DNA of 64,000 bases from contig OZ024744.1 of assembly GCA_964016885.1 (NCBI GenBank), positions 50,282,001-50,346,000 of the forward strand. Reading direction: 5' to 3'. Positions within the stretch are counted from its first letter, which is position 1; every line of letters begins with the position of its first letter. The stretch is from Eledone cirrhosa (lineage: Eukaryota). A program made the position numbers and the translations under genes. The notes under the pieces were generated by a model that did not search any database, was not told where the DNA came from, and saw only the letters and a program-made list of their open reading frames with translations. Below are positions 1 through 64,000 of this stretch, piece after piece.

Positions 1-15
1 GAAGCTATCCCGGAT

Positions 16-1047
16 GTGATAGACTTCGATAACGGCACTCAACTGCCCATAAGTGTTGAGGGCAAACGCCCAAAATGCTTTCGCTGTGGATCGAAGACTC
101 ACCTCAGGGCCTTCTGCAACGAGAAGACCCTGAGAAAGGAGAAAACCCCCCTCCTTCCGAATCCGGCTCCACGGCTACCAGCAACAGGACAAGCGGCAAC
201 CAGGAACGATAGGCCCGTGGCACCCATACCCACTCCACGGAAATCAAAAACAGCAGCAACAGTGGAAATATTAACAACAACAACAGCAATACCAAATGCA
301 GCTGCAACAGAGACTCCAGTGCAAACATCACCAACAACAACAAGTGAAAGAGTGGAGCTGGTACCCCTCCCCGACCTCACAGAATCAGACATGGAGTGTG
401 AGGTGGGAGAGGGATGGCAAAAGGTCGTAAGAAGGCACAAACGCAGAAGCAGCGCATCGTCGCCTTTGAAAAGGGAGGAAAGAAATGAGAAAAGGGTAAA
501 GTCTACTGCAAAGAGACCCACAGCAGCAACAACACCAACACCATCACCACCCACACTAGCACCACCATCACCACCGGCGACAACCCCACCGCCAACAACA
601 CCTTCAACACAAGCACCAACATCGCAAACACAACAACAAAACACACACACCCAGCAACAACGACAAGAAAATAGCAGAACCACACCCCACCCCCAGAAAA
701 ACAAATGCACGGCAATAAATACACACAACAAGAAACTAATGACTTACATAATTGAACACACAGACATTTCACAACAGGACTACATAATACCAGCACCAAT
801 CAAAACGCCAAGTAACATAAGACTGCTAAAAATAGCACAGAAACAATACACAAACATTAAAACGAAATTCCCCAACGCAGTTGGTGATTTCAGGGACCTA
901 GGAGGAACCATCAATCGAAGAGTATACTCAGACATACTCTTAGAAGAGCCGACGACCAGCCGAAGGGACGATTCAACGGTCCCTTCACCAGACGATCAAG
1001 TGAAAAGGGATGTAAAAACCATCCCTCCTCTACCAAAAGTACGGTAA
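16..1047 (+). CDS. ORF1 (gag-like nucleic-acid-binding protein), C-terminal part
   Basis: CFRCGSKTHLRAFC (CX2CX4HX4C), then a Pro/Thr-rich low-complexity tract and a basic patch (RRHKRRS). Homologous to copy B ORF at 12064 (IDLNDG..CVVCGEGTHLKAFC). True start lies upstream of the window. Confidence 0.8.
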   Translation: MIDFDNGTQLPISVEGKRPKCFRCGSKTHLRAFCNEKTLRKEKTPLLPNPAPRLPATGQAATRNDRPVAPIPTPRKSKTAATVEILTTTTAIPNAAATETPVQTSPTTTSERVELVPLPDLTESDMECEVGEGWQKVVRRHKRRSSASSPLKREERNEKRVKSTAKRPTAATTPTPSPPTLAPPSPPATTPPPTTPSTQAPTSQTQQQNTHTQQQRQENSRTTPHPQKNKCTAINTHNKKLMTYIIEHTDISQQDYIIPAPIKTPSNIRLLKIAQKQYTNIKTKFPNAVGDFRDLGGTINRRVYSDILLEEPTTSRRDDSTVPSPDDQVKRDVKTIPPLPKVR

Positions 1048-1082
1048 GTGGTCTTTCCCATCTTTTCCACTCTATTTTAAAC

Positions 1083-4000
1083 ATGACCTCACTCAGAATA
1101 GGCAGCATAAATGCGCGTGGCTTGGGGTCGTCATGGAAGCAGGGTCACCTGCTCAACGACCTCAGGTCACTAAACATAGATGTAGTGGCCATCAGCGAGA
1201 CCAGAATCTCCGAAGCACGGGCCTTCGCACCGATCTTCGGCGGCTACGATGTGTACGCATCTCCCAGCCGTCCTGGATCGGGTGGAGGAGTTGCTGTGCT
1301 TTTTCGGAGAGGTTTGGATCTCGCCATACGGGCCATCTTCCTGGACCCAGAGGGTAAGCTGGTGGTGCTGGACGTGACCAGCGGAGACGGGCAAGCTTTC
1401 AGGCTAGTGGCCGTCTATGCCCCGACAGGAGCAGGGCGGCCTGATTTCTTCCGGCGTCTGGAGACCTTTCTTGGAACGTCCCGCTCTTTAGTGTTAGTGG
1501 GCGACTGGAACGGGATCTTAGATGCACGCTGGGACTGTGTGGGATTAGCGGATAGGGGTGGAGGGTGCAAGAGCCTCACCAACCTGCTCAGGCGTTTTGA
1601 ACTGTCTGACAGGTACCGATTGGATTTCCCGAATGTGCCAATGTGGACTTGGACAAACCGCATAGGGTCATCCAGATCATATCTAGATAGAGTATTTTGT
1701 AGGGAAATAGATAGGTCTAGCATAGGCTGTCCACAATTCAAGATAGTCAGCTACACGGACCACAAATTCGTGATCTGTGTGCTTGACTTAGATAGGCTTC
1801 ATAGACGAGGACCCGGCTACTGGAAGCTAAACGCGTCCTTACCAGCGCGCAAGGCCTACAGAGACCGGATTAGCGAACTAGTTAAGCGGGCGTTGACGGG
1901 GGCCATCGTCAACAACAAGTGGTGGTTTGCTCTGAAAAGAGCGATTAGAATAGAATCGATTAGGTTTAGTAAGGCTTTAGCAATAGAGAAAAATAGAGCA
2001 GAGGGAGAACTAGTTAGAAAAGTAGACGAGGCGCTTAGCAAAGGCATTGCGACCGACGTGCTTGCGGCGAAATTGGCCCTTGACCAATTCTTCAATGCAA
2101 AGCACGAAGGCTGCGTTGTCAGAGCAAGGGTGCGTGCTCTCAGACACGAGGGGACGAAAGCCGTTCAATGGGCCCGAGTGGCGGAGGCGCGTCGTGGCAA
2201 CAAAGCCACGATCCGGTCTTTGGTGGACCACGACGGGCGCATGCTACTCGATCCCGGGCAAATGTGTGAAGCTTTTCAGCGACACTTCGCTCAGCTGTTC
2301 GGGGGCAGCGGTGGGCCGGGTAGAGGGATGGACTTTAGTGTCTACCTCGACGGACTGCCGCGGCTCTCGGCCACTGAGGCGAAGTGTTGCTAAAAGCCGA
2401 TAACAGCCGCTGAAGTAAGGGAGGCAATGACTGGCTGCACAAGGGGTAAATCGCCTGGTTTGGATGGTCTGCCCTATGAACTTTACGTACAGATGCCAGA
2501 CTTGTTCGGAGGCCTCTTGGCGGACGTCTACTGCAACTGGCAACAGAACGGGAGAATTCCCAGTTCTGTGAGCCGAGGAGCGGTGGGACTACTGAGAAAG
2601 GATCCGAACAAGGGGGATAACATAGAAAATTTCCGGCCCATAACTCTGCTAAACACAGAGTTTAAGATTTTGGCCAAGGTGCTAGCAAAGAGGTTGGCGC
2701 TTGTCGTTGGTGGTCTGGTGGGAGAGGCGCAGACATGCGCCATTCCCGACAGATCCATCCACGACAACCTCCACCTCATGCGATACATCGTAGAGAGGGT
2801 AGCTAGGGAACCTGGCACGGGTGGGTCCTTGATCAATTTAGATCAGTCGAAAGCTTTCGATAGGGTCGACCATCGTTACCTAGCGGCAGTCCTGAGGGCG
2901 GCTGGCTTTGGGCCCGTCTTCAGAGGCTGGATCGCTGCCATGCACAGCGACATCTGCTCTGTGGTGAGAGTGAACGGTCACCTGTCGGAACCGTTCAACA
3001 TCATGCGCTCGGTCCGCCAAGGATGTCCCCTCTCGTCCCTCTTGTACGTATTGACTCTCGAGCCATTACTGCACAAACTGGAGACGTTGAGGGGGGTCCC
3101 GCGCGAACTAGGATGCGGAAGATCCGTATCAACATATTCGGACGATGTTACCGTAGTGGTGTCGAACGCCAAACACATCGAGGCGATCGGCACTACACTA
3201 AGAGAATACGAAGCGGTGACAGGAGCAATGATCAACCAGGAAAAGTCAGTGGGCCTGCAGCTCGGCACCTGGAGAGGCAGGTCCATGCCGTCCAACAGCG
3301 TCGTCGGACGCTGGACGGACGGACCGGTTAAATTGCTAGGGGTCTGGTTCGGTCCGGACCTCCAGACGGACAAAAACTGGGACGAGGTGACGAGCAGGGT
3401 GGCTTCTCTCACCCAGAAATGGGCCGAGAGGAAGCTATCCCTGAAAGGTCGAGCGGAGGTGGCTAACGCGTACATCGCGTCCGTCATCTGCTACCGCCTG
3501 ACCGTCGTACCTTGTCCTAAGCCTCGCCTGACTGTGCTGGAGCGTTTGCTCTTTCGCTTTTTGTGGAAGGGACGCGCTCCGATGGTCAGGCGGTCCATCT
3601 GTTGTCAACACCCGCTACGTGGAGGGCTGGGCATGCCGTGGCTGATGATGCGCAGGCACGCGCTCAGGCTACGACATCTCCACCTCTTCCTCGACGGTGA
3701 TCAGGTGTGGTCGCCGTTTGCTAGACGCGTGTTTCCCCAGCTCGTTTCCTTGACGGAGCTGCAGTCCTGGGTCAAGCGAAGACCGAGAGGGAGCGCCTGG
3801 AGACTGGAATGTCTTCAGGCGCTCACAGCCCTCGACCAATCGGGCAATGTGATCGGTGGAAACTCCACCTCGGCGTTCTATAGAGGATTAGTGGAGGGGA
3901 AGAGCGACGACGTACTTGGGGAAACTCTAGGCGTCGACGAAAATCAACTAACCAATCTCTTCGGAAGAACTTTCGGGCCAGGGCCTATGGACAACTTCCA

Positions 4001-4502
4001 GAAATCTCTGGCCTGGCAGTGCTACCGAGGAGCCTTGCCAGTTCGGGATAAACTCTACAGGCATGGAGGTGCCATCAGTCGGGCATGTCCGAGATGCGCG
4101 CAGGGCGACGAAACCGTCCTGCACGCACTCGTCCAGTGTCCGAAAATTGCTGACTTGTGGGTTTATGTCGAACACCTGCTGTCGCGTTTAGGACGGATCC
4201 GGCTATCATCTGAGTCCATCGTGAGGATTGCCCCGCCCTCCTCCTTTAGCCGGGAAGGGCAGGCAGTTTTTATCTGCCTGGTGGCCATGGCGAAAGAGAT
4301 AGTATGGTGGACACGTTTGAAAGGGCTGAAGACGAGCACTTACCTCTTCGGTGATGCTCTGATTGACTTTTTCAAATTTCATTTGAAAAGGAAAATCAGA
4401 GTAGAGAGGGAAGTGCTCTCTTCCCAGCATTTTGTTGAAAGATGGGTGAGAGAAGCAAGAATGGCCCGAGTGAATGGGCCTACTCTGAGCATATATCTGT
4501 AA
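1083..4502 (+). pseudogene. ORF2 (APE endonuclease, reverse transcriptase, C-terminal Zn finger) with one premature stop
   Basis: APE motifs SINARGL, ISET, VYAP, GDWN, YLDR, TDH; RT motifs KSPGLDG, FRPITLL, LDQSKAFD, VRQGCPLS, YSDD, LLG; CPRC-X8-H-X4-C. ORFs 1083-2393 and 2427-4502 share a frame and are split only by TAA at 2391-2393, where copy B has GAA. Confidence 0.92.
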
Positions 4503-4750
4503 ATTAAAGGTGGAAAACTGGGAGAGGGCACTTGCCTTGGTGGTCAGGGTCATTGTGGCTTTTTACTGGGCTTTCTCCACAAATGTCCCTCCGAAGTCTC
4601 CCCCCTATTGGGGAATTTTTCATTATTATTTTTTGTTACATCCTCTGTTTTTGTTTTTTACACGCAGAAATGCCCATTTGTACCGTCCTGCATTGTCCTG
4701 CACTGTCCTTAATGTCTACTTTATGTAAACCCTTGTGGTTAATAAAGAAA

Positions 4751-4791
<41 letters not shown>

Positions 4792-4808
4792 TAAAATGAA
4801 GAAAAAGA

Positions 4809-5180
4809 AAATAGAGAAAAATAAAGCAGAAGGAGAACTAGTTAGAAAATTAGACGAGGCGCTTAGTAAAGGCATTGCGACCGATGTGCTTGCGGCGAAA
4901 TTGGCCCTTGACCAATTATTCAATGCAAAGCATGAAGGCTGTGTTGTCAGAGCTAGGGTGTGTGCTCTCAGGCACGAGGGGATGAAAGCCATTCAATGGG
5001 CCCCATTTGGGGAATTTTTCATTGTTTATTTTTTTGTTACATCCTCTGTTTTTGTTTCTTTTACACGCAAAAATGCCCATTTGAAGGGTCCTGTATTGTC
5101 CTGTATTGTCCTTAATGTTTTACTTTGTGTAAACCCTTGTGGCTAATAAAGAAAGCATTATTATTATTATTATTACTATT
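4809..5180 (+). mobile_element. Internally deleted derivative of the Tx1-like element
   Basis: 4809-5003 matches copy A ~1982-2175; 5001-5156 matches the copy A 3' UTR (~4601-4752); ends in AATAAA plus (ATT)n at 5157-5180. Confidence 0.85.
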
Positions 5181-5705
5181 AGCTATCAGCTGAGTCCATC
5201 GTGAAAATTGCCCAGCCGCCTTCCTTTAGCTGAGAAGAGCAGGTAGTTTTTATCTGGTAAAAGAGATCGTATGGTGAACACATCTGAAAGGATTGAAGAT
5301 AGGTACTTTCCTCTTCGGTGACACCCTCATTAGCTTTTTCAGGTTTCACCTGAAGAGGAAAATCATGGTGGAGAGGGAAGAGCTGCCTTCCAGCAGTTGA
5401 AAGGTGGGTGAGAGAGGCAAGAATGGCCCGTGTGAATGGGTCTACCCTGAGCGTGTGCCTGTAGCATTGTAGGAGGAAAACTGGAAGAAGGCATTTGCCC
5501 TAGCGGTCAGGGTAACCATGGCTTTTCTTGTGGGCTTTCTCCACGAGCAACCCTCGGATTTCTCCCCATATTGGGAATTTTTCATTGTTTCCTTTTGTCA
5601 CGCTCTGTTTTTGTTTTTTTTTACATGCAGAAATGCCCATTTGTATTGTCCTGTGTTGTCCTTAATGTCTTACTTTGTGTCAACCCTTGTGGTTAATAAA
5701 GAAAG

Positions 5706-5762
<57 letters not shown>

Positions 5763-5769
5763 TATTATT
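5181..5769 (+). mobile_element. 5'-truncated, more diverged 3' fragment of the Tx1-like family
   Basis: Matches copy A from ~4201 (gctatca.ctgagtccatcgtga) through the 3' UTR; AATAAA at 5695; (ATT)n at 5707-5769. Confidence 0.85.
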
Positions 5770-8700
5770 GTCCTTTGAGTCTCAGTCATTGATGTTAGTT
5801 AACTGGAAAGTTTGTTGAAATGAATATCAAGCCACTACCTGCAGCCTCAGATATGCAGGACGTATCAGAGGGTTCTTGCTGTTCCCAGCAAGCATACCTT
5901 TTGAAGTGTTCCAAAAAGCGGGGCTGCACTAATCTTCTTTAACTATCCTTGGAAACTCTTTGAGATAGTACCTAGTGCTCCTATGACAATCGGGACGACC
6001 TTGATTTCATGGCAGTTCCAAATCCTTTTTAACTCCCACTTTAAATCTGGTATCGGTTAATTTTCTCCCTCTCCTTTTCTTGCCCTCTCGTGTCAAATGG
6101 GCAGGCTACATCTACAATCAGGCACAATCTTTTTTCCTTGTCCAAAACCACCAGGTCAGGTCTATTGTGTTCCAGTTTCTTGTCCGTCTGTATCCTAAAA
6201 TCCCATAGCACCTTCACCTGATTGTTTTCTATCACCGACTCTGGCTTATGCTCATACCACTTCTCAGAATGTGGTAAATTGTTTACTTTGCATAGATGCT
6301 AGTGGATCACCCTGCCCATCATGTCTCCAGCCTTTATAGTGAGTCTGGGCTAGGTGTTTACACTCGGATACAATGTGAGCCACAGTCTCCTCTCTCTCTC
6401 CTCAGATCCTACACAGTGAGCTAGCCTCCTCCTTGTCAATATGGTGTTTCACCCACTTTGTTCTGAGGGCCTGCTCTTGCACAGTATTTACATTCCTTCT
6501 ATAGCTTTTTTAAGGTCTCCTCTTTTTAACAAGTTCCATGTCTGTGGATCTCTAAATTCCATTTTCTTAAAGAAGGTGCTATGAAGGGATTTTTCATGAA
6601 GGTTGCTCTTCCTCCTTGTTGTTATTTCCTCCTTGGACATCCCCTGGTCTATTGTCTTCTCCTTCAGTACAATTTTGAGCATTGGCTCCCTACTGTCAGT
6701 CACATATTTGTGTAGGTTGTTTTTCTCCATCTGAACACAGTCCTCTATGCTGATAAGACCTCTTCCACCTTCAGATATCTTTAAGTAGAGTCTATCGGCA
6801 TCACTCCTCTTTTGGAACATGTTGTAGATAGTCAATAGCTTCCTAATCTTCCTATCCATTTCTTTTCAGCAACATTCCATTTCAGAATTCCCGTATTGTA
6901 CCTAATACACAGCTCACTTATGACATTTAGATGTGATTTTAATACACTCCTTACTCTCCTAATGTACTCAGATCTTATCAATTCCTTCATTTTTTTTATC
7001 TTGATGTCATCTGCCTCCAGAACACATAAATATGTGTATCCCTCTTCAGTGTCAATTTCCTTTATCATCTCACCTGTTGGCACCTGGATTCCGTTGCTTC
7101 TGCTCAATTTACCCCTCTTCATCACTAGCACTCCACACTTATTAATACCAAATTCCATATATATATCATTGCTGAAAATACGGACAGTGTCAACAAGTAC
7201 ATCCAACTCCTTCTCACTCTTCCCAAAGAGTTTAAGATCGTCTATGAAGAGGAGGTGGTTGGTGGTAAGCTCTCCTTTTCCCAATTTGCATCCTGCTCTC
7301 ACTTTTCACAATATAATGGACAGGGGTATCAGGGCAAGGACAAACAGCAGAGGGGACAAACTATCTCCCTGGAAGATACCTCTCTTGATCTTCACGCCTC
7401 CCAAGGATTCGCCACCTGATGTTAACTCTGTTTTCCAGGACTTCATACTTTTACTCAACAACTGTCTGATGTTATCTGCCACCTTGAAGATCTCTAGGCT
7501 TTTGGTGATCCAAGAATGAGGTACCATGTCGAATGCTTTTTTGTAATCTATCCATCCCATGCCAAGACCAGTGTGCCTCCTCTTGCAATTCCTCATTACC
7601 ATCTTATCAATAAGTAACTGGTCCTTTGTACCACGGGACTTCTTTCGGCATCCTTTCTGTTCATCTGGTAACAAATTGTTTATGTGAAGGTGATGGTAGA
7701 TTTCCTCAGGCACAATCCTTGTTAACAGTTTCCAAATTACGGACAGACATGTGATAGGCCTATAGTTGGTAACATCATTACCCTTGATTCGGTCTTTCAT
7801 TACCAGAACTGTGGCACCTTTTGTCAACCACTCTGGTACTTCACCTGACATCAAGCAGTCATTGAACATGGTTGTCAGTTTTGGGTGGAGGGATGTTATA
7901 TTTTTAATCCAATACCCCTCACACATCTGGGCCTGGTGATTTCCAGTTGTTTAACTTTTTGGCCTGCCCTTTAGAGTTTCAACTGTGATACTCAAATCAG
8001 TTTGTTGGTGTGCCTGTTCACTAATCTCCTTCTGCACTGTCTCAATCCACACTGCCTGACTATTATGTTTAACATCCTGCTCCGATATTCCTCTCCAGAA
8101 TGTCTTAGTTTGTTCCGCCTCAGGGATCAAGTCGTTGCCTCTTTCTTTCCTCTCAAGCTGTCCAAACAAAATCTTCTGGTTGTTGTCAAACATGCGGTTC
8201 TGTCTATACTGACTGACTCTGCTCTCGTATCGCCTGATTTTTGCACTCTTTGCTGCAATGCGTTGCTTCAGTTCCTCTATGATAATATTTAGCTTTTTCC
8301 TCCTAGTTTTGTACTTTATTTCCAGTCTATTTTTAGTGTCTATGTTTTGTAGTGTCCCATTCAGTAGGGACTCAAGCTTTCCAATGTCATTTCTCATTTC
8401 CATGATTTGACCACTCAGTCGTTTCTTCCACCAAGGCTCTGATCTTTCTTGTTTGTTGTTTCCTCTCGCTTTTATACCAAGTAATTTCCTCACCGCATTT
8501 GCTGTTGCTTTGAGGATAGTGTTGCACTGGTGAAGGCTCCTCGCCTCAGGGTATGGGATGACTTTGTTTACCTTAACTGTTGTTTCTTTTAACTTTTTCC
8601 TGTCTACAAATCTTAGGTTCATAGGTTTTCCACTATCATTGTTCAATTCATCTACCACTAAGTTTAGGATATCAACCAAATCTTGTCCTAGCCCGTCAGC

Positions 8701-9300
8701 ATTCATCTCCTCAATGGCCGTATCTTTGTTCCAGGTATTATTTATTTCAGCATTCAGATCATTGTCTGCTTCGGATGGTTCCTCCGTTCTCTCAACCTCT
8801 TCACCTTCATTTCCCACTGGCTCGTTTGCCTGGCATACTCCACTCTCCATTTCCAAGCTAATCTCTCCGCTCAGTTCCTCCAGTTCCAGCTCGCTTATCC
8901 AGCCATTAGTTCTTATTACCCGAGCCTGCCCGGCCAATTTTTGTTCATCTAATTTAAATAGACCAATCTCGTTCCAGATGTTATGCATCCGTTTCCTATA
9001 GCCTTTCTCCTTGGGGTTACTCTTCAGGTAACATTGCATAACAGTTCTATTCAATTCTTTCGTCCAGTTGGTTCTTCTTCTTCCTCCGACACCAGCAGTA
9101 TTTGGTTGACAGCCAGGTCCCTGCTGCTGAGCCAGGGAGCACCTGCTGGGTGAGAGTCTGTCACATGACATTCTAGTGTCCACTTCACCGTTATTCGAAC
9201 TGTTTAGGTTCGACATTTAAACACTCTTATCGAGGATTGGTGAATGTATGGTTACATAACCACGGGTGATTTTTGTGTGGCACTATCACGCTGTAGACGA
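5770..9300 (-). mobile_element. R4/Dong-clade non-LTR retrotransposon (single ORF, RT plus restriction-like endonuclease), frameshifted
   Basis: Minus-strand ORF pieces 9216-7951 (N-terminal WTKELNRTVMQCY..YRKRMHNIW), 7926-7306 (YRPITCL, IDYKKAFDMVPH, GIFQGDSLSP), 7302-6832 (LLFIDDLKL), 6859-6488; CCHC remnant at ~6340-6420; RLE core RPDLVVLDKEKRLCLIVDVACPFD..EKINRY at 6235-6041; 3' end abuts (TAA)n. Confidence 0.88.
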
Positions 9301-9329
9301 ACATAAATAAACAAACAAACAAACAGGCA

Positions 9330-10705
9330 AAAAAAAAAAAAGAATAAGCATAAGTTTCATTGTAATGTAATGTTTGAATGTCTGACTTAGTTTTTCCCTT
9401 CCCTTCTCTGTCCGTCTGTTTGTTTTTCTCTTCATTTTTCTTTTCTTTCTTTTCTTTACGTTTTTCGTTGTTGCTGTGCTGCTTTGATTTGGATTTTTGG
9501 TTTTTTGATTTTTGACCGGGTCATCAAATCAGTCTATTTATATATTTTGATGCCTTCCTCTTTTAGTGGGGACACTACGATGCATGTGTTAGCAGGAGGT
9601 AGTGGGAGAGAATAGCGGCGGTAGTGATAATGAGGCAGTGGTGGTGGTGGTGGTGGTGGTGGTGGTGGTGGTGGTGGTGGTGGTGCTGTGCTAGTAGTAC
9701 TTAGCAGGAGGTAGTGGGAGAGAATAGCGGCGGTAGCGATAATGAGGCAGTGGTGGCGGTGATGTGATCGTAGTACTGTAGTGATGGTGTTGAAGTTGAA
9801 GTAGAAATAGAAGTTGAGGTAACTTGACTAGAGTTTTTAGCGTGGTAGTGGTGGTGGTGTAGGTGGTGAAATTATCTTCTCTGTCCACTTAGCCATTTAG
9901 CTATTTAGCTATTTAGTCATTTTGCCATTTTCCTCCTTTTCGACTCTAACATTCCTGATCCAAAATTAAATATTAATATTGTTTATTAATATTGTCTAGT
10001 GATACCGCCACCTTCCCCTGTCGTAAGTTAACAGAAGGTAATGGGGGAATAGCGGTGATAGCAATGAAGGAGTGGTGGCGGCGGTGATGGGATAGTGGTA
10101 GCAATGATGGATGGGGTGGTGGCGGCGGTGACTATAGTGATGTCGTTGTCGTTACTGAGTTTTGTTGAATAGACTGTAGTTTGTTTGATCGGCGAATCTA
10201 TGTGGTTAGTCGCGTATGTTTAATATATGTGTTGACATATTTTCTTAATATTGGAATTAAACATTTTGTGAAAACTTGAGACAATAATAATAGTAATTAT
10301 TATTATTATGCTGGGATTGGTGGTGATGGTGGGGAAATTGCCGTTATCTGGCTGTTGTATTTAGTGTACACAGAGGGGTGATGGGATAGGTGGTGTATCT
10401 AGTTTGTGGTGTTGGTGAAATTGCTGTTATTTGGCTGTTCTGTATAGTGTAGACAGAGGGGGTTTTCTTCCATTTATAACCATTTTCTTTTTTTAATATA
10501 AAATGTTTACAATGGTGGTGTTGGTGTGAGGTGTTAGTTTGTTAGAAAGGCTGTCAGCTTTGTGTGGCTGAGAGCCGTCCATGTTTACTGTCCCTTTCAG
10601 AAAGCAATATATGTGAACTTATAAAAGTTTTCCATAACTGGCAATTTGAAACAACTGAAAACAACATATCTTTGCGGAGCTCACGATAATACGATTTCGT
10701 ACGTA
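9330..10705 (-). mobile_element. Inverted 5' part (5' UTR and ORF1 start) of the Tx1-like family, followed by low-complexity sequence
   Basis: 10502-10705 is the reverse complement of 10963-11166 (copy B 5' UTR and MDGSQPHKADSLSNKLTPH). Leftward the minus strand is ACC-rich, like the Pro/Thr tract of ORF1. Left boundary uncertain. Confidence 0.55.
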
Positions 10706-10889
10706 TAATACAAAATTAAATATTTGAGCGATATAACAGAATATTATGGATCCGAATTTTCTGATAGTTGCTTTATGTATCATTTGTACTAAGAATTGCT
10801 ATTTCACAATTGATTTAAATATGTTAAAAATCAAAAACTTACGGGAGCGATTTCATGACCTTCTATCCACCACGTGCGTCTTCTTCCCT

Positions 10890-10897
10890 TATTATTA

Positions 10898-10950
<53 letters not shown>

Positions 10951-10955
10951 TTATT
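10890..10955. repeat. (ATT)n microsatellite immediately 5' of Tx1-like copy B
   Basis: Read directly from the sequence. Confidence 0.95.
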
Positions 10956-13900
10956 GGCGACCTACGTAGGAAATCGTATTATCGTGAGCTCCGCAAAGAT
11001 ATGTTGTTTTCAGTTGTTTCAAATTGCCAGTTATGGAAAACTTTTATAAGTTCACATATATTGCTTTCTGAAAGGGACAGTAAACATGGACGGCTCTCAG
11101 CCACACAAAGCTGACAGCCTTTCTAACAAACTAACACCTCACATCAACACCACCATTGTAAACATTACTACGGTTGCCAACACTAAAAATATAAGCAGTG
11201 GCAATAATTTAAATTTGTCACATGCAGACATTCATTTCCCGCCATTACCAATAACTGCAAGTGTTAAAGCCAGCACCCCCACCATCACCACCACAGCGAC
11301 AACAGAAACAAAAAAAAAATTATTATCTTGTGACATCGAAATGGATTCACCCAGAATCGACTCTTCTATGCCGAATACCACTGACACCACAACCACCACC
11401 ACCACAACTGAAACTAAAAATAATAATAACAAAAATAACAATAACAACAGCAACAACAACACAATGAGAATAACAACAACAACATCAACACCAGAGCAAA
11501 ACAAAATGTGTCATTTGCCAAAGCACCCAAGTAAAGCGAAACAATCGAGGTAAGCCAGGATGAATTAAATGAAGCCAAGAGGATGGTTAAAAAAAGATGA
11601 GTACAGGGTCAGCTTCACCCCCCACCCACCCCCACCCCATCTAATAAAATAGAGCATCGGCACCTATGCACCGTGTTATATCGGACGATAAACACAAAGT
11701 CACGCAAAGTGGATCGGGCATCCGAGTCCCAGCTTTGGGACATGTGTGGGCAAAGAAAACCCACATCAGACGTGGGCAGAAATATGGAACCATGGACGTG
11801 TTCTTTGGAACCCCACAGGAAGCCAGAGAGCACTCCATGGCCCCATTAAGAAGTGACGAGTTCACACTCGTCCCAAGCTATTGTGGTCAGAGACTCGTGA
11901 AGATCAGGGTGACCCACATTCCGCCGGCCATCGAAATTCCCTGGCATCGAGGCCAACACTAAAATAATTGAGGTAACAAAAGAAAAGCAGGAGAACTGGT
12001 CCGGATCTGGGATGGAGCTCCTGATCCAAGCAGACCAAAAAAAACATTGAGGAAATTCCAAAGGTGATAGACCTCAATGACGGCAGCCACCTCACAATAA
12101 TCGTCGAGAGTAGAAGGCCTAGGTGTGTCGTTTGTGGTGAAGGAACCCACCTAAAGGCTTTCTGCCCTCAGGCTAAAATGTTGAGGCCACCTCTCCTACC
12201 CACCCCAGTGACTCAACCATCAACACCACCAGCAGCAGAAATGGCAACAACAACTGTAGCAGCAACAACAGAAGCAACTGTATCAGCAACAACCCCAGCA
12301 ACAGTAGCAAAACCACCACCACCACCACCACCACCACCACCACCACCACCACCACCACCACTCACCGTGCCAGAATTAGCACTAGCGCCTCCACCATCCA
12401 CCACGCCACAACCAAAACCAACGCCTGTGGATGATTTTCCACTCTCCGACCTATCGCAACTGGAGACAGATTGTGACGATGAGGAGTGGGAAACTGTAAC
12501 AGGAAAAAAGAAAAAAAGAAAAAGAACCCAAAAAAGAAAAACATTCTCTTCCTTCCTTCCCCCTCCAAAAACAAAATGCAGGGGGAAACAAATAAACAAA
12601 CAATCAAAAAGGTTAAGACAGGTATGCCACCACCCACACCAGCATCACCAGCCCTATCACCACAAACACCAACACCATCACCATCATTAACCCCAACACC
12701 ACCATCACCAACACCACAAAAATCACTAAAAAGCGAAACAGAAACAAACCCACAACAAACGCAAACAAAACAAAACAACCAAAACGATACACACTACACA
12801 GCATTAAATTTGAACAACCAATTATTACACTAGGGTCATCCAACACAACAGCCGCATCACAGAAAAAAGACTACACAACACCCCAAAAATTCACACCGCC
12901 TCCACACATACAAATCACTCGCATCACACAGAAAACGTACACGACACTAAAACAAAAACTCCCCAAGGACATCGGAAACTTCCGACAAACACTCTCCAGG
13001 AGGATTTATAAGGACATCCTTCCGGAGGAGGCCACAGGCAGTGAGAAGGATGGAGAAACCATCCTTCCTCTACGAGAAGTGAGGTAAGTGGTCTTTCCCA
13101 TCTTTTTCCACTCCTTTTCAACATGACCTCACTCAGAATAAGCAGCATAAATGCGCGTGGCCTGGGGTCGTCATGGAAGCAGGGCCACCTGCTCAACGTC
13201 CTCAGGACACTAAACATAGATATGGTGGCCATCAGCGAGACCGAAATCTTCGAAGCGCAGGCCTTCGCACCGATCTTCGGCGGCTACGATATGTACGCAT
13301 CTCCCAGCCGTCCGGGATCGGGGGGAAGAGTTGCTGTGCTTTTTCGGAGAGGTTTGGATCTCGCCATACGGGCCATCTTCCTGGACCCAGAAGGTAAGTT
13401 GGTGCTGTTGGACGTGACCAGCGGAGACGGGCAAGCTTTCAGGCTAGTGGCTGTCTATGCCCCGACAGGAGCAGGGCGGCCTGATTTCTTCCGGCGTCTG
13501 GAGACCTTTCTTGTTTAATGTTAGTGGGCGACTGGAACGGGATCTTAGATGCACGGTGGGACTGTGTGGGATTAGCGGATAGGGGACAAGGGTATAAAAG
13601 CCTCGCAAACCTGCTCAGACGGTTTCAACTCTCTGACAGGTACCGATTGGATTTCCCAAATGTGCCAATGTGGACTTGGTCAAACCGCATCGGGTCATCC
13701 AGATCATATCTAGATAGGGTATTTTGAAGAGAAATAGATAGGTCTAGTATAGGCTGTCCACATTTCAAAATAGTCAACTACAGGGACCAAAAATTCGCGA
13801 TCTGTGAGGTTGACTGACTTAGGCTTCATAGACAGGGACCCGGCTACTGGAAGCTAAACGCGTCATTAACAGCGCGCAATTCCTACAGAGACCCGATTAG

Positions 13901-16767
13901 CGAATTAGTTAAGCGGGCGTTGACGGGGGCCATCGTCAACAATAAAAGGTGGTTTGCTCTGAAAAGAGCGATTAGAATAGAGTCCATTAGGTTTAGAAAG
14001 GCTTTAGCAATAGAGAAAAATAGAGCAGAGGGAGAACTAGTTAGAAAATTAGACGAGGCGCTTGGGAAAGGCATCGCGACCGACGTACTTGCGGCGAAAT
14101 TGGCCCTTGACCAATTCTTCAATGCAAAGCACGAAAGCTGCGTTGTCAGAGTTAGGGTGCATGCTCTCAGGAACGAGGGCCCGAGTGGCGGAGGCGAGTC
14201 GTGGCAACAAAGCCACGATCCGATCTTTGGTGGACCACGACGCATGCTACTCGATCCCGGGCAAATGTGAAGTTTTTCAGCGACACTTCGCTCAGCTGTT
14301 CGGGGGCAGCGGCGGGCCGGGTCGAGGGATGGACTTTAGTGCCTACCTCGACGGACTGCCGCGGCTCTCGGCCACTGAGGTGGAGTGTTGCGAAAAGCCG
14401 ATAACAGCCGCTGAAGTACGGGAGGCACTAACTGCCTGCACAAGGGGTAAATCGTCTGGTTTGGATGGTCTGCCCTATGAACCAGATGCCAGACTTGTTC
14501 GGAGGCCTCTTGTCGGACGTCTACTGCAACTGGCAACAGAATGGGAGAATTCCCAGCTCTGTGAGCCGAAGAGCGGCGGCGCTGCTGAGAAAGGATCCGA
14601 ACAACGGGGATAACATAGATAATTTCAGCCCATAACTCTGCTAAACACAGAAGGCAAGATTTTGGCCAAGGTGCTAGCAAACAGGTTGGCTCTTGTCGTT
14701 GGTGGTCTGGTGGGAGAGGCGCAGACATGCGCCATTCCAGACAGATCCATCCACGACAACCTCTACCTCATGCGATACACCGTGGAGAGGGTAGCTAGGG
14801 AACCTGGCACGGGTGGGTCCTTGATCAATTTAGATCAGTCGACAGCTTTCGATTAGGGTCGACCATCGTTATCTGGCGGCAGTCCTGAGGGCGGCTGGCT
14901 TTGGGCCCGTCTTCAGGGGCTGGATTGCTGTCATGTACAGCGACCTCTGCTCTGTGGTGAGAGTGAATGGTCACTTTTCGGAACCGTTCAACATTATGCG
15001 CTCGGTCCGCCAAGGATGTCCCCTCTCGTCCCTCTTGTACGTATTGACTCTCGAGCCATTACTGCACAAACTGGAGACGTTGCGGGGGATCCGGCGCGAA
15101 CTAGGATGCGGAAGATCCGTATCAACATATTCGGACGATGTTACCGTAGTGGTGTCGAACGCCAAACACATCGAGGCGATCGGCACTACACTAAGAGAAT
15201 ACGAAGCGGTGACAGGAGCAATGATCAACCAGGAAAAGTCGGTGGGCCTGCAGCTCGGCACCTAGAGAGGCAAGTCCATGCCGTCCAACAGCGTCGTCGG
15301 GCGCTGGACAGACGGACCGGTTAAATTGCTAGGGGTCTGGTTCGGTCCGGATCTCCAGACGGACAAAAACTGGGACGAGGTGACGAGCAGGGAGGCCTCT
15401 CTCACCCAAAAATAGGCAGAAAGGAAGCTATCCCTGAAAGGTCGAGCGGAGGTGGCGAATGCGTACATCGCGTCCGTCATCTACTACCGCCTGACCGTCA
15501 TGCCTTGTCCTAAGCCTCGTATGACTGTGCTGGAGCGTTTGCTCTTTCGCTTTTTGGGGAAGGGACGCGCTCCGATGGTCAGGCGGTCCATCTGCTATCA
15601 AGACCCGCTACGTGGAGGGCTGGGCATGCCGTGGCTGATGATGCACAGACACGCGCTCAGGCTACAAAATCCTCACCTCTTCCTCGACGGTGATCAGGTG
15701 TGGTCGCCGTTTACTAGACGCGTCTTTCCCCAGCTCGTCTCCTTGATGGAGCTGCAGTCCAGGGACAAGCGAAGACCGAGAGGCAGCGCTTGGAGACTGG
15801 AATGTCTTCAGGCGCTCACAGTCCTCGACCAGTCGGGCAATGTGATCGGTGGAAACTCCACCTTGGCGTTCTATAGAGGATTAGTGGAGGGAAAGAGCGA
15901 CGTAGTACTTGGGGAAACTCTAGGCGTCGACGAAAATGAACTAGCCAATGTCTTCGGAAGAACTTTCGGGCCGAGGCCTATGAAAAATTTCCAGAAATCC
16001 CTGGCCTGGCAGTGCTACCGAGGAGCTTTGTCAGTTCGGGATAAACTCTACAGGTATGGAGGTGCCGTAAGCCGGGCATGTCCGAGATGCGCGTAGGGCG
16101 ACAAAACCGTCCTGCACGCACTCGTCCAGTGTCCGAGTATTGCTGACTTGTGGGTTTATGTCGAACACCTGCTGTCGCGTGTAGGACGGATCCGGATATC
16201 AGCTGAGTCCATCGTGAGGATTTCCCCGCCCTTTTCTTTTAGCCGGGAAGGGCAGGCAGTTGTTATCTGTCTGGTGGCCATGGCGAAAGAGATAGTATGG
16301 TGGACGCGTTTGAAAGGGCAGGACTTACCACTTCGGTGATGCCCTGATTAACTTTTTCAAATTTCATTTGAAAAAGAAAATCAGGGTAGAGAGGGAAATG
16401 CTCTCTTCCCAGCATTTTGTTGAAAGATGGGTGAGAGAAGCAAGTATGGCCCGAGTGAATGGACCTACTCTGAGTGTATGCTTGTAAATTGAAGGTGGAA
16501 AACTGGGAGAGGGCACTTGCCCTGGTGGTCAGGGACACCGTGGCTTTTTTAATGGGCTTTCTCCAAGATGGCCCTCGGAAGTCTCCCCCTATTGGGGAAT
16601 TTTTCATTGTTCTTTTATTACATCCTCTGTTTTTTTTGGGGGGGGGGGTTTACACGCAGAAATGCCCATTTGTACCGTCCTGTATTGTCCTGTACTGTCC
16701 TTAATGTCTACTTTATGTAAACCCTTGTGGTTAATAAAGAAAGCATTATTATTATTATTATTATTAT

Positions 16768-16768
<1 letters not shown>
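10956..16768 (+). mobile_element. Tx1/L1-clade non-LTR retrotransposon, copy B, apparently full length but decayed
   Basis: 5' UTR, broken ORF1 (11086-13087, CCHC at ~12124), ORF2 from 13123 with many stops and frameshifts but closely similar to copy A, 3' UTR with AATAAA, (ATT)n tail at 16745-16768. Confidence 0.9.
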
Positions 16769-16834
<66 letters not shown>

Positions 16835-16994
16835 CGTCGTCGTAGTTGTCGTAGTAGCAGTCGTAGTACTAGTAGCACCAGCAGCAGCAACAACAGCAGC
16901 AGCAGCAGTAGTAGTAATAGTAGTAGTAGTAATAGTAGTAGTAGTAGTAGTAGGAGGAGGAGGAGGAGGAGGAGGAGGAGGAGGAGGAGGAGGA
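16745..16994. repeat. Compound trinucleotide microsatellite (ATT)n-(AGT)n-(CGT/AGC)n-(AGT)n-(AGG)n
   Basis: Read directly; all motifs keep the 3-bp phase. Confidence 0.95.
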
Positions 16995-18470
16995 GTTGCC
17001 CACTTATTCCTGGGGTGTCGTGAGGGCTGAGTCCTGTCAAAAGCGACCGTCTCCAATTGATCCAGCCAAACTCATGGATGTTATCTGCAGGCTGATTTTT
17101 ATCCGTAAAATCCACCCACCAGTTCTGTCCAGAGACATTCTAACCACAGGTCCATTGTATCGGAGATGTGATCTCTCAGTTTGGAGAACTAGCGGCTCTA
17201 TCTGGAGTGACTCTCTGAGCTCCGAGTTACACACTCTATCGGGTAACGTTACTCCAAAAAACCCTTCAGAAGAACCACATTTCAGCCGCTTATATTCACG
17301 ATCGTATTCTTTCAGTTATTACCCAAGATTCATAACAATAGGTAAGGGTTGGTACGAATACCGAATTGAAGATAGCGAGTTTGACTTTTACACCTGCCTT
17401 CATTTTTTTATGACCGATAACTGAAGCTGGCGCATTTCTGCACTAATTCCTGCAATTCTTACATTCAGTACAACCTCCTGCCTTCCATTACTTGTAAACA
17501 TTGCCCCGAGCATTCGAGAGCAAATCTATTAAGTACATGTCGTAGACCAACTTCCTGCGAGTTAAGTAATACGATATTGTCCACAAATTCCAGCCGACTG
17601 ATCCCATGCCCGCCAGACTTGATACCACATGTCATGTCAATTCTGCCTGTGAATATTATGAACAGGTGAGGAGACAGTACGCACCCTTGGCGGCGTCCAT
17701 ACACGAACATTGAATAGTTTCGACATAGCACCATTTACCCGAACATAAATACTAAGGTATTCGTATAATGACTTTAGTGCAGCAAGAAGTTGCCCATCGA
17801 ATCATACTCTTGCAGAACATTCCATAACAGGTCCCGTGGAACGCGATCATATGCCTTTTCGAGGTCTACGAAACAAGTATGCACCACTTGGTAATACTCC
17901 AATGATTTCTTAAAAACATGCGGCAATGTGAATATTTGGTTGGCTGTATTGCGTCCGGGGCGAAAATGACACTGTTCGTCGGTTAGCTTGGACTCCTCAA
18001 TATCCCTGCATCTCTTTTCCAGACACTTAGCATAGACTTTACCGGGAAGAATTAACAATGAGATCTCTCTAAAATTGGAGCAATCTCTCTTTCCATTTTT
18101 GAAAATTAGGATTCTCTCTCCCGATTACCATTACAAGAGATATAGGCCACCCGGCACACCAGAGAATACCTTCTCTATTAAAGGATGTTAACATCTCAGG
18201 CCAAATTTCATCCTCCCCAGAGGCCTTGCCACATTTTAGCTCTTTAATTGCTCTTTTGACCTCAGCCTCCGAGAAGTTAGTCATCGTTCCCAGATACACC
18301 TCATATATATTAGGAGATGATGAGTGACTGAGATTAGGAGATCAGCAAAGTATTCTCTCCATCTCGCGAAGATCCATCTCTCTGAAGAAAGGAGAACCCC
18401 AGACACGTTCCTGATAGCAGGCATGAAGGAGGACTTCTTATTACAAATAGGCAAATAGCTTTGTGCCATA
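16995..18470 (-). mobile_element. RTE-clade LINE, 5'-truncated and decayed
   Basis: RWREYFADLL; GKASGEDEI; LPGKVYAKCLEKR..EQCHFRPGRNT..CFVDLEKAYDRVPR; RQGCVLSPHLF; FVDNIVLL; C-terminal ERSHLRY..VRM. 3' end runs into the compound microsatellite. Confidence 0.85.
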
Positions 18471-18542
18471 GAACTATAAACTGAAAGAATCAGGACAGTT
18501 CCAGATAGCAGGGTCTGGTATTAAATAGATTAAAATACTTAC

Positions 18543-18623
18543 GGGAATTTATTGCCTCTGTATATTCTGGCGCGTGTACGAAGATAATTCTGTCCTTCTT
18601 CTTATAAACGTTTAGTAAATAGT
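18543..18623 (-). CDS. Candidate internal coding exon of an unidentified host gene (81 bp, symmetric phase 1)
   Basis: Minus-strand acceptor TATTTTGTCTTTCAG| and donor |GTAAGTA; length divisible by 3; only one open frame: xYLLNVYKKKDRIIFVHAPEYTEAINSx; non-repetitive island between TEs. Confidence 0.45.
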
Positions 18624-18644
18624 CTGAAAGACAAAATACAAGTA

Positions 18645-19025
18645 TTATATATATATGTGTGTGTATGAGTGTGCGTGTGTGTGTGGTGTAGTGTGTGTGT
18701 GTATGCGTGCGTGCATGCGCGCATATGTGTATGTCTGTTCGGATGCGTGCATGCGCGCATATGTGTATGTCTGTTCGGATATGTCATGTGGCTATGTGCG
18801 TATGCGCGTGGCTACGTGTACGTGTGATCTTAGTAGTATGTGATGTTTGTGTGTGTGTTTGCTCAGTGATGGCGCGCGTGCGTGTCTATATGATTGTCTG
18901 TATATGTGTCAAACTGTGTTTGTGTTGTGTGTTTTATAAATGTGTATAGTTCTGTCTATGTGTGTGTTTTGTATATTTCCAATGCGTGTGTGAGCACCAT
19001 TTCAGAGGTGTGTGTGTGTATGAGA
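18645..19025. repeat. Degenerate (GT/AT/GC)n alternating purine-pyrimidine tract with an internal ~36-bp duplication
   Basis: gcgtgcatgcgcgcatatgtgtatgtctgttcggat occurs twice in tandem (~18709-18780). Confidence 0.85.
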
Positions 19026-19119
19026 GAAGGGGGTGGTATAAAACTATGTAATTCCCCACAAAAAATGTACTCAAAGAAGTGGTGTTGGTGATGATGTTAA
19101 GAGTGGTGAAGGTGGCAGT

Positions 19120-19325
19120 CAATAACGAGATACATGAACTTCTCCACCTGCATCAGTGGAACTCCAATCACATGTAAAGTGTACTGCCCAGGCTTGTTTA
19201 AGGGGACTAGTATCCCAGTTTTTGCAGCACTGATTTTCATTCCAGCTATGCAGCACTCGGCATCAAACCTATCAAGTGTAAATCGGAGATCACCTTCTGT
19301 CGAGTTGAGTAATAACCTGCACAGG
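19120..19325 (-). mobile_element. RTE-clade RT C-terminal fragment
   Basis: LLLNSTEGDLRFTLDRFDAECCIAGMKISAAKT..LMQVEKFMYL (region after YADD, through motif 7). Confidence 0.8.
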
Positions 19326-19329
19326 GAAG

Positions 19330-21125
19330 CATAGGATGGACGCACAAAGATTGCGTATCCAGAGACCCCAAAGAAGGTCCGGAAGGGAGCAAACCTTGAC
19401 AATTGAAACCTGGAACATCACAACCCTTACAGGCAAGGATCAGGGACTAGTGAATGGAGCTAGATGCTACCGGCTAGATATAGTCGGGGTTTCCTCAACA
19501 AAGTTCCGTGGCCCTGGTACTGCAGATCTGGATGGAGGATGAAACTCACTATTCAGGTGTGGAACCGAAAATGCACAGGTGGGATTAGGGATACTCACAA
19601 GCCCCCGGCTGTCAGAATGTGTTGTGGATTGGATCCCATTAGGAGGGAGGATTTGCCTCTTGAAGCTTAGACTGAAAAATAGGTCTCTGTGGCTGGTACA
19701 AGTTTATGCATCAAACAAGGAGTCCGAATACAGATCCTTCCTTGATGATGTCACTGTAGTATTAAATGTAATTAAGATTCATATACCCTAATGGGAGACT
19801 TCATGTTGGCACTGACGACCTGACATGGAAAGGAGTGATTGGAAGGAATGGTGACCTCGATCTAAATACAAATAGAGAGGCTTTATTAGACTTCTGTTCT
19901 AGCAATGAACTCTCTATTATGAGCACTTTCACAAAGACATCCATAAATATACATGGTACAAGGGTAATTAGGGACAGAGATCAATAAATGATTTTGTTAT
20001 TGTCTCTGATCTCTTCGATTCTGTGCTGGATGTTCATGTTAAGAGATGGGCTGAGCTGTCAACCAATCACCATCTAGTTATCTGCAACTTGAAACTACAG
20101 GATCTATTTCGGTCTACAACATAAAGTGGGAAGCATTGGTGGATAAGGAGGTCAGGACCAGGTATGCAGATACTATTGCATCCAAATTCAGAGAACTCCC
20201 TGAACAAACTGAGGATGTTGAGACAGAGTGGAGATTGTTCAGCTCAGCAGTTTCTGCTTCAGTTGTTAAATGGTGCTGGCAAAGAGGCTTTGTGAGATGC
20301 CAGATGGCAGGAAGACCCTTGGTTTGATTAAGAAGTCAAAGATGCCATCCGAGCAAAGAAGGAGGACTACAAAGACTAATCTCACAGGGCCTAAGGTTAC
20401 AAGCGCAGTTAAAGATCTCAAGTGTGACAAGGCCATCGGGGAAGATGAAATCCGGTCCAAGATGTTAAAAGCTTTAAATAGAGAAGGTATTCTCTGGCAG
20501 ACTCGTATATGTCGTGTGGCCTGGATCTTTGGAAGAGCACCTAAACAATGACAATCGGGGGTGATAATCCCAATTTTCAAAAAGGGAGACAAGAGAGATT
20601 GTTCCAAATACAGAGGGATCTCCTAGTTAAGTCTCCCCAGTAAAGTCTATGCTAAGTGTCTGGCAAAGAGATGCAGGGAGATTGTCAAGTCCGAGCTAGC
20701 TGATGAACAGTGTGGTTTTTGCCCCGGATGCAGCACAACCCACCAAATATTCACACTGTGGCAGGTATTCGAGAAATCGTGGGAGTATTGCCAAGAAGTA
20801 TATTATTGTTTTGTAGACCTCAAAAAGGCCTATGATCACATTCCCGGGACCTGCTGTGGAAGGCTGAAAGGAGTATGGGATTGATGGTCAGCTCTTGCTG
20901 CCCTGATGTCTCTATATGAATACTCGAGTATTTATAAATGGTGCTTAATTGAAACCATTCAATGTGGGAGTCGGATTCGGCCAAGGGCACATACTGTCAC
21001 CTCTCCTGTTCATTATTTACATTAACAGGATTGACATGCGCAGCCGATTTAGAAGTAGTATCATGACTGGCGAGTGTAAAATCAGTCGGCTGGAATTTGC
21101 TGAAGACATGGTATTACTTAACTCA
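19330..21125 (+). mobile_element. RTE-clade LINE fragment (APE through the RT YADD region), decayed
   Basis: TWNITTLTGK..YRLDIVGVSSTK; GILTSPRL..VQVYA; mGDF; KAIGEDEI; IIPIFKKGDKRDCSKYRGIS; FVDLKKAYD; GQGHILSPLLF; FAEDMVLLNS. Confidence 0.85.
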
Positions 21126-21439
21126 TTTGATGTATAAAAAAAAACGAAATGGTCACAGCTTTACAACGATTTTTCAACCATAGCTCTGTTGACAAAATAG
21201 ATATGATAGTCTAAGATAAACATATAGAATATATACTGCTTGCCCAAATAAAGATAGGTTGGTCACAGCTGGGAGAGCCCGATCTTCGTTTATAAAATAC
21301 ATTAGTTTAACAACTACGCATTTATAAATACGACTGGGCTTATTCATATTATGTTTTGGTATAGTAATATATCTTATCTTATGAAATCAAATGCTATGTG
21401 TGTGTATATATTGTTATTTCTGTTTGCCTTTTGCATATA

Positions 21440-21600
21440 TCTATACTATAAAGCTGACGGCTGTCTGTAAGTAACAAACTTTCCGCCAAACGGCTGGACT
21501 AAACGGCACCAAATTTGCACCTTAGATGTAACTTTTTCCAAGTAAGAAAGTGAGGGTATTTTTGTCTACTGAATTTTGTTAAAAGATTAAAGACATAATT
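21440..21600 (+). mobile_element. Helitron-like 5' terminus
   Basis: A|TCTATACTATAAAGCTGAC..TGTCTGT..AAACGGCTGGAC..CACCAAATT: a TC start after A, resembling invertebrate Helitron 5' ends from recollection. No CTRR/hairpin end seen nearby; right boundary unknown. Confidence 0.5.
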
Positions 21601-21875
21601 TAAATATTCACTTCTTTAAAATTTTCAAATGTCAACACTTCCGGTTATACGAAATTCCTAACGTCTTCACGAACCAAAGTAACATCTTCCTGTTTTCTTT
21701 CGGTTGCAACGTTTTTCGAAATATTTACTTCTGCGTTCACAGATTGATTTTTTTTAGTTTCAGAGATCCCGTTAAGGGTGAAAGCAGCGATTCTTTGCTT
21801 AAACTTTAATCTGTTATTTTAATATATATATATATAATTATATATTCGTGTACAGATATAAACACATATGTATAG

Positions 21876-21923
21876 ACTAACAAAGTTCTTTCGTTGCACA
21901 TCTGCAACATCATCAGTGGTACT
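21876..21923 (-). ncRNA. Minimal type-I hammerhead-ribozyme-like motif (Penelope-associated type), probably degenerate
   Basis: Minus strand AGTACCA-CTGATGA-T-GTTGCA(GATG)TGCAAC-GAAA-GAAC-TT-TGTTAGT: both catalytic boxes and a perfect 6-bp stem II; stem I pairs 5 of 7; stem III vestigial. Confidence 0.5.
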
Positions 21924-22043
21924 ATTATGTTCCTCCTGTTGTATTGTATGGTAGACATAAAATACAACGTTTGGCTAAATTAAAGGGAATGTTAAGTTTT
22001 GTATGTTTTGGGTGATTTGATGTGAAGACAGACTTTAGACATT

Positions 22044-22080
<37 letters not shown>

Positions 22081-22085
<5 letters not shown>

Positions 22086-22262
22086 CATATGTGTAATTCT
22101 GAGACGAAGGAGGAAACAGAAACCATGTTCTCTCCCTCCTCTCGTTTTTCTGCTCTTAAACTTCCTGTGGTTACATATAAACATGTGTGTGTGTGTGTGT
22201 GTATGTATGTGTATGTGTGTGTGTGCGCGTACATACATACATGTATACATACACACACACAT
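22081..22262 (+). repeat. Left arm of a ~180-bp inverted repeat (partner ~25917-26092)
   Basis: aaatacatatgtgtaattctgagacgaaggaggaaacagaaaccatgttctctccctcctct... is the reverse complement of 26092-25917 with few mismatches. Confidence 0.9.
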
Positions 22263-22329
22263 GCATGCATATATATATATCCTAACTGGTGTGCCTGCTC
22301 TCCACATTTTATTATTATTATATATATAG

Positions 22330-24190
22330 GAAATCTGTAGAAGGCTTGGTTAGCCTCAAGCAGCGCACAAGGGATGGTGAGGAAGTATGTCTACCTACGG
22401 ATAAGTCTGGTAGGATGTCAATAGATAGCATGCCAAACTACATCAAGGCTATGCAACCCCACATCACCAACACGAGCGAAATTGCACAGCAAACACACGA
22501 TGGGTGAGATAAAATCCTCAACGCTCACATGATGATGTGGACCGACATCCTAAAGCCAAGCAGACGCACTGTCAACAACTTCCAGGCGTCTAACAATGGC
22601 ATACCACCCTTGTATGGGCTCCGCAAAGACCACAAGACAGTCGAGGACCAACAGGACCCCCAACAAGATCCGTATGCGGAGCAAATATAGCTAGCAACTA
22701 CAGGATCTCCTACTTCCTCTCAATGGTTATACGCCCCATAATCAAGATGTCCCCAGATGTATGTGACAGTACAGAGGACCTCCTCAGCAGAATCAGTGAG
22801 TGCAACAAAAACAGGAACCTATCCAACTGCATAATAGGCAGCATGGATGTGGTATCACTGTACCCATCCATTAACATTGATTTTGCTGTGGGAAAATGTG
22901 TGGAGATGATCATTGAGAGTGAGGTGGAGTTCTGCGACATCGACACAGACGAACTGGGCCTCCTACTTAGACTTACCTACGACACTGACTACCTAGACAG
23001 CCATGACCTTAGACGTTTATGCCCCAGTAGACCCATAAGAGGTAGACCCCCCACCATAACCTCAATGGCTAAAAAGACTCCCATGGGAAGGTGGATTGGG
23101 TGGATCAAAGCTATACGGACCCCCCAAAACAATGATCAGGTAAGAAAAATGGTCGCACATGCAATAGGGGCTAGTATCAAAACTACCCTAAAGGGCCACA
23201 TATTCAAGTTCAACAAGAAGATCTACACCCAAAATGAGGGAGCAGCCATTGGCGTCAGCATAGCTGGTGATGTTGCCAACCTTTTTATGGTATGGTGGGA
23301 AAGGAGACTTAAAGATCTCCTTAATGAGAGCTCCATAGACCTCATCATGTACTCTCGTTACGTAGACGATATCAATATAGTTATAAGAACATCCCCACTA
23401 GAGAGCACTAACAAGTTTGATTTAGAACGTAGCACAATGGAAAGCATCCAGCAGATAGCTAATTCCATACACCAGAGTATAACTGTAACTATCGATTACC
23501 CTTCCAAACACCCTAACAATAAACTACCTGTATTAGACACGGAACTCTGGATTAACACTAAAGACGAGAGAGCCCAAATTCTCCACTCACACTATGCTAA
23601 ACCCATGGCCTCCAAATACCTGATACTCAAAAACTCAGCAATGTCCAGTAGTGCTAAGTTTAATATTCTGATCGCAGATTTGGTACGAGTGATGAAGAAT
23701 GTGTCCCGCATGTGCGACCCAACAGAAATGGAAAGACACATCCAACACTTCATCAACCGCATGCAATTCTCTGGCTACAACCAAAGAGACAGAGTCAGAG
23801 TATACGAAGGAGCCATGGAGAAGTATAAGACCTTCATAGAACTGGACTGGAAAGGAATTTGCCCATTATACAGGAGCAAATCATGGAATAGCTTAGATAG
23901 GGCTAGACATAAGATAGGGAAAGCCACCTCATGGTACGACAACCAGAGATACCAGAGTGTCATGTTTGTGGACGCTACCCCTGGAGGGAAATTAGCTAAC
24001 CAGTGTAGAAAGGCCCTGAGAAAGACCCACTTAAAGATTAAGGTGGTAGAAAAGCCAGGAACCACCATAAAATCCCTGATCAGCAAAACCTTCCCTTTTA
24101 AGAAAACCACTGTACTAATAAGAAATGTATCATATGTAAGGCAAACCCCCGGATAAACTGTAAAACTAGAAACGTAGTCTATAGCATATA
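22330..24190 (+). mobile_element. Penelope-like element fragment 1 (RT plus linker, cut at the start of GIY-YIG)
   Basis: PTDKSG; PPLYGLRKDHK; GSMDVVSLYPSI; YTQNEGAAIG; YSRYVDD; LPVLD; FVDATPGGKLA..KVVEKPG; frameshifted C-X4-CXXC..CKTRNVVY. Confidence 0.85.
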
Positions 24191-25214
24191 GTGGTGGTGC
24201 TACCTACGTAGAAGTTGTTGCATTTGTCACACTCTAGAATGTATACGACGTAAGCCTGGTGGCATAGGTCTGTGTCGTTGATGTAGCAGTTGGCTAGTCT
24301 GCAGCAGTTGTCATGTCTGGTGGAGTGTCTTTTGGTTAGCTGTCCGCGTAGAGAAGGACCTGAGTGGGCCAGTTGGATATCTAGTCCCTCTCGTCTGATA
24401 GCTCTGCGGATGGCTGTTGTTGTTTCTTCACTGAAGTGTGGGAGCTTCAGGAAGCAAGTGTTAGTGCCTCGGGTGTGGTGTCCTCTGTTCTTTCTGGCAC
24501 GGTTTGTGGTGGATGTCGTGTATCCGTTCAGTTTGAGTACTTCCAGGAAATGTGTGGTGTGTGTGTCTCGGTCTCTAGCGTCGGTGCATTTGTTTCGGAT
24601 ACGTGTTAGTTCGTTCCTTATGTATCCGAACTTAGCGCCGGCTGGGAGGGCCGATCTGAAATGTACGAACAGGTCCCTGCTGGCGGCTTTTTTATAGAAG
24701 CAGGTGTGGATGTTGCCTTTCTCTGTTACCCTGAGTTGGAAGTCCAGTAGGGATAGGGATCCGCGGTCATCGGGGTGTTCCATGCTGAACTTTATACTGG
24801 CGTCCATGCTGGAGAATGTTGTGCATATTTTCTCTGCCTCCTCACCGGATGATGTAAGGATGAGTATGTCATCTACATATCGGGTGAAGAAGGTATGGGA
24901 ATGGCAGGTGTTGAGGGCTCGGCATTCTAGCTGGTTCATGTAGGTGATGGCCAATCGGCCCGATAGGCTGGATCCCATGGGTAATCGTGTTGTCTGTCTG
25001 TATGTGTGGTGGCGGAAGGTGAAGTACGTGTTGTCTATTGTGAAGGACAAAGCTGGTGTATGTCCGTCGGGTGAAGGCCGTAGCAGTGGATGTCCTCTGC
25101 GACCACGCAGTCCGTCAATAAATCGACAGCTGGATGAGCGGGGACTGTAGTGTAGAGGGAGACAATGTCGAGGCTAAAGGCGTATCTATTTAGTTTAAGT
25201 TGTTCTGGCTGACT

Positions 25215-25216
<2 letters not shown>
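24190..25216 (-). mobile_element. Penelope-like element fragment 2 (different family; RT plus partial GIY-YIG)
   Basis: FSLDIVSLYTTVP; YRQTTRLPMGSSLS; FTRYVDDIL; LSLLD; VVYILECDKCNNFYVGST. Confidence 0.88.

Positions 25217-25306
<90 letters not shown>
25217..25306. repeat. (TA)45 microsatellite
   Basis: Read directly. Further (TA)n tracts at ~22049-22080, 25464-25532 and 25846-25918; poly-T at 25533-25564. Confidence 0.95.
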
Positions 25307-25308
<2 letters not shown>

Positions 25309-25460
25309 AGCCAGCCAGAACAACCGGCTCAACCCCGATCTAATCCGCCGTGACCTTTCTCCGAACTTTACACACCTCCCCCCCCCCCACTCTCCTGAGC
25401 GTGAAATTAATAAACATTTATTGTACTGCCTCTCTGTTTTGTCCCTGTTCAAATTGTTCC

Positions 25461-25846
<386 letters not shown>

Positions 25847-25863
25847 TATATATATATATATGT

Positions 25864-25916
<53 letters not shown>

Positions 25917-25928
<12 letters not shown>

Positions 25929-26092
25929 ATGTATACATGTATGTATGTATGTATGTACGCGCGCGCACACACATACACATACACACACATGTTTATATGT
26001 AACCACAGGAAGCTTAAGAGCAGAAAAAGTAGAGGAGGGAGAGAACATGGTTTCTGTTTCCTCCTTCGTCTCAGAATTACACATATGTATTT
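25917..26092 (-). repeat. Right arm of the ~180-bp inverted repeat (partner 22081-22262)
   Basis: See left arm; the ORF track shows the same spurious peptides on opposite strands. Confidence 0.9.
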
Positions 26093-26852
26093 CAAGTACG
26101 TATTATAAGAAGCATTATCTTTTTCATGTATATTATAATTGCTTGTAGTTTGAATATCCTCAAGTTGATTTGTGGTGGTGGTGGTGGTGATGGTGATGAT
26201 GGTCGTAGTTGTGGTGTTGGTAATGGGGGCGGGTGAGTAAGTGGCTAGAAAATTTTTTTATGTGTGTGTGTGTGTGTATAAATAAATCATCATCATTGTC
26301 ATGCTTGAATACCTTGCAATTGAGTGGCTTGTGTGTTCTATATTGGTGGGAGCCAAGTTTCTGTTAATTTCAACTAATCGCAAGAAATCTTGACCTCTTT
26401 TCTAGCTCCAACCTTGTTGCTTTTGCTACGAACCCGGGCACTGAGGAGCAGAAGATATGCAAATACTAATATTTGACCATCGACTTCATTTGCGAACACT
26501 GCGTTGTTAAAACCTTTCTTGTCCTTTGTCATTGGACTGCCATTTACCTTCGCAAATTTGCGATGAGCGTGTGCTGCCTAATAAAAGGTATGTGTGAGGT
26601 GGAGTGGCTGATGCAGCAGGTGCCACAGGCTGTTCCCACATCTTGTCCATGTCCGTGGGGTGCGGCTGAGATATACTGCTTTGAGTGTGGTGTAGTATCT
26701 GTCTCCGTCCTTACTTCTCGTTCTTTCTTCCTGTTTATTATGTTAAATAATTATATAAATAAAATCTTTAGATGTAAACCTAAAGAGTAGACAGCAATGC
26801 TCTAGCTGAAGGAAAATATCAACAACAGAGAAAATGCACCCAAAGCACTCTC

Positions 26853-29800
26853 TAAAGTATTACTGTTGGAGCCATCATTACATGTACCCTGTCCACCCTG
26901 TAAAGTATTAGTGTTGGTTCCATCATTACATGTACCCTGTCCACCCTGTAAAGTGTTAGTGTTGGTGCCATAATTAAATGTACCCTGTCCATCCTGTAAA
27001 GTATTAGTGTTGGTGCCATCATTACATGTACCCTGTCCACCCTGTAAAGTATTAGTGTTGGTGCCATCATTACATGTACCCTGTCCATCCTGTAAAGTAT
27101 TAGTGTTGGTGCCATCATTACATGTACCCTGTCCACCCTGTAAAGTATTAGTGTTGGTGCCATCATTACATGTACCCTGTCCATCCTGTAAAGTGTTAGT
27201 GTTGGTGCCATCATTACATGTACCCTATCCACCCTGTAAAGTATTAGTTTTGATGCCATCATTACATGTACCCTGTCCACCCTGTAAAGTATTAGTTTTG
27301 ATCCCATCATTACATGTACCCTGTCCATCCTGTAAAGTATTAGTGTTGGTGCCATCATTACATGTACCCTGTCCACCCTGTAAAGTATTAGTATTGGTGC
27401 CATCATTACATGTACCCTGTCCACCCTGTAAAGTGTTAGTGTTGTTGCCATCATTACATGTACCCTGTCCACCCTGTAAAGTATTAGTGTTGGTGCCATC
27501 ATTACATGTACCCTGTCCATCCTGTAAAGTGTTAGTGTTGGTGCCATCATTACATGTACCCTGTCTATCCTGTAAAGTGTTAGTGTTGGTGCCATCATTA
27601 CATGTACCCTGTCCATCCTGTAAAGTATTAGTGTTGGTGCCATCATTAAATGTACCCTGTGCATCCTGTAAAGTGTTAGTGTTGGTGCCATCATTACATG
27701 TACCCTGTCCACCCTGTAAAGCGTTAGTGTTGGTGCCATCATTACATGTACCCTGTCCATCCTGTAAAGTGTTAGTGTTGGTGCCATCATTACATGTACC
27801 CTGTCCATCCTGTAAAGTGTTAGTGTTGGTGCCATCATTACATGTACCCTGTCCACCGTGTAAAGTGTTAGTGTTGGTGCCATCATTAAATGTACCCTGT
27901 CCATCCTGTAAAGTGTTAGTGTTGATGCCATCATTACATATACCCTGTCCACCCTGTAAAGTGTTAGTGTTGATGCCATCATTACATGTACCCTGTCCAC
28001 CGTGTAAAGTGTTAGTGTTGGTGCCATACTTACATGTACCCTGTCCATCCTGTAAAGTGTTAGTGTTGATTCCATCATTACATGTACCCTGTCCATCCTG
28101 TAAAGTGTTAGTGTTGGTGCCATCATTAAATGTACCCTGTCCACCCTGTAAAGTGTTAGTGTTCGTGCCATCATTACATGTACCCTGTCCATCCTGTAAA
28201 GTGTTAGTGTTGGGGCCATCATTACATGTACCCTGTCCATCCTGTAAAGTGTTAGTGTTGGTGCCATCCTTACATGTACCCTATCCATCCTGTAAAGTAT
28301 TAGTGTTGGTGCCATCATTACATGTACCCTGTCCACCCTGTAAAGTATTAGTGTTGGTGCCATCATTAAATGTACCCTGTCCACCCTGTAAAGTATTAAT
28401 GTTGGTGCCATCATTACATGTACCCTGTCCATCCTGTAAAGTATTAGTGTTGGTGCCATCATTAAATGTACCCTGTCCATCCTGTAAAGTGTTAGTGTTG
28501 GTGCCATCATTACATGTACCGTGTCCATCCTGTAAAGTGTTAGTGTTGGTGCCATACTTACATGTACCCTGTCCACCCTGTAAAGTGTTAGTGTTGGTGC
28601 CATCATTACATGTACCCTGTCCATCCTGTAAAGTGTTAGTGTTGGTGCCATCATTACATGTACCCTGTCCATCCTGTAAAGTGTTAGTGTTGGTGCCATC
28701 ATTACATGTACCCTGTCCATCCTGTAAAGCGTTAGTGTTGGTGCCATCCTTACATGTACCCTGTCCATCCTGTAAAGTGTTAGTGTTGGTGCCATCATTA
28801 AATGTACCCTGTCCACCGTGTAAAGTATTAATGTTGGTGCCATCATTACATGTACCCTGTCCATCCTGTAAAGTATTAGTGTTGGTGCCATCATTAAATG
28901 TACCCTGTCCATCCTGTAAAGTGTTAGTGTTGGTGCCATCATTACATGTACCGTGTCCATCCTGTAAAGTGTTAGTGTTGGTGCCATACTTACATGTACC
29001 CTGTCCACCCTGTAAAGTGTTAGTGTTGGTGCCATCATTACATGTACCCTGTCCATCCTGTAAAGTGTTAGTGTTGGTGCCATCATTACATGTACCCTGT
29101 CCATCCTGTAAAGTGTTAGTGTTGGTGCCATCATTACATGTACCCTGACCACCCTGTAAAGTGTTAGTGTTGGTGCCATCATTAAATGTACCCTGTCCAT
29201 CCTGTAAAGTGTTAGTGTTGATGCCATCATTACATGTACCCTGTCCATCCTGTAAAGTGTTAGTGTTGATTCCATCATTACATGTACCCAGTCCATCCTG
29301 TAAAGTGTTAGTGTTGGTGCCATCATTAAATGTACCCTGTCCACCCTGTAAAGTATTAATGTTGGTGCCATCATTACATGTACCCTGTCCATCCTGTAAA
29401 GTATTAGTGTTGGTGCCATCATTAAATGTACCCTGTCCATCCTGTAAAGTGTTAGTGTTGGTGCCATCATTAAATGTACCGTGTCCATCCTGTAAAGTGT
29501 TAGTGTTGGTGCCATACTTACATGTACGCTGTCCACCCTGTAAAGTGTTAGTGTTGGTGCCATCATTACATGTACCCTGTCCATCCTGTAAAGTGTTAGT
29601 GTTGGTGCCATCATTAAATGTACCCTGTCCACCCTGTAAAGTGTTAGTGTTCGTGCCATCATTACATGTACCCTGTCCATCCTGTAAAGTGTTAGTGTTG
29701 GGGCCATCATTACATGTACCCTGTCCATCCTGTAAAGTGTTAGTGTTGGTGCCATCCTTACATGTACCCTATCCATCCTGTAAAGTATTAGTGTTGGTGC

Positions 29801-32800
29801 CATCATTACATGTACCCTGTCCACCCTGTAAAGTATTAGTGTTGGTGCCATCATTAAATGTACCCTGTCCACCCTGTAAAGTATTAATGTTGGTGCCATC
29901 ATTACATGTACCCTGTCCATCCTGTAAAGTATTAGTGTTGGTGCCATCATTAAATGTACCCTGTCCATCCTGTAAAGTGTTAGTGTTGGTGCCATCATTA
30001 CATGTACCGTGTCCATCCTGTAAAGTGTTAGTGTTGGTGCCATACTTACATGTACCCTGTCCACCCTGTAAAGTGTTAGTGTTGGTGCCATCATTACATG
30101 TACCCTGTCCATCCTGTAAAGTGTTAGTGTTGGTGCCATCATTACATGTACCCTGTCCATCCTGTAAAGTGTTAGTGTTGGTGCCATCATTACATGTACC
30201 CTGTCCATCCTGTAAAGCGTTAGTGTTGGTGCCATCCTTACATGTACCCTGTCCATCCTGTAAAGTGTTAGTGTTGGTGCCATCATTAAATGTACCCTGT
30301 CCACCGTGTAAAGTATTAATGTTGGTGCCATCATTACATGTACCCTGTCCATCCTGTAAAGTATTAGTGTTGGTGCCATCATTAAATGTACCCTGTCCAT
30401 CCTGTAAAGTGTTAGTGTTGGTGCCATCATTACATGTACCGTGTCCATCCTGTAAAGTGTTAGTGTTGGTGCCATACTTACATGTACCCTGTCCACCCTG
30501 TAAAGTGTTAGTGTTGGTGCCATCATTACATGTACCCTGTCCATCCTGTAAAGTGTTAGTGTTGGTGCCATCATTACATGTACCCTGTCCATCCTGTAAA
30601 GTGTTAGTGTTGGTGCCATCATTACATGTACCCTGACCACCCTGTAAAGTGTTAGTGTTGGTGCCATCATTAAATGTACCCTGTCCATCCTGTAAAGTGT
30701 TAGTGTTGATGCCATCATTACATGTACCCTGTCCATCCTGTAAAGTGTTAGTGTTGATTCCATCATTACATGTACCCAGTCCATCCTGTAAAGTGTTAGT
30801 GTTGGTGCCATCATTAAATGTACCCTGTCCACCCTGTAAAGTATTAATGTTGGTGCCATCATTACATGTACCCTGTCCATCCTGTAAAGTATTACTGTTG
30901 GTGCCATCATTAAATGTACCCTGTCCATCCTGTAAAGTGTTAGTGTTGGTGCCATCATTAAATGTACCGTGTCCATCCTGTAAAGTGTTAGTGTTGGTGC
31001 CATACTTACATGTACGCTGTCCACCCTGTAAAGTGTTAGTGTTGGTGCCATCATTACATGTACCCTGTCCATCCTGTAAAGTGTTAGTGTTGGTGCCATC
31101 ATTACATGTACCCTGTCCATCCTGTAAAGTGTTAGTGTTGGTGCCATCCTTACATGAACCCTGTCCACCCTGTAAAGTGTTAGTGTTGGTGCCATACTTA
31201 CATGTACCCTGTCCATCCTGTAAAGTATTAGTGTTGGTGCCATCATTACATGTACACTATCCATCCTGTAAAGTATTAGTGTTGGTGCCATCATTACATG
31301 TACCCTGTCCATCCTGTAAAGTGTTAGCGTTGGTGCCATCATTACATGTACCCTGTCCACCCTGTAAAGTATTAGTGTTGGTGCCATCATTACATGTACC
31401 CTGTCCACCCTGTAAAGTGTTAGTGTTGGTGCCATCATTACATGTATCCTGTCCATCCTGTAAAGTGTTAGTGTTGGTGCCATCATTACATGTACCCTGT
31501 CCATCCTGTAAAGTGTTAGTGTTGGTGCCATCATTACATGTACCCTGTCCATCCTGTAAAGTGTTAGTGTTGGTGCCATCATTACATGTACCCTGTCCAC
31601 CCTGTAAAGTGTTAGTGTTGGTGCCATCATTACATGTACCCTGTCCACCCTGTAAAGTATTAGTGTTGGTGCCATCATTACATCTACCCTGTCCACCCTG
31701 TAAAGTATTAGTGTTGGTTCCATCATTACATGTACCCTGTCCATCCTGTAAAGTGTTAGTGTTGGTGCCATCATTACATGTACCCTGTCCATCCTGTAAA
31801 GTGTTAGTGTTGGTGCCATCATTACATGTACCCTGTCCATCCTGTAACGTGTTAGTGTTGGTGCCATCATTACATGTACCCTGTCCATCCTGTAAAGCGT
31901 TAGTGTTGGTGCCATCCTTACATGTACCCTGTCCACCCTGTAAAGTGTTAGTGTTGGTGCCATACTTACATGTACCCTGTCCACCCTGTAAAGTGTTAGT
32001 GTTGGTGCCATCATTACAAGTACCCTGTCCATCCTGTAAAGTGTTAGTGTTGGTGCCATCATTACATGTACCCTGTCCATCCTGTAAAGTGTTAGTGTTG
32101 GTGCCATCATTACATGTACCCTGACCACCCTGTAAAGTGTTAGTGTTGGTGCCATCATTAAATGTACCCTGTCCATCCTGTAAAGTGTTAGTGTTGATGC
32201 CATCATTACATGTACCCTGTCCATCCTGTAAAGTGTTAGTGTTGATTCCATCATTACATGTACCCAGTCCATCCTGTAAAGTGTTAGTGTTGGTGCCATC
32301 ATTAAATGTACCCTGTCCACCCTGTAAAGTATTAATGTTGGTGCCATCATTACATGTACCCTGTCCATCCTGTAAAGTAATAGTGTTGGTGTCATCATTA
32401 AATGTACCCTGTCCATCCTGTAAAGTGTTAGTGTTGGTGCCATCATTAAATGTACCGTGTCCATCCTGTAAAGTGTTAGTGTTGGTGCCATCATTAAATG
32501 TACCCTGTCCATCCTTTAAAGTGTTAGTGTTGGTGCCATCCTTACATGTACCCTGTCCATCCTGTAAAGTGTTAGTGTTGGTGCCATCATTACATGTACC
32601 CTATCCATCCTGTAAAGTATTAGTGTTGGTGCCATCATTACATGTACCCTGTCCATCCTGTAAAGTGTTAGCGTTGGTGCCATCATTACATGTACCCTGT
32701 CCACCCTGTAAAGTATTAGTGTTGGTGCCATCATTACATGTACCCTGTCCACCCTGTAAAGTGTTAGTGTTGGTGCCATCATTACATGTACCCTGTCCAT

Positions 32801-35800
32801 CCTGTAAAGTGTTAGTGTTGGTGCCATCCTTACATGAACCCTGTCCATCCTGTAAAGTGTTAGTGTTGGTGCCATCATTACATGTACCCTGTCCATCCTG
32901 TAAAGTGTTAGTGTTGGTGCCATCATTAAATGTACCCTGTCCATCCTGTAAAGTGTTAGTGTTGGTGCCATCATTACATGTACCCTGTCCATCCTGTAAA
33001 GTGTTAGCGTTGGTGCCATCATTACATGTACCCTGTCCACCCTGTAAAGTATTAGTGTTGGTGCCATCATTACATGTACCCTGTCCATCCTGTAATGTGT
33101 TAGTGTTGGTGCCATCATTACATGTACCCTGTCAATCCTGTAAAGGGTTAGTGTTGGTGCCATCATTACATGTACCCTGTCCACCCTGTAAAGTGTTAGT
33201 GTTGGTGCCATCATTACATGTACCCTGTCCACCCTGTAAAGTATTAGTGTTGGTGCCATCATTACATCTACCCTGTCCACCCTGTAAAGTATTAGTGTTG
33301 GTGCCATCATTACATGTACCCTGTCCATCCTGTAAAGTGTTAGTGTTGGTGCCATCATTACATGTACCCTGTCCATCCTGTAAAGTGTTAGTGTTGGTGC
33401 CATCCTTACATGTACCCTGTCCATCCTGTAAAGTGTTAGTGTTGGTGCCATCATTACATGTACCCTGACCACCCTGTAAAGTGTTAGTGTTGGTGCCATC
33501 ATTACATGTACCCTGTCCATCCTGTAAAGTGTTAGTGTTGGTGCCATCATTAAATGTACCCTGTCCATCCTGTAAAGTGTTAGTGTTGATTCCATCATTA
33601 CATGTACCCTGTCCATCCTGTAAAGTGTTAGTGTTGGTGCCATTATTAAATGTACCCTGTCCACCCTGTAAAGTATTAATGTTGGTGCCATCATTACATG
33701 TACCCTGTCCATCCTGTAAAGTATTAGTGTTGGTGCCATCATTACATGTACCCTGTCCATCCTGTAAAGTTTTAGTGTTGGTGCCATCATTACATGTACC
33801 CTGTCCATCCTGTAAAGTGTTAGTGTTGATTCCATCATTACATGTACCCTGTCCATCCTGTAAAGTGTTAGTGTTGGTGCCATCATTAAATGTACCCTGT
33901 CCACCCTGTAAAGTATTAATGTTGGTGCCATCATTACATGTACCCTGTCCATCCTGTAAAGTATTAGTGTTGGTGCCATCATTAAATGTACCCTGTCCAT
34001 CCTGTAAAGTGTTAGTGTTGGTGCCATCATTACATGTACCGTGTCCATCCTGTAAAGTGTTAGTGTTGGTGCCATCATTAAATGTACCCTGTCCACCCTG
34101 TAAATTATTAATGTTGGTGCCATCATTACATGTACCCTGTCCATCCTGTAAAGTGTTAGTGTTGGTGCCATCATTACATGTACCCTGTCCATCCTGTAAA
34201 GTGTTAGTGTTGGTGCCATCATTACATGTACCCTGACCACCCTGTAAAGTGTTAGTGTTGGTCCCATCATTAAATGTACCCTGTCCATCCTGTAAAGTGT
34301 TAGTGTTGATGCCATCATTAAATGTACCCTGTCCATCCTGTAAAGTGTTAGTGTTGGTGCCATCATTACATGTACCCTGTCCATCCTGTAAAGTATTAGT
34401 GTTGGTGCCATCATTAAATGTACCCTGTCCATCCTGTAAAGTGTTAGTGTTGATGCCATCATTAAATGTACCCTGTCCATCCTGTAAAGTGTTAGTGTTG
34501 GTGCCATCATTACATGTACCCTGTCCATCCTGTAAAGTATTAGTGTTGGTGCCATCAATAAATGTACCCTGTCCATCCTGTAAAGTGTTAGTGTTGGTGC
34601 CATCATTAAATGTACCCTGTCCATCCTTTAAAGTGTTAGTGTTGGTGCCATCCTTACATGTACCCTGTCCATCCTGTAAAGTGTTAGTGTTGGTGCCATC
34701 ATTACATGTACCCTATCCATCCTGTAAAGTATTAGTGTTGGTGCCATCATTACATGTACCCTGTCCATCCTGTAAAGTGTTAGCGTTGGTGCCATCATTA
34801 CATGTACCCTGTCCACCCTGTAAAGTATTAGTGTTGGTGCCATCATTACATGTACCCTGTCCACCCTGTAAAGTGTTAGTGTTGCTGCCATCATTACATG
34901 TATCCTGTCCATCCTGTAAAGTGTTAGTGTTGGTGCCATCATTACATGTACCCTATCCATCCTGTAAAGTATTAGTGTTGGTGCCATCATTACATGTACC
35001 CTGTCCATCCTGTAAAGTGTTAGCGTTGGTGCCATCATTACATGTACCCTGTCCACCCTGTAAAGTATTAGTGTTGCTGCCATCATTACATGTACCCTGT
35101 CCACCCTGTAAAGTGTTAGTGTTGGTGCCATCATTACACGTACCCTGTCCATCCTGTAAAGTGTTAGTGTTGGTGCCATCATTACATGTACCCTGTCCAT
35201 CCTGAAAAGTGTTAGTGTTGGTGCCATCATTACATGTACCCTGTCCACCCTGTAAAGTGTTAGTGTTGGTGCCATCATTACATGTACCCTGCCCATCCTG
35301 TAAAGTGTTAGTGTTGGTGCCATCATTAAATGTACCCTGTCCATCCTGTAAAGTGTTAGTGTTGGTGCCATCATTACATGTACCCTGTCAATCCTGTAAA
35401 GTATTAGTGTTGGTGCCATCATTACATGTACCCTGTCCATCCTGTAAAGTGTTAGTGTTGGTGCCATCATTACATGTACCCTGTCCATCCTGTAATGTGT
35501 TAGTGTTGGTGCCATCATTACATGTACCCTGTCAATCCTGTAAAGGGTTAGTGTTGGTGCCATCATTACATGTACCCTGTCCACCCTGTAAAGTGTTAGT
35601 GTTGGTGCCATCATTACATGTACCCTGTCCATCTTGTAAAGTATTAGTGTTGGTGCCATCATTACATCTACCCTGTCCACCCTGTAAAGTATTAGTGTTG
35701 GTGCCATCATTACATGTACCCTGTCCATCCTGTAAAGTGTTAGTGTTGGTGCCATCATTACATGTACCCTGTCCATCCTGTAAAGTGTTTGTGTTGGTGC

Positions 35801-38800
35801 CATCATTACATGTACCGTGTCCATCCTGTAAAGTGTTAGTGTTGGTGCCATACATACATGTACCCTGTCCATCCTGTAAAGTGTTAGTGTTGGTGCCATC
35901 ATTACATGTACCCTGTCCATCCTGTAAAGTGTTAGTGTTGGTGCCATCCTTACATGTACCCTGTCCATCCTGTAAAGTGTTAGTGTTGGTGCCATCATTA
36001 CATGTACCCTGACCACCCTGTAAAGTGTTAGTGTTGGTGCCATCATTACATGTACCCTGTCCATCCTGTAAAGTGTTAGTGTTGGTGCCATCATTAAATG
36101 TACCCTGTCCATCCTGTAAAGTGTTAGTGTTGATTCCATCATTACATGTACCCTGTCCATCCTGTAAAGTGTTAGTGTTGGTGCCATTATTAAATGTACC
36201 CTGTCCACCCTGTAAAGTATTAATGTTGGTGCCATCATTACATGTACCCTGTCCATCCTGTAAAGTATTAGTGTTGGTGCCATCATTAAATGTACCCTGT
36301 CCATCCTGTAAAGTGTTAGTGTTGGTGCCATTATTACATGTACCGTGTCCATCCTGTAAAGTGTTAGTGTTGGTGCCATCATTAAATGTACCCTGTCCAC
36401 CCTGTAAATTATTAATGTTGGTGCCATCATTACATGTACCCTGTCCATCCTGTAAAGTATTAGTGTTGGTGCCATCATTACATGTACCCTGTCCATCCTG
36501 TAAAGTGTTAGTGTTGGTGCCATCATTACATGTACCCTGTCCATCCTGTAAAGTGTTAGTGTTGGTGCCATCATTACATGTACCCTGTCCATCCTGTAAA
36601 GTGTTAGTGTTGGTGCCATCATTAAATGTACCCTGTCCACCCTGTAAAGTATTAATGTTGGTGCCATCATTACATGTACCCTGTCCATCCTGTAAAGTAT
36701 TAGTGTTGGTGCCATCATTAAATGTACCCTGTCCATCCTGTAAAGTGTTAGTGTTGGTGCCATCATTACATGTACCGTGTCCATCCTGTAAAGTGTTAGT
36801 GTTGGTGCCATCATTAAATGTACCCTGTCCACCCTGTAAATTATTAATGTTGGTGCCATCATTACATGTACCCTGTCCATCCTGTAAAGTGTTAGTGTTG
36901 GTGCCATCATTACATGTACCCTGTCCATCCTGTAAAGTGTTAGTGTTGGTGCCATCATTACATGTACCCTGTCCATCCTGTAAAGTGTTAGTGTTAGTGC
37001 CATCATTACATGTACCCTGACCACCCTGTAAAGTGTTAGTGTTGGTGCCATCATTAAATGTACCCTGTCCATCCTGTAAAGTGTTAGTGTTGATGCCATC
37101 ATTAAATGTACCCTGTCCATCCTGTAAAGTGTTAGTGTTGGTGCCATCATTACATGTACCCTGTCCATCCTGTAAAGTATTAGTGTTGGTGCCATCATTA
37201 AATGTACCCTGTCCATCCTGTAAAGTGTTAGTGTTGATGCCATCATTAAATGTACCCTGTCCATCCTGTAAAGTGTTAGTGTTGGTGCCATCATTACATG
37301 TACCCTGTCCATCCTGTAAAGTATTAGTGTTGGTGCCATCATTAAATGTACCCTGTCCATCCTGTAAAGTGTTAGTGTTGGTGCCATCATTAAATGTACC
37401 GTGTCCATCCTGTAAAGTGTAAGTGTTGGTGCCATACTTACATGTACCCTGTCCACCCTGTAAAGTGTTAGTGTTGGTGCCATCATTACATGTACCCTGT
37501 CCATCCTGTAAAGTGTTAGTGTTGGTGCCATCATTACATGTACCCTGTCCATCCTTTAAAGTGTTAGTGTTGGTGCCATCCTTACATGTACCCTGTCCAT
37601 CCTGTAAAGTGTTAGTGTTGGTGCCATCATTACATGTACCCTATCCATCCTGTAAAGTATTAGTGTTGGTGCCATCATTACATGTACCCTGTCCATCCTG
37701 TAAAGTGTTAGCGTTGGTGCCATCATTACATGTACCCTGTCCACCCTGTAAAGTATTAGTGTTGGTGCCATCATTACATGTACCCTGTCCACCCTGTAAA
37801 GTGTTAGTGTTGGTGCCATCATTACATGTATCCTGTCCATCCTGTAAAGTGTTAGTGTTGGTGCCATCATTACACGTACCCTGTCCATCCTGTAAAGTGT
37901 TAGTGTTGGTGCCATCATTACATGTACCCTGTCCATCCTGTAAAGTGTTAGTGTTGGTGCCATCATTACATGTTCCCTGTCCACCCTGTAAAGTGTTAGT
38001 GTTGGTGCCATCATTACATGTACCCTGCCCATCCTGTAAAGTGTTAGTGTTGGTGCCATCATTAAATGTACCCTGTCCATCCTGTAAAGTGTTAGTGTTG
38101 GTGCCATCATTACATGTACCCTGTCAATCCTGTAAAGTATTAGTGTTGGTGCCATCATTACATGTACCCTGTCCATCCTGTAAAGTGTTAGTGTTGGTGC
38201 CATCATTACATGTACCCTGTCCATCCTGTAATGTGTTAGTGTTGGTGCCATCATTACATGTACCCTGTCAATCCTGTAAAGGGTTAGTGTTGGTGCCATC
38301 ATTGCATGTACCCTGTCCACCCTGTAAAGTGTTAGTGTTGGTGCCATCATTACATGTACCCTGTCCACCCTGTAAAGTATTAGTGTTGGTGCCATCATTA
38401 CATCTACCCTGTCCACCCTGTAAAGTATTAGTGTTGGTGCCATCATTACATGTACCCTGTCCATCCTGTAAAGTGTTAGTGTTGGTGCCATCATTACATG
38501 TACCCTGTCCATCCTGTAAAGTATTAGTGTTGGTGCCATCATTAAATGTACCCTGTCCATCCTGTAAAGTGTTTGTGTTGGTGCCATCATTACATGTACC
38601 GTGTCCATCCTGTAAAGTGTTAGTGTTGGTGCCATACATACATGTACCCTGTCCATCCTGTAAAGTGTTAGTGTTGGTGCCATCATTACATGTACCCTGT
38701 CCATCCTGTAAAGTGTTAGTGTTGGTGCCATCCTTACATGTACCCTGTCCATCCTGTAAAGTGTTAGTGTTGGTGCCATCATTACATGTACCCTGACCAC

Positions 38801-41800
38801 CCTGTAAAGTGTTAGTGTTGGTGCCATCATTACATGTACCCTGTCCATCCTGTAAAGTGTTAGTGTTGGTGCCATCATTAAATGTACCCTGTCCATCCTG
38901 TAAAGTGTTAGTGTTGATTCCATCATTACATGTACCCTGTCCATCCTGTAAGGTGTTAGTGTTGGTGCCATCATTAAATGTACCCTGTCCACCCTGTAAA
39001 GTATTAATGTTGGTGCCTTCATTACATGTACCCTGTCCATCCTGTAAAGTATTAGTGTTGGTGCCATCATTAAATGTACCCTGTCCATCCTGTAAAGTGT
39101 TAGTGTTGGTGCCATCATTACATGTACCGTGTCCATCCTGTAAAGTGTTAGTGTTGGTGCCATACTTACATGTACCCTGTCCACCCTGTAAAGTGTTAGT
39201 GTTGGTGCCATCATTACATGTACCCTGTCCATCCTGTAAAGTGTTAGTGTTGGTGCCATCATTACATGTACCCTATCCACCCTGTAAAGTGTTAGTGTTG
39301 GTGCCATCATTACATGTACCCTGTCCATCCTGTAAAGTGTTAGTGTTGGTGCCATCATTACATGTACCCTGTCCATCCTGTAAAGTGTTAGTGTTGGTGC
39401 CATCATTACATGTACCCTATCCACCCTGTAAAGTGTTAGTGTTGGTGCCATCATTACATGTACCCTGTCCATCCTGTAAAGTGTTAGTGTTGGTGCCATC
39501 ATTACATGTACCGTGTCCATCCTGTAAAGTGTTAGTGTTGGTGCCATACTTACATGTACCCTGTCCACCCTGTAAAGTGTTAGTGTTTGTGCCATACTTA
39601 CATGTACCCTGTCCACCCTGTAAAGTGTTAGTGTTGGTGCCATCATTACATGTACCCTATCCACCCTGTAAAGTGTTAGTGTTGGTGCCATCATTACATG
39701 TACCCTGTCCATCCTGTAAAGTGTTAGTGTTGGTGCCATCATTACATGTACCCTGTCCACCCTGTAAAGTGTTAGTGTTGGTGCCATCATTACATGTACC
39801 CTGTCCATCCTGAAAAGTGTTAGTGTTGGTGTCATCATTACATGTATCCTGTCCATCCTGTAAAGTATTAGTGTTGGTGCCATACTTACATGTACCCTAT
39901 CCACCCTGTAAAGTGTTAGTGTTGGTGCCATCATTACATGTACCCTGTCCATCCTGTAAAGTGTTAGTGTTGGTGCCATCCTTACATGTACCCTGTCCAT
40001 CCTGTAAAGTGTTAGTGTTGGTGCCATCATTACATGTACCCTATCCATCCTGTGAAGTATTAGTGTTGGTGCCATCATTACATGTACCCTGTCCACCCTG
40101 TAAAGTGTTAGTGTTGGTGCCATCATTACATGTACCCTGTACATCCTGTAAAGTGTTAGTGTTGGTGCCATCCTTACATGTACCCTGTCCATCCTGTAAA
40201 GTGTTAGTGTTGGTGCCATCATTACATGTACCCTATCCATCCTGTGAAGTATTAGTGTTGGTGCCATCATTACATGTACCCTGTCCACCCTGTAAAGTGT
40301 TCGTGTTGGTGCCATCATTACATGTATCCTGTCCATCCTGTAAAGTGTTAGTGTTGGTGCCATCATTACATGTACCGTGTCCATCCTGTAAAGTGTTAGT
40401 GTTGGTGCCATCATTACATGTACCCTGTCCATCCTGTAAAGTATTAGTGTTGGTGCCATCCTTACATGTACCCTGTCCATCCTGTAAAGTGTTAGTGTTG
40501 GTGCCATCATTACATGTACCCTGTCAATCCTGTAAAGTATTAGTGTTGGTGCCATCATTACATGTACCCTGTACATCCTTTAAAGTGTTAGTGTTGGTGA
40601 CATCATTACATGTACCCTGTCCATCCTGTAATGTGTTAGTGTTGGTGCCATCATTACATGTACCCTGTCGACCCTGTAAAGTGTTAGTGTTGGTGCCATC
40701 ATTACATGTACCCTGTCCACCCTGTAAATTGTTAGTGTTGGTGCCATCATTACATGTACCCTGTCCACCCTGTAAAGTGTTAGTGTTGGTGCCATCACAA
40801 AATGTACCCTGTCCATCCTGTAAAGTGTTAGTGTTGGTGCCATCATTACATGTACCCTGTCCATCCTGTAAAGGGTTAGTGTTGTTGCCATCATTACATG
40901 TACCCTGTCCACCCTGTAAAGTGTTAGTGTTGGTGCCATCATTACATGTACCCTGTCCACCCTGTAAAGTGTTAGTGTTGGTGCCATCATTAAATGTACC
41001 CTGTCCATCCTGTAAAGTGTTAGTGTTGATGCCATCATTACATGTACCCTGTCCATCCTGTAAAGTGTTAGTGTTGGTGCCATCATTACATGTACCCTGT
41101 CCATCCTGTAAAGTGTTAGTGTTGGTGCCATCATTACATGTACCCTGTCCACCCTGTAAAGTGTTAGTGTTGGTGCCATCATTAAATGTACCCTGTCCAT
41201 CCTGTAAAGTGTTAGTGTTGATGCCATCATTACATGTACCCTGTCCATCCTGTAAAGTGTTAGTGTTGGTGCCATCCTTACATGTACCCTGTCCATCCTG
41301 TAAAGTGTTAGTGTTGGTGCCATCATTACATGTACCCTGTCCACCCTGGAAAGTATTAGTGTTGGTGCCATCATTACATGTAACCTGTCCATCCTGTAAA
41401 GTGTTAGTGTTGGTGCCATCATTAAATGTACCCTGTCCATCCTGTAAAGTGTTAGTGTTGGTGCCATCATTACATGTACCCTGTCCACCCTGGAAAGTAT
41501 TAGTGTTGGTGCCATCATTACATGTAACCTGTCCATCCTGTAAAGTGTTAGTGTTGGTGCCATCATTACATGTACCCTGTCCATCCTGTAAAGTGTTAGT
41601 GTTGGTGCCATCATTACATGTACCCTGTCCACCCTGGAAAGTATTAGTGTTGGTGCCATCATTACATGTAACCTGTCCATCCTGTAAAGTGTTAGTGTTG
41701 GTGCCATCATTAAATGTACCCTGTCCATCCTGTAAAGTGTTAGTGTTGGTGCCATCATTACATGTACCCTGTCCACCCTGGAAAGTATTAGTGTTGGTGC

Positions 41801-44800
41801 CATCATTACATGTAACCTGTCCATCCTGTAAAGTGTTAGTGTTGGTGCCATCATTACATGTACCCTGTCCATCCTGTAAAGTGTTAGTGTTGGTGCCATC
41901 ATTACATGTACCCTGTCCACCCTGTAAAGTATTAGTGTTGGTGCCATCATTACATGTACCCTGTCCATCCTGTAAAGTGTTAGTGTTGGTGCCATCATTA
42001 CATGTACCCTGTCCATCCTGTAAAGTGTTAGTGTTGGTGCCATCCTTACATGTACCCTGTCCACCCTGTAAAGTGTTAGTGTTGGTGCCATCATTACATG
42101 TACCCTGTCCATCCTGTAAAGTGTTAGTGTTGATGCCATCATTACATGTACCCTGTCCATCCTGTAAAGTGTTAGTGTTGGTGCCATCATTATATGTACC
42201 CTGTCCATCCTGTAAAGTGTTAGTGTTGGTGCCATCCTTACATGTACCCTGTCCATCCTGTAAAGTGTTAGTGTTGGTGCCATCATTAAATGTACCCTGT
42301 CCACCCTGTAAAGTATTAATATTGGTGCCATCATTACATGTACCCTGTCCATCCTGTAAAGTGTTAGTGTTGGTGCCATCATTACATGTACCGTGTCCAT
42401 CCTGTAAAGTGTTAGTGTTGGTGCCATCATTACATGTACCCTGTCCACCCTGTAAAGTATTAGTGTTGGTGCCATCATTAAATGTACCCTGTCCACCCTG
42501 TAAAGTATTAATATTGGTGCCATCATTACATGTACCCTGTCCATCCTGTAAAGTGTTAGTGTTGGTGCCATCATTACATGTACCCTGTCCATCCTGTAAA
42601 GTGTTAGTGTTGGTGCCATCATTACATGTACCCTGTCCACCCTGTAAAGTATTAGTGTTGGTGCCATCATTAAATGTACCCTGTCCATCCTGTAAAGTGT
42701 TAGTGTTGGTGCCATCATTACATGTACCGTGTCCATCCTGTAAAGTGTTAGTGTTGGTGCCATACTTACATGTACCCTGTCCACCCTGTAAAGTGTTAGT
42801 GTTGGTGCCATCATTACATGTACCCTGTCCATCCTGTAAAGTGTTAGTGTTGATGCCATCATTACATATACCCTGTCCATCCTGTAAAGTGTTAGTGTTG
42901 ATTCCATCATTACATGTACCCTGTCCATCCTGTAAAGTGTTAGTGTTGGTGCCATCATTACATGTACCCTGTCCACCCTGTAAAGTGTTAGTGTTGGTGC
43001 CATCATTACATGTACCCTGTCCATCCTGTAAAGTGTTAGTGTTGGTGCCATCCTTACATGTACCCTGTCCATCCTGTAAAGTGTTAGTGTTGGTGCCATC
43101 ATTACATGTACCCTGACCACCCTGTAAAGTGTTAGTGTTGGTGCCATCATTACATGTACCCTGTCCATCCTGTAAAGTGTTAGTGTAGGTGCCATCATTA
43201 AATGTACCCTGTCCATCCTGTAAAGTGTTAGTGTTGATTCCATCATTACATGTACCCTGTCCACCCTGTAAAGTATTAATGTTGGTGCCATCATTACATG
43301 TACCCTGTCCATCCTGTAAAGTATTAGTGTTGGTGCCATCATTAAATGTACCCTGTCCATCCTGTAAAGTGTTAGTGTTGGTGCCATCATTACATGTACC
43401 GTGTCCATCCTGTAAAGTGTTAGTGTTGGTGCCATACTTACATGTACCCTGTCCACCCTGTAAAGTGTTAGTGTTGGTGCCATCATTACATGTACCCTGT
43501 CCATCCTGTAAAGTGTTAGTGTTGGTGCCATCATTACATATACCCTGTCCACCCTGTAAAGTATTAATGTTGGTGCCATCATTAAATGTACCCTGTCCAT
43601 CCTGTAAAGTGTTAGTGTTGGTGCCATCATTACATATACCCTGTCCATCCTGTAAAGTGTTAGTGTTGGTGACATCATTACATGTACCCTGTCCATCCGG
43701 TAAAGTGTTAGTGTTGGTGCCATACTTACATGTACCCTGTCCATCCTGTAAAGTGTTAGTGTTGGTGCCATCATTACATGTACCCTGTCCATCCTGTAAA
43801 GTGTTAGTGTTGGTGCCATCCTTACATGTACACTGTCCACCCTGTAAAGTGTTAGAGTTGGTGCCATCATTACATGTACCCTATCCATCCTGTAAAGTAT
43901 TAGTGTTGGTGCCATCATTACATGTACCCTGTCCATCCTGTAAAGTGTTAGCGTTGGTGCCATCATTACATGTACCCTGTCCACCCTGTAAAGTATTAGT
44001 GTTGGTGCCATCATTACATGTACCCTGTCCACCCTGTAAAGTGTTAGTGTTGGTGCCATCATTACATGTACCCTGTCCATCCTGTAAAGTGTTAGTATTG
44101 GTGCCATTATTACACGTACCCTGTCCATCCTGTAAAGTGTTAGTGTTGGTGCCATCATTACAGGTACCCTGTCCATCCTGTAAAGTGTTAGTGTTGGTGC
44201 CATCATTACATGTACCCTGTCCACCCTGTAAAGGGTTAGTGTTGGTGCCATCATTACATGTACCCTGTCCATCCTGTAAAGTGTTAGTGTTGGTGCCATC
44301 ATTAAATGTACCCTGTCCATCCTGTAAAGTGTTCGTGTTGGTGCCATCATTACATGTATCCTGTCCATCCTGTAAAGTGTTAGTGTTGGTGCCATCCTTA
44401 CATGTACCCTGTCCATCCTGTAAAGTATTAGTGTTGGTGCCATCATTACATGTACCCTGTCCATCCTGTAAAGTGTTAGTGTTGGTGCCATCATTACATG
44501 TACCCTGTCCATCCTGTAAAGTGTTCGTGTTGGTGCCATCATTACATGTACCCTGTCAATCCTGTAAAGTATTAGTGTTGGTGCCATCATTACATGTACC
44601 CTGTCCATCCTGTAAAGTGTTAGTGTTGGTGCCATCATTAAATGTACCCTGTCCATCCTGTAAAGTATTAGTGTTGGTGCCATCATTAAATGTACCCTGT
44701 CCATCCTGTAAAGTGTTAGTGTTGGTGCCATCATTACATGTACCCTGTCCATCCTGTAAAGTGTTAGTGTTGGTGCCATCATTAAATGTACCCTGTCCAT

Positions 44801-47800
44801 CCTGTAAAGTGTTAGTGTTGGTGCCATCATTACATGTACCCTGTCCATCCTGTAAAGTGTTCGTGTTGGTGCCATCATTACATGTATCCTGTCCATCCTG
44901 TAAAGTGTTAGGGTTGGTGCCATCCTTACATGTACCCTGTCCATCCTGTAAAGTATTAGTGTTGGTGCCATCATTACATGTACCCTGTCCATCCTGTAAA
45001 GTGTTAGTGTTGGTGCCATCATTACATGTACCCTGTCCATCCTGTAAAGTGTTCGTGTTGGTGCCATCATTACATGTACCCTGTCAATCCTGTAAAGTAT
45101 TAGTGTTGGTGCCATCATTACATGTACCCTGTCCACCCTGTAAAGTATTAATGTTGGTGCCATCATTACATGTACCCTGTCCATCCTGTAAAGTATTAGT
45201 GTTGGTGCCATCATTAAATGTACCCTGTCCATCCTGTAAAGTGTTAGTGTTGGTGCCATCATTACATGTACCGTGTCCATCCTGTAAAGTGTTAGTGTTG
45301 GTGCCATACTTACATGTACCCTGTCCACCCTGTAAAGTGTTAGTGTTGGTGCCATCATTACATGTACCCTGTCCATCCTGTAAAGTGTTAGTGTTGGTGC
45401 CATCATTACATATACCCTGTCCACCCTGTAAAGTATTAATGTTGGTGCCATCATTAAATGTACCCTGTCCATCCTGTAAAGTGTTAGTGTTGGTGCCATC
45501 ATTACATATACCCTGTCCATCCTGTAAAGTGTTAGTGTTGGTGACATCATTACATGTACCCTGTCCATCCTGTAAAGTGTTAGTGTTGGTGCCATACTTA
45601 CATGTACCCTGTCCATCCTGTAAAGTGTTAGTGTTGGTGCCATCATTACATGTACCCTGTCCATCCTGTAAAGTGTTAGTGTTGGTGCCATCCTTACATG
45701 TACACTGTCCACCCTGTAAAGTGTTAGAGTTGGTGCCATCATTACATGTACCCTATCCATCCTGTAAAGTATTAGTGTTGGTGCCATCATTACATGTACC
45801 CTGTCCATCCTGTAAAGTGTTAGCGTTGGTGCCATCATTACATGTACCCTGTCCACCCTGTAAAGTATTAGTGTTGGTGCCATCATTACATGTACCCTGT
45901 CCACCCTGTAAAGTGTTAGTGTTGGTGCCATCATTACATGTACCCTGTCCATCCTGTAAAGTGTTAGTATTGGTGCCATTATTACACGTACCCTGTCCAT
46001 CCTGTAAAGTGTTAGTGTTGGTGCCATCATTACAGGTACCCTGTCCATCCTGTAAAGTGTTAGTGTTGGTGCCATCATTACATGTACCCTGTCCACCCTG
46101 TAAAGGGTTAGTGTTGGTGCCATCATTACATGTACCCTGTCCATCCTGTAAAGTGTTAGTGTTGGTGCCATCATTAAATGTACCCTGTCCATCCTGTAAA
46201 GTGTTAGTGTTGGTGCCATCATTACATGTACCCTGTCCATCCTGTAAAGTGTTAGTGTTGGTGCCATCATTAAATGTACCCTGTCCATCCTGTAAAGTGT
46301 TCGTGTTGGTGCCATCATTACATGTATCCTGTCCATCCTGTAAAGTGTTAGTGTTGGTGCCATCCTTACATGTACCCTGTCCATCCTGTAAAGTATTAGT
46401 GTTGGTGCCATCATTACATGTACCCTGTCCATCCTGTAAAGTGTTAGTGTTGGTGCCATCATTACATGTACCCTGTCCATCCTGTAAAGTGTTCGTGTTG
46501 GTGCCATCATTACATGTACCCTGTCAATCCTGTAAAGTATTAGTGTTGGTGCCATCATTACATGTACCCTGTACATCCTTTAAAGTGTTAGTGTTGGTGC
46601 CATCATTACATGTACCCTGTCCATCCTGTAATGTGTTAGTGTTGGTGCCATCATTACATGTACCCTGTCGACCCTGTAAAGTGTTAGTGTTGGTGCCATC
46701 ATTACATGTACCCTGTCCACCCTGTAAATTGTTAGTGTTGGTGCCATCATTACATGTACCCTGTCCACCCTGTAAAGTGTTAGTGTTGGTGCCATCACTA
46801 AATGTACCCTGTCCATCCTGTAAAGTGTTAGTGTTGGTGCCATCATTAAATGTACCCTGTCCATCCTGTAAAGTGTTAGTGTTGGTGCCATCATTACATG
46901 TACCCTGTCCATCCTGTAAAGTGTTCGTGTTGGTGCCATCATTACATGTATCCTGTCCATCCTGTAAAGTGTTAGTGTTGGTGCCATCCTTACATGTACC
47001 CTGTCCATCCTGTAAAGTATTAGTGTTGGTGCCATCATTACATGTACCCTGTCCATCCTGTAAAGTGTTAGTGTTGGTGCCATCATTACATGTACCCTGT
47101 CCATCCTGTAAAGTGTTCGTGTTGGTGCCATCATTACATGTACCCTGTCAATCCTGTAAAGTATTAGTGTTGGTGCCATCATTACATGTACCCTGTCCAC
47201 CCTGTAAAGTATTAATGTTGGTGCCATCATTACATGTACCCTGTCCATCCTGTAAAGTATTAGTGTTGGTGCCATCATTAAATGTACCCTGTCCATCCTG
47301 TAAAGTGTTAGTGTTGGTGCCATCATTACATGTACCGTGTCCATCCTGTAAAGTGTTAGTGTTGGTGCCATACTTACATGTACCCTGTCCACCCTGTAAA
47401 GTGTTAGTGTTGGTGCCATCATTACATGTACCCTGTCCATCCTGTAAAGTGTTAGTGTTGGTGCCATCATTACATATACCCTGTCCACCCTGTAAAGTAT
47501 TAATGTTGGTGCCATCATTAAATGTACCCTGTCCATCCTGTAAAGTGTTAGTGTTGGTGCCATCATTACATATACCCTGTCCATCCTGTAAAGTGTTAGT
47601 GTTGGTGACATCATTACATGTACCCTGTCCATCCTGTAAAGTGTTAGTGTTGGTGCCATACTTACATGTACCCTGTCCATCCTGTAAAGTGTTAGTGTTG
47701 GTGCCATCATTACATGTACCCTGTCCATCCTGTAAAGTGTTAGTGTTGGTGCCATCCTTACATGTACACTGTCCACCCTGTAAAGTGTTAGAGTTGCTGC

Positions 47801-50800
47801 CATCATTACATGTACCCTATCCATCCTGTAAAGTATTAGTGTTGGTGCCATCATTACATGTACCCTGTCCATCCTGTAAAGTGTTAGCGTTGGTGCCATC
47901 ATTACATGTACCCTGTCCACCCTGTAAAGTATTAGTGTTGGTGCCATCATTACATGTACCCTGTCCACCCTGTAAAGTGTTAGTGTTGGTGCCATCATTA
48001 CATGTACCCTGTCCATCCTGTAAAGTGTTAGTATTGGTGCCATTATTACACGTACCCTGTCCATCCTGTAAAGTGTTAGTGTTGGTGCCATCATTACAGG
48101 TACCCTGTCCATCCTGTAAAGTGTTAGTGTTGGTGCCATCATTACATGTACCCTGTCCACCCTGTAAAGGGTTAGTGTTGGTGCCATCATTACATGTACC
48201 CTGTCCATCCTGTAAAGTGTTAGTGTTGGTGCCATCATTAAATGTACCCTGTCCATCCTGTAAAGTGTTAGTGTTGGTGCCATCATTACATGTACCCTGT
48301 CCATCCTGTAAAGTGTTAGTGTTGGTGCCATCATTAAATGTACCCTGTCCATCCTGTAAAGTGTTCGTGTTGGTGCCATCATTACATGTATCCTGTCCAT
48401 CCTGTAAAGTGTTAGTGTTGGTGCCATCCTTACATGTACCCTGTCCATCCTGTAAAGTATTAGTGTTGGTGCCATCATTACATGTACCCTGTCCATCCTG
48501 TAAAGTGTTAGTGTTGGTGCCATCATTACATGTACCCTGTCCATCCTGTAAAGTGTTCGTGTTGGTGCCATCATTACATGTACCCTGTCAATCCTGTAAA
48601 GTATTAGTGTTGGTGCCATCATTACATGTACCCTGTACATCCTTTAAAGTGTTAGTGTTGGTGCCATCATTACATGTACCCTGTCCATCCTGTAATGTGT
48701 TAGTGTTGGTGCCATCATTACATGTACCCTGTCGACCCTGTAAAGTGTTAGTGTTGGTGCCATCATTACATGTACCCTGTCCACCCTGTAAATTGTTAGT
48801 GTTGGTGCCATCATTACATGTACCCTGTCCACCCTGTAAAGTGTTAGTGTTGGTGCCATCACTAAATGTACCCTGTCCATCCTGTAAAGTGTTAGTGTTT
48901 GTGCCATCATTACATGTACCCTGTCCATCCTGTAAAAGGGTTAGTGTTGGTGCCATCATTACATGTACCCTGTCCACCCTGTAAAGTGTTAGTGTTGGTG
49001 CCATCATTACATGTACCCTGTCCACCCTGTAAAGTGTTAGTGTTGGTGCCATCATTACATGTACCCTGTCCATCCTGTAAAGTGTTAGTGTTGGTGCCAT
49101 CATTACATGTACCCTGTCCACCCTGTAAAATGTTAGTGTTGGTGCCATCATTAAATGTACCCTGTCCATCCTGTAAAGAGTTAGTGTTGATGCCATCATT
49201 ACATGTACCCTGTCCATCCTGTAAAGTGTTAGTGTTGATTCCATCATTACATGTACCCTGTCCATCCTGTAAAGTGTTAGTGTTGGTGCCATCATTACAT
49301 GTACCCTGTCCATCCTGTAAAGGGTTAGTGTTGATTCCATCATTACATGTACCCTGTCCATCCTGTAAAGTGTTAGTGTTGGTGCCATCATTAAATGTAC
49401 CCTGTCCACCCTGTAAAGTATTAATGTTGGTGCCATCATTACATGTACCCTGTCCATCCTGTAAAGTAATAGTGTTGGTGCCATCATTAAATGTACCCTG
49501 TCCATCCTGTAAAGTGTTAGTGTTGGTGCCATCATTACATGTACCGTGTCCATCCTGTAAAGTGTTAGTGTTGGTGCCATCATTACATGTACCCTGTCCA
49601 TCCTGTAAAGTGTTAGTGTTGGTGCCATCATTACATGTACCCTGTCCATCCTGTAAAGTGTTAGTGTTGGTGCCATCCTTACATGTACACTGTCCATCCT
49701 GTAAAGTGTTAGAGTTGGTGCCATCATTACATGTACCCTATCCATCCTGTAAAGTATTAGTGTTGGTGCCATCATTACATTACCCTGTCCATCCTGTAAA
49801 GTGTTAGCGTTGGTGCCATCATTACATGTACCCTGTCCACCCTGTAAAGTATTAGTGTTGGTGCCATCATTACATGTACCCTGTCCACCCTGTAAAGTGT
49901 TAGTGTTGGTGCCATCATTACATGTACCCTGTCCATCCTGTAAAGTGTTAGTGTTGGTGCCATACTTACATGTACCCTGTCCATCCTGTAAAGTGTTAGT
50001 GTTGGTGCCATTATTACACGTACCCTGTCCATCCTGTAAAGTGTTAGTGTTGGTGCCATCATTACATGTACCCTGTCCATCCTGTAAAGTGTTAGTGTTG
50101 GTGCCATCATTACATGTACCCTGTCCATCCTGTAAGGTGTTAGTGTTGGTGCCATCATTACATGAACCCTGTCCATCGTGTAAAGGGTTAGTGTTGGTGC
50201 CATCATTACATGTACCCTGTCCACCCTGTAAAGTATTAGTGTTGGTGCCATCATTACATCTACCCTGTCCACCCTGTAAAGTATTAGTGTTGATGCCATC
50301 ATTACATGTACCCTGTCCATCCTGTAAAGTATTAGTGTTGGTGCCATCATTAAATGTACCCTGTCCATCCTGTAAAGTGTTAGTGTTGGTGCTATCATTG
50401 CATGTACCCTGTCCATCCTGTAAAGTGTTAGTGTTGGTGCCATCATTACATGTACCCTGTCATCCTGGAAAGTGTTAGTTTTGATGCAATCATTACATGT
50501 ACCCTGTCCATCCTGTAAAGTATTAGTGTCGGTGCCATCATTACATGTACCCTGTCCATCCTGTAAAGTATTAGTGTTGGTGTCATCATTACATGTACCC
50601 TGTCCATCCTGTAAAGTGTTAGTGTTGGTGCCATCATTACATGTACCCTGTCCATCCTGTAAAGTGTTAGTGTTTGTGCCATCATTACATGTACCCTGTC
50701 CACCCTGTAAAGTATTAGTGTTGGTGCCATCATTACATGTACCCTGTCCACCCTGTAAAGTATTAGTGTTGGTGCCATCATTACATGTACCCTGTCCACC

Positions 50801-53800
50801 CTGTAAAGTATTAGTGTTGGTGCCATCATTACATGTACCCTGTCCATTCTGTAAAGTGTTAGTGTTGGTGCCATCATTACATGTACCCTGTCCACCCTGT
50901 AAAGTGTTAGTGTTGGTGCCATCATTAAATGTACCCTGTCCATCCTGTAAAGTGTTAGCGTTGGTGCCATCAGTACATGTACCCTGTCCACCCTGTAAAG
51001 TATTAGTGTTGGTGCCATCATTACATGTACCCTGTCCATCCTGAAAAGTGTTAGTGTTGGTGTCATCATTACATGTACCCTGTCCACCCTGTAAAGTATT
51101 AGTGTTGGTGCCATCATTACATGTACCCTGTCCACCCTGTAAAGTATTAGTGTTGGTACCATCATTACATTTACCCTGTCCATCCTGTAAAGTGTTAGTT
51201 TTGATGCCATCATTACATGTACCCTGTCCACCCTGTAAAGTGTTAGTGTTGAAGCTATCATTACATGTACCCTGTCCACCCTGTAAAGTATTAGTGTTCG
51301 TGCCATCACTATATGTACCCTGTCCATCCTGTAAAGTGTTAGTGTTGGTGTCATCATTACATGTACCCTGTCCATCCTGTAAAGTGTTAGTTTTGATGCC
51401 ATCATTACATGTACCCTGTCCACCCTGTAAAGTGTTAGTGTTGATGCTATCATTACATGTACCCTGTCCACCCTGTAAAGTATTAGTGTTGGTGCCATCA
51501 TTACACGTACCCTGTCCATCCTGTAAAGTGTTAGTGTTGGTGCCATCATTACATGTACCCTGTCCATCCTGTAAAGTGTTAGTGTTGATGCCATCATTAA
51601 ATGTACACTGTCCATCCTGTAAAGTGTTAGTGTTGGTGCCATCATTAAATGTACCCTGTCCACCCTGTAAAGTATTAGTGTTGGTGCCATCATTACATGT
51701 ACCCTGTCCATCCTGTAAAGTATTAGTGTTGGTGCCATCATTTAATGTACCCTGTCCATCGTGTAAAGTGTTAGTGTTGGTGCCATCATTACATGTACCG
51801 TGTCCATCCTGTAAAGTGTTAGTGTTGGTGCCATCCTTACATGTACCCTGTCCACCCTGTAAAGTGTTAGTGTTGGTGCCATCATTACATGTACCCTGTC
51901 CATCCTGTAAAGTATTAGTGTTGGTGCCATCATTACATGTACCATGTCCATCCTGTAAAGTGTTAGTGTTGGTGCCATCCTTACATGTACCCTGTCCACC
52001 CTGTAAAGTGTTAGTGTTGGTGCCATCATTACATGTACCGTGTCCATCCTGTAGATTGTTAGTGTTGGTGCCATCATTAAATGTACCCTGTCCACCCTGT
52101 AAAGTGTTAGTGTTGGTGCCATCATTAAATGTACCCTGTCCATCCTGAAAAGTGTTAGTGTTGGTGTCATCATTACATGTACCTTGTCCATCCTGTAAAG
52201 TGTTAGTGTTGGTGCCATCATTAAATGTACCCTGTCCATCCTGTAAAGTGTTAGTGTTGGTTCCATCATTACATGTACCCTGTCCATCCTGTAAAGGGTT
52301 AGTGTTGGTGCCATCATTACATGTACCCTGTCCACCCTGTAAAGTGTTAGTGTTGGTGCCATCATTACATGTACCCTGTCCACCCTGTAAAGTATTAGTG
52401 TTGGTGCCATCATTACATCTACCCTGTCCACCCTGTAAAGTATTAGTGTTGATGCCATCATTACATGTACCCTGTCCATCCTGTAAAGTATTAGTGTTGG
52501 TGCCATCATTAAATGTACCCTGTCCATCATGTAAAGTATTAGTGTTGGTGCCATCTTTAAATGTACCCTGTCCATCCTGTAAAGTGTTAGTGTTGGTGCC
52601 ATCATTACATGTACCCTGTCCATCCTTTAAAGTGTTTGCGTTGGTGCCATCAGTACATGTACCCTATCCATCCTGTAAAGTGTTAGAGTTGGTGCCATCA
52701 TTACATGTACCCTGTCCACCCTGTGAAGTATTAGTGTTGGTGCCATCATTACATGTACCCTGTCTATCCTGTAAAGTATTAGTGTTACTGTCTATCCTGT
52801 AAAGTATTAGTGTTGGTTCCATCATTACATGTACCCTGTCCATCCTGTAAAGTGTTAGTGTTGGTGCCATCATTACATTTACACTGTCCATCCTATAAAG
52901 TGTTAGTGTTGGTGCCATCATTACATGTACCCTGTCCACCCTGTAAAGTATTAATGTTGGTGCCATCATTACATGTACCCTGTCCATCCTGTAAAGTATT
53001 AGTGTTGGTGCCATCATTACATGTACCATGTCCATCCTGTAAAGTGTTAGTGTTGGTGCCATCCTTACATGTACCCTGTCCACCCTGTAAAGTGTTAGTG
53101 TTGGTGCCATCATTACATGTACCGTGTCCATCCTGTAGATTGTTAGTGTTGGTGCCATCATTAAATGTACCCTGTCCACCCTGTAAAGTGTTAGTGTTGG
53201 TGCCATCATTAAATGTACCCTGTCCATCCTGAAAAGTGTTAGTGTTGGTGTCATCATTACATGTACCTTGTCCATCCTGTAAAGTGTTAGTGTTGGTGCC
53301 ATCATTAAATGTACCCTGTCCATCCTGTAAAGTGTTAGTGTTGGTTCCATCATTACATGTACCCTGTCCATCCTGTAAAGGGTTAGTGTTGGTGCCATCA
53401 TTACATGTACCCTGTCCACCCTGTAAAGTGTTAGTGTTGGTGCCATCATTACATGTACCCTGTCCACCCTGTAAAGTATTAGTGTTGGTGCCATCATTAC
53501 ATCTACCCTGTCCACCCTGTAAAGTATTAGTGTTGATGCCATCATTACATGTACCCTGTCCATCCTGTAAAGTATTAGTGTTGGTGCCATCATTAAATGT
53601 ACCCTGTCCATCATGTAAAGTATTAGTGTTGGTGCCATCTTTAAATGTACCCTGTCCATCCTGTAAAGTGTTAGTGTTGGTGCCATCATTACATGTACCC
53701 TGTCCATCCTTTAAAGTGTTTGCGTTGGTGCCATCAGTACATGTACCCTATCCATCCTGTAAAGTGTTAGAGTTGGTGCCATCATTACATGTACCCTGTC

Positions 53801-56800
53801 CACCCTGTGAAGTATTAGTGTTGGTGCCATCATTACATGTACCCTGTCTATCCTGTAAAGTATTAGTGTTACTGTCTATCCTGTAAAGTATTAGTGTTGG
53901 TTCCATCATTACATGTACCCTGTCCATCCTGTAAAGTGTTAGTGTTGGTGCCATCATTACATTTACACTGTCCATCCTGTAAAGTGTTAGTGTTGGTGCC
54001 ATCATTACATGTACCCTGTCCACCCTGTAAAGTATTAATGTTGGTGCCATCATTACATGTACCCTGTCCACCCTGTAAAGTATTAGTGTTGGTGCCATCA
54101 TTACATGTACCCTGTCCACCCTGGAAAGTGTTAGTGTTGGTGCCATCATTATATGTACCCTGTCCACCCTGTAAAGTATTAGTGTTGGTGCCATCATTAC
54201 ATGTACCCTGTCCATCCTGTAAAGTGTTAGTGTTGGTGCCATCATTACATGTACCCTGTCCACCCTGTAAAGTATTAGTGTTGGTGCCATCATTACATGT
54301 ACCCTGTCCACCCTGTAAAGTATTAGTGTTGGTACCATCATTACATGTACCCTGTCCATCCTGTAAAGTGTTAGTTTTGATGCCATCATTACATGTACCC
54401 TGTCCACCCTGTAAAGTGTTAGTGTTGATGCTATCATTACATGTACCCTGTCCATCCTGTAAAGTGTTAGTGTTGATGCCATCATTACATGTACCCTGTC
54501 CATCCTGTAAAGTGTTAGTTTTGATGCCATCATTACATGTACCCTGTCCACCCTGTAAAGTGTTAGTGTTGATGCTATCATTACATGTACCCTGTCCATC
54601 CTGTAAAGTGTTAGTGTTGGTGCCATCATTACATGTACCCTGTCCATCCTGTAAAGTGTTAGTGTTGGTGCCATCATTACATGTACCCTGTCCATCCTCT
54701 AAAGTGTTAGTTTTGATGCCATCATTACATGTACCCTGTCCATCCTGTAAAGTGTTAGTGTTGGTGCCATCACTAAATGTACCCTCTCCATCCTGTAAAG
54801 TATTAGTGTTGGTGCCATCATTACATGTACCCTGTCCATCCTGTAAAGTATTAGTGTTGGTGCCATCATTACATGTACCCTGTCCATCCTGTAAAGTATT
54901 AGTGTTGGTGCCATCATTACATGTGCCCTGTCCATCCTGTAAAGTGTTAGTGTTGGTGCCATCATTACATGTACCCTGTCCATCCTGTAAAGTGTTACTG
55001 TTGGTGCCATCATTACATGTACCCTGTCCACCCTGTAAAGTATTAGTGTTGGTGCCATCATTACATGTACCCTGTCCACCCTGTAAAGTATTAGTGTTGG
55101 TGCCATCATTACATGTACCCTGTCCACCCTGTAAAGTATTAGTGTTGGTGCCATCATTACATGTACCCTGTCCACCCTGTAAAGTATTAGTGTTGGTGCC
55201 ATCATTACATGTACCCTGTCCATCCTGTAAAGTATTAGTGTTGGTGCCATCATTACATGTACCCTGTCCATCCTGTAAGGTGTTAGTGTTGGAGCCATCA
55301 TTACATGTACCCTGTCCACCCTGTAAAGTGTTAGTGTTGGTGCCATCATTAAATGTACCCTGTCCATCCTGTAAAGTATTAGTGTTGGTGCCATCATTAC
55401 ATGTACCCTGTCCACCCTGTAAAGTATTAGTGTTGGTGCCATCATTACATATACCCTGTCCATCCTGTAAAGTGTTAGTGTTGGTGCCATCATTACATAT
55501 ACCCTGTCCACCCTGTAAAGTATTAGTGTTGATGCCATCATTACATGTACCCTGTCCATCCTGAAAAGTGTTAGTGTTGGTGCCATCATTACATGTACCC
55601 TGTCCACCCCGTAAAGTATTAGTGTTGGTGCCATCATTACATGTACCCTGTCCACCCTGTAAAGTATTAGTGTTGGTACCATCATTACATGTACCCTGTC
55701 CATCCTGTAAAGTGTTAGTTTTGATGCCATCATTACATGTACCCTGTCCACCCTGTAAAGTGTTAGTGTTGATGCTATCATTACATGTACCCTGTCCACC
55801 CTGTAAAGTATTAGTGTTGGTTCTATCACTATATGTACCCTGTCCATCCTGTAAAGTGTTAGTTTTGATGCCATCATTACATGTACCCTGTCCACCCTGT
55901 AAAGTATTAGTGTTGGTGCCCTCATTACATATACCCTGTCCATCCTGTAAAGTGTTAGTGTTGGTGCCATCATTACATGTACCCTGTCCACCCTGTAAAG
56001 TATTAGTGTTGGTGCCATCATTACATGTACCCTGTCCATCCTGAAAAGTGTTAGTGTTGGTGCCATCATTACATGTACCCTGTCCACCCTGTAAAGTATT
56101 AGTGTTGGTGCCATCATTACATGTACCCTGTCCACCCTGTAAAGTATTAGTGTTGGTACCATCATTACATGTGCCCTGTCCATCCTGTAAAGTGTTAGTT
56201 TTGATGCCATCATTACATGTACCCTGTCCACCCTGTAAAGTGTTAGTGTTGATGCTATCATTACATGTACCCTGTCCACCCTGTAAAGTATTAGTGTTGG
56301 TTCCATCACTATATGTACCCTGTCCATCCTGTAAAGTGTTAGTTTTGATGCCATCATTACATGTACCCTGTCCACCCTGTAAAGTGTTAGTGTTGATGCT
56401 ATCATTACATGTACCCTGTCCACCCTGTAAAGTATTAGTGTTGGTGCCATCATTACACGTACCCTGTCCACCCTGTAAAGTGTTAGTGTTGGTGCTATCA
56501 TTACATGTACCCTGTCCACCCTGTAAAGTATTAGTGTTGGTTCTATCACTATATGTACCCTGTCCATCCTGTAAAGTGTTAGTTTTGATGCCATCATTAC
56601 ATGTACCCTGTCCACCCTGTAAAGTATTAGTGTTGGTGCCCTCATTACATATACCCTGTCCATCCTGTAAAGTGTTAGTGTTGGTGCCATCATTACATGT
56701 ACCCTGTCCACCCTGTAAAGTATTAGTGTTGGTGCCATCATTACATGTACCCTGTCCATCCTGAAAAGTGTTAGTGTTGGTGCCATCATTACATGTACCC

Positions 56801-57276
56801 TGTCCACCCTGTAAAGTATTAGTGTTGGTGCCATCATTACATGTACCCTGTCCACCCTGTAAAGTATTAGTGTTGGTACCATCATTACATGTGCCCTGTC
56901 CATCCTGTAAAGTGTTAGTTTTGATGCCATCATTACATGTACCCTGTCCACCCTGTAAAGTGTTAGTGTTGATGCTATCATTACATGTACCCTGTCCACC
57001 CTGTAAAGTATTAGTGTTGGTTCCATCACTATATGTACCCTGTCCATCCTGTAAAGTGTTAGTTTTGATGCCATCATTACATGTACCCTGTCCACCCTGT
57101 AAAGTGTTAGTGTTGATGCTATCATTACATGTACCCTGTCCACCCTGTAAAGTATTAGTGTTGGTGCCATCATTACACGTACCCTGTCCACCCTGTAAAG
57201 TGTTAGTGTTGGTGCCATCATTACATGTACCCTGTCCACCCTGTAAAGTGTTAGTGCTGGTACCATGATTAAATGT
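26853..57276. repeat. 48-bp tandem satellite/minisatellite array, ~30.4 kb, ~630 monomers
   Basis: Consensus TAAAGTGTTAGTGTTGGTGCCATCATTACATGTACCCTGTCCATCCTG; monomers usually differ by 0-3 substitutions; local higher-order periods. Confidence 0.98.
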
Positions 57277-57898
57277 GTAGCGAATAGGAATGTAGTGAAG
57301 TGGATAGTGAGTAGATGTAGCGATGGGAGGAATTGGCTTGTGATTTTTGTTGGCTTGCTGGGTGATTATGTATAAAATAAAAATTGTCCTATATATAAGT
57401 GCTGTGTGAAATGCTGATGAATGAACAAATAAAACATGATCGCTACTAAAATATATTTATTAAATCAATAGCCTGCTACGAGGCTATTGTTCAAAATGTA
57501 ATGAAAACAAGGCATAGGTTGTTGTGATATATGCATGTGTGCAATGATTCAAAAGATGGTATTTACTGTACTTCTGTAATGAAATGATAGTTGTTTGTCA
57601 CTCAGTGAGAGAGAGAGGGTGGAAGAGAAAGAGAGAAAGAGGATGGGAGAAGGAGCGAGAGAGACCTAGAGGGGTCTGTGTGAGATTTTTTACTACATCT
57701 TAACTGGTCGAAATCATTTGTGCAACTGCTTATGATGTCCTCTTCCGAGAAACCAAAGTGGAATGTCTTTAAGAATATCTTATCTCCTTTAACCACAAGC
57801 TGGCCTATTTCGCCAGACTACAGTTGCCAATCTGAGATAAAGAAATACAGTATTCCTGTATCGATTGGAGGTCAGTATGTGTGGAGAGATTTCGCTGC

Positions 57899-58020
57899 AA
57901 ATGTACACTGTCCACCGAGAAAAGTGTTAATGCCTTTGCCGTGATTAAATGTATCCCGTTCACCCTGTAAAGTGTTAGTATTAGTGACATGATAATATTA
58001 TCTTGTCCATCCTATAAAGT
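57899..58020. repeat. About 2.5 diverged relic monomers of the 48-bp satellite, detached from the main array
   Basis: aatgtacactgtccaccgagaaaagtgttaatg..attaaatgtatcccgttcaccctgtaaagtgttagtattagtgacat..tgtccatcctataaagtg, same orientation as the array. Confidence 0.85.
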
Positions 58021-58084
58021 GACAACTCTGACCATAGCGACCGGGGCGGGGAGCTTAGTCCTGCGTGAATATACAAAACCAGCT

Positions 58085-59137
58085 GAGTGATTTTAGACCG
58101 GGAGATTTTTGACAAACTCTCCCAGTCATTCCAAAAGGCAATAGGATTGATCAAATCGGAGCTACTTGAAAAAATCGACACTTTGGACTTCTATCAAAGT
58201 TTTGAAGCTCGCTACAAACATGAGAGCATATTTTGGTAAAGATGAACAATCAAAGCAGTTTTCCCAGAATCTATTAATGCTTGGGGATGGTAAACTTCCT
58301 TAGATAGAAAGGGAGCTGTTGATATAAGTCCCATAGGCACGAAGATGAAATTATTATTTCATCTCATAGAAACAGTGTTCCCTAATCTTGAATATTTGTT
58401 CACAAGTCACAGGTGGCTCAGTGAAAGGGCTATATTGGCTCCTAAAAATGTGACTGTGAAATCAAGAACTGTTAAAAATAATTCCAAAGGTTTCGAAACT
58501 CTATCAATCTGTCAACACTGTGGTGGAACAGTCGGAAGCTGTCAAATACCTGACAGAGTTCCTCAAATCTTTAGAACCACCAGGAATGGCTCCACCTTAA
58601 AGAAGGAGCGTCGATCATGTTATTGAGGAATTTGGACCCACCAAGGCTATAATACGGCACTCGATTGGTTATGAAAAATATGTATCCACACGTGATTCAA
58701 GCCAACATTTCAATAGGATGTGGTAGGGGAGAGGATATGTTCTTTCCAAGAATTCCTCTTATCCCCACCGATGTCACATTTCAATTCAAACGACTTCAAT
58801 TTCCAGTGGGTCTTAGTTTTGACATGGACATCAACAAATCTCAAGGACAAACATTTTCAATTGCCAGTTTACACCTTGAAGAGCCCTGCTTCACCCGTGA
58901 TCAGCTGTACATTGGATGTTCAAGGGTAAGAAGTCAGACAAATCTTTACATCTACGCACCAGATGGAAAAACAACAAACATTCTTTATACCATCATTATA
59001 AATTGATCCAAGTAATAAAGAAATCCATCCTCATCAAGAAGACTATCCTTCGGGGAAGACATCGGCTGACATAGAATAAAAACATTTGAAATAAAGGCAT
59101 ACTATTATTGCTCGGCAACGACAGGCTACTCAGCTAG
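58085..59137 (+). mobile_element. Helitron 3' part: decayed PIF1-type helicase C-terminus and 3' terminus
   Basis: GDF*QTLPVIPKG; LATNMR; WLSERAILAPKN; LLRNLDPPRL*YGTRL; FPRIPLIP..FKRLQFPV..DINKSQGQT..LYIGCSRV; degenerate GC hairpin (59110-59126), then CTAG|T at 59134-59138. Confidence 0.9.
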
Positions 59138-59640
59138 TATATATGCACTGTAATAACTGGTCACATACTTGAAATAAATATAGCATCACCACCACAAAGT
59201 AACTTTGTAACTCTATGCCATTCAGTAATACACACATACATGATGGCTGCCCCCTCGTTATTGAGTATGGCCATTGCACGATATACCATTATTAATAATT
59301 ATTAATTAATCCTATCGTGCAATGCCTGTGTGTGAAGATATTTTTTTAAGTGAGGAAAGACTGTGCACTGAGCCAATCCCACTCTCTGAGCGACAGTAGC
59401 TATAACCCGAAAAGAAGAACAGATCAACGTCATCGGTAACTACTGGGCCGCAGGTTTTATATCGGAGTTATCGCAGTTTCCTGAGTTGCCTTCTCCTAGA
59501 AGAAAGCCCTGACATAGGCGAGGGGTCCTTCACTCCCAGTGGTTTAACCGCGCGATCGGGTGTCCAGCCCGACTATATATGTACATACTGCGGGAAAGCT
59601 AGTTGGTGAAAACCGATCCGTATTATTGTTTACGCTTTAG

Positions 59641-59725
59641 GGCGGCGGATTGGCAGTATCGGTTGGGCGTCGGACAAGCTTTGCAACATAGAGTTAAGGC
59701 CCTTTACGTTATGGGTTTAAATTGT
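59641..59725 (+). mobile_element. Degenerate SINE 5' head
   Basis: GGCGGCGGATTGGCAGTATCGG...CTTTACGTTATGGGTTTAAATT, with A-box-like and B-box-like motifs; resembles an abundant octopus SINE head from recollection only. Confidence 0.4.
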
Positions 59726-61214
59726 TGAGAACAATTATTTCTTCTTTTTATTTTGTATATGAATGTTGGCTTTACCTCATGCACATTCATGTTTTGCATT
59801 TTTTAACACACCTGTATTAAACTTGATTCGTGCAGGGATATTGTGAGATTTTCTAACTCGACTAGTTGACGAAACGGAATAGCCTACGAACTGCAAGACA
59901 GTCTGAACTGAAAGAGGCTTGCAAATTTAAACGAATATACAGATGCATTCACCGCTTTCAATTACATCACCGATAGCTTTATATCAACCTAGTCACACAT
60001 TCTCCACTCAGTGCGGAATGCACTTTGGTTTTTTCAACACGCTGACGCGTATGTGTATAGATGTGTGCTTGTGTGAATATACACATATATATATACACAT
60101 ACATGTGTATGTGTATATGTATCTTCTGCAGCCTGCATCAGACATAAAGAGAGAGGAATACTATGAGGTATTCATAACAACAGAAGTAACAGCCTGCTTC
60201 AGACGTAAAGAGAGAGGATTAGTGTGAGGTAGTCATAGCAACAGTGGTAGCAGCCTGCATCAGTGAATGTTAGACACTGTTTTCTGTAGTTTGTCATCAT
60301 CTCTAGTGTGTGACGGAAGAACGGACGGAAGTCGCTCAAATTTATATATAGATGTGTAGAGCCTTTCACGTCTCCATATAACTAAAGCCAGTATAAGTCT
60401 CGATCCCACACATTTTTTCTTTTTTTTTTTCAAGTTGTGTTCTGGCATTTCACTGCCTTTATCGGCTTAACATACGTCGAGTTGCTCACAACTCCGTATA
60501 CTTACAGCCCAATTTAAATGTTTACGCATACATGCATACACATAGTTACACTAATTTTCCAAAAAATTTCTGCACACTGAGCACGGGAGCTATGTCTTCG
60601 ATTTATGTGGAATTCACAAAATATTTTTCTTATCTTTCTAACTGAACTAATTTCGTCGTTACAGAATAAGCTTTTCAGCATCACTTCTTCGACATAGGTG
60701 CGACTATTATTCTGCACAAATCCGCCATTGTTTTTTATGGCGAAGCTAGCTATTCTTGAATCACTGTGGAATATCGGCTGTTCAGACACACTGAGCAACT
60801 CACTGTTTCATAGACTCACGCAGCCAACCATATCGATTCCGCATGTTTCAGGGCATACTCTTGCAATCAAATTCTGCTACCTCTTCGATTTTCGATCGAT
60901 ATTCCCGTTTCTATCTAGACAGGAATCTACTGTAACAGTAATTTGATACTCTTTTCAATACGGTTTCTTTTACAATCAAATGGCCACCAAGAAGCTGACC
61001 TCTGTAGCCTCATAGATAAGTTTACATTCGCCAATATGTCTGAGATTTTGACATATCAAATAGCCATCTACTTTGTCTTGTGTTCCGGAGACAGAATGAG
61101 CGATAGTCATAAATAACCGTTTCCCAGAGTCAAGAGGATAGATGCAGAGTTAATTCCTAGCAGTTGAGATGTAGTCCACTGCTTTACACATCTAGCGAAA
61201 TCTATCCGCGCCTT

Positions 61215-61777
61215 ATGTGGGTACTGCGCCTGCACTGCGAGTGTAGAGAAATTTGGAGACAGAAAAAAAAAGTATAACTGTATATGCATGTGTGTGTGTA
61301 ACATTTAGAAGGAACTGTAAAACTACAAAGTTGTGATCATGTATTTCGAACTGTTGTGTATGGATGGGTTACGGTATCGGATTACGATATGATAACACAG
61401 AGGACTATTTCTCTCGATGTATAACCATACGTAAGATTCTTTTCAGTGAGTCGAGGTTTACGCTATGACATGAGTGTGTGCAATTTTGAGTTGCGTGCTC
61501 AGTGAGTCGAGCGATTAAGTAACTGTGTGTTGATTACCATGTGTTAAATAGCTGTTGTCAAACCTTGACCAGTTGAATCTCGATGTATTATCATATCGTA
61601 ATCCGATACCGTAACCCATCTATCCATACACAACAGTTCGAAATACATGATCACAACTTTGTATTTTTACAGTTCCTTCTAAATGTTACACACACACATG
61701 CATATACAGTTATACTATATTTCTTTTTTCTCTCTCCAAATTTCTCTACACTCGAAGTGCGGGCGCAGTACCCACAT
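61215..61777. mobile_element. Fold-back/MITE-like element with ~185-bp inverted arms
   Basis: 61215-61395 is the reverse complement of 61588-61777 with few differences; ~190-bp non-coding spacer; no clear TSD. Confidence 0.75.
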
Positions 61778-63292
61778 TTTGTGTGTTTCGAGACACGCTT
61801 CTAAGAATCAGATTTCGCTATCCCTTTTATAATCTATCGCTGCTCCAGCATCGATCTGGGTAGGGAACTAATGTAGCGAAATCTATACGCGCCTTGAACC
61901 TTGGGTGACGCCTAAAGGTCAAATTCTAGGTCAACACCCTTTTGGTGTGAACAGGTTGAGACAGGAAGTGACAGCTATATATAGAGCCTGTATCATCCTA
62001 CTTTAGCCAGAGACATCGGAGCATTACGCTAGCAACTAGCTATGTAAGAATTCACTGCTATCAATAGACCCCATGAAGTCTACAGATACACACAGAGAGA
62101 TTGGAGCCCTACTACTACAGACCATGTACAAGCCACAGTGGTCTACAACCAATCACAGACCATTCAGAGGTATGCAAACCATTACTCTCTCTCACTCACT
62201 ATGGTCTCAACTATTACCACGGACTCCAACAACAACAACAACATAATCTGTTCGCTCGCTGTGTTCACATCAAAAACATTGTCAACCTTAACAACTCTTG
62301 GTAACTATTTTTATATGTACTTTTTAACTGATTCACGTGAAGTAAACCATATATAAACCAAATCATTTATTCTTTATATTCTCGTTATTACATTTATACT
62401 TATTATTATAGTTATTTCATCTAACAACTTTGTTATTATCATATCAACTAATAACCACATATAACCATTCTATATAAATTACTTATTTCATACACTTCGT
62501 TAAACACAGACCCTGTGGGTCTCCACTCCCCTTTCTCTCTGCCAAACCAGCGAAATTCATTCCATCAACAGAAGTTTGCTAAATACATTTTTGATAATCC
62601 CTTTACAAGCAAACATACATGCTCATCATACCTGATACATAACATAACACAATTCATCTGTGGTTATTTGTTGTTTGTGTATTGTCATTTATCTTCGACG
62701 AAAGTTATATTCAATAAATTAGTAACATAGTGGCTTTGTGTTATTTAATTTCCTACGTGATCAAGGTAAATTACTTACCCAAGGAACCATCACATCATCA
62801 ACATCATCATCATCATAATGAATACTTACTTACTTGCACACCTGCAATCTCTAGTCACACTGTATCAGGCACCTCAATCTTCCCTCACCTACACTGTCCG
62901 CCACAGTGGCCACACCAGTGAGCTATCCACAAGTGAATATATATACAACAACCGAATCAACACCACAATACAACCATCCATCCTAGCATTCGACTCGCTA
63001 TATATACACCAGGTCCAAACACAATGGAACCAAACTCCCCCTGTCACTGCCTCAGTCTCTCCCGTTCTCCCCATCTCTCACTATTATGAGCAAATGGGGG
63101 TCATGTGCTGGTCTCCCGCGACCCCGGCAGACAGAATAGAGAAGGTGTTTCCCCGGAGGATGGTAAGGGAGACACGCTGGGAGAGCCATTACAGGTCGCG
63201 TGGCTCACACTCTGAAGCGATGGTGGTTATTAGAGAGGTAAGAGGCCGGATTGATCTATGGAACCTTTACACTGCATAGTCGTCAAACTATA

Positions 63293-64000
63293 AGAGGATG
63301 CTTCAAAAAGTTCGTGTAAAAAGGACAGTTAGAAAACACGGTTTAAGTTATAATTATGTGTATTCTTTTTTCTTACATCTTCAACTGATTGAAAATGGGT
63401 ACCTTTCAATGATTTTTTAAGGTTTGGAAACAAAAAGAAGTTGGATGGGGCTAAATCGGTACTGTAAAGTGGGTGTCAGATGATTTTTCATCGAAATTCG
63501 TGTTACATAGCTCGTGTCTGTCGAGCGCCGTTAGCGGGCGCATTGTCCTGGCAGAAGAGGACGTTTTTCCGCGATTTTCTTGGCCAGTTTTCTCAAAATT
63601 CCTTCATATTATGCAGCTATAATTGTTCTCTTCTCGAGGAAGTCAGCCAGCAAAATCCCCTTTACATCCCAGAAGACAGTGGCCATGACATTCCCTCTTG
63701 AGCACTTCGATTTTGCCTTGACTGGCCCACTTCCATCCGCGGGCAGCCACTGCTTCGATTGAGTTTTGTCCTCAGGATCGTATTGGTAGAGTCACGTTTC
63801 ATCCCCGGTAACAAATCTCTGCGGAAAAGCTTCAGGGTCTTCATCCCACTTGTTCAAAGTACCCTGCCATTGTGGGGATCATCTTCAACCTTATCTCTTC
63901 CACGTCTAAAACGACTTATCCATTTGTAGGTTGTTGATTTCTTTGGAGCATTGTCTCCATAAACTTGCTCCAGAGCGTCAATGATTTGGCTGCTCTTCCA
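63293..64000 (-). mobile_element. Decayed mariner (DD34D-type) DNA transposon, 5' end outside window
   Basis: Minus strand VYGDNAPKKSTTYKWISRFRRG..EDDP; FVTGDET*LYQYDPE..QSKQW; VMATVFWD; QDNAPA; HPLYSTDLAPSNFFLFP; TIR-like TA|AGAGGATGCTTCAAAAAGTTCG at 63291; internal deletion and stops. Confidence 0.88.

Follow-up and report, generated by a model that had tools for sequence, protein, structure and literature searches.

In EVD and plant Ty1/Copia elements, a conserved U1 site at the end of the structural gene initiates the splice that yields a short GAG RNA and also blocks premature termination of the unspliced RNA; the donor is conserved more strongly than the acceptor, and the unspliced full-length RNA serves as the template (PMC5580714). 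EVD is, however, an LTR element, and the splicing and early polyadenylation demonstrated there create the GAG stop (PMC5580714), whereas the element described below is a LINE, known here from genomic sequence, in which the stop already lies within the donor. The LTR element Ogre carries a stop-containing spacer with donor-like ends between two ORFs, but this spacer has a mean length of 274 bp and its partial splicing has been shown (PMC6317226); here, the corresponding interval is 38–67 nt long, and does not conserve the reading frame, and ORF2 has an ATG of its own. Human L1 SpIREs result from splice sites inside an L1-clade RNA, and these spliced RNAs do retrotranspose, although they are dead ends (PMC5860796); in contrast, no spliced copy was found in the present family, and its donor is conserved rather than accidental. 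Penelope-like elements have retained introns, but they belong to another class of retroelements, have long introns and use an unusual transposition route (PMC8557442). Kibi and Koshi of the Tx1 clade share two ORFs, an APE-RT protein and insertion into microsatellites with the present element, while their targets are (TC)n or (TTC)n instead of (ATT)n, and an inter-ORF donor is not among the features described for them (PMC4494074). A survey of the inter-ORF regions of vertebrate L1s notes T-rich spacers and possible IRESs, and the string "splic" does not occur in its main text (PMC5381506). Neither a conserved donor at the ORF1 stop of a LINE nor a Copia- or Ogre-like spliceosome strategy in non-LTR elements was found in our literature search, which lay mostly outside subscription papers, Repbase Reports and supplements.

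The window, a stretch of 64,000 nt from Eledone cirrhosa (contig OZ024744.1, positions 50,282,001 to 50,346,000), contains two copies of the element, A and B, both on the plus strand. The element is about 6.05 kb long, and its intact copies encode an ORF1 of 697 aa and an ORF2 of 1139 aa. Copy A begins with the 3' half of ORF1 (1..1047; the full ORF of ~697 aa would start ~1,040 nt ahead of the window), whose translation includes a CCHC zinc knuckle (76–117) and which had no Pfam match. A pyrimidine-rich, AG-free spacer (1050..1082), ending in AAC, precedes ORF2 (1083..4502), which encodes an APE endonuclease, an RT and a zf-RVT domain (Pfam matches Exo_endo_phos, RVT_1 and zf-RVT) and, when compared with solved structures, matches human L1 ORF2p best (E 4e-51), with R2 at 3e-20. 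The 3' UTR contains a T-rich tract ending in CAG (4643..4667), followed by AATAAA and an (ATT)n tail or target repeat (4741..4790). The separate ORF1 with a CCHC knuckle, the ORF2 with APE, RT and C-terminal zinc finger, the 3' AATAAA and the repeat tail are all features of L1/Tx1 non-LTR elements. Neither copy in the window is intact: ORF2 of A, open in other copies, is interrupted by a premature TAA (2391–2393), and B is split into several frames, so that both are dead.

At each of the 11 listed 5' ends, from 10 places, the element is preceded by an (ATT)n repeat; a repeat target is a trait of the Tx1 clade, and the finding agrees with membership of its target-specific group (PMC4494074). 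Intact copies often stand in head-to-tail arrays, from which the family looks young. In the arrays at L049–L051 and L054–L055 (C1, 55.4 and 56.2 Mb), the 6.05-kb copies have ORF1 and ORF2 intact, and every copy is inserted in the ATT tail of the preceding one. A second donor-like site, AAG/GTAT, was seen at L139:75-95, about 35 nt from the 5' end of the element, and is common to the listed 5' ends. A metagenome scan revealed no relatives of the element.

The earlier note had proposed that 53 nt at the ORF1/ORF2 junction form an intron whose removal fuses the two ORFs in frame. Its description of the junction was accurate: in copy A the GT lies at 1044, the ORF1 stop TAA at 1045–1047 and the AG at 1095–1096, 53 nt in all; in copy B (junction at 13081..13136) the GT lies at 13084 and the AG ends at 13136; and removal of the 53 nt keeps the frame in both. 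The ORF2 ATG (1083 in copy A, 13123 in copy B) falls within the proposed intron. The length of 53 nt is indeed shared by A and B, but B proved to be a copy of the 52-nt type carrying an additional T. In a sample of 30 copies taken in genome order, 15 had the 52-nt and 14 the 53-nt spacing, and one had lost the donor. Length modulo 3, one of the features to be checked for conservation according to the earlier note, is therefore not conserved, and it is in any case irrelevant to the spliced frame. The donor was kept, whereas acceptor and frame were not kept in the sister families with intact ORF1. The 53-nt subfamily itself looks recombinant, its ORF1 being MAVF-like up to the DDQ codons and continuing with the tail of the 52-nt subfamily; this ORF1 tail motif (window 960–1043; L090, L095) occurs at ~2,486 places.

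The motif that covers the ORF1 stop (1041..1049) has 8 of 9 possible U1 matches in copy A and 9 of 9 in the 52-nt subfamily, and is the top-scoring donor of the whole element. A 19-nt ORF2-start motif occurs at 4,832 genomic places, of which 4,501 have GTAAGT 40–64 nt upstream. Sister families, named like the window family (MTSL) after their ORF2 starts, were found with looser patterns and fall into three ORF2 clades. Seventeen hand-picked family representatives from this one genome, with 61–96% identity at the ORF2 start (53–64% for one long-branch copy), were compared; the donor, located on or just before the ORF1 stop, has at least 7 of 9 U1 matches in 16 and at least 8 in 12 of them. Control windows of 45 nt (n=1,020) reach at least 7/9 in 7.1% and at least 8/9 in 1.7% of cases. 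Since the representatives are related by descent, this result indicates conservation and not 17 independent events. At least 8/9 matches were also found in 24 of 30 loci drawn by protein search, and two further families, with ~60% amino-acid identity, retain the donor as GTAGGT. Within the motif, the G at position -1 is invariant and positions +3 to +6 are 76–88% conserved, whereas the ten coding bases from -4 to -13 are only 35–53% conserved. The variants GTAAGT, GTGAGT, GTAGGT and GTAATT match the kinds found in host donors, which have 6–9 matches to the 5' splice-site consensus as against 8–9 in the element.

The distance from donor to ATG ranges from 24 to 53 nt across families, and the flanks on both sides change in sequence and length across the three clades while the motif is retained. 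On the ORF2 tree (18 rows, the placement of the long-branched young MANI row being unsure), the motif persists through no fewer than three changes of phase between 2 and 1, whether the stop is TAA, TGA or TAG; the phase calls are backed by ORF1 frames of over 400 open codons in MTSL, MAVL-S, MAVF, young MANI and MDVL only. As it survives phase switches and accommodates all three stop codons, the motif is kept as nucleotides and not as codons. Taken from these alignments, the view that the donor is a conserved 5'-splice-site-like motif under selection is supported.

Within the window clade, the donor is predicted to be partly hidden by a hairpin (1043..1066) in which it pairs with the pyrimidine spacer. 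The predicted helix has 7 of 9 pairs in the window family and 9 of 9 in the sisters MAVL-S and MAVF. Across 28 sequences of the clade, 96% of 252 cells are paired, compared with 32–55% in slid controls, the model having been drawn from the same mutually related sequences that were used to score it. Five of the nine pairs vary on one side without being broken, and one shows a compensatory change. When the whole region was folded, only 4 of 18 families had z-scores below -2.5, the window family having a weak -1.5. In other clades the pairing partners of the donor differ and the letters GGTRAGT are constant. A donor that is stably hidden binds U1 poorly.

The acceptor is far less regular than the donor, as in elements of the EVD type, where the donor at the end of the structural gene is likewise the better conserved site. 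The AG of ORF2 codon 5 (1095..1096) stems from the Leu-Arg codons at the start of the endonuclease. By a model trained on host acceptors it scores 5.0, below 16 of 17 host sites, while ranking fourth among the 262 AGs in the element; it has 3 T residues at -16 to -3, compared with 7–11 in host acceptors. Sister-family acceptors score mostly negative with the same model, whose training set is small. The host sample consisted of 17 myosin introns (20 exon pairs, minus 4 with a missing or unclear exon between, plus 1 internal intron), which are 89, 90 and 93 nt long at the short end and reach 5,419 nt. The element introns implied by the fusion, of 38–67 nt, are all below this minimum, and the earlier note's own test, a host minimum well above 53 nt, thus goes against it in this small sample. 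MTSL combines a phase 2 donor with a first AG that keeps the frame; MAVL-S, MAVF and young MANI, whose ORF1 frames run open through 413–486 codons, combine a phase 1 donor with a first AG that breaks it. No AG near the start keeps the frame in young MANI or in three of the four listed donor-bearing MAVF copies, and codon 5 of MASLK lacks an AG; in some phase-1 families, a TAG 5 nt further on is in frame. Thus, neither the supposed conservation of the acceptor, absent in MASLK and out of frame in the three ORF1-intact sisters, nor the restoration of one frame in all active families holds. The mixed tally of frames among sister families is as expected by chance, because several AGs lie within the first codons (an in-phase YAG occurs within 36 of 142 eight-codon ORF2 windows, 25%).

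Copies lacking exactly the 53 nt, which the earlier note had suggested looking for, were sought with an acceptor-side pattern that catches any copy with replaced acceptor bases, an exact splice included. The bases needed were present in 28 of 30 sampled copies, so that ~4,500 copies (4,832 x 28/30) were testable; no such copy was found among them, which places the upper bound near 0.07%. The nine places caught comprised six point-mutated or one-base-deleted copies, two small deletions and one long deletion that misses a GT-AG cut by one base. A mirror pattern on the donor side (motif in 26 of 39 loci) gave eight places, none joined at an AG, and the largest sister family (1,227 loci; motif in 14 of 30) gave no place of the spliced type. 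Locus L039 (C28, 29.39 Mb) was considered as a spliced copy and rejected: it is a rearranged copy whose deletion starts near a donor-like site within ORF1 (window position 496), ends at the codon-5 AG and differs by one base from an exact splice. Cis preference is established for L1. Since a fusion RNA would encode the RT in cis, the absence of intron-less copies counts against the fusion. About 2% of full-length human L1s are spliced (PMC5860796); for Penelope-like elements, splicing is still possible without intron-less copies (PMC8557442), so the argument is not absolute. A search for long fused proteins with ORF1, a weak test, found none. In contigs from four read sets of unrecorded kind, X2 and X3 span the spacer without a gap and one X6 contig passes the donor to 1109; no donor joint is seen among the contigs shown (15 of 50 and 15 of 52), but such contigs lose rare forms and carry no strand and hence count neither for nor against splicing.

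The explanation that we favour, tentatively and at slightly less than an even chance, is drawn by analogy with EVD: the donor may be a docking site at which U1 snRNP protects the full-length unspliced RNA, tuned by the hairpin. Bound U1 would keep the full-length bicistronic RNA from being cleaved or terminated early, the hairpin would set how often U1 binds or a splice is completed, and any spliced or early-ended product would be ORF1-only and, lacking ORF2p in cis, would not return to the genome. ORF2 is likely made from its own AUG on the unspliced RNA rather than as a spliced fusion; nearly all families retain an ATG in good context, which could be reached by termination-reinitiation across the 24–53 nt spacer, as has been proposed for ORF2 of L1 and SART1 (PMC5972666). 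Against this explanation, neither AATAAA nor ATTAAA, as a poly(A) site for U1 to silence, occurs in ORF2 of copy A downstream of the donor, the nearest such hexamers standing at 714 and 856 on the upstream side and at 4503 on the downstream side; some sister families have a poly(A) hexamer 840–1,120 nt into ORF2. Two other roles were considered and rejected: an internal promoter for an ORF2-only RNA, since 93% of ORF2 starts keep the upstream donor and truncations do not pile up, and protection of the element from HUSH by an intron, since short introns protect little and the spliceosome is dispensable (PMC8770142). In the MANI copies L071, L155 and L156, a strong host-like acceptor (score 16.3) lies only 34 nt past the donor and 7 nt ahead of the ORF2 ATG; it could serve an upstream donor and yield an ORF2-only RNA in that family.

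Readings in which the donor is actually spliced have to be weighed against U1 docking. It is possible, if on the unlikely side, that the spliceosome controls the ORF1:ORF2 ratio, with the hairpin-masked donor being used to splice a subgenomic RNA, either ORF1-only or, in phase-2 families, a fusion, and the unspliced RNA alone being copied back. A specific long intron, joining the donor to the 3'-UTR acceptor at 4667 and removing ORF2 to leave an ORF1-only subgenomic mRNA that is not retrotransposed, is unlikely. This CAG is the joint best of the 262 AGs downstream of the donor (score 8.6), and a stop in the donor phase (4726–4728 in copy A) precedes AATAAA by 15 nt in 19 of 21 tails, whereas 16 of the 21 are free of stops in the other phase; however, a T-rich 3' UTR lifts the score of any AG, the phase-1 sisters MAVL-S and MAVF lack the CAG, with the alternative 3'-UTR acceptor being stop-free in their phase in 9 of 9 tails, and no genomic copy with the donor-to-4667 joint was found, although few would be expected. 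The model of the earlier note, in which a 52–53 nt intron is spliced from part of the transcripts to give an Ogre-like ORF1-ORF2 polyprotein, appears quite improbable. It can appeal to the in-frame junction of the window family and the in-frame codon-5 AG of other phase-2 families, to the high rank of that AG, to the Val/Leu-Arg at the ORF1 end of three clade members, which mimics the Leu-Arg of ORF2, to the TAG 5 nt further on in some phase-1 families, and to the precedent of retroelements that keep introns, such as Ogre (PMC6317226) and Penelope-like elements (PMC8557442). Against splicing of this kind stand the lack of intron-less copies when set beside human L1, the out-of-frame first AG of three sisters with long open ORF1s, introns shorter than all and an acceptor weaker than 16 of the 17 host examples measured, and the retained ATG of ORF2.

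Two further readings dispense with U1. If selection acted on a stop-codon hairpin that couples ORF1 and ORF2 translation, the likeness to a splice donor would be incidental; in several families, hairpins are predicted at and ahead of the stop, and termination-reinitiation in SART1 and mammalian L1 (PMC5972666) offers a parallel. Yet the pairing partners change between clades while GGTRAGT stays, the variation of the motif tracks the donor consensus, and the UGGGA reinitiation motif was absent from the 160 nt before the ATG in all 8 families tested, which makes this reading doubtful. Common descent and recombination at the ORF1/ORF2 junction might alone have retained the motif, given the relatedness of all families and the exchange of ORF1 sequence seen close to the junction in the 53-nt subfamily; the turnover of its flanks, with spacings of 24–53 nt across three clades, renders such neutrality highly improbable.

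Although the fusion intron is unlikely, the claim brought to light a conserved signal that is real, unexplained and easy to test. A selected donor in an element that loses whatever gets spliced out points to U1-based control at the ORF junction, and bears on how bicistronic LINEs outside mammals produce plenty of ORF1p with little ORF2p and preserve full-length RNA. The nine-base motif is a convenient target for mutation in a young family that numbers thousands of copies, intact ones among them, and it could act as a cryptic donor where copies land in host introns.

The remainder of the window includes other repeats. Other broken RT-like ORFs are present on the minus strand at 6832–9216 and 22594–25173, appearing by eye to be RTE-like and Penelope-like, and a 30-kb minisatellite of 30-nt units, with very long open frames on both strands, occupies 26800–57500.
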